52,101 nucleotides of DNA from a virus. Its lineage: Duplodnaviria; Caudoviricetes. Below the pieces are notes generated by a model, which was not told the DNA's origin, did not search any database, and worked only from the letters and a program-made list of their open reading frames with translations. The stretch is taken from positions 1 through 52,101 of IMG/VR virus record IMGVR_UViG_3300014933_000056; one strand, given 5' to 3'. A program made the translations under genes and the position numbers. Positions 1 through 52,101 of this stretch are shown here, piece after piece. How positions within the stretch are numbered: position 1 is the first letter of the stretch; each line of letters begins with the position of its first letter.

Positions 1-149
1 CCGCGAAGGCTTTCTGAGCCTTTGATCATTGTTAGAAACTCTTCCAATCTAACCAATGGCAGGTCTAACCCTTTGCCTGCAAATGCCTTGCCTGCGTCAT
101 ACCCTGCAAGCCATGCTTTTGCTTCTGCTGGAGTGTATTCCTTATCCAT
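1..149 (-). CDS. hypothetical protein, truncated by window edge
   Basis: Hand-translated MDKEYTPAEAKAWLAGYDAGKAFAG...; its ATG overlaps the stop of 149..352 (TGATG coupling). Confidence 0.6.
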   Translation of the reverse strand, partial: MDKEYTPAEAKAWLAGYDAGKAFAGKGLDLPLVRLEEFLTMIKGSESLR

Positions 150-352
150 CAAATCCTCCGTTGACACATAAATGCCTGCACATCTACCCTGAATGCGCCT
201 GCGTATTTGCAATCACCAATGATTCTGGACTCTGTTTGTATCTGCCCTACCCACATCCCCACTACCAGCATCATCACCGCGACAAATGACTTTGCCCACG
301 TTTCATAGATGAACGCCAATATTTGTTTATACGTAATTGTTTCCAACATCAT
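149..352 (-). CDS. small membrane-anchored hypothetical protein
   Basis: Hydrophobic stretch FVAVMMLVVGMWVG; coupled to both neighbours. Confidence 0.6.
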   Translation of the reverse strand: MMLETITYKQILAFIYETWAKSFVAVMMLVVGMWVGQIQTESRIIGDCKYAGAFRVDVQAFMCQRRI

Positions 353-801
353 TTTCCGTACCTCGCTATCAATGCAGCATCAGCGTAAGCTTGACCCCGC
401 GCTTTCGTATCCAGATCGCGCCACGCAGGCCAGAGCTGGATTGCTCTTGCCCTCGATGCATCCTTGTCCGTACCGATCAACCCTGCGGCTTTCTTCCACT
501 TCTGTGGCGTCACCATCGTGTGAGCTAATCCAAGGGCACCTATGACTCCCATTACCGTGCCGCAGCTATGCCCAAAGTTGAACATCGATGTAACGCCCTG
601 ACCCGGCATGGCGCCTACCTGCTCAACGTATACGTGGTCGATGTACTTAGTCCGATCCATAAAGTAATTCAGCTCTGAAGCGTTTACGCGCTTGGCTGAA
701 CCCACCTGATAGGTAGGCATGATCATCCATTCGATAGGTACGTCGTGTTCCAACAAGACAATGGCACCTGAGGCGCCGGGATCAATTCCAATGATCAGCA
801 T
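349..801 (-). CDS. RuvC-like Holliday junction resolvase
   Basis: IIGIDPGASG, VYVEQV, SMFNFG, TPQKWKK and ADAALIA are phage RuvC motifs. Confidence 0.9.
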   Translation of the reverse strand: MLIIGIDPGASGAIVLLEHDVPIEWMIMPTYQVGSAKRVNASELNYFMDRTKYIDHVYVEQVGAMPGQGVTSMFNFGHSCGTVMGVIGALGLAHTMVTPQKWKKAAGLIGTDKDASRARAIQLWPAWRDLDTKARGQAYADAALIARYGK

Positions 802-1054
802 CGTAGGCTCCCGAATGGTTCATTACTCGATCTCTTGTGGCTTGCTCAAGACTATTCATCTCGTCCTCAAACCTGAGTTTTAGTTCCTTCAAAGCCTTCA
901 ATGCCAGCTCGTCTCTGCCGTGGTAAAGAATGCTAATCAGGTCGGCATCCGTAGCTCGGTACATGATGTCCTTCAATGTATTAACCTCGCTTGGCATGAT
1001 GCCGGGCTTGCCATGGACTGTTAGCCAGTGAGCAAAATTAACTGACTCAATCAT
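782..1054 (-). CDS. hypothetical protein
   Basis: ORF in a tightly packed operon with ATGA overlap. Confidence 0.6.
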   Translation of the reverse strand: MIESVNFAHWLTVHGKPGIMPSEVNTLKDIMYRATDADLISILYHGRDELALKALKELKLRFEDEMNSLEQATRDRVMNHSGAYDADHWN

Positions 1055-1263
1055 TGTTTCACCATTGGGTAAAAAGTTATTACGTTGCTTGGCATATGGA
1101 TTGATGCATCACATCCTATTCGTTTGCAAATACCGACAGCCCAATCATGTATGGCACGCATAGCTGGAACTTCTGGAGGGTAACTATCTTCTAACAATCC
1201 TAAGCTGATAGAAGCTTCTTCGCCTCTGATTACCTTGCTGTGTATATATTTTTCATAGTTCAT
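1051..1263 (-). CDS. hypothetical protein
   Basis: ATGA overlaps at both ends. Confidence 0.6.
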   Translation of the reverse strand: MNYEKYIHSKVIRGEEASISLGLLEDSYPPEVPAMRAIHDWAVGICKRIGCDASIHMPSNVITFYPMVKQ

Positions 1264-1466
1264 GGTTGCTCCCGCTTCTCAAGATGAAACCTAATCCCCT
1301 CGCCATCCCATAAACCTTCTTTGCACATATCTAAAATACGTTCGCGTTCTGCTAATACTCCACCCATGTAAGCTGCATGCACTGCTTGTTGGTAAAAATC
1401 AGCAAGTATCCAAAGTTTTCCATCAAACTCTTTTGCTGGAACGGTAACCGGAATATTTGTTGTCAT
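1260..1466 (-). CDS. hypothetical protein
   Basis: Start moved to MTTNIPV (1466), which overlaps the upstream stop as ATGA. Confidence 0.6.
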   Translation of the reverse strand: MTTNIPVTVPAKEFDGKLWILADFYQQAVHAAYMGGVLAERERILDMCKEGLWDGEGIRFHLEKREQP

Positions 1467-1618
1467 TCCTTTCCCCCCCCTTGCGCAGATAACTTTAACA
1501 AAACCATCAAATGCCGTTCTTGTTCTGTCCATTTAAAAGCATCACCATAAACTTCTCTGTAATTAATTGGTGGCGACAAGTACCATTCTTTCCATTTTTT
1601 AAATTGTTCGTCAGTCAT
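1463..1618 (-). CDS. hypothetical protein
   Basis: Start moved to MTDEQF (1618), TGATG overlap with upstream gene. Confidence 0.55.
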   Translation of the reverse strand: MTDEQFKKWKEWYLSPPINYREVYGDAFKWTEQERHLMVLLKLSAQGGGKE

Positions 1619-1812
1619 CACTGCCCCCTTGCGCGGATAGCCTCGGCTGCTTCTATGTATGTTTTGGCGTTGAAAGCAATGACAGCACACGCCTCACGCT
1701 CTGCTGCTGAGACTAAATTTCCAAATTCCCACAATGGAGCATAGCCATCATCGCCATCTGCGTATTTCCAACCAGCCTCGTGCGCCAATCGGATCATGTC
1801 TTCTTTAGTCAT
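1618..1812 (-). CDS. hypothetical phage protein
   Basis: AAEREACA...AIRARG pattern typical of small proteobacterial phage proteins. Confidence 0.7.
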   Translation of the reverse strand: MTKEDMIRLAHEAGWKYADGDDGYAPLWEFGNLVSAAEREACAVIAFNAKTYIEAAEAIRARGQ

Positions 1813-2072
1813 TTCTTTCCCCTCAGATCAAAGAACTCGCATCTTTGTAATGTGAACCGTAACGGGCGCTTGCGGTAGACAGAGCACAGTACCTTCGCCG
1901 GTTGATACTTCGTGCACTCAAAGCAGATCCTACGGTCATCGCCCTCAGCGTCTCTGACTAGCATCGCCTCAGCTAACTCTTCAGCCTCTTCTTCATTCAG
2001 GCCTTCTTTAATAAATATTTTGACCCGTCTTGCAAACACTTCTAGCTCGGGTGCTGACCATGCTCTTCCCAT
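1809..2072 (-). CDS. hypothetical protein with Cys cluster
   Basis: DDRRICFEC...C...LQRC; GGAGG ribosome-binding site upstream. Confidence 0.7.
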   Translation of the reverse strand: MGRAWSAPELEVFARRVKIFIKEGLNEEEAEELAEAMLVRDAEGDDRRICFECTKYQPAKVLCSVYRKRPLRFTLQRCEFFDLRGKK

Positions 2073-2106
2073 ATATCCTCCGATAAGCCCACACGTTGTG
2101 GTAGGT

Positions 2107-2126
2107 AGAATATAACATGAAATTAG
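2107..2126 (-). promoter_or_regulatory. putative extended -10 promoter
   Basis: Minus strand CTAATTTCATGTTATATT (TGn + TATATT); same layout as the sites at ~3013 and ~12149. Confidence 0.4.
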
Positions 2127-2350
2127 AATATGTGAATAGTAGATATTTCTTTATCTATCTCCATCCTACCAATACAAACCATGTTCCAATTATTTCCGTT
2201 TGGGTCTTTCTCAGTCCATGACGAGCAATGAATAATCACTTCTTTGCATATGTATTCTTTATCGTTCTCGTCAAATATCCGCCACTTGTGGTCAATACTT
2301 CCCCTGCCGGGTTGGCCTGCAGATTGGTTGTACCTGATCCTGAACTTCAT
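2123..2350 (-). CDS. hypothetical protein
   Basis: ATGA-coupled to the oxygenase. Confidence 0.7.
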   Translation of the reverse strand: MKFRIRYNQSAGQPGRGSIDHKWRIFDENDKEYICKEVIIHCSSWTEKDPNGNNWNMVCIGRMEIDKEISTIHIF

Positions 2351-2988
2351 ATGATCTCCACCTCTGGCTTAGTTACTTGTGGCGTTACCTGTTGCGCCGG
2401 TGCCACCGAAATATTCATGTGCACGAACTTCATCGGCTTCTCGCTGTTCATGTTCCGGCTGAAACTATGCGGTAACCAGCTAGGCGTAAAAATAATTACT
2501 CCCTCCCGTGGCGTAAACACGCCAAAGGGCGATGCAGGCGTTAATTTATCTTCGTCTGCCTGAGGTAGGTTGATGATCACTTTCGCAGCCCTAGGGTCGT
2601 ATATGACCAGCTTGCAGGCATTGTCTGGCACCTCAAGGAAGTAGAACGCGCTGATCTGAGCACCACCGCCGTGAAAGTGCTGCTCCATGCTGCTTTGAAA
2701 GTTGTGTTCCTGCGTCCACATCTCCGTGAAATACGTCACCAGCTTTTCCATCGCATAGCCCTGCGACGCCAAGATATTCCACGCGGTCTGCGAGACATAC
2801 TGCGCGAACTCCAAGGCCAACGGTTCATTGGAAAAGTCATATGTCATGACAGTCATCTTCTTGCCCATGCTTTCCTTGGACAGCTCAAGATACTTGTCAG
2901 AGATAGCCCGTACAGGCTCTAGGAATTCTGTCTTCTCGACAGCGTAGACAGTAGTTGCGAAGTAATTGATTTCTTCCAGTTGATCCAT
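2347..2988 (-). CDS. putative 2OG-Fe(II) oxygenase (TIGR02466-like)
   Basis: W...HFH...ISAFYFL...DPR...GVIIFTPSWLPH...NIS double-stranded beta-helix pattern. Confidence 0.8.
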   Translation of the reverse strand: MDQLEEINYFATTVYAVEKTEFLEPVRAISDKYLELSKESMGKKMTVMTYDFSNEPLALEFAQYVSQTAWNILASQGYAMEKLVTYFTEMWTQEHNFQSSMEQHFHGGGAQISAFYFLEVPDNACKLVIYDPRAAKVIINLPQADEDKLTPASPFGVFTPREGVIIFTPSWLPHSFSRNMNSEKPMKFVHMNISVAPAQQVTPQVTKPEVEII

Positions 2989-3012
2989 GATCCCTCCGTG
3001 ATTGATGTGAAG

Positions 3013-3030
3013 AGTCTAACACGGGATTAG
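3013..3030 (-). promoter_or_regulatory. putative extended -10 promoter / operator
   Basis: Minus strand CTAATCCCGTGTTAGACT; imperfect CTAA-N7-TTAG palindrome shared with 12151-12167. Confidence 0.45.
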
Positions 3031-3037
3031 GGTCTGG

Positions 3038-3232
3038 CTATAGATTCATTCCTTCATATTTCTTAGCATTGCTTTGACACATTACACAAATCCGACGCTC
3101 ACCGGATTCTTTATGTACATTCTTACCACCTCTTTTCATCCCACCCGTACTTAACATCCGACAGGCAGTATCACTGCCTACCCATATGTGAGCTGCTGTA
3201 CTTTTCTTGTTTAGGTTATAAAAATATTCCAT
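3038..3232 (-). CDS. hypothetical protein, possible Zn binder
   Basis: AHIW...TAC...CVMC. Confidence 0.65.
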   Translation of the reverse strand: MEYFYNLNKKSTAAHIWVGSDTACRMLSTGGMKRGGKNVHKESGERRICVMCQSNAKKYEGMNL

Positions 3233-3601
3233 GTTTATCGCAGAGGGAAGTGACTGAGTCTTTTAGGCAAAATCCACCCCTACCCCTGACGCATCAGGGA
3301 AGGGCTGGGGATCGTTATCGCGTCGGTCGTTTCTTCGCAATTGTCGGTCACGCTCATCTCTCAATGTTCCGTCGTGACTGGCAAGACATTTAGACCCATT
3401 GTGAGGCCTCTTCTTAGCGCACTTGCCGAGCTTGTCCCAATTGTTGCTGTTGCTCCGGAGCACCCTAATCTCTCGACCCGGTTCCGTTCTGGCAGTTAAT
3501 CAACAATCGGCGCTATCTCCACCCGCGCTTGCCGAATCGATAGTTTTTTCGGCTCTCGCCCCAGACCAAAACGTACGTGGTCACCAAAATTTCTGAGGCA
3601 A

Positions 3602-3762
3602 GGTATCGGCAGAAAGCAAAAAACCCATTGGTGAACGAGCTTTAGGCTTGGTTGCCACATGTGAAAAGTGCGATACCACTTAACACAGCTTTGACGAAGC
3701 CCGCTCACCAATGGGTTTGCAGGGTCACTTGTATCGAGCTACAACGGGTTACCAATCCGTTG
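3602..3762 (-). ncRNA. c4-like antisense RNA with flanking target sites
   Basis: Long stem (about 3621-3642 with 3697-3718) ending in a U-tract. Internal hairpin loop GTATCG is complementary to CGATAC both upstream (3731-3736) and downstream (3603-3608). 5' hairpin at 3742-3762. Confidence 0.6.
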
Positions 3763-3770
3763 ATGGTGAA

Positions 3771-3799
3771 ATTTTAGGACATGTCCTATTTTATTGCAA
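3771..3799 (-). promoter_or_regulatory. sigma70 promoter with palindromic operator
   Basis: TTGCAA (3794-3799), 17 bp, TAAAAT (3771-3776); perfect 14-bp palindrome TAGGACATGTCCTA at 3775-3788. Confidence 0.75.
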
Positions 3800-3803
3800 G
3801 GGT

Positions 3804-4192
3804 TGTTGGCGCCCCCGAGCTTGAACGGGCGTTTAAGGGAAATCGATTCGCTACCAGCCACACCAACACGGCTGAGGACTACTAGGGGGCACTGCCCTTC
3901 TAAGCTCCGGCACTCTCGGAGGCAATCCTCATGCGTCTTGAGACTGTAAACTTAAAACAAGCCTACTGTAAACTTAACCAACACGGCTGAGAATTTAGTT
4001 ACAGTTGCGATCTGTATGGAGTTCGGGATTAAGGACAATATTACGTGTAGCTGCAGCTATTGACGTAAGTGACTCTCCACTGACCGATCTTCTACCACCC
4101 AAATTCTCATGCGTCTTGGTTGTTGGTACGAGACGCAAATGGGGAACGAGGCCAAAGCCTACGCCCGATCACCGCAACTTCTCATACCAACA
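3804..4192 (-). ncRNA. array of four stem-loop units, two with an identical bulged basal stem
   Basis: accaacacggctgag at 3862-3876 and 3977-3991; ctcatgcgtcttg at 3928-3940 and 4106-4118; TGTTGG/CCAACA-closed units at 3804-3868 and 4121-4192; TATAAT at 4201-4206. Confidence 0.55.
3943..3977. repeat. 13-bp direct repeat actgtaaacttaa x2
   Basis: Copies at 3943-3955 and 3965-3977. Confidence 0.85.
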
Positions 4193-4201
4193 TGCTGAAT
4201 A

Positions 4202-5065
4202 TTATACCGCCACTTCCTGACACTGCATAAGCTTTCGCACCACCGCAAACAATCCATGCTTCTGGTGCAAATCATTGGCATCAAACCCTACCTCGTCAGC
4301 CATCACCCACGGGTGCCCTGTTTCCTCTGCAGACTTGGCGCCGGTTCCGCTTGCGTCGTTATCCGCAAAGATCATCACCTTGCCGGGTATCTGCGAGGCC
4401 ACTGCCACCATGTTCCCAGCACTGAAGCAAACCACCACCGAGGCCTTCATACCGCAGCTTCTGAGAGCTTGATGCACGCTCAGGCCAGTTGCATACCCCT
4501 CAACCAGCCAAGTCTCTCCTGCGTCCTTTACGCCCATCCTAAAGACCGCATTCTTAGCCCTCATGCCTGTGAGCATCTTCTTCACATACTTACGCTCGTC
4601 CGTATCCCAGATAATCTGCTGGTAGCCCTGCAACTTATTCGTGGCCACGTTACGCATCGGGATCAACAGGACGTCATCCAAAACGAAGCCCTTCTCTGCG
4701 CCAAATCCCTTAGCCGTCAGGTACGGGTGATCCTCCAGCTTAGCTGATCTCAGGATCATGTCAGCCTTCAGTGCTGTCTGCTCGTACTTATGCTGCTGCT
4801 CAGACTGCTGGGTTTGACGTTTAGCCGCCCACTGACGCTTTTCTTCGTCTGTCCATGGTTTGGCATTAGGATCGCTGTACCAAATTGTTCTTGCTTCACC
4901 TTGCCAATTAAAAATCCATCCTCTTTCACCATTCCACAAATAAGAGCCGTTTAATGAACGTGGTTTCTCTGTAGTGCCACAACGTCGTATTTTGTCTGAC
5001 GCATAAAATTTTGATGGATTAATTTCTAAACCATGCATTCTGGCAAAATTGATAAAACCATTCAT
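4202..5065 (-). CDS. Toprim-domain DNA primase
   Basis: HPYL..KG, LLIPM, WLVEGYATGLS, VVCFSAGN and IFADND Toprim motifs. Confidence 0.9.
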   Translation of the reverse strand: MNGFINFARMHGLEINPSKFYASDKIRRCGTTEKPRSLNGSYLWNGERGWIFNWQGEARTIWYSDPNAKPWTDEEKRQWAAKRQTQQSEQQHKYEQTALKADMILRSAKLEDHPYLTAKGFGAEKGFVLDDVLLIPMRNVATNKLQGYQQIIWDTDERKYVKKMLTGMRAKNAVFRMGVKDAGETWLVEGYATGLSVHQALRSCGMKASVVVCFSAGNMVAVASQIPGKVMIFADNDASGTGAKSAEETGHPWVMADEVGFDANDLHQKHGLFAVVRKLMQCQEVAV

Positions 5066-5622
5066 ATCAATCTCCCGTTTTCATTTGCCCATGCAATTGG
5101 GTCTTTATTGTATTTACGCAAATTGCATGTGGGGCATAACAATTGCAAATTTTCATCAGCGTGCATGCCGCCTAGATTAATTGGCATAACGTGGTCTAAA
5201 TGATGGCCACTGTTAATTAAATCGGTTTTGCAATTAATACATTTACCACATTGCATTTCCATCAACTTTTTTACAATCCCTTTTGAAATTTTCCCTACTT
5301 GCATGCGTTTTTTTGCTTTTCGGTTTTGATTGTAAATCCTAACCAAGTCTAAATTTTCTTTTTTCCAATTTAAATTAATTAATTTTACAAATGTTATATT
5401 TTTTGCCCGATATTCCTTGCATTGATTACGTAATTTTTCCTTGTTTTCAAAGTTGTACAACTTGCGATAATCTTGAATTTTTTCTTTGTTTTGATCCGCA
5501 TACAACTTAGCTTTTTTTGTATGGCATTTTTTGCATGCAGACCGAAGTCCAAAGATTGTGCCTTTTTGCTTGCCAAACTCAGATAAGTCTTTTTCTGCTT
5601 TGCACAGAGTGCATATTTTCAT
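5062..5622 (-). CDS. HNH homing endonuclease
   Basis: N-terminal CxxC...CxxC; CINC...HLDHVMP...GG.H...NLQLLCPTCN; very AT-rich relative to flanks. Confidence 0.9.
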   Translation of the reverse strand: MKICTLCKAEKDLSEFGKQKGTIFGLRSACKKCHTKKAKLYADQNKEKIQDYRKLYNFENKEKLRNQCKEYRAKNITFVKLINLNWKKENLDLVRIYNQNRKAKKRMQVGKISKGIVKKLMEMQCGKCINCKTDLINSGHHLDHVMPINLGGMHADENLQLLCPTCNLRKYNKDPIAWANENGRLI

Positions 5623-5652
5623 GATGAATCTCTCATGTACGAATCAAGAAGA

Positions 5653-5704
5653 ATGTGGCAGGCAGTGATTCAATCTGCTTTTCCCCCGCTAAAGGTAGCC
5701 ACAT
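5653..5704 (-). ncRNA. three-way-junction leader RNA of the HNH gene
   Basis: ATGTGGC/GCCACAT closing stem, CCTT-TAGC-GGGG and GCAG-ATTGAATCA-CTGC hairpins; loop complementary to GATTC sites at 5641-5646 and 5625-5630 next to the ATG. Confidence 0.55.
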
Positions 5705-5709
5705 CAAAA

Positions 5710-5751
5710 TCATACCACGCCATGAGCGCGTGCAAAGTCTATAAATGTCAT
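5710..5751 (-). pseudogene. orphaned original 5' end of the primase gene
   Basis: MTFIDFARAHGVV* matches the primase start MNGFINFARMHGL; ATGA-coupled to 5748..5906. Confidence 0.7.
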
Positions 5752-5906
5752 GCCCCGTCACCCCAATAAAGTTCTAGCCAATCGTCGTATGCCGCCCAGC
5801 AAAGCAGCCAATCCCACATTAATTGTTCGTTCTTAGATACATCGCAGTAATACTGAGCCATTTGCAGGCAAGTTTCTCTTGGTGGTGGTGGACTCTTAGT
5901 AACCAT
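5748..5906 (-). CDS. Trp-rich hypothetical protein (52 aa)
   Basis: Hand-translated MVTKSPPPPRETCLQMAQYYC...YWGDGA; fills the operon gap. Confidence 0.6.
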   Translation of the reverse strand: MVTKSPPPPRETCLQMAQYYCDVSKNEQLMWDWLLCWAAYDDWLELYWGDGA

Positions 5907-6084
5907 TTTTTTCTTTCAATTTGTCTTGAACTGCAAGCAGCAAACTAAATGGCGCGTCTTTATGTTTTACACATAACTCAAAACACTCCTCTTTTGTCAA
6001 CCCAACCCATTCTTTTGGTAAGCTGTATTCCGATTTAACAAAAACCATTTTGTCTGGGTCTGTTGGATGTGGTTTAAGAGGCAT
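5896..6084 (-). CDS. hypothetical protein
   Basis: KEWVGLT.EE...LKEKN module. Confidence 0.7.
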   Translation of the reverse strand: MPLKPHPTDPDKMVFVKSEYSLPKEWVGLTKEECFELCVKHKDAPFSLLLAVQDKLKEKNGY

Positions 6085-6547
6085 TGTTCTTCTCCCTCAA
6101 AGCTTTTTCTAACATGCGGTACATGCCTATAGTGCCGATTGCGCCCTGCATTTGAACCTTTAGTTCGTAATGCACAGCCTGAATCTCTTCGTCAGTCAGC
6201 CCAACCCATTCTTTCTTTGGTGGGGCGGTTGCTACTTGAATTGCGTCACATAGCCACGAAGGTGGTGATAAATCTGCGTGTTCTCCATCATGCGCAATCA
6301 TTGCCGACCATCTACCTAAACACTCCCACAGGTGCGCTACCGGCTCCGGTTCAGGCTGCGCTAGTCTGGCTCGTATGGATTCTATACTTTGATTTGTTTT
6401 GTTTAAATATTCCTTCATAAACTCCACGCGCGCTGGTCTGTACCATTCTCCATAATGTTGGATGTGCATATCAATTTCTGATTGCTGTGAATCAACCGCG
6501 TTCTCCAAGCAATCAAGCGCCATCTTAAATAGTTCGCGGTCAGTCAT
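6074..6547 (-). CDS. hypothetical protein
   Basis: LAQPEPEPVA...KEWVGLTDEE...LREKN module. Confidence 0.75.
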   Translation of the reverse strand: MTDRELFKMALDCLENAVDSQQSEIDMHIQHYGEWYRPARVEFMKEYLNKTNQSIESIRARLAQPEPEPVAHLWECLGRWSAMIAHDGEHADLSPPSWLCDAIQVATAPPKKEWVGLTDEEIQAVHYELKVQMQGAIGTIGMYRMLEKALREKNNAS

Positions 6548-6735
6548 TCTTCCTCCGTTGGAACGTCACGCCATTCGGTATAAACTTCTCCCGACGTAGC
6601 ATTAACCTTAATTTCGCTTTCCCACATCTGCTGGAGAATATATACCTCTCTGCTTACTGAACCGTAGTAGTTACCTATGTCGCCATGCATAGGTATGTGT
6701 CGTTTAACAAATCGTAGATTGTTTGTTGGTTTCAT
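6544..6735 (-). CDS. hypothetical protein
   Basis: LRFV...ILQQ.W...EWRDVP; ATGA overlaps. Confidence 0.7.
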   Translation of the reverse strand: MKPTNNLRFVKRHIPMHGDIGNYYGSVSREVYILQQMWESEIKVNATSGEVYTEWRDVPTEEE

Positions 6736-7025
6736 ATAACCTCCGCTTTTCTAAGATGGCCTGATACGCCATCAAAAAACAAAATTAAATTAGCTGGACA
6801 ATAAAACTGATTATTTATGTCTACAAATGCCCACCCGTCTTTTAAAGTAACGTTATATTTCTTAACTACATCTGGCCTAGGTTCTGGCTTGATGCGGTAT
6901 TGAATATGAGGAAGCCAATCAGGTGAGACACAAGACCACCAACAATTAGTTCTTTCTGATAAATATTCAATATGAGCGCCGTCTGCCCATGCTTTAATAA
7001 TTTCTGCGTGTACGTGAGGTTTCAT
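6732..7025 (-). CDS. hypothetical phage protein
   Basis: HAEIIKAWADGA.IE...P.W...YRIKP pattern. Confidence 0.75.
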   Translation of the reverse strand: MKPHVHAEIIKAWADGAHIEYLSERTNCWWSCVSPDWLPHIQYRIKPEPRPDVVKKYNVTLKDGWAFVDINNQFYCPANLILFFDGVSGHLRKAEVI

Positions 7026-7639
7026 AATTTATCCCTCTCTTTAATTTGCCTGATGATCTGTTGCTTAACAAAGTTAACTCCCTGTGCTTCTGCGCCAAAT
7101 CCTTCGTACGTATCGTGAACAATCTGAGCGCAAATATTCCTCTCAAGGTGTGCAGCCGCATCCATCATTCGGTTTACTTGTTCTTGCGAGTATCCAATTC
7201 GTGAGTGTTCGTACAATGGCACCTGATTTGCATATTCAGTCCTAGAGAATATGTCGTCGTAGTCAATCTTTGCTGCCAAGTCAGGGCGCTCAAACCATAT
7301 CTTATCCACCCACGCTACAGGCTTGTTCTCAACATAAGGGTGTTCCATAGACGTCAACGCTACGCCATCCTGCGTCATGGCTTGAGCAGCACCGTTTGTA
7401 GGAGGCGGTGGTACCTTAAGAATTGTTTTTTGTGCTGGGTACAAAAGATTTTTCAAACTTTCACGATCAATCATCAACCCATTAGCTAATTTGGTTAAAT
7501 TAGAATCCTTTGGTTTTCCTAAACCAGTTTCATAAATAGTTATTGCGCTTTGCGATAGGCCAGCTCTTTTGGCTAACATTTTTTGAGTTAGGCCTAATTC
7601 AGCACGCCTTAATTTCATAAGTTTAGTGAAATCATTCAT
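7022..7639 (-). CDS. XRE-family HTH protein with C-terminal extension
   Basis: RRAELGLTQKMLAKRAGLSQSAITIYETG; start moved to MNDF (7639). Confidence 0.8.
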   Translation of the reverse strand: MNDFTKLMKLRRAELGLTQKMLAKRAGLSQSAITIYETGLGKPKDSNLTKLANGLMIDRESLKNLLYPAQKTILKVPPPPTNGAAQAMTQDGVALTSMEHPYVENKPVAWVDKIWFERPDLAAKIDYDDIFSRTEYANQVPLYEHSRIGYSQEQVNRMMDAAAHLERNICAQIVHDTYEGFGAEAQGVNFVKQQIIRQIKERDKL

Positions 7640-7640
7640 G

Positions 7641-7889
7641 TCATTGCCTCTGTGAAGGAATACGGTTAAGGATGGCCTCCGAAAGAGCTTCATCGCCCTT
7701 TTCTTTAGCCAGCTCAGCGCAAGCTTGACGCTCAATAAAAATAGCCTGCTTAGTAGTCTCAATAGCCACAGTCATGATCTCAGCACGAGCCAGAGCTAAT
7801 GCCTCATCAAATTCACTCTGCGTGAACAGATCAATCGTTCCTGCACCGCCTAGTAATTGTTTAGCCAGTGGGCTTAGTTCTTTAGTCAT
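7641..7889 (-). CDS. hypothetical protein
   Basis: Likely start MTKELSP; ERQACAEL motif. Confidence 0.7.
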   Translation of the reverse strand: MTKELSPLAKQLLGGAGTIDLFTQSEFDEALALARAEIMTVAIETTKQAIFIERQACAELAKEKGDEALSEAILNRIPSQRQ

Positions 7890-8007
7890 TTTTGTTCCCT
7901 TCATTCGTCAGCACGTAAATTATTAAAAATATTAATGTTGCTACCCACATCATTCCCCCAGTAACTATCAGGAAGAAACTCAATGCACTGATAATCGCGT
8001 CAATCAT
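7882..8007 (-). CDS. small membrane protein (41 aa)
   Basis: Hand-translated MIDAIISALSFFLIVTGGMMWVATLIFLIIYVLTNEGNKND; fills the operon gap. Confidence 0.55.
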   Translation of the reverse strand: MIDAIISALSFFLIVTGGMMWVATLIFLIIYVLTNEGNKND

Positions 8008-8683
8008 TTTGATGTCCTCTTTTCTTTATTCTATTTTGTGCTGCTTTTTTTAAATTGGCTTTGTGCTCTTCAGTAAATTTCATTCCTAACCGTGCTTTAC
8101 TAATAGACAAACCATGCGTCCTTGAATAAGGCTTTCGTTTAATGCCAATTTGAATTTCACTTAAATGTTTTTTTGCAGATTCTGACATTGGTTTTCGAGG
8201 TTTTTTTCTATCAATTTTTTTTCTATTTTCTTCCAAAGCGTTTAATTGTTTTTCTGTTTGACCTTTTAATTTTTTTGTCTCACTAATTTTTTTTGCAATT
8301 TGAGGATCACGTTTAATTCCTTTAAATAAAGATGGTTTACCTTTGTTATGAGCAATACGCTTTTTATTTTTATCCCAAGGTTTGTCACCTTGATCATCAT
8401 AAGAAGCTTTAACATGATGGTTAAATAACAAACCGCTGTCTTTATATTTATCAAGCCAAACTTGCTCAAGATGAATACGTTTTTGTTTATCGTTCTCTTC
8501 TTGTTCTTCAATAAATTTAATGCATCCATATTTGTTAAAATAATTTTGCAAATATTTGCAATGATGTTTGTTTTTTCGCAAAAGCCATAAATGATGTGCT
8601 TTTCGCGTCGTAAATTTCTTGGTTCTACCAATATAAAACTTATCCGAATCTTCAACGCGAATGGTGTAAATTCCGCCCGTCAT
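8000..8683 (-). CDS. GIY-YIG homing endonuclease with NUMOD3-like repeats
   Basis: GIYTI...FYIG.T...R...H, EQ.W, N; MSESAKKHLS and FTEEHKANL repeats; AT-rich; GGAGG RBS. Confidence 0.9.
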   Translation of the reverse strand: MTGGIYTIRVEDSDKFYIGRTKKFTTRKAHHLWLLRKNKHHCKYLQNYFNKYGCIKFIEEQEENDKQKRIHLEQVWLDKYKDSGLLFNHHVKASYDDQGDKPWDKNKKRIAHNKGKPSLFKGIKRDPQIAKKISETKKLKGQTEKQLNALEENRKKIDRKKPRKPMSESAKKHLSEIQIGIKRKPYSRTHGLSISKARLGMKFTEEHKANLKKAAQNRIKKRGHQND

Positions 8684-8704
8684 AATTAATACCTCCTGAC
8701 AATA

Positions 8705-11056
8705 TTATATCTTTTTTCTCTTCTGCCATGAAATATTCATCTGCCGAATCTTATTGACCACGTTAGTCGTGATCTCTACGTTCGGTGCCTTGCTAAACGC
8801 CCACTTCGTGTCCTGCCCTGTCATCTGTTTAAACAGGTGCCACGCCCTACCTGACTGCGACTCCGGCTTGCTGTGATACCTCGCATAGGTACAGATCTGA
8901 TTCCATAAGTGCTCAGCGTTATCTGCAAGCTTTCTTTTGCTGACACCCTCGCCAATAAAGATCTCTTTCATATGACCCGGCAAAGCCTCGCTGACCTGCT
9001 TACTTACCCGCTCAAACCCGCAGGCCATGCACCGCTTATGAAACGGCAGGTAGCCGCAACGTGGGCATCCCTTGGCGTCGAACTCTTCCTTGGTGCGGAT
9101 CTTCTTATCCAGCTTGTCACCGGCGTCCAGCTCAGCCAATCCGTTGAAAAATATCTCGTTGAAGTCCTCAAAAAACCGAATGATGTTTCCCGAGAAATCC
9201 AACAAGTGGCAGTCCTTCTTGCCTGTCTCAGGTGATACACGCAGGCCACGCCCCCACATCTGGATAGCCGTGCTCAGTGACTTACGAAGTGGCCTTGCAT
9301 CGCAGATACAACCAACGTCAGGTACGTCAAAGCCCTTCGCTAAGGCCTCTACGGAGATCAAGACCTTCAGGTAGCTATCAGGCTTGCGGTACTCGTCCAA
9401 AAGCATCTCGCGCTCTTTAGCGGTGGTCTCTGAGGTAAAGACTGCAGCCATCACACCGGCGGCAATAAACTGACGAGCCAGCTCTTCGCAGTGCTTAATC
9501 GTTGCGCCAAAGATGATGGTCTTGCGGTTGTCGCCAAACTTCTGCCAATCGTTCACCACGTCCCCAACGATCTTCAGCTCACGCTCTTCGGCTGCTTTTT
9601 CTGTCCACTCGCCGCCCTTGGTCTCTGCGCCTGTCATATCGGGCTTAGCGCACGAAAATATGCGCATGGGTACCAACACCCCCGACTGAGTCAGATCGTG
9701 CATCGTGGTGGCGTTTACGATGTTTGTGAATACCTTCCCAAGGCCTGCAGTAAACGGGGTAGCCGACAAACCAATTACCGTAGCGTTCGTCTCTTTGGCA
9801 AACTCAGTCCATGCCTTGTAGGTCGTATGGCAGTTGTGAACTAAGATGCCCTCTGCAAAATATGATGGATGGCCTGAGACCCGTAGGTTGTAAACAAGTT
9901 CATCGCTTCCTCGTTCTTCAACCTCAACACTTTCCACCCAAGGTTGCGAAGCAAAGCATCCTTTTTCTGATCCTGCATTTGACGCTTCGACGCCCCATGG
10001 CTCGGGCCATCCAGTTCGATTGCAATCATCAGTTCCTTGTTCGCCACATCCACCTTGTAGTGATGCGGATAGCCCTGCTTCGAGGACTTCAATGTGCAAA
10101 TAACGACCTCTGTTAGCCATGGGAAGCCTAACGCTTGTGCCGCCATGGCTTGTGGTTTTGTTAGACCAGTACCATTGCCTCCACGTACCTTCGGCCCATG
10201 ACCGATTGCCTTCAATGTTTTCTGCATTTTCAGGCGCGATTCTTCGGAGTGCATCGGGTTCTTCAGCCTCTTCGCACAAGACTGCCCACAGCATTGTTGC
10301 TGTTTGAAGTTCGACTCCAGTTGAGGCATCGGCTTCCCGTTGTAGCCTTTCACCATTTTTGGCATGAAGGGTTTTGTACAAACCACACACATCTTGAAAG
10401 CGAAATAACCGCGAACCGATTTCCAAGGAGCCAGCGGGTCGCCATCCCAAGTTGGTAAATATTGGATGGTCTGGGGTGCATTCAAATTTTGTTCCATCGG
10501 ACAACCTCACTTTGCAAATTGATGATGCTGGCTTTGAAAAGACAGAGTCAATTCGACCAACGCCCATTGCATTGTATATGAGTTCGCCACTATGCAGTGT
10601 GCGTATCTCACGATATCCATGAGGAGTGGCTATCAATGTGTCGCCGGGGAAGCACTCATCAACCACCAGAACGTCCATCTGAGGCCAGAACTCGCGCTTG
10701 GCGATAGTCTGCACACTAGCGATTTGGAATAGCTCATCAGGACGCCTGCGCCAGTGCTTGGCTTGGATTACGCCGTGGGCATGCATACCGTAGCGATCAG
10801 CGACCGCAGAAGTTTGGTTGATTAGGGTTGTGCGATCACACAGGAAGACAGCACGTTTACCCTTCTGAACGGCCTCGTTGCAGATACGCAGGCCTAGGTA
10901 AGTCTTCCCAGCACCCGTAGGCGCCATGATCAATTGATTCTTATGTCCTTCCCTGAAACCCTTCCGTAAGGCTTCATGAGCCTGTAATTGGAAGGGTCTT
11001 GCTTCAGGGAATTTGGTTCCATCATCACGCTCACTTGGCGCTAGGGTAGAAGTCAT
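8705..11056 (-). CDS. SF2 (DEAD/DEAH-box) DNA helicase, intein-containing
   Basis: APTGAGKT; DE|CH split by the intein; GLSATP; KGFDVP; QMWGRGLR; C-terminal CPRC..C..C. Confidence 0.92.
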   Translation of the reverse strand: MTSTLAPSERDDGTKFPEARPFQLQAHEALRKGFREGHKNQLIMAPTGAGKTYLGLRICNEAVQKGKRAVFLCDRTTLINQTSAVADRYGMHAHGVIQAKHWRRRPDELFQIASVQTIAKREFWPQMDVLVVDECFPGDTLIATPHGYREIRTLHSGELIYNAMGVGRIDSVFSKPASSICKVRLSDGTKFECTPDHPIFTNLGWRPAGSLEIGSRLFRFQDVCGLYKTLHAKNGERLQREADASTGVELQTATMLWAVLCEEAEEPDALRRIAPENAENIEGNRSWAEGTWRQWYWSNKTTSHGGTSVRLPMANRGRYLHIEVLEAGLSASLQGGCGEQGTDDCNRTGWPEPWGVEASNAGSEKGCFASQPWVESVEVEERGSDELVYNLRVSGHPSYFAEGILVHNCHTTYKAWTEFAKETNATVIGLSATPFTAGLGKVFTNIVNATTMHDLTQSGVLVPMRIFSCAKPDMTGAETKGGEWTEKAAEERELKIVGDVVNDWQKFGDNRKTIIFGATIKHCEELARQFIAAGVMAAVFTSETTAKEREMLLDEYRKPDSYLKVLISVEALAKGFDVPDVGCICDARPLRKSLSTAIQMWGRGLRVSPETGKKDCHLLDFSGNIIRFFEDFNEIFFNGLAELDAGDKLDKKIRTKEEFDAKGCPRCGYLPFHKRCMACGFERVSKQVSEALPGHMKEIFIGEGVSKRKLADNAEHLWNQICTYARYHSKPESQSGRAWHLFKQMTGQDTKWAFSKAPNVEITTNVVNKIRQMNISWQKRKKI
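9833..10654 (-). mobile_element. intein (274 aa) in helicase motif II
   Basis: CFPGDTLI block A; ECTPDHPIF block B; VYNLRV...YFAEGILVHN blocks F/G followed by Cys+1; removal restores VVDECH. Confidence 0.93.
9841..10497 (-). CDS. Vsr/DUF559-like endonuclease overprinted on the intein (+1 frame)
   Basis: CVVC...CCGQSC Zn motif; NPMHSEESRLKM; YKVDVA...IAIELDGPSH...D..KD..L...GWKVLR; TGAGGT 6 nt before the ATG. Confidence 0.85.
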   Translation of the reverse strand: MEQNLNAPQTIQYLPTWDGDPLAPWKSVRGYFAFKMCVVCTKPFMPKMVKGYNGKPMPQLESNFKQQQCCGQSCAKRLKNPMHSEESRLKMQKTLKAIGHGPKVRGGNGTGLTKPQAMAAQALGFPWLTEVVICTLKSSKQGYPHHYKVDVANKELMIAIELDGPSHGASKRQMQDQKKDALLRNLGWKVLRLKNEEAMNLFTTYGSQAIHHILQRAS

Positions 11057-11850
11057 TATTTAGCTCTCAATTTGTCCAATTGTTTTTGAAGGTCTTTCAC
11101 CATCTTTACTGCCTCATTCTTCTCATTCATCAACCCATGTAGTCGGGTTTCTAGCTGAGCATTACGCAGGTTCAATCGCTTAATTTCTTCATGAGCCGTA
11201 GCCAGTGCATCGTCCGACTCCAAAAGCTTGTACATCGCCTCTTGGTCAGCCTGTATGGCTAATTCTGTGGCTTTCATCTCTTCTTCATCGGGTGCCACAC
11301 CGTCGTTAGAAGATGCCACTTTATCAACTGGAGTAATTAAATTACTCGATGTTTCCTTTTTGTTAGCCTTTTCAGAGAAATGCTTTTCGACGTTTTGCTT
11401 TTGCTTTTCTTTAGCTTCAGGCCTACGAATGGCAGCTACAAAAGGTTTAGACACATCGCAATACCTAGCAATCTCGGCATCCGTCAGCTTGTCAAAGCCC
11501 TCAATCTCAAGAGCCATCTTTACCTTGTTGCGCTTATCCTCATTGGTTAGTGGCTTACCGTGCTTACCATTGGCCTTCAGAGCTGCAATCTGTGCATCAC
11601 GCAAAGTACCGGCTACGTAATTTATTTCAATCTCTTTTATGCCCAGTAATTTGTAAGCGTGATACCGGTGAAAGCCATCTGTCAGCCAATACGTAACGCC
11701 ATCAAATACTGTATCCATCTGAGGAAATTCAGCACCTTCCTTCATTGCTTCAAGGTAGGTATAAACCGTAGGCTGGTCTATAACTACTCGGCATTGAGTC
11801 CCGCCATCAATGCGAATCGAATTTATATCTATCATTTGTTCCCTCATCAA
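11056..11850 (-). CDS. ParB/Srx N-terminal domain protein with coiled coil
   Basis: IRIDGGTQ.R, YWLTDGFHRY.A, N..HG.PLT..D; HTH-like TDAEIARYCDVS. Confidence 0.75.
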   Translation of the reverse strand: MMREQMIDINSIRIDGGTQCRVVIDQPTVYTYLEAMKEGAEFPQMDTVFDGVTYWLTDGFHRYHAYKLLGIKEIEINYVAGTLRDAQIAALKANGKHGKPLTNEDKRNKVKMALEIEGFDKLTDAEIARYCDVSKPFVAAIRRPEAKEKQKQNVEKHFSEKANKKETSSNLITPVDKVASSNDGVAPDEEEMKATELAIQADQEAMYKLLESDDALATAHEEIKRLNLRNAQLETRLHGLMNEKNEAVKMVKDLQKQLDKLRAK

Positions 11851-12047
11851 TCAAAAATATCAGGTCGCAGCTCTTTTGCAGACACTAGGCCTTGGGTTGC
11901 TTTTTCAATCTTCTTTGCTAACTCAGGCGATGGTTGGCGAGACTTCTTGATCAGTAAACCCAACCAAGTCTGAGTAATGCCTAGGTACTCAGCCATCTCC
12001 TTCTTTGAGCCATAAGGCTCGTCTTTAAAGTACTGTTTAAGATTCAT
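11847..12047 (-). CDS. Cro-like HTH regulator
   Basis: EMAEYLGIT...PSPELAKKIEKAT.G.VS..ELRPD; first gene of the divergent operon; strong RBS. Confidence 0.85.
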   Translation of the reverse strand: MNLKQYFKDEPYGSKKEMAEYLGITQTWLGLLIKKSRQPSPELAKKIEKATQGLVSAKELRPDIFD

Positions 12048-12064
12048 AGTGCTCCTTTCTAGGG

Positions 12065-12140
12065 TGGGGTACTCGCTGCGTCTGGTGTTGCTTACTTCGT
12101 GCTAGCAGCGATGCTTCACGCCAGCATCCGCTTTCCCCCA
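12065..12140 (-). ncRNA. structured leader RNA upstream of cro
   Basis: TGGGG/CCCCA closing stem, GAAA/GAGTA internal loop, CTGG/CCAG stem; lies between promoter and RBS. Confidence 0.5.
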
Positions 12141-12148
12141 TGTAGAAA

Positions 12149-12180
12149 AGTCTAACACACAATTAGATTCGTGTTAAAAT
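12149..12180. promoter_or_regulatory. back-to-back extended -10 promoters with operator-like inverted repeats
   Basis: Minus TGTTAGACT and plus TGTTAAAAT; TCTAA-N7-TTAGA at 12151-12167; TAACAC/GTGTTA at 12153-12176. Confidence 0.6.
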
Positions 12181-12237
12181 CTTTTCACGGTTATGTAACC
12201 GGACATGGTCGAATCTGACCGTTCATAGGAGATACAA

Positions 12238-12885
12238 ATGAGCTTTATCGTCGAAGACACAGGCGGGAATTTTGAGCGTTGCCCTGCGGGTATGCACCTC
12301 GGGCGCTGCTATCGAATCGTAGACCTTGGCACCCAAAAGTCAGAGTACATGGGTCAAGTGAAATATCTGCACAAGATCATGGTGGGCTGGGAAATCCACG
12401 GCTCGGATGACGCCGGTAAGCCTATCAAAATGAAGGACGGACGTCCCTTCGCAATCTTTAAGAACTACACCCTGAGCTGGTCTGAGAAGGCTAATTTGCG
12501 CTTAGATCTTCAGTCATGGCGTGGTAAGGCATTTACGCAGGAAGAAATGCGTAAGTTCGACCTAAAGAACGTCCTAGGCGCGTGGTGCATGTTAAACATC
12601 ATTGAAAGAGCCGGTCAGAACGGCAAGACCTACTCCAATGTAGACAGCGTTGCACCGGTTCCTGCAATGATTAAGCAGAACGGCTTGCCAGCGGCGGTTA
12701 ATCCAAATGAGATCTTTAACCTGCAAGAGCCTGACATGGCAATCTTTGCCAACTTCAGCGACCACTTGAAGGCCAAGATCCAATCGTCACCTGAGTGGGA
12801 ACGTCTGACAGATCTTTCACCAGCATTGGCTCAATCAGCAAAGTCAGTAGCCCATGATGATTCAGATTCCGATATTCCTTTTTGA
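12238..12885 (+). CDS. putative ssDNA-binding / replication-recombination protein
   Basis: Acidic SSB-type tail DDSDSDIPF; PAG.H..RCY.IVDLGTQ N-terminus; next to a nuclease gene. Confidence 0.65.
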   Translation: MSFIVEDTGGNFERCPAGMHLGRCYRIVDLGTQKSEYMGQVKYLHKIMVGWEIHGSDDAGKPIKMKDGRPFAIFKNYTLSWSEKANLRLDLQSWRGKAFTQEEMRKFDLKNVLGAWCMLNIIERAGQNGKTYSNVDSVAPVPAMIKQNGLPAAVNPNEIFNLQEPDMAIFANFSDHLKAKIQSSPEWERLTDLSPALAQSAKSVAHDDSDSDIPF

Positions 12886-12893
12886 GGTGAGCC

Positions 12894-13163
12894 ATGAAAA
12901 TCTTACTTTTGATACCAGTATTATTGGCGGGGTGCGCTACTAAAGATTATTCATACGGTGGCGACCACATACCTCCAGTGCAGCTTGTCCTTGATTCCAA
13001 AGTTCAACAGATGAGCCGACAAGAGGTGATCAACGCCACGCATAGCTGTGAATTTGCAGGCCTTCGGGCTGCGCCAATTATGTCTAAGCGTTTGGTCAGC
13101 GGAATGATGTCGGACATCATCATCGACATTCAGTGCATGCCCAAGATGCGTTTAGCTTACTAA
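12894..13163 (+). CDS. putative lipoprotein
   Basis: MKILLLIPVLLAGC lipobox. Confidence 0.75.
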   Translation: MKILLLIPVLLAGCATKDYSYGGDHIPPVQLVLDSKVQQMSRQEVINATHSCEFAGLRAAPIMSKRLVSGMMSDIIIDIQCMPKMRLAY

Positions 13164-13171
13164 GGAAAGAG

Positions 13172-13987
13172 ATGACGACAATAATAGCGAGAGCCGCAGA
13201 GAGCGTTCATTGGTACCGCCTAGAGGATGGTGGCCCACAGTACACCGTCAAAGCAAAAGACGGGTCTGACCGGCCTACCACCCTATCCGATGCACGCAAG
13301 ATGAACCTAGTCCCCAGCGTGACCACAATCTTAAAAATGTGGCCTCGTCCGGGTCTTGAGGTGTGGAAGAACGAGCAGTTGCTCTTAGCCGCCTTAACCC
13401 TCCCAAAGCGTCCAGACGAGTCTGAGAAGGATTACATCACTCGGATAGTCTACGACTCCAAAGAGACTGCAAAGACGGCTGCAGAGCGCGGTACGCACAT
13501 CCATGAGTCAATTGAGAAGTGGTATCGGGGTGAGCTTAAAGTAGACCACCAAGAAATTGCTATGGCTTTTGATGAAGCTGTTCTTACATATTTTGGATGC
13601 GACCCTCATGAACCTTGGGAAACCGAACGATCATTCGCCAATTCATTTTTTGGCGGCAAGGTGGATTTGTGCTGCAGTGCTAGTCATTCAGCTCCGAATG
13701 GAATTGTCCTTGATTCAAAGACTAAGGAATTTGATGAGGACGATAAGGTCGTAGGATACGACGAGAACTGTATGCAGCTTGCAGCCTACCGTAATGGCCT
13801 TGGTTTACCCAATGCACGGTGCGCGAACGTCTTTGTGTCGCGTACTAAGCCGGGTTTAATAAGAGTCGTTGAATGGTCACCAGAAGAGCTAGAGAAGGGT
13901 TGGAAGATGTTTTCCTTGCTAGTCCAACTGTGGCGCATTAAAAATAATTTTGGAGAAGAGAATGCTAAACCGACAGGAAATAAATAA
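13172..13987 (+). CDS. PD-(D/E)XK exonuclease
   Basis: PSVTTIL, RGT.IH, E, GG.VD, LDSKT and QLAAY motifs; start MTTII after AAGGA. Confidence 0.85.
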   Translation: MTTIIARAAESVHWYRLEDGGPQYTVKAKDGSDRPTTLSDARKMNLVPSVTTILKMWPRPGLEVWKNEQLLLAALTLPKRPDESEKDYITRIVYDSKETAKTAAERGTHIHESIEKWYRGELKVDHQEIAMAFDEAVLTYFGCDPHEPWETERSFANSFFGGKVDLCCSASHSAPNGIVLDSKTKEFDEDDKVVGYDENCMQLAAYRNGLGLPNARCANVFVSRTKPGLIRVVEWSPEELEKGWKMFSLLVQLWRIKNNFGEENAKPTGNK

Positions 13988-14168
13988 AATATTCCACGAG
14001 ATGCAGCTCGAGGATAATTACAACTTTTTGGAGGATGACTTGTATAAATTAGCGATGGCCTACATCAAAGCAGGCGCCGATAAAGAACGAGAAATTATTA
14101 CCACCATTGCCAAGGCCTACAACAGTATCGTAGCTCAGAAAATTATTGAGGTGCGGGGCAAAGAATGA
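13962..14168 (+). CDS. hypothetical protein
   Basis: Start MLNRQE after GGAG. Confidence 0.7.
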   Translation: MLNRQEINKIFHEMQLEDNYNFLEDDLYKLAMAYIKAGADKEREIITTIAKAYNSIVAQKIIEVRGKE

Positions 14169-14224
14169 ACGAAGCCATCATAGTAATTATTTGGATCTCT
14201 TTGATTTTAGTAATGACATTCTAA
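14165..14224 (+). CDS. possible 19-aa hydrophobic peptide
   Basis: MNEAIIVIIWISLILVMTF*, ATGA-coupled. Confidence 0.35.
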   Translation: MNEAIIVIIWISLILVMTF

Positions 14225-14260
14225 AAAAAACCCCTATCCGCTGAAGGTGACGGATAGGGG
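14223..14260 (-). terminator. intrinsic terminator at the convergence of the two transcription directions
   Basis: Minus strand CCCCTATCCG...CGGATAGGGG followed by T8. Confidence 0.85.
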
Positions 14261-14292
14261 ACTAAAGACCCCACGGAGGGTCGTGCGAGAAA

Positions 14293-15318
14293 CTACTTAA
14301 ATCTTCTTTGTGGCGCCAAACGATTAAGGACTCCCATTAATTCATCTTGGTGACCCTTACCAATTAATGCACCACCTAAAACTTGAGTTGGAACTGTAGG
14401 GATCATCATAGATAGACCGCCTGCAGTGTTTAACAACTTGTTTTTTTCTTCCGGCGTGTATTGGTCGGCGTGGAAACCTTTCTTCCATACAGTAGGCGCA
14501 ATATCCACAATATCTTTACCGGCAAAATAACCGCCAAGCGCACCAGCGCCTACCTTTGCGGCGCCCTTAGCAAGATTGACTCCCTTGCCAACCATTTCAG
14601 CTCTACGTGCTGCAGCAGCTTGAGCATCGGCTGCATTTTGTGCGGCACGCTCTGCTCTTAGGCTTGCATCTCTAGCTGCTTGTGCATCAAGCGCTTGACG
14701 CTCAGCATGCGCTCTACGGGCTTCTTCTTCCATCTGAGTACCTACGTGCTCAGGAATAATTATTCCGCTTTCACGAGGATACTCAGGGCCAAAATTAATA
14801 ATCGCGGTTTTTGCAGAAGGCTGTTGTTTAAGCTTTTGCTCTAACTCCCATTTCTCTCTTTGGGCAGTCATGTTATGACCCTGCCGTTTTTGCCTTCCGG
14901 TAGGCTCACCATCACCACGAGCACTAGTCATTACTTCATTAACTGTAGAAGGATGTGTACCAGCTACATCATGAGGTATTAATGGCTCCCCTACAGTAGG
15001 CTCAACGCGCATGCGTGTAGCATTACCTGTAGCTGCAGGAGTAGTGCCACCATAAACTTCAGGCGATCCAGATAACGCCTTTTTGAAAGCACGAGGAATA
15101 AGATTTTTATGCGCCGCATAGCCACCAACTAAAGCGCCAACTTTACCCCTGCCCTCTGCTTCAGATTCTTGCTTTTGTTTAACTTCTTGTTGAGCTTCAG
15201 CATCAGCTTTTTTTATAGTTTCTAAATCAGCAGCAGTTGGGTTTGACCAACTAGATATCGTCTCTGGATGATGATATTTCTTGAGATAGTCTTCAGCACT
15301 TTCAACTTTATCGTCCAT
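14293..15318 (-). CDS. putative ejection/internal virion protein
   Basis: Ala/Gly-rich helical sequence with hydrophobic patches; last gene of the late operon. Confidence 0.55.
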   Translation of the reverse strand: MDDKVESAEDYLKKYHHPETISSWSNPTAADLETIKKADAEAQQEVKQKQESEAEGRGKVGALVGGYAAHKNLIPRAFKKALSGSPEVYGGTTPAATGNATRMRVEPTVGEPLIPHDVAGTHPSTVNEVMTSARGDGEPTGRQKRQGHNMTAQREKWELEQKLKQQPSAKTAIINFGPEYPRESGIIIPEHVGTQMEEEARRAHAERQALDAQAARDASLRAERAAQNAADAQAAAARRAEMVGKGVNLAKGAAKVGAGALGGYFAGKDIVDIAPTVWKKGFHADQYTPEEKNKLLNTAGGLSMMIPTVPTQVLGGALIGKGHQDELMGVLNRLAPQRRFK

Positions 15319-15323
15319 GATTT

Positions 15324-17219
15324 TTACCTTTTTGAAACTGGCAATTTAGCATCGTTATATGCCCTTACAATTTTAGAAAACTCAGTATCTATATCTTTTA
15401 AATACTTAGAGTTTAAAAATATGTCTGCATATGGCGTAATACTATTGTTCACATCATGATATTTTGTCTTCTCTTCATTGATACGATCAAAATACTTTTT
15501 GTCATGATCTAACCTTGCTCGATCTTGAAGCAATAGTTTGTAAGCAACATCTGCTTGTTGATCCAAATGCGCGGAAGTTTTTAACGCTTGCAAAACTTCA
15601 TTTTGAGCACCCTTTAAAGGAACTCCTGTAAGTTTTACATTGTCAAAAGCAATTCGTATTAAGTACGAAGCCATTTCATCAGCAAACTCTTTCGCTTCTT
15701 TAGGCAAACCAGCTTTTAAAAACTCATCGACAGGAAAACGAACACCTGCACTAATACCTGCCGCGCTACCTGAAAACCCTTGATTCAAAGCATTTAAAAG
15801 TGGTTCGCTGTTTTGCATTAGAGCAAACACTTTCTTAGACATGTCAGGATTTTTTTCCATCATGTCAATGGCTCGATCATATCTATTATGAGTATGGGTA
15901 AATTCAGACCCTTTCATAATAGGCGCCCAGCTTTGAATTTTAGCTACATAAGGAGCTTCAGTCTCTTGTGCACGTTTTTGATAAGACTCCATAGCTGCTC
16001 TACGGTCTGCTTCTGGAAGACCTGCAATATCAGGTTTTCTTTCCGTAGGAGGATAAAACTTTACTTCTTCTTCAACTTTTTGAACTGGCTTACGTTCCCA
16101 ATGATTTTTATCACGTTCTTTAGCCCATTCAGGCTGAGTCCATCCGTTTTCTTTAAGAATCTTTCTGTGTTCATCGGTTAACCGACGCGAATCAACATCA
16201 ATAGCCTCGCCAGTAAAATGCTTGCTAGTGGTGCCAACTGGATTACCTTCTCTTGTAAAGTTAGGATTATTTGGGTCGCGCAAAGCTTCTTGTTCTTTTG
16301 GTGTTCGGACATTGCTAATGACAGGAACGCCCTGCTCATGAAGCTTATAAACATCATCATTGACACGAGCACCATTCGGCAATAAACGAGACTCTCCAGC
16401 TTTTTCACTGGTAGGACGATCTGATTTATTCATATCATCTTTAAGCTCAAGCGCATCTTTAGGAACAGGATACATTTCGTCAGAGCTAGGCACGTTTTGT
16501 TTATTTCCGTCGCTCTCACTAACAAAATTATCAATTGTTTTAGGAAGAACATTTCTTTGCTGTTCATTTGTTACAGGTGGCCTTGGATTGCGCTGATCAG
16601 GGCCTTCAGCACCCGTCATAGGCTCTTGAACATGGAATGCTTCACCTTCCATACGAGCTAAATATTCCTTATCAGCCTGAGTTAAAGCAATTCCTGCAGC
16701 TTGTTTTGCATTAATTCTTTGAATAGCATTTTGTTGATTTGCCTGAGCGGTAGCTATTTCATCTTTAATAGCCTTACCAAGAGAAAGCCCCGGAGCCTCT
16801 GCTTCCAATTCCCTAAGCAAAGCAGCAGGAGGTGTTTGCCCCGGATGCGCTTTAGCCCATTCTCTAAACTTGTCGTTAGCTTTTTTATGTGCGCCTAAAA
16901 TTGCACCCTGCTGCATTAACTCTAGTCTCATTTGAGCTATAGGTAATTGGGCAGCACGACGCTGCTCTTCGTTCTCGCCTAAAGCTTCCATGGCACTGCC
17001 CAAAGAAGCCGTAAATCCGCCTAGCTGTGGCTTGGCAAACCCTGCAGCTACCTTAAACCAATTAGGTTGATCGTATCGTTTTCTGAGGGCTTCTACCGCA
17101 GCTAATTGAGCATTATTAAGCTCTGCCATACGCTCATCGTCTTGACCGTATAAAGGAAATTTTGTTGGGTCTACGGCGACGCTAAAACCAGACAAGCCTC
17201 CGCTTGGTTTATCTGACAT
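15324..17219 (-). CDS. putative ejection protein with M15-like peptidase domain
   Basis: ISNVRT..EQ..L...SKHFTGEAIDV...HWE zinc peptidase pattern. Confidence 0.65.
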   Translation of the reverse strand: MSDKPSGGLSGFSVAVDPTKFPLYGQDDERMAELNNAQLAAVEALRKRYDQPNWFKVAAGFAKPQLGGFTASLGSAMEALGENEEQRRAAQLPIAQMRLELMQQGAILGAHKKANDKFREWAKAHPGQTPPAALLRELEAEAPGLSLGKAIKDEIATAQANQQNAIQRINAKQAAGIALTQADKEYLARMEGEAFHVQEPMTGAEGPDQRNPRPPVTNEQQRNVLPKTIDNFVSESDGNKQNVPSSDEMYPVPKDALELKDDMNKSDRPTSEKAGESRLLPNGARVNDDVYKLHEQGVPVISNVRTPKEQEALRDPNNPNFTREGNPVGTTSKHFTGEAIDVDSRRLTDEHRKILKENGWTQPEWAKERDKNHWERKPVQKVEEEVKFYPPTERKPDIAGLPEADRRAAMESYQKRAQETEAPYVAKIQSWAPIMKGSEFTHTHNRYDRAIDMMEKNPDMSKKVFALMQNSEPLLNALNQGFSGSAAGISAGVRFPVDEFLKAGLPKEAKEFADEMASYLIRIAFDNVKLTGVPLKGAQNEVLQALKTSAHLDQQADVAYKLLLQDRARLDHDKKYFDRINEEKTKYHDVNNSITPYADIFLNSKYLKDIDTEFSKIVRAYNDAKLPVSKR

Positions 17220-17221
17220 TC

Positions 17222-18250
17222 TTATCTCCCTTGTGGCAAGGCGCCATGGTTACTAAGCGAAGCGCAGCCAACTGCATTCCCATAATCGTCTGAAGCAATC
17301 AAACCGCCTGATGCCAAATTTCCGAAGTTTTTAATTGCTTTGATGCCTTTGCACAAATTTGTAAGAGCGCAAGCACCTTTATTTACAACCCCCATAATTC
17401 CTGAACCAACCGTTGCTGCAGCAGACAACGGAGACATGCACATAGTCGTCTTTACGCTTGTAGGCACTTGATTCTTACCCAGCATGGTTGCGTACTTACA
17501 CATCTTAGACAGGGCGTAGCACTGCTCATTCTGCTTAATGGTCTGGCATTCAGCACCCATCTTTGCCAACTCTTCTGTACATTGAATATTGGTGCAAGAA
17601 ATTGTTTTGCCCAAGTTGGTCAGATTAGCTCCAGCTACATTCTTAGCACCAGCGCATTGAGATGCAGCACTCGCAGCAGTTTGACCCATCTGATTCAATA
17701 AATTCTGTCTTGCCGTCGCAGCCTGTAAAGCACTACCGTAGCCAGAGTTTTCCATGTTAGCTATCTGACTGTTCAAATCGTTCATGGCGTTAGCCTGCAC
17801 TTGACCTAAGACCTGAGCGCCACGCTGTGAACCAAACTGACCAGAACCTACAGCCGCAGCCGTAGCTTGTGGTGTCAAATTTTGCTGAATGTTACGCATG
17901 CCGATGTTTGACATGCCCTGTACAGCATTCTGCAGGTAAGGACTCATGTAGCACTGAGCTAGCTGAGCTGGATTGCTACACATTGCTTCGTTCAAATAAG
18001 GATTGGCTGCATTGGCTATATTGACGTCAGCAGCCTGACCTATGACATTTCCACTCTCGTCCAATGTAGGTTTGGCAGCTCCAGCATTTGCAGCGGCATT
18101 ACCAAATGCCTGCTGTTGCAAAGGAGTAGCGCCAATAAACTTGCCATTCATTGCGTCCTTGCCACAATTAGCAATCGTAGATAACGCCGATTTATAATAA
18201 TCTGGCGCTACGGTTTCTACATTCTGTGATGACTGAAGCATATTAGCCAT
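17222..18250 (-). CDS. putative DNA pilot/ejection protein, unusually Cys-rich
   Basis: Q/A/N-rich; YMSPY...AVGSGQFGSQRG pattern; 13 Cys. Confidence 0.6.
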   Translation of the reverse strand: MANMLQSSQNVETVAPDYYKSALSTIANCGKDAMNGKFIGATPLQQQAFGNAAANAGAAKPTLDESGNVIGQAADVNIANAANPYLNEAMCSNPAQLAQCYMSPYLQNAVQGMSNIGMRNIQQNLTPQATAAAVGSGQFGSQRGAQVLGQVQANAMNDLNSQIANMENSGYGSALQAATARQNLLNQMGQTAASAASQCAGAKNVAGANLTNLGKTISCTNIQCTEELAKMGAECQTIKQNEQCYALSKMCKYATMLGKNQVPTSVKTTMCMSPLSAAATVGSGIMGVVNKGACALTNLCKGIKAIKNFGNLASGGLIASDDYGNAVGCASLSNHGALPQGR

Positions 18251-20175
18251 TATTTACTCCCCGTCTTTATGTATTGAATTGGGTCTTTTGCCTTGGGTGG
18301 AATCTTATCCAGAGGTGCGCCACGCTTATGCGCTCTCAGCTTAGTCCGTAATCCATCAAGGATCTCTGCACCACGCTTATTATCCCCGCCACCAAGGGCT
18401 GTGACAAATGCTTCAGGGAAGACGTATTCACCGTCAGCAATCTTAGCTGGAACGGGGTTACTACCGCCTTCCTTCTTGTGAGGAATCTTTTCGCGGAATC
18501 CTTCTAAAACTTCTCTACCAGCCTTGCTAGAACCATCTCCAAGGGCTGATACCGTCTCAGCATCCATAACGTAGTCGCCATCGTGCAACATAGCTGGAAT
18601 GTCGTCTGACTGCCCTGTACCGGCGCCGCAAGCATAGTAACCTGTCATACCGGTAATAAACTCAGGCTTATGACCCTTAGGGGCGGCAGCAGCGTATTTG
18701 TGCGGCAAGCCTCCTGTCGCTAAAGGATTTATTCGTGTTTGCCTAAGAGGTTTTAACTTATGGCTTTCCATGCTTTTGCCTGAAAATAAAAAATTAGGCT
18801 TGCTGCACTTAACAAATTTTGGAGCAGTAAGTTTTTCCCAACAAGTAGTATTGTTTTTGCAATATATATTGTTCAACTCTTTGATTGAACTTTCTAAATT
18901 GCCTTGATTATTTTTCTCTGTAGTCACACTACCGGCCTCACTGTAAGCTAACCCGCCAGAATGCATGGCTTGTTGTTGCACTGGTTGATCTTGAACTAAC
19001 GGTGTTTCATTATCTAATGATTGGACTTCTTTTTCTGCGGCATCATTAACCGTTTTTAATCCTGCCGATTTGCCAGATAGTTTTCTTGTGTTTAAAAATG
19101 TCGGAGTTCCATTTAAAAACCCTGTAAGTCCACTGCCAGCTCCAGAACAAGGTGCTGCACCTGTACATGTTTGATTACCACCAAATAAATCTTTACCTGC
19201 CTTATATAAATTTTTTGCTTTTGTTAAAAGACTTGAACAGCCTTGAAAACCAGCACACTGGTTACCTATCTGTGCTGGGCCTTCTGGATCAATCTGATAT
19301 CCGGGCGCATTAGGATTGTTAGGCAACCCTGTTTGCCAATCTATAGATGGGCTTAAACCACTAGCTATTGCTGATGTATTGCCAATAACATTGCCAAACA
19401 TATCAAGCGTTTCGCCAGCCATGGTGCCAGTGCCGCCAGCAATAACGCCGGGCAAGCCACCCACTAATTCACCGCCAACACCTTCAGCAACCGCCGCGCC
19501 TGCACCGCTACCAAATAAACCGCCAGCCCCACCAAGGATGCCGCCAACAGCAGGCGCCAGCATAAGGAATGGCGCCAAGCAACCCATGATGCCGGGGTCG
19601 TTAGCGTATCTGGTAGCCTTAAAATACTGAACATCTGGCTTACCAGTTTGTTCGTTATTTACAGGTACAAGGTTACCGCTTCCATCAGCTTTGTACATAA
19701 CGGTTGCATGAAGGGCTTGATCACCTCGCTTAGCACCCTCAACAGCGTTAGTTACCGAATATAAGTCTTTTGCTTGAGTGTTAATCGCGTTGTAAAGCTT
19801 GGTCTTGTCTAAGACATTTTGCTTTCCACCCATACCAACTTGTTGTTGGTGGTAATACGGAGATGGATCAATGCCTGCAGCCTTAGCCGCATTAACAAAG
19901 TCTTGGTCACTAGCAGCTTTCCCTGCTGTTGTTTTATAGCCGATGCTACCCATACCTTCGGGCGCAGTCACAAGGCCATAAACACCTGCACCATTTAATA
20001 CCCTAACCGCATCAGATTTTTGACCCCAACCTGCGTTATAAATTTGATCGCGGATATCGGAATTGTTGGCGGTTAATTCATTGGTGCGTTTATCCTTGAA
20101 CTGCTTATCAATAATCGATTGATTAAGCGTAGGAAGCCCATTGGCGAAAAACTGAGGTGTAGAAGAATCTGCCAT
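18250..20175 (-). CDS. putative internal virion protein
   Basis: Gly-rich hydrophobic middle; two C-terminal repeats G.G.GQSDDIPAMLHDGDYV and VPAKIADGEYV. Confidence 0.6.
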   Translation of the reverse strand: MADSSTPQFFANGLPTLNQSIIDKQFKDKRTNELTANNSDIRDQIYNAGWGQKSDAVRVLNGAGVYGLVTAPEGMGSIGYKTTAGKAASDQDFVNAAKAAGIDPSPYYHQQQVGMGGKQNVLDKTKLYNAINTQAKDLYSVTNAVEGAKRGDQALHATVMYKADGSGNLVPVNNEQTGKPDVQYFKATRYANDPGIMGCLAPFLMLAPAVGGILGGAGGLFGSGAGAAVAEGVGGELVGGLPGVIAGGTGTMAGETLDMFGNVIGNTSAIASGLSPSIDWQTGLPNNPNAPGYQIDPEGPAQIGNQCAGFQGCSSLLTKAKNLYKAGKDLFGGNQTCTGAAPCSGAGSGLTGFLNGTPTFLNTRKLSGKSAGLKTVNDAAEKEVQSLDNETPLVQDQPVQQQAMHSGGLAYSEAGSVTTEKNNQGNLESSIKELNNIYCKNNTTCWEKLTAPKFVKCSKPNFLFSGKSMESHKLKPLRQTRINPLATGGLPHKYAAAAPKGHKPEFITGMTGYYACGAGTGQSDDIPAMLHDGDYVMDAETVSALGDGSSKAGREVLEGFREKIPHKKEGGSNPVPAKIADGEYVFPEAFVTALGGGDNKRGAEILDGLRTKLRAHKRGAPLDKIPPKAKDPIQYIKTGSK

Positions 20176-20185
20176 GATGTACTCT

Positions 20186-20425
20186 TTATAAAACCGGTTG
20201 TATGCTCATTGAGCCTGCAACTGCTTTAGCCCAATCCTGCCAATTTTCATACGGCCTATGATCAGGCAATCCAGACTGAACAAAGTAGCCGATACCATTC
20301 AAACCATCGACCCACTCTCTCCAGTTCTCTTCAGGCACCGTACCCAACTGATTGCTACCAAATAGCTCAAACATGAGCCTACAGTATTGATCCCAATCCA
20401 TCCCACGAGGATCATACGCAATCAT
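20186..20425 (-). CDS. hypothetical Trp-rich protein
   Basis: DPRGM.W..Y, W.EW and WQDWA repeats. Confidence 0.7.
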   Translation of the reverse strand: MIAYDPRGMDWDQYCRLMFELFGSNQLGTVPEENWREWVDGLNGIGYFVQSGLPDHRPYENWQDWAKAVAGSMSIQPVL

Positions 20426-22890
20426 GGGTTACCTGTTCCGCGAACGTCGCCTGTCTCTATGTTCAACACTACGCGACCCATAAAATAATCGCCGTTAACT
20501 ACGTTGCTGCTAAATTTAAGCCTCATCTCACGACGCTGCTCTTTCATGTCTATCTTGAGGGTAGTAGGATCAAACGGATAAGGATCCGAAGATACGTCCG
20601 TATCATCAGCATAACCCTTACCGGTCACAACTAAATCCATGTGTTCATTCTGAATGAAGTCTGGCTCAACTCGATCAATACGTGTCCACAGGTTGTCACC
20701 CACGCCCTGAGTCGTTCCTACTAAGCCAGCGTTGGTTCCTAGAACATTAGTCTCAAACGATGAATTAATCGCGTTTACATTCGTCAAGTATGTCTGATTA
20801 ACGCCTGATTCATGAATCCACAAAGTATTGTCACCTGTCGAGTTTTTGACATTATCAGCCCAAATAGGCTTAGTGAACACATCAGAAAAGTAACCAGCAG
20901 AACGTCTTGCGCCTAATGCCTCGCCTGCGTCGTACCAGCACTTTTCTCGGACGTTGTAGATGATCGCATCATTGCACTCAGTCGATGTGCCCCGTGGGTA
21001 GAACCACCAAATCTCACCCCATCTTGGAACTTTACTTGCCCATACTTTTTGACGCTGAGCTAGGTTAATCCCGTCAAAGAACCAGTTAAGGTTTTGGACG
21101 TTAGGCACCTCTTGAACCACGCCGTTATACATCAAGAATCGGTCAACGCCGATCCAGTAGAAAATGCCGTCGTACTCAATGACGCATGAGCTAGACAGGA
21201 TAGAAGACTGAGAGCTAATTAAATCGTAGCGCCAGTACAGCGTAGAGTTACCCACGCTCTGAGGCGCATAGGTGACTCGTATAACGCTGTCAAGGCTCCA
21301 GAACAGGCCTGATGGGCTTGTAGTACCACCACGCAATGGCATGCCCTTGACAACCTTATTTGCAGCCACGTTGTTTTCGTTGGCGTCAGCCGATGTCCAA
21401 TTGTTGAAGTCGCCTGCAGCGCAGTTTTTAATCAGACCATAATCCCCATACACGAATAGATATGGGTACAGCATAACTACGCCGCCAGAGATGCTGACAT
21501 TGTTATCAAAGGTCAGAGTATATGAGCCAGTAGATGTAGCTGCATTGCTTAAAGTGGCAGTCCATAGATTTGACGTTATGACCGCTAATGATGAAATTGT
21601 TCCAGTAAAACCAGAACCACCAGCAAGGCTTGGCAAGGTAAACGTATCTTGATAAAGATACCCAGCGCCAAGAGCCGTAACTGTCACCGAGCTTACAGAA
21701 CCGCTTGAAACCACTATTGTTGCCAAACCGCCAGAACCTACACCGCTGGCTCCTACGATTGGCACATTAGTGAACGTACCATTGGTATAAGCAGAACCCA
21801 CAGTATTAATCGCAACCGTACCAATCGTTCCGTACTGCTGCAGGTTAGACGAAACGACCGAAGTGTTCGCCGGTATCCCTGTCCCTGTTACCGTAACCCC
21901 TGCCCCAATAGCAATGTTGGTATTGGCAAACGTGACTAACGTAGAACCTGATGTCAATGTAGCTGTATCAGTAAACACACCTATAGCCGTTAATTCAGTT
22001 CCTGTAAATTCACCAATAAGAGGTCTTGTCTTTAATTGCGAATCGATTGAAGATAAATTAAGGCCGGGGTGGGCAATAAGATTATTGTTGCCTGTACCGT
22101 TGGCGTCGTAGCCAATGTCCATCTGCCATAAAGTATTTGCATTGCTACTGTAAGCAGTATTAGCGGTGATCGTGCCAATAAACGTGCCGTATGTAGGTGT
22201 CACCGATCCTGAGCCAGCTAAGGTACCTGTAGCCGACGCTACGAGCACATCCCCAGCCGTAGGAAGAGTGGTGACTGAGCTAAAGAATGCCTGCCACTCA
22301 GAAAGTATTGTGGTGCCCACCACGGTCACCGTATAGACAGTTCCCTCGCTAATAGACTGTGTCGCAGGCAATCCACCAATGTCTGCCGCTGGCACCACGA
22401 ATAAATCATTCGCTGAATAATTTGTACCTGCAGTGGTAATCGTGATGCTTGATACTTTGTTTGCAGAGACAACCACAGTCAGCAAGCCACCAGTTCCGTA
22501 ACCACTCTCAGTAACAATAGGAACGGATGTATACGTGCCGTTCGTGTAGCCCAAGCCTGATGCGGTGATGCTTACCGTTGATAGTGGCCCCAATATATAA
22601 ACCTGAGTTGGGCCAGTACCGATAGCTTGGTTGTTGTTGATCGTCCACTGCTGAACGCTGTCACTAAATCCTGAGATAACCCACGTCTGCCCGTTCTGCG
22701 AGTTAAGAATTACCCCGCGGCTAATACCCGGCGCATTTAAGAACGCACCGTTGTAACCGCCAATCTTTCTAGGCTTGCCGTACTGAAATCTGACCCATTC
22801 GCCGTCTATGTAGGACGAAGACGCAAAGAGAGTTCCATCCCTCTGTATCCCCGGCCCTACTTGTAGAACAGCAACTTTTTGGGTAGCCAT
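20422..22890 (-). CDS. tail nozzle / head-closure (stabilisation) protein with inserted beta domains
   Basis: PGIQRDGT...WVRF...PRKIGG N-terminus; EIWWFYP and YN..E..WY in the C-terminal half; position before ejection genes. Confidence 0.65.
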   Translation of the reverse strand: MATQKVAVLQVGPGIQRDGTLFASSSYIDGEWVRFQYGKPRKIGGYNGAFLNAPGISRGVILNSQNGQTWVISGFSDSVQQWTINNNQAIGTGPTQVYILGPLSTVSITASGLGYTNGTYTSVPIVTESGYGTGGLLTVVVSANKVSSITITTAGTNYSANDLFVVPAADIGGLPATQSISEGTVYTVTVVGTTILSEWQAFFSSVTTLPTAGDVLVASATGTLAGSGSVTPTYGTFIGTITANTAYSSNANTLWQMDIGYDANGTGNNNLIAHPGLNLSSIDSQLKTRPLIGEFTGTELTAIGVFTDTATLTSGSTLVTFANTNIAIGAGVTVTGTGIPANTSVVSSNLQQYGTIGTVAINTVGSAYTNGTFTNVPIVGASGVGSGGLATIVVSSGSVSSVTVTALGAGYLYQDTFTLPSLAGGSGFTGTISSLAVITSNLWTATLSNAATSTGSYTLTFDNNVSISGGVVMLYPYLFVYGDYGLIKNCAAGDFNNWTSADANENNVAANKVVKGMPLRGGTTSPSGLFWSLDSVIRVTYAPQSVGNSTLYWRYDLISSQSSILSSSCVIEYDGIFYWIGVDRFLMYNGVVQEVPNVQNLNWFFDGINLAQRQKVWASKVPRWGEIWWFYPRGTSTECNDAIIYNVREKCWYDAGEALGARRSAGYFSDVFTKPIWADNVKNSTGDNTLWIHESGVNQTYLTNVNAINSSFETNVLGTNAGLVGTTQGVGDNLWTRIDRVEPDFIQNEHMDLVVTGKGYADDTDVSSDPYPFDPTTLKIDMKEQRREMRLKFSSNVVNGDYFMGRVVLNIETGDVRGTGNP

Positions 22891-24200
22891 TAAAACGTCC
22901 CGCCTTGTATACCTACAGTCAGAAGTAAACCTACCGAGCTAAGCGATCCTACTGATTGACCTGAAACAGCAAAGTTGATGCTTCCAGAGCCTGATGAATA
23001 TAAACCTGTCGTAATGTCAGCAAACGTCAACGAAGGCGCCGCCGCTGATCCGTTGGCTAATTGCAGTGACGTAATCGAGCTTAACGTACCTGAGCTTGCG
23101 TTATATAGGTCTGTACCATCACTAATGATGATCAATGCCTGATTAGCAGGGATCGCAATCGTAGTGCCTAAAGCAGCCGTTCCAGAGGTATTCGTGACAC
23201 CAAAGGTCAGCGTGTAACCGCCTGTAGTCAGGTTCCTGATAGAGTAAATCTGAACCGTCTGTGGCAGCAAAACCAATAAGTTTGCCGATAACGTGCCGGT
23301 AAACTCTTGAATCACGTTCTTCGCAAACGCCGCTGACATCTGATAAGGAGATGTAAGCGCAGGCGAGTTTACGTTAACGATTAACTGCGTGTAGTTAAAT
23401 ACATTGGTCTGAGCCAACGCATAGGTGTACCAATACGTACCGTCAGTGGTAAATATGCTGGAGTTGGCAATCTGAATCTGTACTGTTGACGATCCACCGG
23501 GAGTTGAGCCTCCGGGATTAGATGGGTCAATTAAATTTGTATATCCGGTACCAACTGCAGATACAGTCAAAATACCTGTGCCGTTATTTTTAAGAGCAAT
23601 AAACCAACCAGCACCAACACTAGCTGGGTCAGGCAAAATAACTGTACCTACACCACCACTCCACGAAAACAAATTTGCTCTATCGGTCACTAAAAACGTA
23701 TATGCACTTGAGAGAGTACGAACAGGCGTATTTTCAGCAAGAGTATTGTTGATCGCTATTAAACCGTTACCTGCAAGAGCACCAGCCGTAGCCGACGAAG
23801 TACCAATACCCATGGCAATGCTTGCCCACGTACCATTGACGGTGCTGTTATTGGTTAGGTAGATGTAATAGGTATTGGAGTTTGCACCCGAAGACGATAT
23901 CGGGATGTTGACAATGACAGTTCCAGAGTTATCCGTTACGTTGAATGCAAACTGACCACTTCCACCTACGTTGCGAACGATGATTGCTTGACCTACAGAT
24001 ACCTGCGTTGCCGGTGGCATCAATAAATTTAAGCTGCCAGCAGTCGCAGTTACCTCAATGATGTTTGCCGCGACGTTGTTTGATGATGTGCCATTAATAG
24101 GCCAACTTAGTGTCGTGCTAGTGCTTATCGTCAGGCTTTCATACGCAACCTGCGATGGGCTAATTGTTTGGCCTGTGTATGGCGAAGTATAAGTTGTCAT
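22890..24200 (-). CDS. tail structural protein
   Basis: S/T/G-rich beta sequence; GSAAAPSLTF...TGLY motif. Confidence 0.65.
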   Translation of the reverse strand: MTTYTSPYTGQTISPSQVAYESLTISTSTTLSWPINGTSSNNVAANIIEVTATAGSLNLLMPPATQVSVGQAIIVRNVGGSGQFAFNVTDNSGTVIVNIPISSSGANSNTYYIYLTNNSTVNGTWASIAMGIGTSSATAGALAGNGLIAINNTLAENTPVRTLSSAYTFLVTDRANLFSWSGGVGTVILPDPASVGAGWFIALKNNGTGILTVSAVGTGYTNLIDPSNPGGSTPGGSSTVQIQIANSSIFTTDGTYWYTYALAQTNVFNYTQLIVNVNSPALTSPYQMSAAFAKNVIQEFTGTLSANLLVLLPQTVQIYSIRNLTTGGYTLTFGVTNTSGTAALGTTIAIPANQALIIISDGTDLYNASSGTLSSITSLQLANGSAAAPSLTFADITTGLYSSGSGSINFAVSGQSVGSLSSVGLLLTVGIQGGTF

Positions 24201-24205
24201 TTTGA

Positions 24206-24853
24206 TTATCCGTTATCCGCAACAACAGCCTGACGATCAGGAATCCTAGAGATATCCTCGTCTCTTAGAGACTTGATGGCTTCCATGTATTTCTGCTGAA
24301 AGATTTGCCGCTGATCATTTTTAAGGAAAGGCATCGCCTGCAATAGCGTGCCGTACAGCATGGCATTTGGCGCATTCTGTGTCAGCCAGTTCGTCTGATT
24401 GCTTGTGCTTAATGGCTCAATACGCTCGTAGTAAAGAACCTCAAATGTGTATGCCTGATCGGGAGTAGGCGATAGATACCACCAATCCCAGCTCGTATCG
24501 GAGTAATACAGAGGTGGGCCAGTAATTAAATTACTCTGAGAATAATTAATCAGGTACTCATACTTGCGAAGCAGTAGGGGATTCTTGTTGCCGCTGGCAT
24601 CCGTATAGTTGACCGAAACAGTCTTGCGCCACCGAGCTGGCTTAGGCAGGTTTGGGCTACCGGCATTCATAACCGACTCAGCAACCTGTAATTGCCCCAA
24701 GGTTTTGATCTCTTGAGCAATCTCAAATTCAGCTAATGTGATGAACGTAGGGATGGCATTGATCGTCGCCTGATCAGACCTCTCTAGATACTGAAGGACG
24801 TAATAGGTCAGACTGTCATAAGTCATCACCCACGATGGTATGTTTGTAGCCAT
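24206..24853 (-). CDS. putative head-tail adaptor protein
   Basis: IPTFI.LAE, P.PDQAY..E..YY, TNWLT..AP...LYG.L pattern. Confidence 0.6.
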   Translation of the reverse strand: MATNIPSWVMTYDSLTYYVLQYLERSDQATINAIPTFITLAEFEIAQEIKTLGQLQVAESVMNAGSPNLPKPARWRKTVSVNYTDASGNKNPLLLRKYEYLINYSQSNLITGPPLYYSDTSWDWWYLSPTPDQAYTFEVLYYERIEPLSTSNQTNWLTQNAPNAMLYGTLLQAMPFLKNDQRQIFQQKYMEAIKSLRDEDISRIPDRQAVVADNG

Positions 24854-24910
24854 TTTTTCCCCGTTAATTCGCCTATTTTCCCATCAGGTTGACAATCTCA
24901 CAAGGTCACT

Positions 24911-25390
24911 TTAATTGGATAAATATAAGGCTCTTTCGTCCTTTCGACGGTTTTCTAAGCCTTTTAAAACTTTACCCGCAGCCTTGCAATACTTCAAAAA
25001 CTCATCTGCTGCGCCTTCATAATCACCGCGATTATGGCGTTGTCTGAGTGTGCTGCGCTGTAAAGTTCCAAGCCCAACATTAAATGAGAAGCTGACAAGA
25101 GCGTCCAGCCAGCCTTGGCGAGAGCTAGCATTAGGACAATAGTTAAGAACTCCGCGCTCGAACCTTTCAAGGTCTTTAGCAAGAATGGCATTTACCTCTT
25201 CCATAGTAAAAGTTTTGTCCCAACCTTCTGGACAAGGCAAACCTACTCGATCTTCAATCTTCAGCTTGCCGTGATTAGGGTCTATTACATGCCCCACCCC
25301 AATCGTCCACAGCTTAGCTGGACATTGATACGGCTTTAGTCGCACACCTTCGTGGTGGGCGATCATTTTTAAAGCCTTTGCGCTGATCAT
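24911..25390 (-). CDS. GH24 lysozyme (endolysin)
   Basis: HEGVRLKPYQCPA..WTIGVGH; DALVSFSFNVG; GL..RR..E. Confidence 0.93.
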   Translation of the reverse strand: MISAKALKMIAHHEGVRLKPYQCPAKLWTIGVGHVIDPNHGKLKIEDRVGLPCPEGWDKTFTMEEVNAILAKDLERFERGVLNYCPNASSRQGWLDALVSFSFNVGLGTLQRSTLRQRHNRGDYEGAADEFLKYCKAAGKVLKGLENRRKDERALYLSN

Positions 25391-25902
25391 TTTCCAAATG
25401 CCCTGCCGCCAAAGTGGAACGCTATAATCGAAGCAAACAACGCCTGAGTCTCGTCATCCCATAGCTGGTCAGCTAAAGCGTTAAAGTCTGTACCGCTTGT
25501 CAGCCCTTTGTAAGCCAACACAACGTCAATGCCCACTAATAGGAAGAAGAACCCATAAGTAATTACTGGGCGAACTGAAGCGCGAAGGTCTTTCATCCAC
25601 TGTGATGTGCCCTCGTTTAGCGACATGTCGTGGGCGTAGATTGCTTGCATTTCAGACTGCTGTGCATCGATTAACGAGACTTTCTCCGCAGAAGCGGTTT
25701 GCGTCTTTATCTCATCTAGCTTAATTGCTTCGATCTGTTGTTGGGCTGCGTACCCTGCGGCGGCTAGTTGCAGTTCTCGTTCAGTTTGCATCTGAGCTAG
25801 TTTTAGCTCATGGGACTTATCTTGCCTATCTTGGAAAAAGTCGAGTATTTTGGGTAAGCCACCCATCAAAAACGACACCAATGTTGAGAAGATCGTAAGC
25901 AT
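25387..25902 (-). CDS. putative holin
   Basis: N-terminal hydrophobic segment, LRASVRPVITY plus TM, IIAFHFGGR; start MLTIF; adjacent to endolysin. Confidence 0.65.
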   Translation of the reverse strand: MLTIFSTLVSFLMGGLPKILDFFQDRQDKSHELKLAQMQTERELQLAAAGYAAQQQIEAIKLDEIKTQTASAEKVSLIDAQQSEMQAIYAHDMSLNEGTSQWMKDLRASVRPVITYGFFFLLVGIDVVLAYKGLTSGTDFNALADQLWDDETQALFASIIAFHFGGRAFGK

Positions 25903-26195
25903 TATTCCCCCTGTATTTCTAAAAGAATTTTGGCGCGTAACTCGCGCATCTTCTTTGTTTCTTCCATTGCTCTGATGGTTGCGTTGTTCATGTCCATGTA
26001 CATAACTCCAAGTGCTGGAAGTACAATCACTAACACAACACACACCACAAGGACGGCAAAGAAAACTGTCCATGAAACGTGTGACTCATCCTTATCAGAA
26101 TCATTACCCACAGGAACCACGCTATTACGAACGCTACTGCTAAAAGTGAAGTCAGTTGTTCTCTTAGCTTCTTTCTTATCTTTGCTCGTCGCCAT
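25902..26195 (-). CDS. single-TM membrane protein
   Basis: VFFAVLVVCVVLVIVLPALGV; TAATG-coupled to the holin-like gene. Confidence 0.55.
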   Translation of the reverse strand: MATSKDKKEAKRTTDFTFSSSVRNSVVPVGNDSDKDESHVSWTVFFAVLVVCVVLVIVLPALGVMYMDMNNATIRAMEETKKMRELRAKILLEIQGE

Positions 26196-26743
26196 TTAGC
26201 CACCTGCGCTTGTCTGAGTTCTTCGGCATGTGCTGCATTCTGCTCGGAGACAATACGCTCCCACATAGCTTCAAACTTACCCCAAAGTGACCCGAGTTCT
26301 GGGGGTGACCTATAGATCATGTTTTCACGTATTTCCGCAAGCATCGCATCAAGTCTAGCGGTGATAATGATCCTACGCAAAGCACGACGTCCTATACTTT
26401 CTTCCCCTTTATAAACTTTCTTGCTTGATAGTTCTTCCTGCAATAACGCCTTACTTAAAGCGTCGTAGGCATCCATCAAAATGCCAAGCTGGTTCCCAAT
26501 TTCGCTAAACACATCATTGGGGTCAGTCTTGGCTATTTCTTGCACCCTCTGCACCTCAGCGTTGTACTGCATCTTCTGCTGAGGTGTTGGATCTACTATC
26601 TTGTGATACTGCTCTTTTAGGTCTTTGAGTACGTAGCTAACATCTCCGCTTGCACTCTTTATGTCCTTATAGAGCTGCGTGGCTTTTTTAACCCCTAAAA
26701 CTGCAGCATTGGCAACCGCGAGTAATGTAAGCGGATCAACAAT
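26030..26743 (-). CDS. membrane-anchored coiled-coil protein, start codon uncertain
   Basis: Frame stays open and protein-like for 57 codons above the first ATG (IVDPLTLLAVANAAV...) with no ATG/GTG/TTG. Confidence 0.6.
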   Translation of the reverse strand: MVDPLTLLAVANAAVLGVKKATQLYKDIKSASGDVSYVLKDLKEQYHKIVDPTPQQKMQYNAEVQRVQEIAKTDPNDVFSEIGNQLGILMDAYDALSKALLQEELSSKKVYKGEESIGRRALRRIIITARLDAMLAEIRENMIYRSPPELGSLWGKFEAMWERIVSEQNAAHAEELRQAQVAKWRRAKIRKKLREQLTSLLAVAFVIAWFLWVMILIRMSHTFHGQFSLPSLWCVLC

Positions 26744-26744
26744 T

Positions 26745-26942
26745 TTATAAGCCTAAAAGTTTCTTCACGAACTCAGCAGCAACGCCGGGGCCTAGTAAAA
26801 CAAGAACCATCACTGCATAAATCAGATACTCAATCTTCTGCATACGGTCTGAACCCTTATCCAGACTGTCTTTGATGTTCCCGTAACGCTCAGTGCATAT
26901 AGCCTCATGCACAGCTAAGCGTGTATCTGTATTGTCAGCCAT
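26745..26942 (-). CDS. small membrane protein (holin-like)
   Basis: RLAVHEAICTERY coiled coil plus C-terminal TM. Confidence 0.7.
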   Translation of the reverse strand: MADNTDTRLAVHEAICTERYGNIKDSLDKGSDRMQKIEYLIYAVMVLVLLGPGVAAEFVKKLLGL

Positions 26943-27102
26943 TTACGACCTCTGGCTCTTCTGTATTCGCAGCAGAAATTTGCGGTATAGCTTGATTATG
27001 AATAGATTGAATTAACGGTGCTGATTGGGTGTAAGGAAGCTGCCCTAAAGCCGTCAACAGAGCGTTAATCTCATCAATCGTAAATTTTAATTTAATGTCC
27101 AT
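26935..27102 (-). CDS. hypothetical protein (55 aa)
   Basis: Hand-translated MDIKLKFTIDEINALLTALGQLPY...; fills the gap. Confidence 0.7.
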   Translation of the reverse strand: MDIKLKFTIDEINALLTALGQLPYTQSAPLIQSIHNQAIPQISAANTEEPEVVNG

Positions 27103-27103
27103 A

Positions 27104-27388
27104 TTAGATTGACTGCGAAGTTAGAGCGTTTAAATCAGCGCTAGTTAACGCTGGCAACGAGTCTGTAGTTAATTCTGTTTCTTGCGGCAATGAAAATTCC
27201 ACCCATTTTTGTTCGGATTGATTCCATGAACAATCAGCCCAAGGTTTAGGGTCACGGATTACCCAACCCGGTGGATACCACCAAACAACTTCTTTACCTT
27301 CGGGGCATTCAGGCGCATCAGGCACTTCAATCCATCCTTCTGTGCCATCCGTTTCAGGTTTTGGTATAGAACCGTTTTTAGAAAACAT
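27104..27388 (-). CDS. hypothetical protein following tail fibre
   Basis: W/P-rich; position suggests a fibre accessory protein. Confidence 0.65.
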   Translation of the reverse strand: MFSKNGSIPKPETDGTEGWIEVPDAPECPEGKEVVWWYPPGWVIRDPKPWADCSWNQSEQKWVEFSLPQETELTTDSLPALTSADLNALTSQSI

Positions 27389-27396
27389 AAGTCACC

Positions 27397-29565
27397 TTAT
27401 TGAATCGGGAATGCTGCGGTTGGAGTTGTGATAGTTCTTGCGTATTTAGTTACTCTAACCTCATCAAGATAACCATTTAAAGCACTCCCAGCAACTCTAT
27501 CTGCGCCAACATATAATCCATTAGTTTGGTTAAAATTATCTGTTACAGCACCACCACTTGTAGCATCAACTGAACCATTTAAATAAACTTTTAAGTTACC
27601 TGTTGCGCTTCCTGAACGAACTACAGCAAAGTAATACCACGTAGTAGCTGCTAAAGAAGTAGCTCCAGTAAGTGCAGTAGCTGTATAACTAAACTGAAGT
27701 TTATTACCTGATGTTACATTTACAGACCATCCTGTGCTTGCTGCACCTTTACTTATAATTCCATAAGCAACGCCAGTGGCAGATAAATATACCCATCCTT
27801 CAATAGTAAAATCACCAGTACCTAATTGAAGATTAGGAGAGTCCGGAATTAATAACCAATCCCCAGTACCATCAAAATACATCGACGTTGTTCCAAACTT
27901 AGCCTGTGTCGTGCTTACCTGTGCATTGCCTACAGTCTCTAGTACATTCTTAGCAGCAGAGTCGTATATACCGGCGTTGGTGTAGTTGAGGAGTAATGAC
28001 GTATTAGTAATTGCTGTAACAGGAGCAGTAGGCAAGGTTAACGAACTTCCTGTTCCATAAGGATTCGCTCCTTTTATTAGTCTGCAATTTGATAGATAAC
28101 CATTAGTTCCAGCAATTACCTGCATATCCCCTTGCGCATAACTAACCGTATATGACGTATTGGTGGCTACTCTTGTTCCATTAACATATAAACCGCCAGT
28201 TGTTCCTGTTCTGGTAGCGCAAATGTGATACCACTGATTTACAGTTAAAGTTAAACTAGCTGACATGTCATCAGCAGTATTTGCTCTGCTTATTGCTAAA
28301 GTACCAGTTTTATATCGAAGGACAACAGCGCCATTAGTTGTGCTTCCAAAAAACTCACCAGAAAGTCCACCACCTGCCGCAGTTCCTACGAAATAAATCC
28401 AACATTCAATAGAAAAATCACCAGTCCCCAAAGCAAAAGCAGCATTGCTAGCAGCAACTATAGAATCCCCACTACCATCAAAATACCCAGACCCGCCAAC
28501 CACATCTGGTGTCCATTGCAGCGCAGGAGCAAAAGGGCCGAAGGCTTGGACGGATGTAGAACCTGAAGGGGTAACTGTTGAAGCATTAGAACTATTGTCT
28601 TTAAAACGATTATCTTGGAATGTAAGTAACTGGCAGCTAGTTGCACCCTGACTTGTTGTGGTCAATGGTATTGTGCTTGGTGTAAATGTGCTTGTATATA
28701 CAGCAGATTTACAAATACGATAATTGCTAAAATAACCGATAAAATCTTGCGATGTGTCTGTAGGAAGCCTAGCCAAATATAAATTAGCGCAATTTGGAAA
28801 CGCAGCAGATTTACTAGCAGAACTTAAAGCAGTTCCGTTTTGATAAACAGTTACTGTTCCGCTACTGCGTACAAATGCCACATGAGTCCATTTATTTAAA
28901 TAATTGCTGAACGCAGTAAAAAGAGTTCCACTTCCGCCAAATTCCATATAAGGCTGTCTTGCGCCTGATGAGCCGCTTGTCATTGAGATAGTTAATACAC
29001 CAGCCCCAGGTAAACCTGCAAAAGCGCGTGAACCACTATCATCTGTGCAATACATCCAAAATTCTATAGTGAAATCACCAGTAGAAATTGCATAATCAGA
29101 ATTGTTTAATTGACAGTATGAACTTGTTGTATTGTATATTCCCCAACCTGTTTGACTAAACGGAGTAAATGTTCCCTGCGTAGTATTACCGTTTCTAGTA
29201 ATCGGAAAGCCAGTAGCCGTAATGGTTGTGCTAGATACTGTCTGCGATGCGCTTACTGTATAAGTTCCTATTCCGCCTGTACCAGTACCTAATGCTGTAA
29301 CCGTTGTTCCAGCCGTTACACCAGTTCCAGTTATTCCAGTGCCCACGACAATAGTACCTGAAGTTATGGCACTAACAGTCATAACCGTAGTGGTAATCGA
29401 CGCAGTAAATACCGCTTGATTAGCAGAATCTAAAAAAGTATTGTTCTGTGCGCCGTTAGTCGTTGTTGTATTTAGCAGCAACGTGACTAAATAAAAATAG
29501 GCGTCCGTTACTACCGCAGCAGCCGAACTAAAAGACGCTAACAATCCCTGAACAATGCCACTCAT
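27397..29565 (-). CDS. tail fibre / receptor-binding protein with three LamG (ConA-like) domains
   Basis: Three GDF(T/S)IE.W.Y...W.H...R...NG repeats; start MSGIVQ is TAATG-coupled. Confidence 0.8.
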
Positions 29566-30332
29566 TAGGTCACTCCGTTGCCTGAAATTAACCAAGTAGT
29601 AGAAGTCATTTTGATAGCAGTTGCCATACCGTACTGCGCTAATGATCTGCTACCAGTAGTTCCAGTTCCAGCTAAATACAAAGTATCGCTAGTGATTGCA
29701 ATCGTTACCACTTGGCTAGTCATGTTGATAAACGTGATTGCCGTGCCTAATGCATAAGCCACGTTTGCGTTTGAATCAATCGTAAATGTTCTAGCATTAG
29801 CATCCGTAGATGGATGAAATATTGCTTTACCAGAATCAGCTAAAACCGTTGTGTAAGCCGCTGATTGACTGTTAATTGGAATGTTTAGATAACCCACACT
29901 TGCCGAAGCAGGCGGGAAAGTCATTGTCGTGCTATCAGTACCAGCTAACGTAATGCTGTTACTTGCAGTAAAGGTTTTGCCGTCTGCTATGGTTAAAGTT
30001 GAACCTGTAGCAGGAGCCGTTAGCGTTACCTTGTTTACTGTGGTGGCAGACGCTACGCCAAGAGTTGGTGTTGTTAGCGTTGGCGATGTAGCGAGCACTA
30101 TGCCGCCTGATCCCGTGACGTTCTGCCCTAAAGCAGTTGCTACACCTGTGCCGTAAGTTATTGCGGTTGATGCCAACGCCAATACAGTAATTGTTCCTGA
30201 TTTATTGAAATACAATTTTCCATCAGCGACATTCAACGCCAATTCGCCTACAGCTAAATTACTCGTCGTCGGCTGATTACCAGCACTCGTGCTGTTGAAT
30301 AGAATAATTGGCGTGTAATTAGTTTGTGCCAT
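29565..30332 (-). CDS. tail fibre protein
   Basis: L..GELALN.ADGKLYF; [13 protein letters not shown]; W.ISG C-terminus. Confidence 0.75.
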
Positions 30333-30625
30333 TAAAAGGTTCCTCCTGAAATACCGCCAGTTATGCCTGATCCGACAGTCAATATGTTAGTTGACGAATT
30401 AAAACTAAGATTTGCAGATTGTGCCAAAACACTGGTGCTTGACGCAAACAGTATTCCATTTGCCGTATACGCAGACAAATTCGTGCCGCCATTCGCAACC
30501 GGCAAAACTCCAGACACGCCCGTCGCCAAAGGTAAGCTAGCACCCTGAGACAAGTCGTAAGTGTCACCGACCTGAATCTCCTGAATGGATGTCGTGTTAA
30601 GTACGAGTGGATAACGTGCTGTCAT
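30332..30625 (-). CDS. short tail fibre-related protein
   Basis: VSGVLPVANGGT; ends in GGTF like 22890..24200. Confidence 0.7.
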   Translation of the reverse strand: MTARYPLVLNTTSIQEIQVGDTYDLSQGASLPLATGVSGVLPVANGGTNLSAYTANGILFASSTSVLAQSANLSFNSSTNILTVGSGITGGISGGTF

Positions 30626-30635
30626 TTTTTAATCC

Positions 30636-32627
30636 TTAGAAGCAGGTCACATTGACCGTAGTAGATCCGTTATGCAGTAATACCGGCAGATAACCATTCC
30701 CAATAGGTATGTTTACTTGACTACCTGCATGGTTCGTTACCGGCAAATACGTAGGGTTAAGCTGCCATGCAGCCGTTGTACCCGTGGATTTTAATACGTA
30801 GCCAGACGTTCCGATACCTAGGCGAGTCGCGCTATTAGTGCCGTTACCTACAATTAAGTCACCAGTTGATGTGATTGGCGATAAATTGTTAAAAGCCGCA
30901 CTTGCTGACGTTGCGTTTGTGCCGCCATTAGCAAACGATACAGGTGTCGTAAGACTAAAAACAGTACCTGTTAAAGTAAGACCATTTCCTGCAGTATAAG
31001 TACCTGCACCAGAGAATTGAACCCAAGGCATTGAAGTTACATCAATTGTTCCACCAGCATTTGCCGTGGTAACCCAACCCGTGTCTGCTAAAGTTGTTCC
31101 AGTTTCAATAAACACAAATGAACTTGGCACTTCAGCCCAAATGTCCATATCAAGAGCACGAGCCCATGTAGATGAACTTGCAATGTAAATACCATTGAAT
31201 TGGCTAGAAGTCTGATTCTTAACCAAGATTCGATTACCAGCCGTAAGAGTGGAAGCCCAATCACCACCAGCTTGAGTACCTAAACCAGACAAAGTTATGT
31301 TGTTTGTTGTTCCGTACACGCAAGATGCCTTAGCATCCAAGCCTTGAGCTATGCTGTCTACATACTGTTTTGTAGTTAGTTGCAAAGCAGTTGTTGGGTC
31401 TTGAGTAACAGTAACCGATGTTAATCCAGCCAGAGTTGATGCCGTGGCGCCTAACGCCACATTGGTAGAGCCAAGCGTTAATGAGCTGTTGGTTAACGAA
31501 GAGTTTGCAATGTTACTTAGGGTATTGGCTGATCCATTAATGGTCTTGTTTATCAGCGTTTGCGTGTCATTCAGAGTAGCGACAACAGTCGTATCAATTG
31601 TTATCGTACCTGTTGTGGTGATAGGGCCACCTAGCAAGCCATTGCCAGTACCTACCGAAGTAACACCAGTTCCACCGGCAGCAAGGGTTGCCCACGCTCC
31701 GTTGACGTAAACCTCAAACACTCCCAATTCAGTGTTGTATCGTATGGTTCCGTTTACTGCACCCACTGGACGAGCGGCAGTATTGCCAGACGGCAAAATG
31801 GTGCCGCCGGTGCCCGGCAACGTAGGATTCGGAGCAATGCTAATTACAGGGACGGTTGTGCCGTTTACAACTGCAATCTGATTTACTGTGCCCTGTACGT
31901 TGGTAACAGTACCATCGCCAGTGCCAAGGGTCGCCCATGCGCTGCCCTGATAAACCTCAAACCGCGATGTGTCTGTGTTGTAGCGAATTACGCCATTGAC
32001 ACCCAATCTCTGCGCCGAAGTGCCAGAAGGTAGCTGAGTACCGCCTGTGCCGGGCAATATTGGATTGCTGGCAAGGCTTACTGTAGGTGGCCCACTGATG
32101 CCAGTTCCGTCGGCAATAGTAATCTGATTACTAGTGCCCTGAATCGAAGTCTGACTAAACGTCGATCCATTGATGGTCATCAAACCTGTGCCAGTTAAGC
32201 TAGACAGGTTTTGTAAATTAGTATTAACGCCAATTACAGGGTCACCAGAGACGCCAGTACCATTAGATATGGTCATGCCTGCGCCGACAGTTAATTGTCG
32301 ATTGACGACCGTACTAGCACTATCTTTGACCACAAAGCCGGTGCTTGCGCTGTTTAAGCTTGCTGCAGCACCCGTCATGTTAATTGTCAGGGTACTACCC
32401 GCGCCTCCATCAGTTAACGACAACCCTGTGGTAGCCGATAAGTAACGAGCGTCCGTAAGGCCTGCAGTTGATCCAACCGTCAGGAATGGGTAATTAAGCG
32501 CACCCGCACCTGCGATAGCACCTGTCGTCGTTTGTACCGTTACGCCATTTTGCACAACCGGCACGGACTCCGAGCCAGTTAAGGCTGCAGCACTCGGCAG
32601 TTGGGTTATGGTTACTTGTCCACTCAT
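30636..32627 (-). CDS. tail fibre protein
   Basis: Duplicated LPSG..A.R...G.IRYNT....FEVY; TKQYVD.IAQGLD.K; RILVKNQ...NGIY. Confidence 0.8.
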   Translation of the reverse strand: MSGQVTITQLPSAAALTGSESVPVVQNGVTVQTTTGAIAGAGALNYPFLTVGSTAGLTDARYLSATTGLSLTDGGAGSTLTINMTGAAASLNSASTGFVVKDSASTVVNRQLTVGAGMTISNGTGVSGDPVIGVNTNLQNLSSLTGTGLMTINGSTFSQTSIQGTSNQITIADGTGISGPPTVSLASNPILPGTGGTQLPSGTSAQRLGVNGVIRYNTDTSRFEVYQGSAWATLGTGDGTVTNVQGTVNQIAVVNGTTVPVISIAPNPTLPGTGGTILPSGNTAARPVGAVNGTIRYNTELGVFEVYVNGAWATLAAGGTGVTSVGTGNGLLGGPITTTGTITIDTTVVATLNDTQTLINKTINGSANTLSNIANSSLTNSSLTLGSTNVALGATASTLAGLTSVTVTQDPTTALQLTTKQYVDSIAQGLDAKASCVYGTTNNITLSGLGTQAGGDWASTLTAGNRILVKNQTSSQFNGIYIASSSTWARALDMDIWAEVPSSFVFIETGTTLADTGWVTTANAGGTIDVTSMPWVQFSGAGTYTAGNGLTLTGTVFSLTTPVSFANGGTNATSASAAFNNLSPITSTGDLIVGNGTNSATRLGIGTSGYVLKSTGTTAAWQLNPTYLPVTNHAGSQVNIPIGNGYLPVLLHNGSTTVNVTCF

Positions 32628-33010
32628 GTCGATGTATTCGTGTTAGGTGATGGTGTAATGATGTCTGTATTGCCGTTCTGTAACGGAGTAGTCGTTCCAT
32701 TCTCAGTGCTGATATACCACTCACTTGGGTTACCACCCGGTATATTGTCGCCTGTAGGCGTCAACACTAATCCGTTATCATCAGCCGCAACATTCACATC
32801 AGGCCTTGGGTACTGCAATGTAATACGCTCAGTCTTTCTAGCCGGTAGTCTATATGGGTCTTTCTCATCAGCACAACCGCGAGTACATACCTTCAACCCC
32901 GGAAAGTTTGGGTCTGGCATAGCTTCGATAATAGGGCGCTTAAATTTACAACGATCACAAATAAATATAGCAATAAGCGCATTACCACGGGTATCTAACC
33001 ATTTAGGCAT
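32624..33010 (-). CDS. hypothetical Cys-motif protein
   Basis: ICDRC...GLKVC...C.D..DP...PRPD. Confidence 0.7.
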   Translation of the reverse strand: MPKWLDTRGNALIAIFICDRCKFKRPIIEAMPDPNFPGLKVCTRGCADEKDPYRLPARKTERITLQYPRPDVNVAADDNGLVLTPTGDNIPGGNPSEWYISTENGTTTPLQNGNTDIITPSPNTNTST

Positions 33011-33537
33011 TAATGAGTTCTCCCTTGTGCCGCAAGGGTAGCTTTACGAGCCGCAACTCGTTTGGCAATTTGCTCTGGAGTTTGCTTACCGCCTTTTTTC
33101 TTGGCTGATAATTTTGCTCTTGTTTCATTTGATACTGGCATCCCAGCATTAGCAGGAGTTCTACCAATCATCCAAGGAGTAGCTCTAGGAACTCCTTTTA
33201 ATGGACTTACATAATCATCGCCACGATATTTAGATGTCGGCGGCTTTCCACCGCCAATAACTAAATTCCAACCAATTTTTTCTGTCGGACGCAATTTTCT
33301 TTCAATTTCATAACAATATTCATCGTCAGCAATAACAAGAACCGTCTTGATTAAATTATCCCAACCATATTTAGAAATGGCATTTGCAAATAATGGGTTG
33401 TCATGGCGATTTTTCCGATGCGCCCAATTATGCCCATATAACCATCTTTTTTGAGCATTTTTGGACACACCAATATACCCTTCCGACGTCATGTCAGAAT
33501 GATGTGGCGCTCGTATCCAGTAAACTTGTGTGCTCAT
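33010..33537 (-). CDS. GIY-YIG-type homing endonuclease with NUMOD3
   Basis: VYWI...GYIGVS...R...H; AI.KYG; E; GWNL..GG; VSNETRAKLS and QTPEQIAKR. Confidence 0.85.
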   Translation of the reverse strand: MSTQVYWIRAPHHSDMTSEGYIGVSKNAQKRWLYGHNWAHRKNRHDNPLFANAISKYGWDNLIKTVLVIADDEYCYEIERKLRPTEKIGWNLVIGGGKPPTSKYRGDDYVSPLKGVPRATPWMIGRTPANAGMPVSNETRAKLSAKKKGGKQTPEQIAKRVAARKATLAAQGRTH

Positions 33538-34607
33538 CGTGTGTACGGAAGAATATTCGGGCTGAAATAAATCGGCGATTTATCGCGCTCTTCGTTCTCA
33601 GCCATGATGAAATACTTCTCTGCCTGACCTTCTAAGTAGCCTACTCGGTTCAAATCAACGCCCGGCAAAATCATTGACATTTGATGTGCCAACAGGAATT
33701 GAATAGCTTGATTCCACCGCTGTGGTATCTCAAGCTGACCACTTAATGAGCCAACATCATCAATCTGCCGCGAGTACCACACAGTCATCTGCACGAAAGC
33801 ATTCGATGGGGTAGGCCACAAAGTGATCTGTGCCTGCGGTAATTGACGGTTAAACCAGAATTGATAGGGCTGATTTGCCGTAAAGTTCTTGTTTGGCAGG
33901 TTCGTATAGTCATCACGATTCAACCGTGCCATCGTAATTTCGGTGGAATTATTCCCTAAATACCACTCATACAGCGCCAAAGTAGTGCCGCCATAAGCCT
34001 GAATTCTGTAATAGGCGACGTTCGCGCCGGGGTCTATATCTTGGAAAATCCACTGACCACTCGTAACAGGCATGTTCACTGCCGTATACAAAGTAGTCCA
34101 CGTAACGCCATCAGGCGACGATTGGAAGTAGTAATTCCACACCGCAGTACCACCACCAGCCACATACGGCATGATGCCAATTGATCCTATGTACTGAGGA
34201 TTATTCGCGCCATAGTTGACTATGAAGTTTCCGTTAGCCGATCCTTGCTGGCAATACGTCGATGTGTTGCCGTCATAGATATTAGCTACAACACCGCCTG
34301 CGCTTGAGCTGTAAGAGCCACTAGGGCGCGTCATAGTGCGATACAAAGCGTTTAATACGTCTACCCCACCCACAGGTAGGTCGTACTCATATTTATTCGG
34401 CTGGAGGCCGTATACGATCTTGTTGATCGCCCAGTAATTAATACCCTGATTGATCAGGTTACTGAGGACGAAGAATAGGGCTTGCTTAGAGGCAACTACT
34501 TGTTCAAGGGTGAGTTCTTCCGCAAGCTTGCCAGATAGACGGGCACCCTGATCAATGAAGTTCTGTACGGTGACTACTGTGGTTCCGACAGTACCGCTAT
34601 AAGCCAT
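33534..34607 (-). CDS. head-completion/adaptor-like protein with discoidin-like insert
   Basis: NQGIN.W, R.DY..LPNK, P.QFWF.R, LWP.P; inserted QSSPDGVTWT...YYRI domain. Confidence 0.6.
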   Translation of the reverse strand: MAYSGTVGTTVVTVQNFIDQGARLSGKLAEELTLEQVVASKQALFFVLSNLINQGINYWAINKIVYGLQPNKYEYDLPVGGVDVLNALYRTMTRPSGSYSSSAGGVVANIYDGNTSTYCQQGSANGNFIVNYGANNPQYIGSIGIMPYVAGGGTAVWNYYFQSSPDGVTWTTLYTAVNMPVTSGQWIFQDIDPGANVAYYRIQAYGGTTLALYEWYLGNNSTEITMARLNRDDYTNLPNKNFTANQPYQFWFNRQLPQAQITLWPTPSNAFVQMTVWYSRQIDDVGSLSGQLEIPQRWNQAIQFLLAHQMSMILPGVDLNRVGYLEGQAEKYFIMAENEERDKSPIYFSPNILPYTR

Positions 34608-34619
34608 ATATCACCTTCG

Positions 34620-35304
34620 AGTAATTTAATTACCAGCAGTTTTTGTGTTTAGGGTTTTGCTGTGCAGTTTTAACCTTGCCGCCAGATTTATGACGCGAAT
34701 TACCCTCAGAATCTTTGATGGCATGAGCATAACCACCATACTCATTGTCTTTGCGATCTTTTGACCTACGAGCACCTTTTAATGTGTTTGCTTTTCCAAC
34801 TTTTTCACCGGTTCTATGATTAAAAATTGTAAATGGCGCACCTTCATTAGGGTTCTTAGGTTTTACTTTATTAGAAGTACGTTGAGATTCAAGAGCGGAA
34901 TGTAAAGCATCCCTAGCATCTGAATAAGCGTCTGCTAATTTTTTGTCTTTAGGTGAGCTTGTCATTGCAAAATACGCTTTGTTTAATGCCTCTTGCGCCT
35001 TTACTTCACCACCATCAGCTTTTTTCATGATCTTTCCACCTTTTTTGTTTCCTACTGGGGATGCACCCTCAAGGTCTTTAAATGCATCAGCAGCACGATC
35101 TTTAGGTGATCGACCAACCTTTGGAGCCATTTTTTGCATGGCTTGATCAACTTCTGCCTTTTTTTGATCAAATTCTTCCTTGGTCATTTCAATACCGTTA
35201 TAGGTATATTTATCACCCATCTTACGGAAAGAATTCATTGCAGGTAGATTGTCAGCCATAACCAGCCTCTCAGTAATTTAATTACCAGCAGTTTTTGTGT
35301 TTAG
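34620..35304. repeat. 33-bp direct repeat at the 3' ends of two tandem genes
   Basis: agtaatttaattaccagcagtttttgtgtttag at 34620-34652 and 35272-35304. Confidence 0.9.
34630..35259 (-). CDS. Lys-rich modular protein with xxxGG motifs
   Basis: NKKGG, KADGG, HKSGG; ends KHKNCW. Confidence 0.75.
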   Translation of the reverse strand: MADNLPAMNSFRKMGDKYTYNGIEMTKEEFDQKKAEVDQAMQKMAPKVGRSPKDRAADAFKDLEGASPVGNKKGGKIMKKADGGEVKAQEALNKAYFAMTSSPKDKKLADAYSDARDALHSALESQRTSNKVKPKNPNEGAPFTIFNHRTGEKVGKANTLKGARRSKDRKDNEYGGYAHAIKDSEGNSRHKSGGKVKTAQQNPKHKNCW

Positions 35305-35596
35305 AGTTTTTAGTCTCTGCGCTGTTTACTTTGCAGTCTTTCAGGCTAATCTTGCCGCCTTTTTTCAGGCCAAGGCCTTTTTTGTAGACTTCGCCGTACT
35401 CTTTGGCATATTTAGATACGTTATCGCCAAGCTCAGAAGCTTTACCTTTAACGAAATCAAACGCATCACTAAGAGCCTTACGAGGGGCTTCATTTTGAAT
35501 GCGTATCTGCTCATTAATCTGATTGAGAGCCTTACTTTCTTCCCGTTTACGGTCATCTTGCTTGGCGTTTTCTAAATCATTTTTTGTGATTGGCAT
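35282..35596 (-). CDS. Lys-rich protein with xxxGG motif
   Basis: Start MPITK after AAGGAG; LKKGGKI; ends KHKNCW. Confidence 0.75.
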   Translation of the reverse strand: MPITKNDLENAKQDDRKREESKALNQINEQIRIQNEAPRKALSDAFDFVKGKASELGDNVSKYAKEYGEVYKKGLGLKKGGKISLKDCKVNSAETKNSKHKNCW

Positions 35597-35607
35597 AATT
35601 TTCTCCT

Positions 35608-36312
35608 TTACCAGCCGGGGCATTTCCACCGCTTCAGCGATGCTTTAGCCCTTGGAGCATCACCACTTGAATGTTCAACCACTCCCGACATTCTCGCGCA
35701 AAAGCTGTCCTTACGCGACCCGCCTTGGGGTTGTGGAGCCTTTAAATGGCTCCCTGTCTCTTTGTTGTACTTAGCCCTACCCTTGGCAGTCAGACCAGCT
35801 CCGCGATCAACTGAGAGCTTCTCGCCACGCCCAACAGCCAGACTAACGCCACCGCCCTTATTCATATCGTTTCTATCATATGTATTAAGGCTAGGCTTTT
35901 TAGATGTTGTTTTAGCTCCTACAGGCAAAGATCGGTATGACATATATTTATCTGCAGGCTCGCCCATGTAAGGCAATTTTTTTACTTTGACGTCGTGATA
36001 ATTCTCTTCTAATTTGGGTTTCTTTTTAGCTGTCCCGCCAATAGCTTTCTTTACTGTTTTGGCTGACTGTCTGAACGCTTCAGCCGTTGGCGCACCCTTG
36101 CTACCAACTTTTCGCATCTTTTCGCCAGAGCCTTCAGAAATTCTTTGCTGTTTTGCATGAATGTTTGCATACAAACCGCCTTCCTTGAATTTTTTCCCCT
36201 CATCAGCCTTGGCAAACTCTTTGCCTACCTTTTGAGGAACACCACCAAAGCCGCCCTTGGTATGAGCTGCGGCTTCCATTAAGTTGTGTTGAGCTTTTGA
36301 TTTGCTTGGCAT
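35608..36312 (-). CDS. basic modular protein (DUF6321-like C-terminus)
   Basis: Modules MPSKSKAQ.., GLYANIHAK.. and GLTAKGR..SFCARM..RWKC separated by FKEGG, KAIGG, MNKGG. Confidence 0.7.
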   Translation of the reverse strand: MPSKSKAQHNLMEAAAHTKGGFGGVPQKVGKEFAKADEGKKFKEGGLYANIHAKQQRISEGSGEKMRKVGSKGAPTAEAFRQSAKTVKKAIGGTAKKKPKLEENYHDVKVKKLPYMGEPADKYMSYRSLPVGAKTTSKKPSLNTYDRNDMNKGGGVSLAVGRGEKLSVDRGAGLTAKGRAKYNKETGSHLKAPQPQGGSRKDSFCARMSGVVEHSSGDAPRAKASLKRWKCPGW

Positions 36313-36314
36313 GA

Positions 36315-37115
36315 TTAAGTTCCTACGCCAGTTGTATTGTTGTTATTTTGAATTAAAACACCACCAATATTGATACTTACAACAGCCGCGGTTGCCGCGC
36401 TACTTGCAACTTGGAATCTTAGATCTGTTCCTGCAACATACGGAAATGGAAAATGTCTTTGCACTTCATATGTAGTGTTGTAAGGGGTTTGAACAATAAC
36501 TCTTTGCACACCACTTGAAGAATTTGTTAATGCTCTATATGTCGTGTAGTTGGCAGTATTACCATTAAATGATGAATATGCACCATATCTATAGCCATAA
36601 AAAGTATTGCCACTAGGCACAGTGTAAACACCCATTTGGGATGTACCAATGCTTGTAGTTACACCATTTACAACTTGTGTGTTGATTTGTGCGTAAGTTA
36701 CTCCACCAGTAGCAAGCGTAATAACACCACTGGGGTTAGTTGCTGAACCTACTGATACCGCAATGTTATTAATACGGAAATAAGAATTAACTGTTGTTAC
36801 GCCTGTAGTTCCGTTCAAAACCAAATTTTCAATGAGAAGGTTATAACTTGCGTCTAATCCAGTAATCGTAATAGTAGCGGTATCTGTGTTTACCGTACTT
36901 ACTAAAGTCATAGTAGTAGCAGATGTAGGGAACACATAGTCGGTTGTCGCCATGTTTTCCCAAACTGTTCTAAATGTTCCTGCTGTTGCAGGCGTAGTTC
37001 CGTAAGCAAATATATTCGCAGTACTGTGACCTAAAATTTGATTACGAGAAACTTGTAATTCAAATGGCTCATATGCACCGCCACGGGTAACTGATGAAAC
37101 AATTCCATTACTCAT
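36315..37115 (-). CDS. putative virion structural protein
   Basis: T/V/S-rich beta sequence; I.GLDA.Y...E...LNGT..V.T...Y.RIN. Confidence 0.65.
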   Translation of the reverse strand: MSNGIVSSVTRGGAYEPFELQVSRNQILGHSTANIFAYGTTPATAGTFRTVWENMATTDYVFPTSATTMTLVSTVNTDTATITITGLDASYNLLIENLVLNGTTGVTTVNSYFRINNIAVSVGSATNPSGVITLATGGVTYAQINTQVVNGVTTSIGTSQMGVYTVPSGNTFYGYRYGAYSSFNGNTANYTTYRALTNSSSGVQRVIVQTPYNTTYEVQRHFPFPYVAGTDLRFQVASSAATAAVVSINIGGVLIQNNNNTTGVGT

Positions 37116-37126
37116 AATTTGTCCTT

Positions 37127-37155
37127 TAAAAGTAGGGGAGCCGAAGCCCCCCTGA
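37127..37155 (-). terminator. intrinsic terminator
   Basis: Minus strand AGGGGGC-TTCG-GCTCCCCT followed by ACTTTT. Confidence 0.7.
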
Positions 37156-37156
37156 C

Positions 37157-38401
37157 TTATTTTACTTTGCCACCACGCTTAAAGGTGCCTGATTGCAAGC
37201 TGTTTGCCACAGGACGGCTGACGAAGTGCTTAGGCATTTTTACTGCCTTGCCATCGTCAACTACGTTACCCCCTGTGGCGTAGGCTTTTTTTGAGGCATG
37301 ACCTCCATGCTTGTAACCACCAGCATTTGCCTCTTTAACTTCGCCAGTCTTGCGATTTCTTACACCCGCAGTAGATGTATCAGCAGGACGATTTTCCCAA
37401 TCACCACCTTCAACAGCATCATGCTTGAAGTGACCTTCATGCTTGTTTTTCTCTGTTGCAGAAGGAATTGCACCACCTACAGCTTTGTGATGCATTTTGT
37501 GATGAGCTTTGCCGCCATGCTTATAACCACCTGCATTAGTTTCATGAATACCGCCAGTGCCATGTGCTTTATCTTTCTTAGCAGTGTGCATTTCGGTATT
37601 AACGAAATCATGCTCATTGCCTTCTATCGCATCACGAACAAATTTGCCTTTGTTCTTAATTTCATGCGTATCGGCAGGAATAGCACCACCAACTGCTTTG
37701 TGGTGTTTCTTGTGAGCGTGACCACCATGCTTATAACCCGAAGGTTTACCTTCTTTGATATCACCAGTGCCATGATGTTTGTCATGATGTTCGCCATCAT
37801 GCATCTTGGTTTTTGCAAATTTCTTTGCGCCTTTTTCAATGGTGGTTTTGGTTTCAGCCTTATCAATTGCGCCACCTGATGCTTTGTGATGCGCTTTAGA
37901 TGCGGGCATATGCTCGTGATGATGTAACTCTTTTTCAAGCTTCTTAATCAAAGCGTGATCAGCAGAGCCACCTTTTTTCATGCCTGTCAAAGCTTTACGC
38001 ACTTGCATAGCACGAGCGTTACGAGCTGCATCATCCATTTGAGTCAGATCAGCACGACCCATGGCTTGCATAGGAGCCGCAGCAGTAGCACCAGAAGGCA
38101 TAACAGCAGGATTAGCCATACCGCCGCCAAGCTGCTTGTGAACGATCTTGCCACCCTTCTTGTATTGGTTAGGGTTCATCGCCTTAACACGGGACATGAT
38201 CGATGGCTTCTTAGGTGCCTTGCCAGCTTCGGACTCGAACGCATGATGCATACCACTATGAGCGTGATGACTCATAGATTTGTGACCATGTTCTTCGTGC
38301 TCTTTGTGATGCTTGTGGTGTACTTTGCCGCCCTTTTTAAGCTTTAGGATGACTGATGGCTCGTCAGTCATCATTTTGACCATTGGTTTGAATTGACCCA
38401 T
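37157..38401 (-). CDS. His/Lys-rich repeat protein with 12 xxxGG motifs
   Basis: Repeating KA.GGAI...YKHGG.A.KKHH units. Confidence 0.8.
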   Translation of the reverse strand: MGQFKPMVKMMTDEPSVILKLKKGGKVHHKHHKEHEEHGHKSMSHHAHSGMHHAFESEAGKAPKKPSIMSRVKAMNPNQYKKGGKIVHKQLGGGMANPAVMPSGATAAAPMQAMGRADLTQMDDAARNARAMQVRKALTGMKKGGSADHALIKKLEKELHHHEHMPASKAHHKASGGAIDKAETKTTIEKGAKKFAKTKMHDGEHHDKHHGTGDIKEGKPSGYKHGGHAHKKHHKAVGGAIPADTHEIKNKGKFVRDAIEGNEHDFVNTEMHTAKKDKAHGTGGIHETNAGGYKHGGKAHHKMHHKAVGGAIPSATEKNKHEGHFKHDAVEGGDWENRPADTSTAGVRNRKTGEVKEANAGGYKHGGHASKKAYATGGNVVDDGKAVKMPKHFVSRPVANSLQSGTFKRGGKVK

Positions 38402-38412
38402 GACTGTCTCCT

Positions 38413-39396
38413 TTAGGCTTGGGTTACACCGAGAGCACCAACGCGAGTAGCGTTAGGGCCAACAGCAATACCGGGCAACAAGATTCCCATTACTGTACGG
38501 CAGATACCATCCGAAGCAGTCGTTGGGACATACGTACCACGAACATCGCCAGTAGTTGTAGTAGCAGTAGCTGTGTCAGCAGCCACAAACGTACCTGCAT
38601 CAGTAGCCAATGTGCTATTAGACTTTACGCTTGCAATGTAAGCTACATTAAACACGCGAACTGGGATACCCAAAATATCAGTAGTACCAATTGCAATAGT
38701 TGCGCCCAAAGCACCTGAAATTGTTGCGCCAGAAATCTGGAAGAATGCTTTTTTGCCTTTAACAGTAGTCGATTGCACAGTACCAGTTGCGATAGATTCG
38801 CTCATAGGCTGACCGTAGTAATCGTATCCAGAGATAACGACGTTTCGGTTGGTCAATGTACCAGTGCCAGAGACAATGCTTACTGCGCGAGGTAAATCAA
38901 GCTGAATAACAGTTGTGCCATCTTGACGAACCACCGACTTAGTCGATGTACCGGCAGTCAATGTAATTGATGCAGAAGTTGTCTGTGCGGTAGCAATGTT
39001 GTTTGCAACCAACGCTTGTGGAATGATGTCCCATACGTAGATACGGCCTAGTGGGCCAATACCTAAGTCCATTGGAGATGGATCGTCAAAATTAATATTG
39101 CCATGGAAAGTCAACGCTGTTGTATTAGCGATGTTAATTGCTTGGTTAAGTGTGTAAGTACCTGTACCGCCATTACCTGTACCAAACGCAGTAATGTAGG
39201 TGCCGTCGGTAACGCTTGTGCCATCAACGTACATACCTACAACAATTGGTGCTCCTTGATTCAAAGCGGTAACTGTTAGGGTTGTTGACGAAACACTGCC
39301 TGTACCACCAGTAGCGGTAGCAGTATATGGGCGAATACCAGTGCCCATGTAGGTTTGTGCTGGGCCTAAAAATAGGTCATCGGAAAACTGAGGCAT
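38413..39396 (-). CDS. putative capsid-associated structural protein
   Basis: Follows the capsid gene; DLPRAVSI, SGYDYYGQPMSE, TTGDVRGTY. Confidence 0.65.
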   Translation of the reverse strand: MPQFSDDLFLGPAQTYMGTGIRPYTATATGGTGSVSSTTLTVTALNQGAPIVVGMYVDGTSVTDGTYITAFGTGNGGTGTYTLNQAINIANTTALTFHGNINFDDPSPMDLGIGPLGRIYVWDIIPQALVANNIATAQTTSASITLTAGTSTKSVVRQDGTTVIQLDLPRAVSIVSGTGTLTNRNVVISGYDYYGQPMSESIATGTVQSTTVKGKKAFFQISGATISGALGATIAIGTTDILGIPVRVFNVAYIASVKSNSTLATDAGTFVAADTATATTTTGDVRGTYVPTTASDGICRTVMGILLPGIAVGPNATRVGALGVTQA

Positions 39397-39397
39397 A

Positions 39398-39877
39398 TTA
39401 GTGAACTCCTTCTTGAAAAGTCTGTTCGGTTAAAAAATTATTACTCTTGCGGCTATTTTCCAAAGCAGTAATTACTTGTAAGTTATTTGGCACATGAAAT
39501 CCTGAAACATTTTTTCCATGTAAAGGAATTATGTGATCAACATTCCATTTAAACCCAAACATCTTACTTCTCAATTCAGCCAAATCATATGCTTGAGAAA
39601 TCATCCAAAGATCATCTTCAGTTACCCATTTTGGGGTTCTTTTTCTAATCGTTGTATAACGACGCATTGCATAAAATGAAGCTTTTGCTTTGTTTTTAGA
39701 AAACCACTCTTTATTGTATTCAGAATGTTTTTCTTTATTTTTCAATCTATATTTAGCATTTGAAAGTTTCTTTTTATCAATGTTTGCATTTGTCCATTCA
39801 GACAAATAATGTTTATTACACAGACCTTTTGATCTGTGCACATTATTGCAACCATCAATAGAACAAACTTTTTTCAT
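39398..39877 (-). CDS. HNH homing endonuclease
   Basis: CSIDGC...GLC.KHY; TPKW; VDHIIPL.G..VSG.HVP.NLQVI...N..K.N; AT-rich. Confidence 0.9.
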   Translation of the reverse strand: MKKVCSIDGCNNVHRSKGLCNKHYLSEWTNANIDKKKLSNAKYRLKNKEKHSEYNKEWFSKNKAKASFYAMRRYTTIRKRTPKWVTEDDLWMISQAYDLAELRSKMFGFKWNVDHIIPLHGKNVSGFHVPNNLQVITALENSRKSNNFLTEQTFQEGVH

Positions 39878-39890
39878 GTTTATAAATTTT

Positions 39891-39918
39891 AAAAAGGGTC
39901 GGCTTTTACACCGACCCC
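39891..39918 (-). terminator. intrinsic terminator after the capsid gene
   Basis: Minus strand GGGTCGGT-GTAAA-AGCCGACCC followed by TTTT. Confidence 0.75.
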
Positions 39919-39925
39919 TATCTTC

Positions 39926-40840
39926 TTACAGACCCGGCGTACCGTAAGCGCAACGTGGGTCAGTGAAGCCCACTGCATAACGCTCTGTAGCCTTGTAACG
40001 CATTGTGTCAGTCTCGAAGTCACCTTCCATGGTCTTCTCCAGACGACGACGCATCAGAAGCTTAAAGCCTTCTGGAGCATCAGTCTGAACCCACCATGCT
40101 GTCGATGAAGTCAAGCGTGACAATACTGCAGCGCCTTCGTCCAACAAGCCAATCGATTTGATTGGGTTGATGTCGTTGTTGGCGTTGCCAGTACGCAACA
40201 CTGATTTCAACAGAACTTCAGCTTGGAAAATGTTGCCCGGAGCCACGATCAATTGACGTGGAACCAAACGGATTTTCTTACCGTTGTTGTCAACAGCTTG
40301 ACGGATCTGAATCAACATCTGCTCAAGCGATGTCTGCGACAGAACGGCTGCTGTAGCCAACTGATTGCTGAAAGTACCATTGACGATTGGGTGTGCTGTA
40401 TTGATCAGCGACACGCCATCACCACCGGGATACGAGCTGTTGAAAGCGGTATTCAGTGTGTTTGCGCACAACAGTTCTTTGGTTTCCACCAGAGATTGTG
40501 CCAAGTGACGAGCGTATACCTGACCGATACGGATGTGGTCGCCGTCTTCAACGAGAACCTTGGTCAAAGCGAAGGCCAAGCCATACACTTTGTAGAGGTA
40601 ACGCTGGAGGAACAACACGCCGCCCTGTTGATACGTCACTGGAGTGCCGTCAGGGAGTTGTGGTGCCGCGCCAAAGCCGTACAGAACTGGCTCTTCGTGA
40701 TAGTTACGAGGAATACCATCTTCCTCACGGAAAACACGCGACCATTCGTCAGCGCGTTGATCATAAACACCGTCGAAACATTCGTTGAGAATTGGCTCAA
40801 CTATCGAACGGAAATCGGTACTACGCATTGGGGCTGCCAT
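39926..40840 (-). CDS. major capsid protein
   Basis: YGLAFALT...ED, LA.S..ETKE...AN.LN.AF, GDGVSL....HP, GDFET..MRYKA.ERY..G..DPR; biased codon usage; followed by a terminator. Confidence 0.85.
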   Translation of the reverse strand: MAAPMRSTDFRSIVEPILNECFDGVYDQRADEWSRVFREEDGIPRNYHEEPVLYGFGAAPQLPDGTPVTYQQGGVLFLQRYLYKVYGLAFALTKVLVEDGDHIRIGQVYARHLAQSLVETKELLCANTLNTAFNSSYPGGDGVSLINTAHPIVNGTFSNQLATAAVLSQTSLEQMLIQIRQAVDNNGKKIRLVPRQLIVAPGNIFQAEVLLKSVLRTGNANNDINPIKSIGLLDEGAAVLSRLTSSTAWWVQTDAPEGFKLLMRRRLEKTMEGDFETDTMRYKATERYAVGFTDPRCAYGTPGL

Positions 40841-40851
40841 GATTTAGCTCC

Positions 40852-41451
40852 TTATGCTATTGCAGTAACAGAACCGAAGAACTGTGACTGAGCGTTAACG
40901 ACACGAACAACAGTGTAGGAATCACCCCACGCATTGTCCACATATGGTGCTAAATCAACGACACGCATTTGACCTTGGACACCGTTACCAGCAGCAGTAG
41001 CAGAGCCAAGAGTGGCTTGCGACAGACCAGTAGTAGTAGAACCAGAAGTCACGTTAGTGAAGTTGTATTCGTTGCCGAGCGTAGTCTGAGCCATCGAACC
41101 GTCAGCTTGGATTTCATAAACGATGTTTTGATCGTTGTAGAAGTAAGCTACGCATGAACCGGTTGTGTAAGCGGTTTGTGCAGGCCAGTAGTTAGAAATA
41201 CGACGACGACCAGTTGTATCAGTCCACTCGACACCAGCGAAAGCGCCAGACCACGCAACTGCGGCGCCTGATGCTGGGTTGGTTGTCAGAGGGATGATTA
41301 CGCCTGCCGAAGCTGAATAAGCAACTGGCTGACCCTTCAAAATATTGTTGGTGTAGCCAGAAGTAATGCCGTTTGCCAACGCCTGAGCGCGATCCAGACC
41401 AGAAGGGTGGAACGCAGGACGCAAGCCAAACGGAGCTGATGTGCTAGACAT
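40852..41451 (-). CDS. capsid-associated protein
   Basis: APFGLRP...G.F.GVE.TD..G...YEIQ.DG; directly upstream of the capsid gene. Confidence 0.65.
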   Translation of the reverse strand: MSSTSAPFGLRPAFHPSGLDRAQALANGITSGYTNNILKGQPVAYSASAGVIIPLTTNPASGAAVAWSGAFAGVEWTDTTGRRRISNYWPAQTAYTTGSCVAYFYNDQNIVYEIQADGSMAQTTLGNEYNFTNVTSGSTTTGLSQATLGSATAAGNGVQGQMRVVDLAPYVDNAWGDSYTVVRVVNAQSQFFGSVTAIA

Positions 41452-41468
41452 ATCTTTCTCCTAAATGT

Positions 41469-42014
41469 TTAGCCCGAAAATACGGGCATTTTGCTTGGTT
41501 GGTTATCAAAATCGCCCATGCCTTCACCTTCAACTTGTACAAGCCTACGACCATTACTGTCACGAGCACCCTGAAGGTTTTCCATTTGGACACGAATCTT
41601 GTCTGCTTCCTCACGAGGTTTGTCGTGGTGAAACGTCGTCATGACCTCTTGGAAAATTTCCATTGGTAACTTGAACAGCAACATCTCGTTACAGCTAATG
41701 TACCCAATATGTTCTCCAGCCTTGACTCGGTAGTCTTCGTAACCGGGCAACTCTTCCGACTTAACGGGTACGTAGCCTAGGCGAATCCTACGATCAATGG
41801 TGTCGTAAGTATTGGTTGTTGAAAGCCAGCAAAGATGCCACCCTTCCATCTCGGGTAACTTAGGCAATGCTGATTGCGTCCACTCCTCGCTCCACATACG
41901 ATTACGTTCCTGCGTAGAAATGAACTTTTCATCTGCTGCTTTACGACCCGCCTCCCCGTTAGCACGGTCTTGACGTCCATTAGCATTCAGTGATTTTTTG
42001 AGACGTGATTCCAT
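41469..42014 (-). CDS. conserved head-module hypothetical protein
   Basis: LP..P...GWH.CW...R...GY.PV; lies between scaffold and capsid genes. Confidence 0.65.
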   Translation of the reverse strand: MESRLKKSLNANGRQDRANGEAGRKAADEKFISTQERNRMWSEEWTQSALPKLPEMEGWHLCWLSTTNTYDTIDRRIRLGYVPVKSEELPGYEDYRVKAGEHIGYISCNEMLLFKLPMEIFQEVMTTFHHDKPREEADKIRVQMENLQGARDSNGRRLVQVEGEGMGDFDNQPSKMPVFSG

Positions 42015-42031
42015 AATGTTTTCCCCTTGGA

Positions 42032-43015
42032 TTAGTTGTTACGGTTGGAGCGATCATAAGCAATGAATTGCTTAATCATCTTTGCCTTACGCTCTGGATT
42101 GTCCCAAGCACCAGCTTCTTTCATAGCTTTCACCCTATCAGGTGATAGTACGAATTGAGAGCGGTTAGACCCTCCGTAAGCTGCTGATGCTTCTCGTCCT
42201 GAGCTACCCACAACATTCCTTGGTCGTCTGACATTTCGGGAATCTTCGTCATTGCCACTATTGTACCTATGAGGTAATTCTTTTTGCAAACGGCTATCTA
42301 ATTCGTCCCAATAGTCTGGATCTGTTGGATCCCAACCTTGAGCTGCCATTAGCTCGTCCATCTTCTTAGCCACCCGTGTATCAGTGTCATTGCCACCGGG
42401 GTTGTACCAAGAATTACGACGCATCCACTCTTGAGCATTACGCTTAACAGTAGGATCTTGCTCATCAGCCGGTTGAGTCTTTAATTCCTGATCAGCATGA
42501 TGGCGCATGTTGGCAAGCTTACGAATTTCGTCGTTTGCCTGATGCATTAACTCTTGTGCTTCGACCATTCCTTGACCGTCTTGGTTTTGGGTGGCCTCCG
42601 CAATCTTCATTTTTGCGTATTCAAGCTTGGTTTGCGCGTCTTCAATGTGCTTGTCGATGCGGATTAAGCCTTCCGTCTTGGTGCTACGCTCCAACTGCTC
42701 CAGACGGCGCTTAAACGCCTCATTTTCACGCTGTAATTGCGTCAATCGAGCGTCTTTTTCCTGATTTGTCTTGCGGATCAGGTCTTTTTTAGCCCGACGA
42801 CGGTTACGTTTTGCATCTCGTAGCTCTGCATCGTCATCTGGGTGGTCATCATCAGATGGATCATTGACTGAGCCACCCTCTTTAGCCAACTCAAAGCCGT
42901 TTTGCTCGTCAGAATCTTCTGGAGCAAGCATTTTTGAGTCAACTTCAACCACTGCAGAGCCATCATCTGACTCTATCGCATCTAGTTGTAATTCTTTTTG
43001 GTCTATATCAGCCAT
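42032..43015 (-). CDS. putative scaffolding protein
   Basis: Acidic N-terminus, long coiled coil, W..RN.W, Y.DELD.RL; position between portal and capsid. Confidence 0.65.
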   Translation of the reverse strand: MADIDQKELQLDAIESDDGSAVVEVDSKMLAPEDSDEQNGFELAKEGGSVNDPSDDDHPDDDAELRDAKRNRRRAKKDLIRKTNQEKDARLTQLQRENEAFKRRLEQLERSTKTEGLIRIDKHIEDAQTKLEYAKMKIAEATQNQDGQGMVEAQELMHQANDEIRKLANMRHHADQELKTQPADEQDPTVKRNAQEWMRRNSWYNPGGNDTDTRVAKKMDELMAAQGWDPTDPDYWDELDSRLQKELPHRYNSGNDEDSRNVRRPRNVVGSSGREASAAYGGSNRSQFVLSPDRVKAMKEAGAWDNPERKAKMIKQFIAYDRSNRNN

Positions 43016-43024
43016 ACAACCTCC

Positions 43025-43486
43025 TTAAACGTAGGCTTTGAACGATAACGGGTCATCTGTAATCGCCGAAATCAGTTCATGGTCGTTAATCGTCATGAAT
43101 AAAACGGGTTCTTGTACATCGAGATCTTTTTCTGATGGAACATTACGCTCCCAACGATCTCCACCCCACCTAGGTACACGAACAAAATCACCAATCTCAG
43201 CCCACGAGCCTTCAGGCCATGGCTGCATAGTGTCTCGGTTCCTAAACGCAAGCGGCCCAATAGCCACGACCTTGCCGATCATGTTGTTCCACTTCTCGTT
43301 TTCCTTGGTTTCATCCACGATGATGATACGGCCTGCAGTCTTCTTGATACGACGCAGTTGTATTGTCACGCGACCGCCGAAAGGACGTTGTCCCGGCTTT
43401 ACTTCAGGGAACGCCCAAGCCAACTCTTCTGGATTGGACGCGCCCTCTTGTCCCTCGATTGTAGGGATTGGTTGCTGCTCACTCAT
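43025..43486 (-). CDS. GroES-like co-chaperonin
   Basis: P.GGRV.I, G.III, GKVVAIGP, GDFV...WGG, IND.E. Confidence 0.8.
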   Translation of the reverse strand: MSEQQPIPTIEGQEGASNPEELAWAFPEVKPGQRPFGGRVTIQLRRIKKTAGRIIIVDETKENEKWNNMIGKVVAIGPLAFRNRDTMQPWPEGSWAEIGDFVRVPRWGGDRWERNVPSEKDLDVQEPVLFMTINDHELISAITDDPLSFKAYV

Positions 43487-43498
43487 ACTTTTCCTCTC

Positions 43499-43538
43499 AC
43501 ACCATATTTCAGGTGCATAAACGTACTTTTCAGTACAT
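43499..43538 (-). promoter_or_regulatory. tandem hairpins sharing CTGAAA upstream of the GroES RBS
   Basis: ATGTAC-TGAAAA-GTACGT and GCACC-TGAAATAT-GGTGT. Confidence 0.4.
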
Positions 43539-43540
43539 GG

Positions 43541-43720
43541 TTAGTCTTGGTTCTTCTCTTCGTCCAACATGTTGTCGATCATATCCATGGCTGTTTGAAG
43601 GCCTTGGAACTCACCGACCATCCGCTGATACGACTCCCAGTTAATCGGCATCCCTGCTGCCAAGGACATTTGAATCTCTGCTTGTCGTATCTTGATGCGG
43701 TGAATCAACTGCTCAATCAT
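43541..43720 (-). CDS. hypothetical protein (59 aa)
   Basis: Hand-translated MIEQLIHRIK...WESYQRMVGEFQGL...; ATGA-coupled. Confidence 0.75.
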   Translation of the reverse strand: MIEQLIHRIKIRQAEIQMSLAAGMPINWESYQRMVGEFQGLQTAMDMIDNMLDEEKNQD

Positions 43721-43887
43721 TTTTGCTTCTTCAGACTTGCTAAACCACCAGATTTCTTACCTGTATTTTTTACAGGTGTTGGTGCTCCTTTGGCTTTCAA
43801 TGATGTGCCGTCAAGCTTGGCGCCCATTGCTAGACGTGCGTGGTAATTCACGTTTTCGCCCATTTGCTCTTTATCAGATGTTCCCAT
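43717..43887 (-). CDS. small basic protein (56 aa)
   Basis: Hand-translated MGTSDKEQMGENVNYHARLAMG...KKSGGLASLKKQK; GGAG RBS. Confidence 0.65.
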   Translation of the reverse strand: MGTSDKEQMGENVNYHARLAMGAKLDGTSLKAKGAPTPVKNTGKKSGGLASLKKQK

Positions 43888-46345
43888 TTGGTGCTCCTTG
43901 AGGTTGTTGAGGCATCATCTCTGGTGCCGGTTGTTGTGCAGGCGCCTGTTCAGGAGGCATCTGCGCTTGAGCATTAACGACATGTTGTATCGTTTGGTGC
44001 GTCAACTTTGCATTCTCAATCTCAACTTTCGTCTGATTGTTGAGCTGAGTTTTCTGTAGATCAGCCATTATCTTGGCTTGTACAGACTGTACGTCAGCCT
44101 GATCTTTCTGAGTCTTACGCTGTGTCTCAGCCATGCTTGTGTCTTTAACGACCTGTGCATCAGGTGGCAATGGTGCAGGCGTGTTTTGCTTCTGCTTCGC
44201 CATATCGATGATCTTCTGAATCGATGGCATGAACTGACCAAACACCTCGCCGGTATCGATCATTACGTGCCCACCAATAGCGGCGTACAGCTTGTCCACC
44301 TCCGGCGTGTACTTAGGATCGTCGTAGTCATCAATAGGCTTGCCCATTGCCTGTTCAACGTAACCATTCGACCGGTTCAGATACCACAGCGTCATATGCT
44401 GCTTAACGTGCTCAATCAGATTGTTCAGGTAGTTAGGATCAGCAAATGGCGACTGACCCAAGTAAGGGTTCATCGCAAACTGCAAGTGATCCTGAATATG
44501 AGCAATGTGATCCTGCTGGATGTAAGCATACGAAGGCTGACCGATCAGCATAGCCGCGTTCTCGTCTGCAGAGGTACGCTGCTCAGGCGACGGAGTATCT
44601 TTCAACACTTCATTGATGTTCGGCACTTTCATCTGCTTCAGTACGCGCTCAAGAACTTTGTTGATTTTGAACTCTTGTGGGTGCTTCTCAGCCAATGACA
44701 GCATTGCTTGGTTCTGAGCCATGCGCTGAGTCTCAGAGAAGATATGCGGATCAGATACAGGAGTTACATCCGTGTTCTTAGCAAAGTCTTCACGGGTGAT
44801 ATCAAGGTCAGTCACCATGTCCGACTTCTGCATATCGTCAAAGTGCCAACGATTCAACCGGCAGAGAATCTTCAACACGCGTTTCTGCGACTCGTGCAGG
44901 CGTGCATGGATCGACGAGTAGACCTGTGCGCCTTGCTCAATTAAAGCCTGCGTGGTGCCCACAGGAGCGTTCGCAGTGACGTCGGCTATCTTCTCCTCAG
45001 CCGTGGTCAATACAGAACGTGTAGCCTTGTCTAGGAAGCCCAGCAGCTCAAACAACACTTGGCTAGGCGGGTTGAATGGCATAGGCATAGCAATCTGCCT
45101 AATGTCCTGCACACCCGGTGCGCCTTCGATCTCCACGATTTGAGTCACATCTACCTGCTGACTCTGACCGCTCATCTTGGCGCCCTTCAACTTCAGCATG
45201 GTCGCCGCATTGTTGATGTGTGCCGAGTCGAGTAGGGCACGTAAGCTACCTGTCAGTGCAGCAGACAAGCCACCGATCAACTGTGGCAGGCCAATAGCGT
45301 ATGCACCGCGCCACGGGATAAACTTAAACTCCACAACCCAATCCAGCTTGGTCATGGTCTTGTCGGACTCTTCCCAATTGCGATACAGGCCAACCACTTC
45401 ATTGTCCAGCTCATCAATCATCAGGATGTAAGGCGCACTCTTGCCCTTGGTCTTCTCATCATCCTCAATCTCAAGCCATGTGTAGATGTGATACACCTTA
45501 CGCAGGCCGTCTTTGTTGTCTTCGTACTGTTTGCCCTCAACCTTGTTGTTGGCCTTCTGAACCTTGTTCTCTTCCAAAGATTCAGTAGCCTTCATGTAGC
45601 TGATATCGCGGTACATGCCTGATTCCATGCGACGTTCAAACTCATACGTCGTGATCTCATGCACCTCAGCCGCACGTTGAGCCGTGTAGAAGTTGGTCGC
45701 AGCAAACGGTAGGATCACCCTATCAATCGGCAGGAACTCTACGCACGGGCGCTTCTTCTCGTCGTCAAACCACAGTTTGAAGTATTGCGATCCCCCCAGC
45801 GGTAACTGAGTCATCAATACTTCCTGCTCGTCGCGGAACTCTTCGATCTGCTCGGTGATCTGCCAGTTCAGGAAGTCAACCTTACGCTCGGCTACCGCAG
45901 CCTTGGCGTCATCCTGCTTACCAATGATCTTTGACTTAACTGGGCCATCAGGCGGGAACATCTCTTTAATCGCACGGGCAGCAAAGTCAACGCAGCCCTC
46001 TGCCATAGCAGGGTGAACTACCTTCGACGCGCCCATGAACGTGGCACCGCCGGGCGCATCATTGCCCATGCCGGTACGCTTGATGCCCTCTTCGTATTGC
46101 TTATCTCTCAGCTCACGAGCTTGCTTGTCGCTCTCTAGCAAATCAAGGTAGCGGAACGTCAAATCAGACAGAACGCTCTCGCTTACGGTGTCGGCTAGGT
46201 TGTCGTAGAACTCAGGATTGAACTCAGGGCCATCTTCCAGCTCAATGATTGCTGAGCCATCTGGCTGCTCTTCCGTACTCATCTCTGGCATATCTACTAT
46301 GGCAGAGCCGTCTTCTAGCTCGTCAATGTTAATGTCATCCATCAT
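43874..46345 (-). CDS. portal protein
   Basis: 823 aa, downstream of terminase; FPPDGPV, LPL.GS...K, APVGTT.AL.EQG; Q/P-rich tail. Confidence 0.85.
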   Translation of the reverse strand: MMDDINIDELEDGSAIVDMPEMSTEEQPDGSAIIELEDGPEFNPEFYDNLADTVSESVLSDLTFRYLDLLESDKQARELRDKQYEEGIKRTGMGNDAPGGATFMGASKVVHPAMAEGCVDFAARAIKEMFPPDGPVKSKIIGKQDDAKAAVAERKVDFLNWQITEQIEEFRDEQEVLMTQLPLGGSQYFKLWFDDEKKRPCVEFLPIDRVILPFAATNFYTAQRAAEVHEITTYEFERRMESGMYRDISYMKATESLEENKVQKANNKVEGKQYEDNKDGLRKVYHIYTWLEIEDDEKTKGKSAPYILMIDELDNEVVGLYRNWEESDKTMTKLDWVVEFKFIPWRGAYAIGLPQLIGGLSAALTGSLRALLDSAHINNAATMLKLKGAKMSGQSQQVDVTQIVEIEGAPGVQDIRQIAMPMPFNPPSQVLFELLGFLDKATRSVLTTAEEKIADVTANAPVGTTQALIEQGAQVYSSIHARLHESQKRVLKILCRLNRWHFDDMQKSDMVTDLDITREDFAKNTDVTPVSDPHIFSETQRMAQNQAMLSLAEKHPQEFKINKVLERVLKQMKVPNINEVLKDTPSPEQRTSADENAAMLIGQPSYAYIQQDHIAHIQDHLQFAMNPYLGQSPFADPNYLNNLIEHVKQHMTLWYLNRSNGYVEQAMGKPIDDYDDPKYTPEVDKLYAAIGGHVMIDTGEVFGQFMPSIQKIIDMAKQKQNTPAPLPPDAQVVKDTSMAETQRKTQKDQADVQSVQAKIMADLQKTQLNNQTKVEIENAKLTHQTIQHVVNAQAQMPPEQAPAQQPAPEMMPQQPQGAPNGNI

Positions 46346-46572
46346 TTAGCCTTGTGTTTGCTTAGTTCTTTACGCATTGTGGATACGCCCTTAGCAATAA
46401 CCACTTTGGTTTTTGTACGGTTACGCAGTGCTCTTAAATCAAGGGCTTTATGTTTGCCACGGTTTTTGACCTTATGCCACTCAGGTTTAACGTGCTCACC
46501 CGGATCATTATGAAGATGATGATTATGAAACTGATGGTAAAAGTCTGACGTACTTAATTTAGTCTTGTTCAT
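46342..46572 (-). CDS. small basic His-rich protein
   Basis: ATGA-coupled to portal; ends STMRKEL. Confidence 0.55.
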   Translation of the reverse strand: MNKTKLSTSDFYHQFHNHHLHNDPGEHVKPEWHKVKNRGKHKALDLRALRNRTKTKVVIAKGVSTMRKELSKHKAK

Positions 46573-46574
46573 TT

Positions 46575-49500
46575 TTAAGCTCCATCATTAGTTTCAATTT
46601 TCAAGTCAGTCTTTTGAGGTTTAATATTGACTACTTTATTGGTAGGAATAGTTGCACCTTTTTTGTCACGCTCATAGATAGGCTTGCCTTTAGCATTGAC
46701 AGTCATTTTTTCTTTTGGATCGTAGTGAACAAAAAATCCATTGGAATCAATGTGGGCTTCATTCATTTTTCCAGTGGCTTTCTTGTTTTTAAGGCCAACA
46801 ATAACACCATGCTCACCTTCTGGCTGCATATCTAGAGGCCTAAAGTCATGACTATCACCATTGATAACTTTGAATTTATGCCCAGTTTCTTCATCGTGTA
46901 CATACTCAGGCAAATGAGTTTTATGACTAAACGCCATCGCTACGTTGTCGCCACCTAACAAACGCTTACGCATCTGCTTCCAATTGGAGTTTTCATTCTC
47001 AACGCCATCTTGGCTAACGCCAGTGCTTGAGTATGTGTAGTGATGGTTTGGAGCAATAGGGTTTGTATTGTTCTTGGTGTAATCGTAGAAAGTTACATCA
47101 GGATGAGCATTGATAATCGCTTTATGCACTCGTGGATTAATGTCTGACAATATATTCAAACGTAAACCTAAGTGATTGCCATTGGCGCCAGCCATATCTT
47201 TAGCGGCTTGAATCTCATCATGTAATTTAACGGCAAAAGAATGAGGGTCATTTAAAAACGCTTGAGTCTTATTCAAACTGTTTAATCTTGGCCCTTTAAA
47301 CTCACTTAGGTCTTGACCACCACCCAGCTTAAAGTAATTACCTGACGTCTTGCCTAAGCACTCTGCTTTGCACGATGGTGAATTAGGGCAGGTATTAAAA
47401 CCGCTCTGCTCATATGCAGGCGCTAAGGCCACGCCGGTATTCTCAACTCCACGATTATCAGGCAGCTTAATCGGCTCTTCATTTTTGCCGGTTTCGGTCT
47501 TGAGCAACTTGGCATTCTTACCTAATAAATCCTTAACCTTACCGTCACCAGTGTGACCAATAAACTTACCAACAGCCTTGGCTGCCTTAGCACTGTTGGC
47601 GATACGATCTTCATGCGACAAGCTTAAATGGTGCGCTATCGACTCATCAAATGCTTTAGAAAGATTCTTAATGCTGATCTTTTCTGGATCATATGGCGTG
47701 AACTCAGGCTCTTTCTTCGGCTGTTGATTAGCAGCCTTAATAGCAAATGTCCTGCGTTTAGTTGGCTGACCACCTTCTGCCATTCCGGCTGGTTTCATCG
47801 CCTGCAACGCCTGACCCTGCGGTGTCAGCGACAGCATATTCCCCATCTGTTGCTGCGGCGTGCCTCCCTGCTCGGGTGCTGGCGTGCCTTGCGGGGAAGG
47901 GTTAGGCTGCAGGTCTTGGTCTGGCTGTTGAGCCATCATCTGTTGACCTTGCTGAGTATTGTCCTGATCAATCCCACCTACAGGCAAGCCGTTGCTATCA
48001 GCCACGCCACCCACGGGCATGAAGTTGTTCTGCGTTGGGTTAGGGCTGATGTAAGTCTTGGGGTTCATATCCACAGCCTGATCAACACCAATGCTATCTA
48101 AGTAGTTTGGATTCTTGCGCTGATTAAGCTGCACGCGCATTTGCGCTAGTGTAGGTGTGTTCATTGAACCGCCCTCTGCTTTGTGAATGATGCCGCCATT
48201 GGCATAAGGAACTTCTCTGCGCTGCATAATCTCGTCTCTCTCTCTATTCGCTCTTAATGGCAATCCATGTTCCTTGCCTTCATTAATAGCGCGATTGATT
48301 AGATCAAGCAGTTCTTTATTCTTAGGGTGCAACGCAGCTTGTCTTTGCGCTTCCCAGTTCTTTGCATAATCTTTACCGGTCTGTCCTGCTTCGTTCCTGC
48401 CGGTGCCGTTCCATGCCTCAGCCAAACTAATGCCAAGCCTGTCGGCTACAAGTTTCTTTGCGTTGATTGCAGATAAAAAGTTTTGGTCTTCAGGGTGAAG
48501 GTTATGAGTTTTTTTGAGCATGTCATCAAACTCTTTTTCCTTCTTACTGCCAAGCCATACACTGCTATGCCCAAGGTCTGTCCTGCCTTCCTTCAACATA
48601 AAGGCTGCAGCCTCTTCAGGCGTAAACGATGGATAGCCATGCTTCTGTGCTGCGCCAAGTAGTCGTGCATGCCGATACAACTCTTGCACCGCCTTTGATG
48701 AGTCTGTGTAACTATCAGATGTAGCAGGATCTGGATTGCGAGGATTGTATTGATCGCCGCCAGTGTAAATTCTTCGTATAGGCAGCGTCTCCAAACCTTC
48801 TTTTCCACCGAACTTGCCGGTTGGGTCAGCTCGATAAGCTTTAATACCGGTAGGCAAATCAGACGGGCGCGTCGATCTAGGTAGTGACCGTAGCGGGTCT
48901 TGCATTAGCTTAATATCGGTCTGCCCGTATCTGTCTAAATCCATTGGCAGCTCAGCGCGGTCATACACTTCTTTTCTAAATCCTAATGCATTCACAACCG
49001 GCCTAGTGAATGGCAGCGTCTCAACTAATGAATTAATGAACGAGCCACCAGTAGCCATGCCAATGATGCCACCCTTGGCTTTGGTAATGTCAGGGTCGTT
49101 GATGTCGTATGTGCCACGGTTGCCTACGGCTGACTTGATTCGCTTGGGGTCGAACACGCCAAGATTCTTGACGCCCTGCTCATTCATGTATGCGCCATCG
49201 AAGCCAAGGCGTTTGGCTATGCCCATCACCAGAGGGTCTTCGATAACATCCCAGTTGCCAGAGCGGAGTTGCTTGCGGATCTTTTCGGAGCCAGCATTGA
49301 TCCATGCCGGTATCTCAGGGCTTTTGCCTGATAGCTTTGATAGCTCATCCGTCATTACGTCAAGGTGATCAGCATTCTCAAAGTCAAATGGCTTGCGTAC
49401 CTGAACGTGTACAGGGTAAACAGCGCCCGACATAAAGTCAGAGTCTTTCGCGTCCCCGGCATACAAGTTGGAAAACTTAGGGTCTGGCGATACAAACGTC

Positions 49501-49694
49501 ATGCCGCGAAGGCCGTTCTTGAATTCTTTTATGCCCTCGCCGCTTGGCCTATGCTCAGGGTGAAACATCTTGCCCGGTGGGTAGTGTCTCGAACCGTGAT
49601 ACATGCGGCGCTTCTCAGCAGACTCCTGCAAGAACTTACCCTTGCCCTTAACAAGCAGCTCGGCGGTCATCTGATCGATTGTAGGTTTCTTCAT
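46575..49694 (-). CDS. polyvalent protein: ADP-ribosyltransferase-like domain, unknown domain and Gp88-like domain
   Basis: MYHGS...F.S.DP..S..YA...VYPV...GFDG...VFDP..IKS..GN.G.YD; C-terminal CP....C...CL...RLN..SD...FYDYTK...GD.HD.R..D...GL..K. Confidence 0.65.
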   Translation of the reverse strand: MKKPTIDQMTAELLVKGKGKFLQESAEKRRMYHGSRHYPPGKMFHPEHRPSGEGIKEFKNGLRGMTFVSPDPKFSNLYAGDAKDSDFMSGAVYPVHVQVRKPFDFENADHLDVMTDELSKLSGKSPEIPAWINAGSEKIRKQLRSGNWDVIEDPLVMGIAKRLGFDGAYMNEQGVKNLGVFDPKRIKSAVGNRGTYDINDPDITKAKGGIIGMATGGSFINSLVETLPFTRPVVNALGFRKEVYDRAELPMDLDRYGQTDIKLMQDPLRSLPRSTRPSDLPTGIKAYRADPTGKFGGKEGLETLPIRRIYTGGDQYNPRNPDPATSDSYTDSSKAVQELYRHARLLGAAQKHGYPSFTPEEAAAFMLKEGRTDLGHSSVWLGSKKEKEFDDMLKKTHNLHPEDQNFLSAINAKKLVADRLGISLAEAWNGTGRNEAGQTGKDYAKNWEAQRQAALHPKNKELLDLINRAINEGKEHGLPLRANRERDEIMQRREVPYANGGIIHKAEGGSMNTPTLAQMRVQLNQRKNPNYLDSIGVDQAVDMNPKTYISPNPTQNNFMPVGGVADSNGLPVGGIDQDNTQQGQQMMAQQPDQDLQPNPSPQGTPAPEQGGTPQQQMGNMLSLTPQGQALQAMKPAGMAEGGQPTKRRTFAIKAANQQPKKEPEFTPYDPEKISIKNLSKAFDESIAHHLSLSHEDRIANSAKAAKAVGKFIGHTGDGKVKDLLGKNAKLLKTETGKNEEPIKLPDNRGVENTGVALAPAYEQSGFNTCPNSPSCKAECLGKTSGNYFKLGGGQDLSEFKGPRLNSLNKTQAFLNDPHSFAVKLHDEIQAAKDMAGANGNHLGLRLNILSDINPRVHKAIINAHPDVTFYDYTKNNTNPIAPNHHYTYSSTGVSQDGVENENSNWKQMRKRLLGGDNVAMAFSHKTHLPEYVHDEETGHKFKVINGDSHDFRPLDMQPEGEHGVIVGLKNKKATGKMNEAHIDSNGFFVHYDPKEKMTVNAKGKPIYERDKKGATIPTNKVVNIKPQKTDLKIETNDGA

Positions 49695-49735
49695 GACGCA
49701 ATTATCCTATCCATTTGCAATCTGAACAACGCCCA

Positions 49736-49960
49736 TCACCTTGGCATATTCCAAGGCTCTCGCAACTGCGCTTGGGTCTTGCGCCACCGGATCCACTTGC
49801 GGAGGATGCCGATGGTCTGCTGCTCCCATACGTCGTTGTTGGTGTGAACCGATACCTCAAAGGTATTGCCTGTGATCGATAGTCTGACACCATCAATGTG
49901 AAGGATCCTATTGAGGCCTTCAACGTCTTTTCCGAATTCGACATCTACGTTATCGCTCAT
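49736..49960 (-). CDS. hypothetical protein
   Basis: ATG ORF between terminase and the polyvalent gene. Confidence 0.55.
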   Translation of the reverse strand: MSDNVDVEFGKDVEGLNRILHIDGVRLSITGNTFEVSVHTNNDVWEQQTIGILRKWIRWRKTQAQLREPWNMPR

Positions 49961-49988
49961 GTTGGCTCAGTAATTAAATTACTCGACC

Positions 49989-51422
49989 CTACGCAGAGTA
50001 GGGATTCTCTCTGCCACGGTTATTGTAAATCTCTGCGTCGCTTATGTCTTCCTGCTCGATCTCATCCCGTGGTGGTGCATCGATGCTGATCCATCCGGCA
50101 TCCCGCAGGTAGCGCAGGCCTTGGCTGATACAGTCAACGAACTCGTCGTGCTCGGTGCCCTCAGGGAAGCTGCATATCTGGCTGACCATGCCCTCAGCCC
50201 AATCCCTCACGTATCCCTTGTTGACGCTGGACTCCGGCACCCATACCCGACCAGCCTTGATGATGTTAGCCACAATCGATAGGCGCTGGATCTTGTCAGC
50301 CCTGCCGGGGTTGTAGGCATGCACCGGTATGTGGGCACGCTGCAAGTCTTGGATCAGGCTGATGCCTGCGCTCTTGTCTTCCACAAGCACCAAGTCAACC
50401 AGCTTGCGGTCGCGGCCTTCGCCGTAGACCACCTCGTACTCTTCGATCACCTTGGGGCGCAGGTCAGGGTACTGCAAGTGCTCCTGCCAGCAATCCAGTA
50501 TCAGCACGGACATCCCACCATCCATCGGCTTGTAGACGCCCATGGTGATCGAGCCGGTCGGATCGTTGTAGGTCTTATCCGACGTCGCGCAATCGTAGCT
50601 CTGGATGATGTACTCGAACTTAGGGAAGGGCTTGCCGTTAGGCCACATACGGAACCACTCGCGCTTGACGATACCGCCGGCCTCGGGGTCGATCAGCTCC
50701 GCATGGATTTCCTGCTGGCCTAGCTTGGTGCCCTCGTATTGCAGGATCTGCTTCTGGAATGATTTGGCTAGGTTAGCCACGTTCACGTATGTACTGGCCT
50801 TGGTCACCACCACGTCGTCACCGTCGCGGCTAATCAGATCCATGATCAGTGGCTTAGGCTTCGGGGTGGTGGAAACAATTATCCGTGTGCGCTTACCGAG
50901 ACGTACCGCGAACTGGATCATGTCCCAGCTATCTTGTATGTAGTCCCACGCTGCCAGCTCATCGCACCAGCCACCGTGCCATTGACCACCACGGAAACGC
51001 TCAGGCTCGGAGGCCGGAATTCCCTTGATGAATGAGCCATTGATCAGCTTCAGCTCGTGCAGGGATTTGTTGTAGTCGGCGATAATCTCTTTGGGCGCCA
51101 CGTTAAGTAGGCCGCTATCGCCCTCAAAGCAGGTGCCACGTATGTCGCCGGAGGTCGGTGCGGATACCAGCCACCGGCTACCCGGCTCTTCCCATGCCCA
51201 TGCTAGTAACGTCTCAGCACTGGCTCGTGTCTTACCGGCACCACGGCCTGCAAGCATTAGCCAGATAGCCCATTCACTGCCGGGTGGCTCGATCTGGTGC
51301 TTGTGCGCCTTCTTGAGCCAATTCATCTGCCAATTGACTACCGCCTGATGAACAGGCGTGAGCTTACTAAACTCTTCTAAGAGTGTCGGCTCATCATCAA
51401 TGATGGCGTCGAAAGCGCTCAC
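49989..51422 (-). CDS. terL: terminase large subunit
   Basis: LAGRGAGKT Walker A; WCDE Walker B; STTPK; SYDCA and HDEFVD nuclease motifs. Confidence 0.95.
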   Translation of the reverse strand: MSAFDAIIDDEPTLLEEFSKLTPVHQAVVNWQMNWLKKAHKHQIEPPGSEWAIWLMLAGRGAGKTRASAETLLAWAWEEPGSRWLVSAPTSGDIRGTCFEGDSGLLNVAPKEIIADYNKSLHELKLINGSFIKGIPASEPERFRGGQWHGGWCDELAAWDYIQDSWDMIQFAVRLGKRTRIIVSTTPKPKPLIMDLISRDGDDVVVTKASTYVNVANLAKSFQKQILQYEGTKLGQQEIHAELIDPEAGGIVKREWFRMWPNGKPFPKFEYIIQSYDCATSDKTYNDPTGSITMGVYKPMDGGMSVLILDCWQEHLQYPDLRPKVIEEYEVVYGEGRDRKLVDLVLVEDKSAGISLIQDLQRAHIPVHAYNPGRADKIQRLSIVANIIKAGRVWVPESSVNKGYVRDWAEGMVSQICSFPEGTEHDEFVDCISQGLRYLRDAGWISIDAPPRDEIEQEDISDAEIYNNRGRENPYSA

Positions 51423-51754
51423 TCTGCCTGTCGCGCCATCTTCATAGACTTCAGCAACTCGCCAAATATATCGATGCTATGTTCCACAACTAGTGGGTTC
51501 TCATCATTACCGCTAATCTCAGTCCTCTGGAGTTTAGGGACATGATACTCAACCACCGATTGAAATAACTCAAATGCTTTGGCTGGATTTGGCTTGATGT
51601 CGTTTTCAATATCACCCTCAGCAACTCTATCGAGCCATTCAGTGAGCCTATGAGCGTTTCCATCAACGAATGCTGCTATGGCCTGTCTTGCCTCATTCGT
51701 AGCCTTGTTGGGCGTTCCAGCCTGTCTACCGCCTGTCTTCTTTCCTTCTGCCAT
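51419..51754 (-). CDS. putative terminase small subunit
   Basis: GKKTGGRQAGTPNKAT; PKL.R.EISG....PL; overlaps the terL start. Confidence 0.7.
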   Translation of the reverse strand: MAEGKKTGGRQAGTPNKATNEARQAIAAFVDGNAHRLTEWLDRVAEGDIENDIKPNPAKAFELFQSVVEYHVPKLQRTEISGNDENPLVVEHSIDIFGELLKSMKMARQAE

Positions 51755-51801
51755 GATCTATCCCTCTAAATTAATCTACTTTAGATAACATTATCAAATT
51801 A

Positions 51802-52101
51802 TTACAAGTATCTGTATTCACCAAATAGTTGTGGATTCTTGTTACCTGCATATCTTAATTTGTCTTTAATTCGTTTCACTATTTCAGTGTTTATTGAATT
51901 TTTATCGCAATCCTTTAGGAATTTAGTTATTGAACGGTTTAGTTCTCTTATCCGTTTAAGCATTGGATTAGATTTAATTTTAGCGTTTAGCGCATATGCG
52001 TTTTGTTTATTTGTCGCGGAATTACTTTTTGGCTGATCTCCACCATCAGCAAGATTCAGTATGTGACCTTGGCTGCGGTACTGAGCAATAACTTGAGTTT
52101 C
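51802..52101 (-). CDS. C-terminal part of a GIY-YIG-like endonuclease, truncated by window edge
   Basis: Hand-translated ETQVIAQYRSQGHILNLADGGD...; AT-rich. Confidence 0.55.
   Translation of the reverse strand, partial: ETQVIAQYRSQGHILNLADGGDQPKSNSATNKQNAYALNAKIKSNPMLKRIRELNRSITKFLKDCDKNSINTEIVKRIKDKLRYAGNKNPQLFGEYRYL

What the first reader, a model, noticed from the sequence alone, without database searches (positions are those of the whole stretch)
3804..4206. Promoter-driven array of hairpin cassettes with constant stems and variable cargo
Seen: a TATAAT box (4201-4206, minus) is followed at once by four abutting or overlapping stem-loops. Two share an identical bulged base, CAAGACGCATGAG...CTCAGCCGTGTTGGT (13 and 15 nt exact), around unrelated inserts of about 50 and 115 nt. 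The other two are closed by TGTTGG/CCAACA, one with a GTTCAA T-loop-like word. A 13-bp direct repeat between units is near-complementary to ACTGTAACT inside the larger unit. Inference: the constant stems are processing sites (RNase III-like) that release several small RNAs or tRNA-derived mimics.
Basis: partly seen in the sequence, partly recalled or inferred. Interest (0 to 1): 0.72.

Follow-up and report, generated by a model that had tools for sequence, protein, structure and literature searches.

The report
Modular phage RNA hairpin cassettes
The four hairpins are real and belong to a large, apparently undescribed family of phage RNA modules that keep a near-constant closing stem around very varied inner folds, probably as RNA-processing platforms, though their function is untested.

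Summary
Downstream of a primase-like gene, on the minus strand, lie four hairpins of two kinds.

**X units (two, 4119-3978 and 3941-3863).** Each has a 9-bp stem, a 2x2 internal loop (CA/GC), then a second 9-bp stem with a conserved U.G wobble. The inner domains are unrelated.

**Y units (two, 4191-4122 and 3867-3805).** These are closed by GUUGG...CCAAC.

**The X stem is widespread.** It recurs in at least 160 viral contigs as 194 distinct units carrying about 106 inner-domain types. It shows compensatory changes and a strong excess of G.U over A.C pairs, so it acts as a single strand of this sense, most likely RNA.

**Y stems resemble tRNA acceptor stems.** In relatives the Y stem is exactly 7 bp, and some Y units are tRNA-like. 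X units often start on the CCA end of a real tRNA.

**Distribution.** The modules usually sit just upstream of terminase genes, but only 4 of 80 closely related phages carry a full X. I found none in 185,579 bacterial genomes, no Rfam family and no matching paper.

**Best reading (about 0.45).** These are exchangeable RNA cassettes whose constant stems are processing and stability platforms: RNase III-type geometry for X, RNase P-type for Y. Cleavage is not shown, and the TATAAT "promoter" is only the primase stop-codon region.

The parts
4122..4191 (-). Y-A: a Y-type hairpin, GUUGGUAUGAGA...UCUCGUACCAAC, with a 12-bp closing stem. It starts 11 nt after the primase stop and is followed by AA and then X-B.
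   Evidence: Sequence; inverted repeat I4. MFE -32.2 kcal/mol, z -4.54. No homologue among the held loci.
3978..4119 (-). X-B: an X-type unit. P1 is CCAAG-ACG / CGU-GUUGG, the internal loop is CA/GC, and P2 is UGAGAAUUU / AAAUUCUCA. The branched inner domain is about 100 nt.
   Evidence: Covariance model R1, which was not trained on this unit, scores 47.9 bits, E 1e-13, over 3976-4120. It is 94% identical over 140 nt to the first X of L223. z -3.45.
3943..3977 (-). Doublet of the 13-nt direct repeat TTAAGTTTACAGT (3977-3965 and 3955-3943), 22 nt start to start. Read together the two copies give a promoter-like TTTACA-18-TACAGT that ends 2 nt before X-C.
   Evidence: (D3). The same doublet lies directly before X units in L016, L033 and L034, after an X in L031, and in the opposite orientation in L010.
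3863..3941 (-). X-C: an X-type unit with the same P1, loop and P2 (UGAGGAUUG / UAGUCCUCA). The inner domain is two small hairpins.
   Evidence: R1 scores 58.7 bits over 3861-3942, but this unit was in the training alignment. It is 90.5% identical to the X of L259. Positions 3862-3936 are 100% identical to a contig of an RNA-library run that has a different 5' flank. z -3.50.
3805..3867 (-). Y-D: a Y-type hairpin, GUUGGUG...CGCCAAC, whose 5' strand is the last 5 nt of X-C's P1. It contains a UUCAAGC T-loop-like hairpin 2 nt from the 3' strand and is followed by AACCC.
   Evidence: Sequence. The fold is no better than shuffles (z +0.33). No homologue in the held loci. Not called as a tRNA.
4201..4206 (-). 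The TATAAT word. It overlaps the TAA stop codon of the primase-like gene and is not supported as a promoter.
   Evidence: ORF 4202-5065, with a Toprim_3 domain. The promoter scan does not list it.
3612..3799 (-). A neighbouring small-RNA-like gene that is not part of the array. It has a promoter-like TTGCAA-17-TAAAAT (3799-3771) with the palindrome TAGGACATGTCCTA in its spacer, followed by a roughly 150-nt structured stretch ending in a 22-bp hairpin and a U run.
   Evidence: (I1). z -5.82. Conserved in L002, which lacks the array, and in L031, L246 and L264.

Best explanation
The array is a set of exchangeable, non-coding RNA cassettes. It is transcribed with the primase operon and probably also from the repeat-doublet promoter.

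There are two module types:
- **X modules** have a near-constant helix of about 20 bp with a central 2x2 internal loop and a conserved U.G wobble. The inner domain is free to vary.
- **Y modules** are closed by a tRNA-acceptor-like stem, GUUGG..CCAAC followed by A.

I infer that the constant stems are recognition platforms for host RNA-processing enzymes. An RNase III-type enzyme would cut at the central loop of X. RNase P would cut at the invariant U|G junction where X ends and Y begins. The transcript would then be divided into stable structured small RNAs and separate mRNA segments, much as tRNAs punctuate some transcripts.

**Shown:** the family exists, it is selected as a single strand of this sense, its helices covary, it is linked to tRNAs and terminase genes, and it is accessory and modular.

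**Inferred:** that the strand is RNA rather than ssDNA, that it is cleaved, by which enzymes, and what the released RNAs do.
For: **The family**
- All 43 units of the first scan share the extended consensus.
- In total there are 194 distinct units in 160 loci.

**Negative control**
- A looser pattern run on bacterial genomes gave 113 matches, of which only 1 had the family's extended pairing.
- A specific pattern gave 0 hits in one genome from each of 185,579 species.

**Structure**
- All the minimum-free-energy folds that I saw (the output was cut) give P1, the CA/GC loop, then P2.
- On 101 sequences, 93.2% of cells pair against 87.9% when shuffled. There are 97 double-change cells against 29.9 (0 of 500 shuffles reach this). 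Slid controls pair at 31-46%. Eight of 18 pairs show compensatory change.

**Strand**
- At variable stem positions there are 209 G.U/U.G cells against 25 A.C/C.A cells.
- A U.G wobble is kept in 164 of 194 units.

**Link to tRNAs**
- X starts exactly on CCA+A+(G/C) of real tRNAs in L020, L024, L228, L032, L245 and L231.
- 112 of 169 X units are followed by CCAACA within 30-230 nt, against 12% of control windows.
- The Y stem pairs at base pairs 6 and 7 in 93% and 93% of cases (shuffled 76% and 64%). At base pairs 8 and 9 it drops to shuffle level, 42% and 32%. That is an acceptor-stem length of 7 bp.
- The X|Y junction is U|G and Y is followed by A. These match the usual RNase P -1/+1 and discriminator preferences, which I recall rather than tested.
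- Some Y units have D and T arms.

**Geometry**
- The arrangement 9 bp + 2 + 9 bp puts the loop at the dyad of a two-turn helix, as described for RNase III single-strand cleavage sites (passages of PMC3867540).

**Context**
- terL lies on the same strand, a median of 764 nt downstream, in 77 of 160 loci (76 of those 77 on the same strand).
- A sigma-70-like promoter lies within 3-14 nt upstream of the first X in 12 of 152 loci, against 1% of controls.

**Free inner domain**
- There are about 106 inner-domain types and no shared motif, as expected if only the base of the stem is recognised.
Against: - No RNA ends were seen. The only RNA-library hit is one 165-nt contig at a small share, and it could be DNA carry-over.
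- The helix is conserved in sequence far more strictly than known RNase III sites require. This points to a sequence-specific partner or to recent spread.
- The module is dispensable. Only 4 of 80 loci chosen by TerL similarity carry a full X, and 4 more carry a mini version. In most relatives terS and terL simply overlap.
- Up to three X-Y modules sit between the same two genes in L314, which is more than processing would need.
- Only 5 of 97 Y units have a canonical T arm stacked on the stem.
- Y-D folds no better than shuffles, and no window unit scores as a tRNA.
- The same strand asymmetry would arise in single-stranded DNA.
- The host is unknown.
Confidence: 0.45

Rival explanations
1. 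The modules are scaffolded trans-acting RNAs. The constant stems only stabilise and mature the molecule, and the variable inner domain is the effector, for example a decoy or aptamer for host defence or tRNA-targeting proteins, or a regulator of host genes.
For: About 106 different inner domains sit on one scaffold. Inner domains are conserved and covary within their own families, and nearly identical ones occur in unrelated flanks. The modules are accessory and sporadic like other phage auxiliary genes. Some Y units are tRNA-like scaffolds with large inserts in the anticodon region.
Against: No target is known. There is no significant complementarity to the phage's own genome: the best hits are a 17-nt match with one mismatch at E 0.25 and 12-nt matches at E about 1. 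No shared motif was found among the inner domains. Diversity alone is equally expected if the top of the hairpin is unconstrained.
Confidence: 0.2
2. The modules are a cis-acting leader of the late (packaging) operon. They would act as an RNA that modifies RNA polymerase or controls termination, translation or stability of the terminase message, in the way HK022 put RNA does.
For: The position is typically just upstream of terS/terL on the same strand. Y units often end about 8 nt before a Shine-Dalgarno sequence. Some X units lie right at a promoter. The GUUGG word can pair either upstream or downstream, so a structural switch is possible.
Against: Absent from most close relatives, whose terS and terL overlap directly. 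In this window the array is about 4 kb and roughly 12 small ORFs away from the terminase genes. Also found after tRNAs and after a primase gene. Occurs in 1 to 4 tandem copies with different inner domains.
Confidence: 0.12
3. The modules are DNA-level elements. The hairpins would form in single-stranded DNA as ends or recombination sites of a non-autonomous mobile element, like IS200/IS605-type palindromic elements or integron attC sites. CCAAC/GTTGG would be the core site repeated in alternating orientation.
For: The units are discrete modules bounded exactly by the stem, and identical units occur in unrelated flanks. There is presence/absence polymorphism and a variable copy number between the same genes. 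The outline of stem, small unpaired spacer, stem and variable top resembles attC. The strand asymmetry is also compatible with ssDNA.
Against: Filled and empty sites do not differ by a clean insertion: the terS end and the terL start are re-coded. The phage has no tyrosine recombinase. GTTGGTG/T does not fit the attC R' consensus GTTRRRY, which I recall from memory. Orientation follows transcription (76 of 77 terL loci). The 7-bp acceptor-like stems, true D/T arms and fusion to tRNA CCA ends are RNA features.
Confidence: 0.1
4. X is a new self-cleaving ribozyme, or part of one, that trims neighbouring tRNA-like RNAs.
For: X abuts tRNA 3' ends as HDV-like ribozymes do in some phages (a comparison I recall rather than tested). 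The internal loop and the U.G wobble are conserved. One related array (L032) also holds a hammerhead-like sequence, at 19.9 bits against a gathering score of 34.
Against: Conserved unpaired nucleotides are limited to a 2x2 loop, and no conserved junction or loop nucleotides exist in the inner domain. There is no match to any Rfam ribozyme at E up to 10. The hammerhead association is a single locus.
Confidence: 0.04

Closest known systems
Bacteriophage T7-type RNase III processing signals
   Same: Both are intergenic hairpins on the sense strand of phage operons, about two helical turns long, with a small internal loop where cleavage would fall. The base is conserved and the top is variable. 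The expected products are upstream RNAs ending in a protective hairpin (passages of PMC3867540).
   Different: X units are present once or a few times per genome and in only a minority of related phages. Their helix sequence is almost invariant across unrelated contexts. Their tops are large branched domains. They are fused to tRNA-like neighbours. No cleavage has been shown.
tRNA and tRNA-like punctuation processed by RNase P (pre-tRNA leaders; the phage P1/P7 C4 and P4 CI RNAs; mitochondrial tRNA punctuation). All of this is recalled, not read here.
   Same: The closing stem is 7 bp with U at -1, G at +1 and A after the 3' strand. Some members have D and T arms. The units lie between genes on the coding strand.
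   Different: Most Y units lack a canonical T arm (5 of 97) and have no anticodon arm. None in this window is called by ARAGORN or the Rfam tRNA model. CCA is not encoded after the stem.
Integron attC sites
   Same: The outline is stem, small unpaired spacer, stem and a variable terminal structure of very different lengths. The structure is strand-specific and the units occur in arrays.
   Different: The units have no ORF cassettes, and the phage has no integrase. The core does not fit GTTRRRY. The units abut each other and tRNAs, and they follow the transcription direction.
Bacterial Y RNAs (YrlA)
   Same: A conserved protein-binding stem is formed by the two ends, joined to a variable, partly tRNA-like module. 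Y RNAs are also found in some phages (recalled).
   Different: There is no Rfam Y RNA hit, no Ro/TROVE gene in the phage, and a different stem sequence.

Membership tests
X-type module (family defined here, model R1) | P1 (9 bp), CA/GC 2x2 internal loop, P2 (9 bp with a U.G wobble), variable inner domain | tested here: met
   Exactly two hits in the window: 3861-3942 at 58.7 bits (a training member) and 3976-4120 at 47.9 bits, E 1e-13 (not in training). The next hit scores 10.7 bits.
Y-type module (defined here) | Closing stem GUUGG+2 / 2+CCAAC, 7 bp, followed by A, with its 5' strand shared with the preceding X | tested here: met
   Y-D at 3867-3805 has a 7-bp stem followed by AACCC and shares GUUGG with X-C. 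Y-A at 4191-4122 has a longer 12-bp stem and no X before it.
tRNA | Cloverleaf recognised by ARAGORN or Rfam RF00005 | tested here: not met
   ARAGORN finds 0 genes in the window. There is no tRNA hit at gathering score or at E up to 10 in 3000-4400.
tRNA | T arm (5-bp stem, 7-nt UUCRANY loop) stacked directly on the acceptor 3' strand | tested here: inconclusive
   Y-D has a UUCAAGC loop on a 4-5 bp stem, but offset by 2 nt. In relatives only 5 of 97 Y units have a canonical T arm at offset 0, and 14 of 97 have a 9-nt-loop hairpin there.
RNase III processing signal | Helix of about 20-22 bp with the target site at its centre; mismatches there give single-strand cleavage | tested here: met
   The geometry is 9 + 2 + 9 in all 194 units by construction of the searches, and in the folds I saw. 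The criterion comes from PMC3867540.
RNase III processing signal | Cleaved by RNase III | not testable with these tools
   This needs an enzyme assay or end mapping in an rnc mutant. The phage itself encodes no RNase III.
Integron attC | R''/R' core RYYYAAC / GTTRRRY, and an integron integrase or ORF cassettes | tested here: not met
   The core here is GTTGGTG or GTTGGTT; the consensus itself is recalled. No Phage_integrase-family match in the genome. The units abut with no ORFs between them.
IS200/IS605-type palindromic element | Clean insertion next to a short target, with an empty site in relatives | tested here: not met
   Empty relatives (terS/terL overlapping) and filled relatives differ in the flanking codons as well. 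I did not search for a transposase.
Retron msr/msd | Adjacent reverse transcriptase | tested here: not met
   No RVT_1 match in the genome.
Y RNA / YrlA | Rfam model match; Ro (TROVE) partner | tested here: not met
   No Rfam hit and no TROVE match.
Known self-cleaving ribozymes and phi29 pRNA (those held in Rfam 15) | Match to the family covariance model | tested here: not met
   In 3000-4400, both strands, at E up to 10, there are only two chance-level matches, MIR529 and sR4.
HK022 put-type antiterminator RNA | Acts in cis on RNA polymerase at the start of an operon | not testable with these tools
   Of the contexts seen, only some are promoter-proximal (12 of 152). The element is missing from most close relatives.

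The most novel reading that the evidence does not exclude
Phages of this group carry a cassette system of 'display' RNAs. Two conserved scaffolds, the X helix and a tRNA-like Y stem, present more than a hundred different structured domains. The cassettes are swapped between phages as discrete modules and stacked in arrays.

The invariant helix, with its CA/GC loop and U.G wobble, would be the docking site of one conserved cellular or phage protein. The variable domains would act as decoys or aptamers in the contest with host defences. That would make this an RNA counterpart of a gene-cassette array.
Probability: 0.2. Interest if true: 0.9.

Novelty: new variant of a known kind. Interest (0 to 1): 0.7.

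Why it matters
If the reading holds, a common group of uncultured phages uses a compact, portable RNA module to cut and stabilise its transcripts, or to deliver many different small structured RNAs. The module is a sequence-invariant helix joined to a tRNA-like stem.

- The family is large, has clear covariation and matches no Rfam model, so it can be tested directly with standard assays.
- The invariant helix with a conserved wobble predicts a specific protein partner that could be fished out.
- The scaffold could be useful as a natural RNA insulator or expression scaffold.
- Even if the function is ordinary processing, it would be a rare documented case of tRNA-style punctuation combined with RNase III-style hairpins, spreading as an accessory cassette between phages.

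Tried and rejected
- **GenBank phages.** BLAST of the 1.1-kb region found no match. Single units found only the 19-22-nt arm, in one uncultured phage.
- **Loose pattern on bacterial genomes.** Almost all hits were chance, so I used it only as a control.
- **Mimicry of rRNA.** I thought the arms resembled 16S helix 24. Local alignment of the commonest arms against the E. coli rrnH operon scored no better than shuffles: 145 and 113 of 300 shuffles did as well.
- **Antisense targets in the phage genome.** None beyond chance.
- **A shared motif in the inner domains.** None found. GTTC occurs in 24 of 106 types against 14 expected.
- **Hammerhead association.** Only one convincing locus, L032; the other 6 regex hits look like chance.
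- **RNA evidence.** The run search gave two holders with shares of 0.08 and 0.06. Laying them showed only short contigs, so neither expression nor RNA ends can be claimed.
- **Earlier notes of this scan.** Nothing by sequence or for this genome. The word search returned an unrelated E. coli prophage leader RNA.
- **Literature.** Topic searches and a search for the motif strings found no description. The catalogue of 8,495 IMG/VR candidate RNAs in PMC10690425 (abstract and passages read) sits in supplements I could not open, so it may already list this motif.
Full report
**What is in the window.** The window is a whole viral record of 52.1 kb, estimated 94% complete. Around the finding all genes run on the minus strand:
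- a Toprim-domain primase-like gene at 4202-5065;
- an HNH gene at 5062-5622;
- then about 970 nt without a credible ORF, down to 3232;
- then a 2OG-Fe(II) oxygenase gene at 2347-2988.

The two repeated words are far beyond chance: 2 copies each, with shuffle expectations of 0.05 and 0.00.

Read in the sense of the genes, the stretch contains:
- Y-A (4191-4122);
- X-B (4119-3978);
- a doublet of a 13-nt direct repeat (3977-3943);
- X-C (3941-3863);
- Y-D (3867-3805), which shares its first five bases with the end of X-C.

Three of the four hairpins fold much better than shuffles (z -4.5, -3.5, -3.5). Y-D does not (z +0.33).

The TATAAT at 4206-4201 overlaps the primase stop codon and has no -35 partner. 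The promoter scan instead marks TTTACA-18-TACAGT, formed by the two repeat copies just before X-C, and TTGCAA-17-TAAAAT just after Y-D.

**The stem pair is a family.** ARAGORN finds no tRNA in the window. Rfam 15 finds only an int-alpA RNA elsewhere in the window, and nothing in 3000-4400 even at E 10.

A phage whose primase is 86% identical (L002) lacks the 400-nt array but keeps the structured element that follows it. The array is therefore an insertion or deletion difference between relatives.

Scanning the viral contig collection for ten bases of each arm, 35-65 nt apart, gave 43 loci. All of them share a longer consensus.

Together with the window this gives 194 distinct X units in 160 loci. 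As a control, a looser pattern on bacterial genomes gave 113 matches, of which one (a 2-kb MAG contig, L104) has the family's extended pairing. A specific pattern found none in one genome from each of 185,579 species.

A covariance model built from 101 units finds exactly two X units in the window. One of them, X-B, was not used for training and scores 47.9 bits, E 1e-13. The model also finds an unannotated copy in one deposited uncultured phage genome, MW202484.1, at 56.9 bits.

**Anatomy and strand.** Every fold I saw gives the same base:
- a 9-bp P1;
- a symmetric CA/GC internal loop;
- a 9-bp P2;
- an inner domain of roughly 20 to 115 nt.

On the 101-sequence alignment, 93.2% of cells pair, against 87.9% after shuffling and 31-46% when partners are slid. 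Double changes number 97 against 29.9 expected (0 of 500 shuffles reach this), and 8 of 18 pairs show compensatory change. Five pairs are invariant because the search patterns fixed them.

At the variable stem positions there are 209 G.U or U.G cells against 25 A.C or C.A cells. One position is a U.G wobble in 164 of 194 units. Selection therefore acts on a single strand of the gene-sense orientation.

Variants of the internal loop exist but are rare: 191 of the CGTGTTGG ends are preceded by CAGC, and at least six clear X units carry CAAT, CATC or TAGC instead.

The inner domains fall into about 106 types with no shared motif. Within a type, however, they are conserved and their own hairpins covary. 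Nearly identical units occur in unrelated flanks:
- X-B is 94% identical to a unit in L223;
- X-C is 90.5% identical to one in L259;
- 75 nt of X-C are identical in a contig of an RNA-library run that has a different upstream sequence.

**The second hairpin type and the link to tRNAs.** Of 169 X units with enough downstream sequence, 112 are followed by CCAACA within 30-230 nt. Only 12% of control windows show this.

The stem this word forms with the GUUGG end of X pairs at base pairs 6 and 7 in 93% of cases each. At base pairs 8 and 9 pairing drops to shuffle level. The stem is therefore 7 bp long, the length of a tRNA acceptor stem.

The junction reads U|G, and the 3' strand is followed by A.

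Some Y units have ordinary D and T arms with a large insert where the anticodon arm should be (L214, L268, L221, L242, L276). Most do not: 5 of 97 have a canonical T arm stacked on the stem, and 14 of 97 have a 9-nt-loop hairpin there.

Conversely, X units begin exactly on CCA plus two bases of real tRNA genes in at least six loci. When no Y follows, the outer part of P1 is free to change. In L290 it reads UAAU/AUUA.

The window's TGTTGG/CCAACA hairpins are thus ordinary members of this second class. No homologue of their interiors was found.

**Context and distribution.** Near-complete genomes hold one or two X units (5 genomes).

A Terminase_3 large-subunit gene lies on the same strand, a median of 764 nt downstream, in 77 of 160 loci. 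Small-subunit genes lie just after or just before the units. tRNA genes occur in 28 of 160 loci, a count that includes some doubtful intron-mode calls.

A promoter-like site lies within 3-14 nt upstream of the first X in 12 of 152 loci, against 1% of control positions. Other X units follow terminators, gene ends, Y units, or a small GAAAGA-loop hairpin.

In an unbiased sample of 80 loci chosen only by TerL similarity (77-94% identity), a full X is present in 4 and a minimal hairpin version in 4 more. Close relatives show three states:
- terS and terL overlapping, with nothing between them;
- a mini-X plus a Y;
- one to three full X-Y modules.

The flanking codons differ between these states, so this is not a clean insertion.

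In this window the array lies after the primase gene, about 4 kb upstream of the presumed terminase genes. This assumes the record is circularly permuted. That assignment rests on clustering with terminase ORFs of other loci, not on a domain search of the window's own ORFs.

**How it most likely works.** The pattern is a strict base with an unconstrained but well-folded top. It occurs in two stem types that abut each other and abut tRNAs, on the coding strand. The simplest explanation is that RNA-processing enzymes recognise the base.

X has the size and symmetry of an RNase III site, with the loop where the cut would fall. According to the review passages I read, mismatches at the target site give single-strand cleavage and leave a stabilising 3' hairpin (PMC3867540).

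Y offers what RNase P needs at its 5' side. That this matches RNase P preferences is recalled knowledge, not tested here.

I put this reading at about 0.45. Several facts argue against it or leave it open:
- the helix sequence is conserved far more than RNase III needs;
- the cassette is dispensable and can be tripled;
- many Y units are poor tRNA mimics;
- no RNA ends have been seen;
- the phage encodes no RNase III, Ro, reverse transcriptase or tyrosine recombinase that could be a dedicated partner.

The rivals are:
- scaffolded effector RNAs whose variable domain is the active part (0.2);
- a cis-acting leader of the late operon (0.12);
- a single-stranded-DNA mobile element (0.1);
- a new self-cleaving ribozyme (0.04).

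**Known or new.** No Rfam 15 family matches the window or 13 related loci. Searches of the paper library by topic and by motif string found no description.

A 2023 catalogue of candidate structured RNAs from the same viral collection may contain the motif, but its lists are in supplements I could not open (PMC10690425).

I rate the finding as a new variant of known kinds (phage processing hairpins, tRNA-like elements) rather than categorically new, because no new mechanism has been shown.

Noticed in passing
window 3612-3799 (-): A separate small-RNA-like gene. It has a promoter-like TTGCAA-17-TAAAAT with a TAGGACATGTCCTA palindrome in its spacer. This is followed by a roughly 150-nt structure ending in a 22-bp hairpin and a U run (z -5.82). 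It is conserved in L002, L031, L246 and L264, in the last three just downstream of X/Y modules.
   Followed up: partly
window 5638-5705 (-): An int-alpA RNA (RF02996, 39 bits against a gathering score of 35.8) lies directly upstream of the HNH endonuclease gene 5062-5622.
   Followed up: no
window 8705-11056 (-), 8000-8683 (-): By eye, the 783-aa helicase-like ORF looks interrupted by an intein-like segment; I did not test this. Next to it is a GIY-YIG gene (Pfam). The phage seems rich in selfish elements.
   Followed up: no
window 4187-4197 (-): Y-A is preceded by CAGCAUGUUGG, which resembles the 3' arm of an X unit (CAGCCGUGUUGG). It may be a remnant of an X truncated at the end of the primase gene.
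   Followed up: no
L032 1200-2400 (-): An array of tRNA-Leu, four X units with Y-type spacers, and a hammerhead-like sequence at 1615-1662 (19.9 bits, below the gathering score of 34).
   Followed up: partly
12 of 196 distinct X upstream flanks, e.g. L032, L185, L189, L194, L271, L281; also the RNA-library contig: A small hairpin with a GGAAAGAC-type loop, preceded by UGACA, recurs immediately before X units (12 flagged hits, one of them, L190, a regex mis-hit). Its function is unknown.
   Followed up: partly
L285, L291, L292, L293 (about 2376-2410 or 988-1022): A 'mini-X': a plain hairpin, ACGCAU-loop-AUGCGU followed by GUUGG, with no internal loop and no inner domain. It sits in front of the same Y unit that follows a full X in close relatives.
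   Followed up: partly
L003, L008, L014, L017, L028, L216, L238 and others, downstream of X: One Y family carries an invariant UUUUCUGGCUUUCC loop and ends right at the terL start codon, sometimes without a visible Shine-Dalgarno sequence.
   Followed up: no
L188, L226, L234, L259, L020, L024, L228: A tRNA-Met(CAU) gene is repeatedly the direct neighbour of X-Y modules.
   Followed up: no

Follow-up and report, generated by a model that had tools for sequence, protein, structure and literature searches.

A phage Toprim primase gene with a probable mobile homing-endonuclease cassette, comprising a structured RNA leader and a diverged replacement for the gene's 5' end

The window, meaning the whole stretch of 52,101 nucleotides analysed here, is a metagenome-assembled viral contig representing a phage genome, and all sequences compared with it likewise come from metagenome assemblies. 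According to the ORF reading, all genes at the locus lie on the minus strand. An intact primase ORF is preceded there by an HNH endonuclease gene, a structured leader, a 13-codon ORF and a small gene. The features are as follows:

5748-5906, minus strand: upstream gene of 52 amino acids, function unknown; its TGA overlaps the ATG of the stub (ATGA)
5710-5751, minus strand: 13-codon stub of the original primase start, MTFIDFARAHGVV followed by a stop; identity to L003 ends after 5715
5709-5736, minus strand: promoter-like site, with a -35-like TTTGCA (5731-5736), a 16-nt spacer and a TG-extended -10-like TATGAT (5709-5714)
4885-5714, minus strand: inserted cassette of 830 nt, in place of 141 nt of the uninterrupted allele
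5638-5705, minus strand: structured leader, Rfam RF02996 (int-alpA RNA), an outer stem around two hairpins
5641-5646, minus strand: segment A (TGATTC), complementary to the hairpin 2 loop at 5666-5671
5625-5630, minus strand: segment B (GATTCA), flanked by a Shine-Dalgarno-like GAGAG and the ATG of the HNH gene, likewise complementary to the hairpin 2 loop
5062-5622, minus strand: HNH endonuclease gene, 186 amino acids, GC 0.33, with an N-terminal CxxC...CxxC region
4202-5065, minus strand: Toprim primase, 287 amino acids, intact ORF
4885-5065, minus strand: 5' end of the primase (codons 1-60 and one further base), foreign as judged by GC3, identity break and nearest kin
4910-4927, minus strand: primase codons 47-52, in variant form here; overlap of the replaced tracts and candidate HNH site on uninterrupted alleles
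4202-4884, minus strand: native remainder of the primase, codon 61 through the stop codon, which contains the Toprim domain (Pfam Toprim_3)

The initial annotation had described a mini-ORF that is ATGA-coupled to the preceding gene and resembles the primase start, and both observations held. The preceding gene matched no Pfam family, and it has about 88% DNA identity to the gene preceding the uninterrupted primase in L003, an HNH-free relative. Between the stub and the primase start of the window, 8 of 12 aligned residues match with one gap, and the first 37 nt of the stub are identical at 35 positions to the true primase start of L003. The stub is native at 5715-5751, while its final 5 nt, including the stop, are supplied by the insert. 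The annotation had also pointed to HNH-free relatives as a check. In L003/L006, L086 and L087, the same upstream gene is ATGA-coupled to an uninterrupted primase starting MTFIDFARSHGVEID, with neither a stub nor an AT-rich start, and in the nearest HNH-free relative it leads via MTFIDFAR.HGV directly into primase.

A contig from the public metagenome run X3 joins 4884 to 5715, skipping 830 nt and carrying 141 other letters in between, and loose ends at 5715 and 4884 in runs X2 and X5 continue into native sequence. This places the insertion one base beyond primase codon 12, as had been proposed (about 12 codons). Given the match to L003, the chi-square break against L086 reported below and this independent contig, the resemblance between stub and primase is not chance. 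The cassette is composed of the -10-like TATGAT, a 68-nt leader, the HNH endonuclease gene and foreign primase codons 1-60. The primase reading frame is unbroken, and the HNH stop overlaps the primase start. Since a foreign copy of the first 60 codons was brought along, the primase was kept whole and the old start remains as a 13-codon stub. Our main reading, to which we give a probability of roughly 0.8, is that a mobile homing-endonuclease cassette (-10 element, int-alpA-type leader, free-standing HNH gene and diverged first 60 codons) lies inside the Toprim primase gene of this phage.

Downstream of the HNH gene, the primase begins with a foreign 5' end, and in every HNH-linked allele measured this part is richer in AT than the remainder of the gene. 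GC3 is 0.23 in codons 1-60 versus 0.65 in the rest; sliding GC3 runs at 0.15-0.30 over codons 1-60 and then at 0.5-0.9. The maximum chi-square break between the window and L086 falls at nt 180, with identity of 0.57 to its left and 0.88 to its right (0/300 permutations as high). Codons 1-60 have 58-62% amino acid identity to relatives whose remainder is 84-92% identical (L086, L006, L087), and their nearest kin are other HNH-linked alleles (L008, 80%; L107, 77%; L081, 77%). The initial annotation had put the AT-rich start at about 65 codons and had called the carried 5' end synonymous-diverged. The AT-rich start and its carriage by the element stand, but the GC3 break sits at codon 60/61, and an identity of 58-62% indicates a diverged foreign homologue, more than synonymous recoding.

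The core tree places the window with L086, L006 and L087 in one clade (SH-aLRT 99) and scatters the four HNH-bearing rows, which need 4 changes. The tree of the 5' part explains the HNH label with just 2 changes, a number as low as this being reached in none of 500 shuffles. When the 5' end of the window was forced into the core clade, the AU test gave p 0.066 on an alignment of only 60 columns, so vertical descent is not rejected by this test alone. We also ranked the difference between GC3 of codons 1-61 and GC3 of the rest among 122 distinct primase CDS, tabulating those of at least 600 nt, and found that four HNH-linked alleles are the most extreme (-0.43, -0.36, -0.27 and -0.22). In L003/L006, L086 and L087, the 5' end matches its own core (differences of +0.02 to +0.08). 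Both analyses that the annotation had suggested, GC3 along primase and separate trees for its two parts, bore it out, with a sharp break at codon 60 and different nearest kin for the 5' and 3' parts.

These results also bear on the idea that the cassette layout is ancestral and that the HNH-free relatives lost the HNH gene via deletion between the stub and the duplicated start. The two starts are direct repeats able to recombine, and HNH-free alleles with a cassette-like 5' part exist (L102, L010 and L047). However, such a deletion would retain the AT-rich foreign codons 13-60, and the 5' ends of L003/L006, L086 and L087 are GC-matched to their own core and only 58-62% identical to that of the window. 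With the HNH-bearing rows scattered on the core tree as well, we give an ancestral layout very little weight.

The arrangement recurs in other contigs. L107, L004/L008 and L217 have a stub, the leader, an HNH gene and an AT-richer primase start with the stop/start overlap, and the end point of the stub in L107, L004 and L217 is identical to that in the window, giving one left junction in four contigs. It might be objected that two phage populations were fused into one chimeric contig at their repeated primase starts: the window was assembled from metagenome data, and run X1 contains the HNH gene at 100% identity joined to another primase start (loose end at 5072). Nevertheless, the same order of parts and the same left junction were found in four independently assembled contigs from different collections, and reading frames and stop/start overlaps are intact at every junction, which makes an assembly artefact barely credible.

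Two right junctions were measured against close uninterrupted relatives and they differ, lying at codon 60 in the window and at codon 53 in L008, whose maximum chi-square break against the 96%-identical uninterrupted L124 falls at nt 159 (0/300 permutations as high). L200 has the same leader, a junction immediately past the primase ATG and a patchy foreign tract. L102 is without an HNH gene and has a cassette-like patch at codons 16-52, which could be what repair resolved within the gene would leave. The HNH gene of L081 stands directly before primase with neither stub nor leader; it resembles a hybrid between the HNH that follows the helicase in L004 and the tail end of the HNH from the cassette, so L081 may be a secondary deletion. 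The L081 order (helicase-HNH-primase, no stub) was considered as the donor layout and dropped as unproven. The stub is absent from 28 of 30 distinct leader-nuclease viral loci, and its layout is thus a minority outcome.

We found a second target gene in L196, where a stub (MRKKCRRKIW followed by a stop), the leader and an HNH_3-AP2 gene precede a gene of 152 amino acids in which about the first 35 codons are foreign. An uninterrupted allele is present in the relative L257, with identity of about 96% over the left flank and 93-100% past the break. The nuclease family of L196 is unrelated to the HNH of the window, and the layout is the same.

The recurrence has to be weighed against ordinary mosaic recombination, in which one illegitimate exchange with an AT-rich phage brought the HNH gene and the adjoining primase 5' end. 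The HNH would then be passive in the spread, and the stub would be a scar, later inherited vertically or moved by general recombination. These phages are indeed mosaic, as the upstream genes of L008 and L124 differ despite 96%-identical primase cores, and the four stub-bearing contigs share one left junction, as expected from a single founding event. On the other hand, both invaded genomes with a close relative differ by 4-12% in the core, their HNH proteins are only 65% alike and their right junctions differ. The layout also recurs at a second target gene whose nuclease belongs to an unrelated family. In addition, no part of the HNH motif is missing, and the HNH-less patch allele L102 resembles break repair centred on codons 16-52. 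We consider a passive exchange of this kind unlikely, and we continue with the reading of a mobile cassette.

The HNH protein matches Pfam HNH (PF01844, E 1.3e-10; residues 128-173 against profile positions 1-47 of 47) and also HNH_5. The TGA of its gene overlaps the primase ATG, which is preceded by GGGAG in the last HNH codons. Homologues occur in L107 (80% identity), L217 (79%) and L004 (65%), and the gene is absent in L003/L006, L086 and L087, whose primase cores are 84-92% identical. Besides the window, it is present in 4 of the 165 fetched loci; the primase relatives were the best 80 per collection, of 120 viral and 216 metagenome relatives found. A complete HNH domain, presence or absence at one site and a co-converted flank with variable ends are the marks of a free-standing homing endonuclease, and all three are seen here. 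By contrast with an intron or intein, the HNH gene has stops at both ends and does not share the primase reading frame, and the Rfam search found no intron families in 3000-6200, even at E up to 1.

The window contains no tRNA genes. A DNA search of named phages with 4100-6100 returned only two distant primase matches, to Acidovorax phage AP1 and to a Caudoviricetes sp. record. The genome-bin matches carry discordant phyla, and for this reason no host was drawn from them. Betaproteobacteria are hinted at as host by the bin label of L217 (a beta proteobacterium) and by the AP1 match only.

Between the stub and the HNH gene, we identified a structured leader that scores 39.0 bits against the RF02996 covariance model (gathering score 35.8) over model positions 1-71 of 71. 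It is the sole Rfam match in the entire window. L168, L169 and L174 also pass the gathering score, and the other sources scored in that comparison fell below it. Shuffled sequences fold as well as the leader does when single-sequence energies are compared (z -0.13), and the structure rests on covariation instead. In 40 leaders the three helices of the RF02996 model covary: 93.1% of cells are paired, 15 pairs changed on both sides and 0/500 shuffles were as good, with hairpin 1 set by the leader search pattern and tested independently by L004 only. The outer stem has changes on both sides in 7 of its 8 pairs, and pair 32-44 of hairpin 2 occurs as AU, UA, GC and CG.

Segment A and the hairpin 2 loop covary over 12 loop sequences. 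This fourth helix is 93.5% paired, and its pair 40-68 is UA in 20 rows and CG in 13. We propose that segment A and the loop form a candidate pseudoknot. Segment B, with the same complementarity, may act in a translation switch.

The promoter-like site is divided between the two sources of DNA, as the -35-like TTTGCA lies within the native stub and the -10-like TATGAT is the first six bases of the insert, with the TGA of the stub inside this hexamer. Alone, the match is weak (9/12 matches; 2 sites in the region versus 3.9 expected from shuffles). A TAnAAT-like hexamer was found about 8 nt upstream of the leader in 31 of 32 distinct leaders, these being the ones listed from 36 pattern-found viral loci, with L203 as the exception. 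The putative -35/-10 site could serve as a promoter.

In the viral loci, the leader is mostly followed by homing-endonuclease genes: 27 of 29 distinct downstream ORFs have HNH, HNH_3 or GIY-YIG domains; on bacterial-bin contigs, four real leaders stand before ORFs without a Pfam family. The leader alone had no DNA match among named phages. The name int-alpA, which refers to neighbouring integrase and alpA genes, does not occur in the main text of the publication on this motif class (PMC5737381), and one paper uses the string for a gene order in satellites. We tentatively suggest, at slightly less than even odds, that int-alpA RNA is not a stand-alone sRNA but a portable expression leader of free-standing homing-endonuclease genes. 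It would comprise the -10 element, the three-helix fold and pairing of the loop with a decoy segment or the ribosome-binding region, and would be used by HNH, HNH_3-AP2, HNH_3-NUMOD4 and GIY-YIG genes. In the same reading, leader-nuclease cassettes need neither an intron nor an intein to enter the coding 5' ends of phage genes, since they bring a diverged replacement 5' end, and overlapped replaced tracts in metagenomes reveal the target site of each nuclease. This orphan Rfam motif would then gain a concrete, testable role and a gene context.

To locate a possible target site, we compared the replaced tracts, which cover codons 13-60 in the window, 13-53 in L008, 47-61 in L200 and 16-52 in L102. 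Their common overlap, codons 47-52, is a candidate cut site. The HNH would nick or cut uninterrupted alleles of primase, a presumably essential gene, in co-infecting relatives, probably near these codons, and the break would be repaired from the cassette-bearing genome. Repair would proceed to the left, copying the diverged 5' end and then the HNH gene up to the near-identical 37-nt stub, and would resolve rightward at a variable point. The diverged 5' end may protect the carrier from its own nuclease and may also keep repair from resolving before the HNH gene is copied. That the swap removes the cut site is suggested by one observation, namely that codons 47-52 are common to four independent replaced tracts. 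Residue 52 is F in all 4 aligned HNH-linked alleles, and among 112 HNH-free alleles it is F in 36, M in 72, W in 2 and Q in 2, so the variant is not private to the cassette.

Because upstream genes differ among these mosaic phages, the first left junction probably had to form inside the target gene, hence the stub. Simple loss of the HNH gene would be penalised, since the putative primase expression signals (the GGGAG and the overlapping stop/start) now lie in the cassette. Two target genes were seen, each with an uninvaded allele on hand, so that target-site mapping and homing assays can be designed directly. For annotation, the locus suggests that short ORFs ahead of phage nuclease genes should not be called genes, and that AT-rich gene starts should not be taken as sequencing oddities.

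A spare copy of a displaced gene end is known from fungal mitochondria. The sections of PMC3630166 consulted describe gene hybrids formed by mobile endonuclease ORFs in atp6 of Allomyces macrogynus and in atp6, atp9, cox2 and nad3 of Glomus sp. As in our phage, the endonuclease ORF comes with a diverged version of one host gene end from a foreign source, and this version is expressed; the native end persists unused as a second copy that matches close relatives, and the carried end groups elsewhere on the tree (PMC3630166). In Tremella fuciformis mitochondria, an N-terminal duplication arose through intron mobility, according to the parts of PMC8393795 seen. The literature search found no phage case of an element carrying a spare copy of a displaced gene end, and the consulted part of PMC10448857 makes no mention of duplicated gene starts. 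In the fungal hybrids, the 3' end is swapped, the ORF is often fused in frame, the genomes are those of organelles and the enzymes are of the LAGLIDADG or GIY-YIG type (PMC3630166). In contrast, the element described here replaces a 5' end with its start codon, in a phage, and has a separate HNH frame with a stop/start overlap, its own promoter-like element and an RNA leader.

Among T4 elements, mobA and the gene 60 bypass element have reportedly been described as one mobile cassette. The seg and mob genes of T4-like phages, in the excerpts of PMC2988022 consulted, resemble our locus in that a stand-alone nuclease gene adjoins its target, is missing from close relatives and has co-converted flanks, and in that host expression signals within the nuclease gene favour its retention. 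However, T4 elements lie between genes or split a gene into two polypeptides, such as mobE in nrdA of Aeh1 and mobA at gene 60/39 (PMC2988022). Here the primase remains undivided, as its new 5' end is provided by the element. This would be a third way for a homing endonuclease to reside inside an important gene, next to residence in an intron or intein and division of the gene into two.

The leader has its own counterpart in these phages. RNA hairpins sequester the ribosome-binding site of the T4 nuclease genes I-TevI, I-TevII, I-TevIII, segB and mobE of Aeh1, and a promoter, only a putative one at our locus, stands just upstream of a structured leader able in principle to restrict translation of a potentially harmful nuclease, as might also hold here (PMC2988022, sections consulted). 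Rfam lists RF02996 (int-alpA) as a candidate sRNA, whereas the leaders described here lie 5' of a nuclease gene, preceded by a -10-like hexamer, and add a loop-to-downstream pairing that is absent from the RF02996 model. Unlike the T4 hairpins, which are simple and gene-specific, this leader is one conserved multi-helix motif common to at least three nuclease families.

The window spans an entire viral record (52,101 bases), and its primase region lies on the minus strand. The initial annotation had described a mini-ORF, an HNH gene and an AT-rich primase start here, and coordinates and third-codon-position GC (GC3) confirmed all three. The features are:

5748-5906, minus strand: 52-aa gene, whose terminal ATGA provides the ATG of the stub
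5710-5751, minus strand: 13-codon ORF (the stub), MTFIDFARAHGVV followed by a stop, starting within the ATGA of the 52-aa gene
5709-5714, minus strand: -10-like hexamer, whose start is the first inserted base and whose TGA is the stub stop
5062-5622, minus strand: HNH endonuclease gene, 186 aa (Pfam HNH, E 1.3e-10)
4202-5065, minus strand: Toprim primase-like gene, 287 aa (Pfam Toprim_3), N-terminus MNGFINFARMHGL

The stub and the HNH gene are 87 nt apart, and the TGA of the HNH gene overlaps the primase ATG. The HNH gene has a GC3 of 0.34; in a sliding profile of the primase, GC3 is 0.15-0.30 over codons 1-60 and 0.5-0.9 in later codons. The composition break thus exists as proposed, but it sits at codon 60/61 and not at about codon 65.

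To define the insert, we compared the window with L003/L006, an IMG/VR contig with 86% overall primase identity. As the initial annotation had anticipated for an HNH-free relative, the homologue of the 52-aa gene is ATGA-coupled there to an uninterrupted primase starting MTFIDFARSHGVEIDYNKL, with no HNH gene. Identity spans the 52-aa gene plus 37 nt at the start of the stub, ending after window position 5715. Between the two primases, nucleotides agree at 0.42-0.73 as far as codon 55 and at about 0.87 for codon 61 onward. Against L086, the nearest relative, the maximum chi-square break falls at nt 180 (identity 0.57 vs 0.88; 0/300 permutations as high). A contig from metagenome run X3 matches 4700-4884 and 5715-5907 with 141 other letters between them instead of 830, and in runs X2 and X5 loose ends at 5715 and 4884 continue into native sequence. 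Taken together, these limits place the insert (the cassette) at 4885-5714 and show that the uninterrupted allele occurs in nature. In run X1, the HNH gene was 100% identical over 5101-5562, and one contig departs at window 5072 into a different primase start; HNH gene and carried 5' end may be shuffled from one cassette to another.

The origin of the primase 5' end was examined in 160 fetched loci (the 80 top-ranking of 120 viral relatives and the 80 top-ranking of 216 from metagenomes), which gave 122 distinct CDS; the 116 complete ones were aligned. Among these best-matching loci, L086 (92%), L006 (90%) and L087 (84%) are closest to the window over codons 62 to the end, and merely 58-62% identical over codons 1-61, where the closest aligned loci are L008 (80%), L107, L081 and L010 (77% each). 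In the core tree, built on the remainder after the break, the window groups with L086, L006 and L087 (SH-aLRT 99), and the four HNH-bearing rows are scattered, requiring 4 changes. For the HNH label, 2 changes suffice on the 5' tree of 60 columns (as few in 0/500 shuffles). A tree constrained to keep the window in its core clade was 51 log-likelihood units worse, but the AU test stopped short of rejecting it (p 0.066). The difference between 5' GC3 and that of the rest is most extreme in the four alleles that directly follow an HNH gene (-0.43, -0.36, -0.27, -0.22) among the 122 CDS from these best matches, followed by L102 at -0.20, with the remainder from -0.17 to +0.19. The 5' end and the core therefore have different kin, and the separate origin that had been proposed holds. 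Mere synonymous divergence does not: roughly 40% of residues are unlike those of the native type, so by sequence comparison the 5' end is a foreign homologue rather than a synonymously recoded copy.

We found that this arrangement recurs. With the window's HNH protein as tblastn query, matches directly 5' of primase were confined, among the loci fetched until then, to the window, L107 (80% identity), L004/L008 (65%) and L081 (44%). The stubs of L107 and L004, MSFEFINFARAHGVL and MSFIDFARAHGVV, each followed by a stop, end at the same base as the window's, and are followed by the same leader RNA, the HNH gene and a primase start overlapping the HNH stop. A subsequent pattern scan added L217 (stub MNFIQFARAHGVI and stop; 79% HNH identity to the window). 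The left junction is identical in all four stub-bearing contigs (window, L107, L004, L217). Right junctions measured against close relatives differ (n=2): codon 60 in the window and codon 53 in L008, whose core DNA is 96% identical to that of its uninterrupted relative L124 (break at nt 159; 0/300 permutations as high). One left and differing right junctions would be expected from repeated break repair with a cassette that has one founding left junction.

Two further loci bear on the target site. L200 shares its -10 and leader with the window, its HNH is 39% identical, and its junction immediately follows the primase ATG. Set against the relative L074, L200 is foreign at codons 1-6 and 47-61. 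L102, which has no HNH gene, differs from L143 by a cassette-like patch at codons 16-52, with codons 1-15 native and the remainder about 95% identical, as would be expected of repair resolved within the gene. Since the replaced tracts overlap there, we propose codons 47-52 (window 4910-4927) as the candidate nuclease target site. This placement is thinly supported: F occupies position 52 in 4/4 aligned HNH-linked alleles, yet also in 36/112 HNH-free alleles.

Other HNH genes were observed near these primases. Directly after its helicase, L004 carries another HNH gene (1953-2537), this one lacking a leader. The lone HNH gene of L081 (1935-2504) resembles the 5' two-thirds of this gene joined to a cassette HNH tail, and the intervening genes are absent, suggesting that they were deleted when two nuclease paralogues recombined. 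HNH genes that share the zinc-ribbon type lie directly 3' of primase or of distant primase homologues (identity to the window's 33-37%) in L180, L194, L211 (leader at 1501) and L076 (3361-3960). Because genes of this type also adjoin primase downstream, the family is associated with primase genes on either side.

The leader (5638-5705) matches the int-alpA RNA (Rfam RF02996; 39 bits, gathering score 35.8), the sole Rfam match in the window. Two exact-pattern scans of IMG/VR yielded 11 loci (10 real) and 36 loci. Among 32 distinct leaders taken from the set of 36 loci, 31 have a TAnAAT-like hexamer about 8 nt before the outer stem (exception L203). Pfam was run on 29 of 35 downstream ORFs, omitting six near-duplicates, and 27 carry nuclease domains: HNH_3 (with AP2 or NUMOD4), HNH/HNH_5, or GIY-YIG with NUMOD3. 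The ORF of L179 had no Pfam match, and that of L184 is truncated by the contig end. Across 40 leaders, 93.1% of cells pair and 15/22 pairs show two-sided changes (0/500 shuffles equal; slid controls 38-57% paired), hairpin 1 having been set in advance by the search pattern. Two segments are complementary to the hairpin-2 loop, one lying 8-24 nt (mostly 12-16) past the stem and the other immediately 5' of the start codon, and both track the loop across 12 loop sequences. Single-sequence folding of the leader was unremarkable.

The -35-like TTTGCA falls in the native stub, and the window's promoter match is statistically weak. In most leader-nuclease loci (L177-L212, L166-L176), the upstream ORF stops at a TAA, TAG or TGA within the -10-like hexamer; thus, the first bases of the cassette terminate upstream translation just 5' of the RNA fold. 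The window's leader also contains a 5-codon ORF (5619-5636, minus strand; ATG AGA GAT TCA TCA TGA) with an ATGA overlap with the HNH start; such mini-ORFs or start-stop pairs are common among leaders and absent from some. In a bacterial-bin scan, an HNH gene followed 1/5 real leaders. The other four contigs (L213, L215, L216, L222; bins labelled Planctomycetota, Nitrospinota, Kuenenia) have clear int-alpA-type leaders with other loop sequences before 174-273-aa ORFs without a Pfam family. These ORFs may be unrecognised nucleases, or the leader may be used differently.

A second target gene was found in L196 (the L168 contig): a stub, MRKKCRRKIW and stop, is followed by a leader, an HNH_3-AP2 gene and a gene starting MRKKCKRKIWATNIDVV. 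L201 (the L173 contig) has a comparable stub, and among 30 distinct leader loci scanned, L196 and L201 alone had clear stubs (scores 60 and 39; others at most 31). In L257, the uninterrupted relative of L196, the upstream flank is ~96% identical and continues directly into MRKKCRRKIWSTKIDPIAHA. Past the HNH gene, identity is 0.60-0.83 for about 105 nt, then 0.87-1.00 (mostly 0.93 or more). Because this pair shows the equivalent arrangement with an HNH_3-AP2 gene, the stub-leader-nuclease-foreign 5' end layout is not limited to primase or to one nuclease family.

The window's replication module holds other elements. Just downstream of the helicase gene lies another selfish nuclease gene (8000-8683, minus strand), strongly AT-rich (GC 0.31, GC3 0.20) and encoding a 227-aa GIY-YIG protein (Pfam PF01541); the Rfam search of the window revealed no int-alpA-type leader ahead of it. 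The 783-aa helicase (8705-11056, minus strand) contains an intein (Pfam Intein_splicing, residues 169-408), whereas L004 and L081 encode intein-free homologues of 509 aa. With this intein, the module holds three kinds of selfish element. Downstream of the primase, about 970 nt (3233-4201) held no convincing gene and no above-threshold Rfam family; direct repeats of 15-17 nt (3862/3977, 3924/4102) and a 22-nt inverted repeat (3621-3642 with 3697-3718) occur there. This stretch may be an origin or regulatory region.

Five things are established: the insertion itself, a foreign 5' end, recurrence in which the left junction stays constant and the right one differs, intact reading frames, and stop/start coupling. 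The most probable mechanism is the following. The nuclease would break uninterrupted alleles near codons 47-52, and repair would copy the carrier's diverged 5' end and then the HNH gene, as far as the stub. Divergence of the carried 5' end would confer self-immunity and block early resolution of repair. The stub would have arisen because the genes upstream vary between these mosaic phages (e.g. L008 vs L124).

Literature searched by term contained no phage example of a stub with a replacement 5' end and no paper tying int-alpA to nuclease genes. One account of fungal mitochondrial endonuclease ORFs describes a carried foreign gene C-terminus, with the native C-terminus remaining as an unused duplicate (PMC3630166), and an N-terminal counterpart is reported in Tremella (PMC8393795). 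For T4-type free-standing nucleases, flank co-conversion, occasional gene splitting, embedded host signals and RBS hairpins have been described (PMC2988022).

What the first reader, a model, noticed from the sequence alone, without database searches (positions are those of the whole stretch)
9833..10654. Dual-coding intein: homing endonuclease overprinted in the +1 frame with its own RBS
Seen: a 274-aa intein splits the helicase DECH motif. Its ~150-aa middle is stop-free but has no nuclease motif. The same strand in the +1 frame holds a 218-aa ORF (9841-10497) wholly inside the intein. It has TGAGGT 6 nt before the ATG, a CxxC/CxxxC Zn motif, a NUMOD3-like helix and a full Vsr/DUF559-type core (YKVDVA..IAIELDGPSH..D..KD..GWKVLR). 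The same bases at ~9907-9943 read GWKVLRLKNEE in the nuclease frame and WVESVEVEE in the intein frame, where the C-terminal splicing region begins. The ORF starts just before block B and stops 8 nt before the terminal Asn. Established: intein endonucleases are normally in-frame domains released by splicing. Inference: here the mobility enzyme is translated separately, or by a +1 shift, which uncouples nuclease dose from helicase expression. Standard gene callers would see only an intein with a junk linker.
Basis: partly seen in the sequence, partly recalled or inferred. Interest (0 to 1): 0.95.

Follow-up and report, generated by a model that had tools for sequence, protein, structure and literature searches.

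The report
Helicase intein with hidden out-of-frame nuclease gene
A self-splicing protein insert (intein) in a phage helicase gene carries its own DNA-cutting mobility gene in a second reading frame of the same DNA. This two-frames-in-one layout recurs in over a hundred related viral sequences, so it is real and widespread, although the general idea was first described in 2025-26 preprints.

Summary
Window 8705-11056 (-) encodes a 783-aa SF2 helicase. A 274-aa class-1 intein (9833-10654) interrupts it at motif II (VVDE|C...HN|CH). A 218-aa ORF (9841-10497, -) lies in the +1 frame inside the intein and is an EDxHD/Vsr-like (DUF559) homing endonuclease.

This is not a sequencing error. In 111 of the 112 related loci I frame-checked (42 weak genome hits, L113-L154, were not), the endonuclease sits +1 to a host ORF that stays open across it. 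Synonymous-codon shuffles predict 0.11 of 77 host frames open by chance; 77 were open.

In the middle of the intein only the +1 frame is under purifying selection (omega 0.09-0.18, against 0.8-1.9 in the host frame). At both ends both frames are constrained.

The start ATGs carry Shine-Dalgarno motifs far more often than control ATGs (40 of 75 against 8.7%), which favours separate initiation over frameshifting.

The intein is 98% identical between phages whose helicases are about 73% identical. The closest helicase relative lacks it (DEAH). Both alleles occur in the same metagenomes. The element therefore looks mobile.

Out-of-frame intein endonucleases have been published (Gosselin 2025; Phillips 2026; Gorbalenya 1998), and Vsr-like genes between split inteins were described by Dassa 2009. 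I found no report of this same-strand +1 Vsr-like form in helicases. I rate it a new variant of a known kind.

The parts
8705..11056 (-). SF2 (DExH) helicase gene, 783-aa precursor including the intein. The predicted spliced product is 509 aa.
   Evidence: ORF. Pfam ResIII, Helicase_C and Intein_splicing. PHROG 16 'DNA helicase', E 1.3e-74. An intein-free homologue of 509 aa is L189.
10655..11056 (-). N-extein (134 aa), ending in motif II ...VVDE.
9833..10654 (-). Class-1 intein, 274 aa: Cys1, block B TPDH, C-terminal ...LVHN, followed by Cys+1.
   Evidence: The AF2 model has pLDDT 96-98 for residues 1-90 and 97-98 for 240-274.
8705..9832 (-). C-extein (375 aa plus stop), starting with Cys+1 of DE-C-H.
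9841..10497 (-). Nested +1-frame gene for an EDxHD/Vsr-like (DUF559) homing endonuclease, 218 aa plus TAG.
   Evidence: Pfam DUF559, E 1.4e-10. AF2 pLDDT 86.8. Foldseek top hit 3r3p_A, I-Bth0305I. PDB profile hits 3hrl at 1e-9 and 3r3p at 0.011.
10504..10509 (-). TGAGGT: a GAGGT Shine-Dalgarno-like motif 6 nt upstream of the nuclease ATG. Its TGA is the last +1-frame stop. In the intein frame the same bases are read as codons for ...V-R-L...
   Evidence: Sequence. SD survey.
10276..10389 (-). Four-Cys zinc-ribbon region of the nuclease (C37, C40, C70, C74).
   Evidence: C37 and C40 are invariant and C70 and C74 at least 90% conserved in 73 sequences. Weak profile matches to L24e and MYM-type zinc ribbons.
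9913..10050 (-). Catalytic core of the nuclease: D150, E161, D163, G164, H167, D176, G187, W188, R192, N195.
   Evidence: All are invariant in 73 sequences. They align with the DUF559 structure 3hrl.
10385..10497 (-). 5' double-coding zone: nuclease residues 1-38 overlap intein residues 53-90, which include block B.
   Evidence: both frames show omega below 1 here. AF2 gives low pLDDT (51-59) for nuclease residues 1-20.
9947..10384 (-). Middle zone. Only the +1 frame is under purifying selection here. The intein-frame reading is a stop-free, mostly disordered linker.
   Evidence: +1 omega 0.09-0.18, host omega 0.81-1.87; variable sites at host codon positions 1, 2, 3 are 127, 78, 67; pLDDT below 50 for most of residues 142-231.
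9842..9946 (-). 3' double-coding zone: the nuclease C-terminus (GWKVLRLKNEE... to the stop) overlaps the intein's C-terminal splicing strands (blocks F and G).
   Evidence: (both frames omega below 1).

Best explanation
This is a mobile, contiguous class-1 intein inserted in motif II (DE|xH) of a phage SF2 helicase. Its homing endonuclease is not an in-frame domain. It is a complete, separately initiated gene of the EDxHD/Vsr-like (DUF559) family, nested on the same strand in the +1 frame.

Ribosomes reading the helicase frame pass straight through the nuclease gene. The result is a 783-aa precursor in which about 150 residues of stop-free, largely disordered 'passenger' peptide link the N- and C-terminal Hint halves. 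Splicing then removes the whole 274-aa intein and leaves a 509-aa DECH helicase (inferred).

Other ribosomes initiate at the internal GAGGT-N6-ATG and make the 218-aa nuclease: a zinc ribbon plus a Vsr-like catalytic core. The nuclease is inferred to cut intein-free (DEAH) helicase alleles of co-infecting phages. Repair from the intein-bearing allele would copy in the intein together with the Cys+1 codon.

Because the nuclease ORF overlaps splice blocks at both ends, the two frames are locked together. The host frame is kept open purely by the choice of synonymous codons in the nuclease gene.

Shown here: the anatomy, conservation of the frame relation, selection on each frame, the fold and catalytic residues, SD enrichment, and presence/absence and horizontal-transfer signatures. 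Inferred: translation start, splicing, cleavage specificity and homing.
For: 1. Anatomy and domains.

2. Frame relation. In L001-L112 the nuclease is +1 to a spanning host ORF in 111 of 112 loci (with L074 re-read). The exception, L090, is a free-standing copy. The first four checked were Vibrio, Pseudomonas and Corynebacterium phage records whose deposited helicase CDSs read straight through. Junctions are nearly always DE|CF...HN|CH.

3. The open host frame is selected. In 77 clusters (<70% nuclease identity) the host frame was open in 77 of 77, against 0.11 expected from 1000 synonymous shuffles each. The third frame was open in 0 of 77, with a mean of 16.5 stops.

4. Selection by frame (Nei-Gojobori). 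In the intein middle, the +1 frame has omega 0.09-0.18 and the host frame 0.81-1.87. In the exteins (pairs with defined dS), the host frame has omega 0.05-0.17 and +1 is above 1. In both overlap zones both frames are below 1.

5. Nuclease identity. E161, D163, H167 and D176 are invariant in 73 sequences. AF2 pLDDT is 86.8. The Foldseek top hits are I-Bth0305I (3r3p, probability 1.00, TMt 0.68), then Vsr (1vsr) and DUF559 (3hrl).

6. Intein fold. The two Hint halves have pLDDT 96-98 and the linker is below 50.

7. Own start. An SD of at least 4 nt precedes 40 of 75 first ATGs, against 8.7% of 3320 control ATG triplets (p = 5e-23). The first ATG lies within 10 codons of the upstream +1 stop in 48 of 72 representatives.

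8. Mobility.
- The window and L005 are 98.2% identical in the intein middle and 99.0% in the 3' overlap, but only 72-74% in the exteins.
- Of 31 assessable close helicase relatives, 27 lack the intein. These include the closest, L155 (97% aa identity, DEAH).
- Independent metagenome contigs carry the intein with no gaps. In two runs of one study, X1 and X2, intein-free contigs with an Ala codon coexist with them.
Against: There is no direct evidence of translation of either product, of splicing, or of cleavage.

The true start codon is not settled. A second in-frame ATG (M36, just before the first CxxC) aligns with the starts of other subfamilies, and nuclease residues 1-20 are predicted disordered. 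35 of 75 first ATGs lack an SD of 4 nt or more.

No promoter-like or RNA-structure signal stands out at the nuclease start.

Nei-Gojobori omega is biased in overlapping frames, so only the large contrast is meaningful. The 77 of 77 figure comes from loci pre-filtered for a complete nuclease ORF of at least 180 aa and a spanning host frame; 5 of 113 were dropped.

Only the best 80 of at least 333 IMG/VR relatives were fetched, and 42 weak genome hits (L113-L154) were not analysed.

One database protein, P0020, has the N-extein, the intein N-half and the nuclease in one frame. Other frame states therefore exist or arise by error.
Confidence: 0.85

Rival explanations
1. Relic reading: the +1 ORF is a no-longer-expressed remnant of a free-standing endonuclease that once invaded a mini-intein. 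In this phage the intein is simply inherited vertically.
For: Mini-inteins without any nuclease exist at the same DE|CH site (Vibrio phage 13VV501A, L191). No expression data are available. L111 looks like a truncated copy.
Against: The +1 frame has omega 0.09-0.18. All 77 clusters keep an intact ORF with invariant catalytic residues. The intein is near-identical across helicases that differ by about 27%. The intein is absent from 27 of 31 close relatives.
Confidence: 0.06
2. Frameshift reading: the nuclease is made by programmed +1 ribosomal frameshifting from the helicase/intein frame. The product would be an N-extein, intein-N and nuclease fusion rather than a separately initiated protein.
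For: The nuclease is always +1 to the host frame. One database protein, P0020 (496 aa), has exactly this fused architecture.
Against: A +1-frame stop lies 3 codons upstream of the ATG in the window, and within 10 codons in 48 of 72 representatives, which leaves almost no room to shift. SD motifs are strongly enriched before the ATG. Such a fusion would not splice and would waste helicase. P0020 is 1 of 150 listed representatives, and its DNA could not be retrieved.
Confidence: 0.03
3. Artefact reading: two compensating indel errors in the assembly put an in-frame endonuclease domain out of frame.
For: None, beyond this being the default suspicion for a single metagenomic contig.
Against: The same +1 relation holds in 111 of 112 loci from isolates, MAGs and metagenomes. 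The inteins of 7 relatives are exactly 274 codons with no indels. Contigs from 4 independent runs cross the intein with 0 gaps.
Confidence: 0.005
4. Domesticated-nuclease reading: the +1 protein is expressed, but it serves the phage (for example by excluding or degrading competitor phage or host DNA) rather than driving intein homing.
For: Free-standing relatives sit next to intein-less helicases (L090). A second, GIY-YIG endonuclease gene lies directly downstream in the window. From recalled knowledge of T-even phages, homing endonucleases there also mediate marker exclusion.
Against: The intein and nuclease move together as a unit between diverged helicases, and presence/absence is sporadic. 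This is what homing predicts. The two roles are not mutually exclusive.
Confidence: 0.06

Closest known systems
'Fractured genes': split inteins with a free-standing Vsr-like (or GIY-YIG) endonuclease gene between the halves (Dassa et al. 2009, PMC2677866; abstract and passages read)
   Same: The endonuclease family is the same (Vsr-like/EDxHD). The hosts are phage DNA-metabolism genes. The nuclease is a separate gene with its own start, lodged where an intein's endonuclease domain would sit. Its 3' end overlaps the coding region of the downstream intein part.
   Different: There the host gene is broken into two ORFs and must be joined by trans-splicing. Here the host frame stays open through the nuclease gene (0 stops, against about 8 expected), so the intein is contiguous. 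That paper's helicase host is gp41, not a DExH SF2 helicase. A fractured UvsW at the same DE|CH site does exist in Salmonella phage S16.
Non-canonical actinobacteriophage inteins with endonucleases in a separate frame or strand (Gosselin, Arsenault and Gogarten, bioRxiv 10.1101/2025.01.02.630785; abstract, sections 8 and 15 and passages read)
   Same: These are contiguous inteins whose endonuclease is read in a frame other than the intein's. [quoted passage not shown]
   Different: They report VSR-like nucleases only on the antisense strand. Their only same-strand out-of-frame type is endonuclease VII-like (frame 3). The hosts are DNA polymerase, minor capsid, terminase and thymidylate synthase, not helicase. 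[quoted passage not shown] Their supplementary tables could not be seen.
Cyanobacterial dnaX intein with an out-of-frame LAGLIDADG endonuclease (Phillips, DeSimone and Gogarten, bioRxiv 10.64898/2026.09.14.751524; abstract and section 17 read), which credits Gorbalenya 1998 with the first proposal
   Same: The nuclease is on the same strand and out of frame inside a contiguous intein. dN/dS is low in the nuclease frame and raised in the intein frame. Mini-intein and empty alleles coexist.
   Different: The nuclease family differs (LAGLIDADG, described as a +2 ORF), the host is cellular, and so is the host gene.
I-Bth0305I, the founding EDxHD homing endonuclease, encoded in a group I intron in recA of Bacillus phage 0305phi8-36 (Taylor et al. 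2011, PMC3239194; passages read; structure 3r3p)
   Same: It is the best structural match to the +1 product. The catalytic E, D, H, D residues are conserved. It has an N-terminal DNA-binding extension and a phage host.
   Different: It is carried by an intron rather than an intein. Sequence similarity is weak (profile E 0.011). The window protein has a four-Cys zinc ribbon.
Canonical large inteins with an in-frame LAGLIDADG or HNH domain
   Same: The Hint splicing fold is the same, and the nuclease sits at the same position, between the N- and C-splicing halves.
   Different: In canonical inteins the nuclease is part of the intein polypeptide and is made one-to-one with the host protein. Here it is a separate translation product, and the in-frame insert is a disordered spacer.

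Membership tests
Class-1 intein (Hint fold) | N-terminal Cys/Ser nucleophile directly after the N-extein | tested here: met
   Cys1 follows VVDE. C1 is invariant in 68 aligned inteins.
Class-1 intein (Hint fold) | Block B TxxH motif | tested here: met
   TPDH at intein residues 59-62. The His (H63 in A3's numbering) is invariant.
Class-1 intein (Hint fold) | C-terminal His-Asn followed by a Cys/Ser/Thr +1 extein residue | tested here: met
   ...LVHN|C. H273 and N274 are invariant. HN[CS] was found in most loci.
Class-1 intein (Hint fold) | Match to an intein/Hint profile and a Hint fold | tested here: met
   Pfam Intein_splicing scores 36.2 bits against a cut-off of 35.8, so it only just passes. 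The AF2 beta-rich halves have pLDDT 96-98. No structural search of this model was run.
Class-1 intein (Hint fold) | Protein splicing activity | not testable with these tools
   Inferred from intact motifs and from the helicase being otherwise disrupted in motif II.
EDxHD / Vsr-like homing endonucleases (I-Bth0305I family; Pfam DUF559) | Profile match to the Vsr-like/DUF559 nuclease domain | tested here: met
   DUF559, E 1.4e-10, 41.4 bits against a cut-off of 20.6. 3hrl at E 1e-9 and 3r3p at E 0.011 with the family profile.
EDxHD / Vsr-like homing endonucleases (I-Bth0305I family; Pfam DUF559) | Conserved catalytic E, D, H, D residues | tested here: met
   E161, D163, H167 and D176 are invariant in 73 sequences. 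The motif name and the roles of the residues are taken from Taylor 2011.
EDxHD / Vsr-like homing endonucleases (I-Bth0305I family; Pfam DUF559) | Vsr-like fold | tested here: met
   Foldseek ranks 1-4 are 3r3p chains A and B, 1vsr and 3hrl, with probability 0.97-1.00. All E-values are above 1e-3 (best 2.7e-3). TMt is 0.68 for 3r3p.
EDxHD / Vsr-like homing endonucleases (I-Bth0305I family; Pfam DUF559) | N-terminal NUMOD-type DNA-binding motifs | tested here: inconclusive
   No Pfam NUMOD3 hit at E<=1. A conserved four-Cys zinc ribbon and an 'NPM' helix region are present instead.
EDxHD / Vsr-like homing endonucleases (I-Bth0305I family; Pfam DUF559) | Site-specific cleavage of the element-free allele, and homing | not testable with these tools
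   Indirect support only: the intein is nearly identical in diverged helicases, and empty DEAH alleles occur in close relatives and in the same samples.
Fractured gene / naturally split intein (Dassa 2009) | Host gene split into two ORFs, each carrying one intein half | tested here: not met
   A single 783-aa ORF runs through the nuclease gene. The host frame is open in 111 of 112 loci.
Fractured gene / naturally split intein (Dassa 2009) | Free-standing endonuclease gene with its own start between the intein halves | tested here: met
   The ORF has its own ATG and SD. Its position relative to the intein halves is given.
Non-canonical inteins with an out-of-frame endonuclease (Gosselin 2025; Phillips 2026) | Endonuclease encoded inside a contiguous intein, in a frame other than the intein's | tested here: met
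Non-canonical inteins with an out-of-frame endonuclease (Gosselin 2025; Phillips 2026) | Purifying selection in the endonuclease frame and relaxed selection in the overlapping intein frame | tested here: met
   omega 0.09-0.18 against 0.81-1.87.

The most novel reading that the evidence does not exclude
This may be the largest and oldest dual-coding intein lineage yet seen, with at least 333 IMG/VR loci and 1053 clusters of the nuclease at 50% identity. It may also be the missing contiguous intermediate in the Dassa model of how free-standing endonucleases enter inteins and then break genes.

At one and the same target (motif II, DE|xH, of SF2 helicases) all stages coexist in nature:
- empty DEAH sites;
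- a free-standing nuclease abutting an intein-less helicase (L090);
- a mini-intein (13VV501A);
- a contiguous intein with the nuclease locked in the +1 frame (this window and 110 other loci);
- a fractured, split-intein helicase (phage S16 UvsW).

In the contiguous form, an essential gene's reading frame is kept open over about 440 nt solely by synonymous-codon selection inside a selfish gene. The selfish gene's own ends have in turn overprinted the splicing blocks. The result is a mutual lock that may explain why the +1 relation has survived down to about 31% nuclease identity.
Probability: 0.55. Interest if true: 0.72.

Novelty: new variant of a known kind. Interest (0 to 1): 0.62.

Why it matters
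**Annotation.** Gene callers and deposited records label these genes simply as 'helicase', 'P-loop NTPase' or 'coil containing protein', and no separate CDS for the nuclease is listed in the four regions I opened. Intein surveys that look only in frame would score the family as inteins with degenerate or absent endonucleases. That would bias estimates of how many inteins are still mobile.

**Evolution.** The family gives a densely sampled natural series for testing the 'splicing first, endonuclease invades later' model and the origin of split inteins.

**Overlapping genes.** It is a clean case in which one frame, the linker, is constrained only to avoid stop codons. This allows direct measurement of that constraint.

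**Applications.** The family supplies many new EDxHD endonucleases with a known, highly conserved target region. It also supplies compact helicase inteins that tolerate a disordered insert of about 150 residues.

Tried and rejected
**Sequencing error.** Rejected.

**Close DNA relatives among isolated phages.** blastn found only one record, and only its extein flanks matched. That record turned out to be an intein-free allele.

**Internal promoter or regulatory RNA structure at the nuclease start.** One weak sigma-70-like site lies at 10551-10522 (-), against 2.4 expected by chance. The RNA fold of 10440-10580 (-) gave z = +0.5. Neither result is usable as evidence.

**Wider search for mini or in-frame variants using a profile of intein N-domains (A4).** The tool found no stretch conserved enough. 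I used tblastn of the window's N-domain against phage records instead. That produced the mini-intein (L191) and the fractured UvsW (L192).

**Salmonella phage S16 gp114.1.** It is not the same nuclease family. Only the zinc-finger stretch aligned (hhalign probability 45%), and the Pfam hits were below cut-off.

**P0020, the in-frame N-side fusion.** Its status is open: real variant, indel or mis-assembly.

**Nei-Gojobori values for N-extein pairs.** Those involving L007, L010 and L011 are meaningless because the stretches are unaligned or saturated (dS = nan). The script also crashed at the C-extein step because L007 is too short. The position counts were rerun without L007.

**Sequencing runs.** All 23 listed runs are kept as contigs, and none holds half of the sampled words. 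No raw-read check of indels or of transcript ends was therefore possible.

Supplementary tables of the Gosselin preprint could not be seen and may list related cases.

**Literature.** I ran 7 full-text searches. None returned a same-strand out-of-frame Vsr-like/EDxHD nuclease in a contiguous helicase intein. Subscription-only papers, including Gorbalenya 1998, were not read.

Full report
**What is in the window**

The minus strand of 8705-11056 holds one 783-aa ORF. It has ResIII and Helicase_C domains and a match to Pfam Intein_splicing that only just passes (36.2 bits against a cut-off of 35.8). It falls in PHROG 16, 'DNA helicase'.

The protein reads ...VVDE|CFPGDT...GILVHN|CHTT... So a 274-aa class-1 intein (9833-10654) sits inside helicase motif II, and splicing would give DE-C-H.

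A second ORF of 218 aa (9841-10497, minus strand) lies wholly inside the intein in the +1 frame. It is preceded by TGAGGT-N6-ATG. The TGA in that hexamer is the last +1-frame stop, so the ORF begins 3 codons after a stop. The ORF hits Pfam DUF559 at E 1.4e-10.

**It is conserved, not an error**

tblastn of the +1 protein against 50,697 phage records found 40 records. In the listing, all matches lie under CDSs annotated as helicase, P-loop NTPase, 'coil containing protein' or hypothetical. I opened four: Vibrio phage CP-T1, Pseudomonas phage MR14, Vibrio phage 1.088.O and Corynebacterium phage phi673. In all four the deposited helicase CDS reads through an intein at DE|C...HN|CH, and the Vsr-like match is +1 to that CDS, as an open frame of 215-263 codons.

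A profile of these ORFs then retrieved two further sets. The other was 70 loci from GTDB genomes. I analysed L001-L112. L113-L154 are weak hits to the catalytic core only, and I left them out.

In 111 of the 112 loci the nuclease ORF is +1 to a host ORF that is open across it.
- L074 at first looked broken but holds an intact 203-aa ORF, also +1.
- L064 and L104 are cut by contig ends.
- L111 looks truncated.
- The one exception, L090, is a free-standing copy of the nuclease (DUF559, E 2.5e-11). Its 3' end overlaps the start of an intein-less helicase.

Junctions are almost uniformly DE|CF...HN|CH. A subgroup is DE|C...HN|SS in longer ATPases that look SNF2-like (my reading of the motif; not tested).

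**Both frames are maintained by selection**

After dropping 5 of 113 loci (incomplete nuclease ORFs, or no spanning frame), 108 loci fell into 77 clusters at 70% nuclease identity.

I shuffled synonymous codons within each representative's nuclease ORF, which leaves its protein and codon usage unchanged. This put a mean of 2.4-24 stops into the host frame. For the window the mean was 7.9 stops, and 0 of 1000 shuffles were open. The shuffles predict 0.11 open host frames among 77; all 77 are open. The third frame is open in none, with a mean of 16.5 stops. The filter required a spanning frame, so the fairer raw figure is 111 of 112.

Seven relatives have inteins of exactly 274 codons with no indels. 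This allowed Nei-Gojobori estimates by segment.
- Intein middle (intein nt 271-708): the +1 frame gives omega 0.09-0.18 where dS is not saturated. The host frame gives 0.81-1.87.
- Exteins and first 156 nt of the intein: the pattern reverses. The host frame gives 0.05-0.50 and the +1 frame is mostly above 1.
- The two overlap zones (intein nt 157-270 and 709-813): both frames are below 1.

The site counts agree. In the middle zone, variable sites fall 127, 78 and 67 on host codon positions 1, 2 and 3, and host position 1 is nuclease position 3. In the C-extein the counts are 59, 45 and 116. Nei-Gojobori is biased for overlapping frames, so I rely only on the size of the contrast.

**What the two products look like**

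With a 73-sequence alignment, AlphaFold2 gives the +1 protein a mean pLDDT of 86.8. Residues 1-20 are low.

Foldseek's best PDB matches, in order, are the I-Bth0305I catalytic domain (3r3p: probability 1.00, TMt 0.68, E 2.7e-3), E. coli Vsr (1vsr) and the DUF559 structure 3hrl. The family profile hits 3hrl at E 1e-9 and 3r3p at E 0.011.

Several residues are invariant or nearly so in the alignment:
- C37 and C40 (invariant) and C70 and C74 (at least 90%), a four-Cys zinc ribbon;
- the GGNG loop, in which G107 and G109 are invariant and G106 and N108 at least 90% conserved;
- D150, E161, D163, H167, D176, G187, W188, R192 and N195.

This matches the EDxHD motif as described by Taylor et al. 2011 (passages read).

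The intein read in frame 0 folds as two confident Hint halves (pLDDT 96-98 for residues 1-90; 97-98 for 240-274). They are joined by a linker that is below 50 over most of residues 142-231. Two predicted helices, at 86-102 and 110-138, reach block means of 84-89, and I cannot explain them.

**How the nuclease is probably made**

A Shine-Dalgarno match of at least 4 nt at spacing 4-11 precedes the first ATG of the ORF in 40 of 75 representatives. It precedes 8.7% of 3320 control ATG triplets in the same host genes (binomial p = 5e-23). The first ATG lies a median of 6 codons after the upstream +1 stop, and within 10 codons in 48 of 72. This favours independent initiation and leaves little room for a programmed +1 shift.

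The exact start in the window is not settled. In the window's subfamily the ORF starts at intein residue 52, upstream of block B. The same is true in 28 of 63 scorable representatives. In other subfamilies the ORF starts after the N-terminal splicing domain. The window also has an in-frame ATG at M36, without an SD, which aligns with those later starts.

The nuclease stop lies inside the intein in 64 of 72 representatives, typically 8-50 nt from its end. In 8 of 72 it runs into the C-extein.

**Signs of mobility**

The window and L005 are 98.2% identical over the intein middle and 99.0% over the 3' overlap. They are only 72.3% and 74.3% identical in the flanking 405 nt of N- and C-extein.

A search with the C-extein returned 34 close helicase relatives. 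I examined 32 of them; L181 and L182 do not reach the junction. Of the 32, 31 were assessable: 27 lack the intein (26 DEAH, one DECH) and 4 carry it.

The closest relative, L155 (97% aa identity; 91% and 88% nt identity in the exteins), is intein-free with GCA-CAC (Ala-His). The window and the five intein-bearing relatives printed have TGC or TGT there. MW202545 carries a 509-aa intein-free helicase, which is exactly 783 minus 274.

Logan contigs from four metagenome runs cross the intein with no gaps. Two of the runs, from one study, also hold contigs that skip exactly the intein plus the Cys codon and carry an Ala codon instead. Both alleles therefore coexist in the same samples. All of this is what an active homing element predicts, but it does not demonstrate homing.

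**One insertion site, several states**

The same DE|xH site shows a series of states:
- empty sites;
- a free-standing nuclease abutting an intein-less helicase (L090);
- a mini-intein of roughly 150 aa with no nuclease ORF in any frame, in Vibrio phage 13VV501A, whose helicase also has a second intein in the P-loop;
- the contiguous +1-nested form studied here;
- a truly fractured UvsW helicase in Salmonella phage S16, with separate N- and C-halves and an unrelated free-standing ORF between them.

A HMMER scan of 1.84 billion representative proteins found 1053 clusters of the nuclease at E<=1e-30. Of the 150 best, 149 have stand-alone length (158-342 aa). One, P0020 (496 aa), joins the N-extein, the intein N-half and the nuclease in a single frame. 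Its locus could not be retrieved.

**Comparison with the literature**

Dassa et al. 2009 described Vsr-like endonuclease genes free-standing between split-intein halves. They proposed that free-standing endonucleases invade inteins (abstract and passages).

Gosselin et al. 2025 (preprint; abstract and sections 8 and 15) report contiguous actinophage inteins with endonucleases in another frame or strand. Their VSR-like cases are antisense. Their only same-strand out-of-frame type is endonuclease VII-like. Their hosts are not helicases. [quoted passage not shown]

Phillips et al. 2026 (preprint; abstract and section 17) show an out-of-frame LAGLIDADG gene in the cyanobacterial dnaX intein, with the same dN/dS contrast.

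Seven full-text searches returned no description of the present combination. Subscription-only papers and supplements were not visible.

**Verdict**

The finding is real and well supported. It belongs to a recently recognised kind (non-canonical, out-of-frame intein endonucleases) and is a new and unusually widespread variant of it.

It differs from the published cases in four ways. It pairs an EDxHD/Vsr-like nuclease with a same-strand +1 frame. It targets helicase motif II. It overlaps the splicing blocks deeply at both ends. And its frame relation is very old and uniform.

Expression, splicing and cleavage are inferred. Confidence in the overall explanation is 0.85, and interest is 0.62.

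Noticed in passing
window 8000-8683 (-): A free-standing GIY-YIG endonuclease gene (227 aa; Pfam GIY-YIG, E 1.4e-6) starts 22 nt downstream of the helicase stop, in sequence that looks AT-richer to the eye (not measured). The helicase locus therefore carries two different mobility nucleases.
   Followed up: partly
L191 (Vibrio phage 13VV501A) 1652-4153: This helicase carries two inteins. One is in the P-loop (GAGK|C...HN|T). The other is a mini-intein of about 150 aa at the same DE|CH site, with no nuclease ORF of 100 aa or more in the other same-strand frames. A 212-aa antisense ORF somewhere in this gene was not located or examined.
   Followed up: partly
L192 (Salmonella phage S16) 1814-4540: The UvsW helicase is fractured at the same DE|CH site. 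The N-half ends with an intein N-part. A 291-aa ORF, gp114.1 (weak NUMOD3 and TnsA-like hits, below cut-off), lies between the halves. The C-half begins with an intein C-part (...ALAHN|CH). A GIY-YIG gene lies just upstream.
   Followed up: partly
L090 2471-4530: A free-standing member of the same nuclease family (201 aa, DUF559) overlaps by 31 nt the start of an intein-less helicase (motif DESH).
   Followed up: partly
protein P0020 (representative library; locus unknown): A 496-aa predicted protein has ResIII N-extein, the intein N-half and the DUF559 nuclease in one reading frame, ending at the nuclease stop. It could be a real N-side fusion or split form, an indel, or an assembly error.
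   Followed up: partly
window 10241-10399 (-), intein residues 86-138 in frame 0: AF2 predicts two helices, with 10-residue block means of pLDDT between 55 and 89, in the part of the intein-frame 'linker' that is otherwise unconstrained (host-frame omega about 1). It is not clear whether this is an artefact of covariation imported from the +1 frame or a real helical extension.
   Followed up: no
L075, L078, L079, L084, L087, L095, L099: In these family members the junction is DE|C...HN|SS(I/L)LK(N/S), inside longer ATPases (up to 1269 aa) that look SNF2-like. The same intein and nuclease unit appears to have moved between helicase families, using Ser as the +1 residue.
   Followed up: no
L023, L028, L032, L039, L045, L046, L092, L096: In 8 of 72 representatives the nuclease ORF runs past the intein's terminal Asn into the C-extein (by up to 94 nt), so it also overlaps conserved helicase sequence.
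   Followed up: no
window 9829-10656, runs X1 and X2 (one study): Contigs with the intein (word depth 324 and 6.4) and contigs lacking exactly the intein, with Ala in place of Cys+1 (depth 3.5-9.9), occur in the same metagenome runs.
   Followed up: partly
L111 1504-2820: This is a second, apparently degenerate copy in the same MAG as L097. The nuclease ORF is only 143 aa and the host ORF stops 24 codons after the intein.
   Followed up: no
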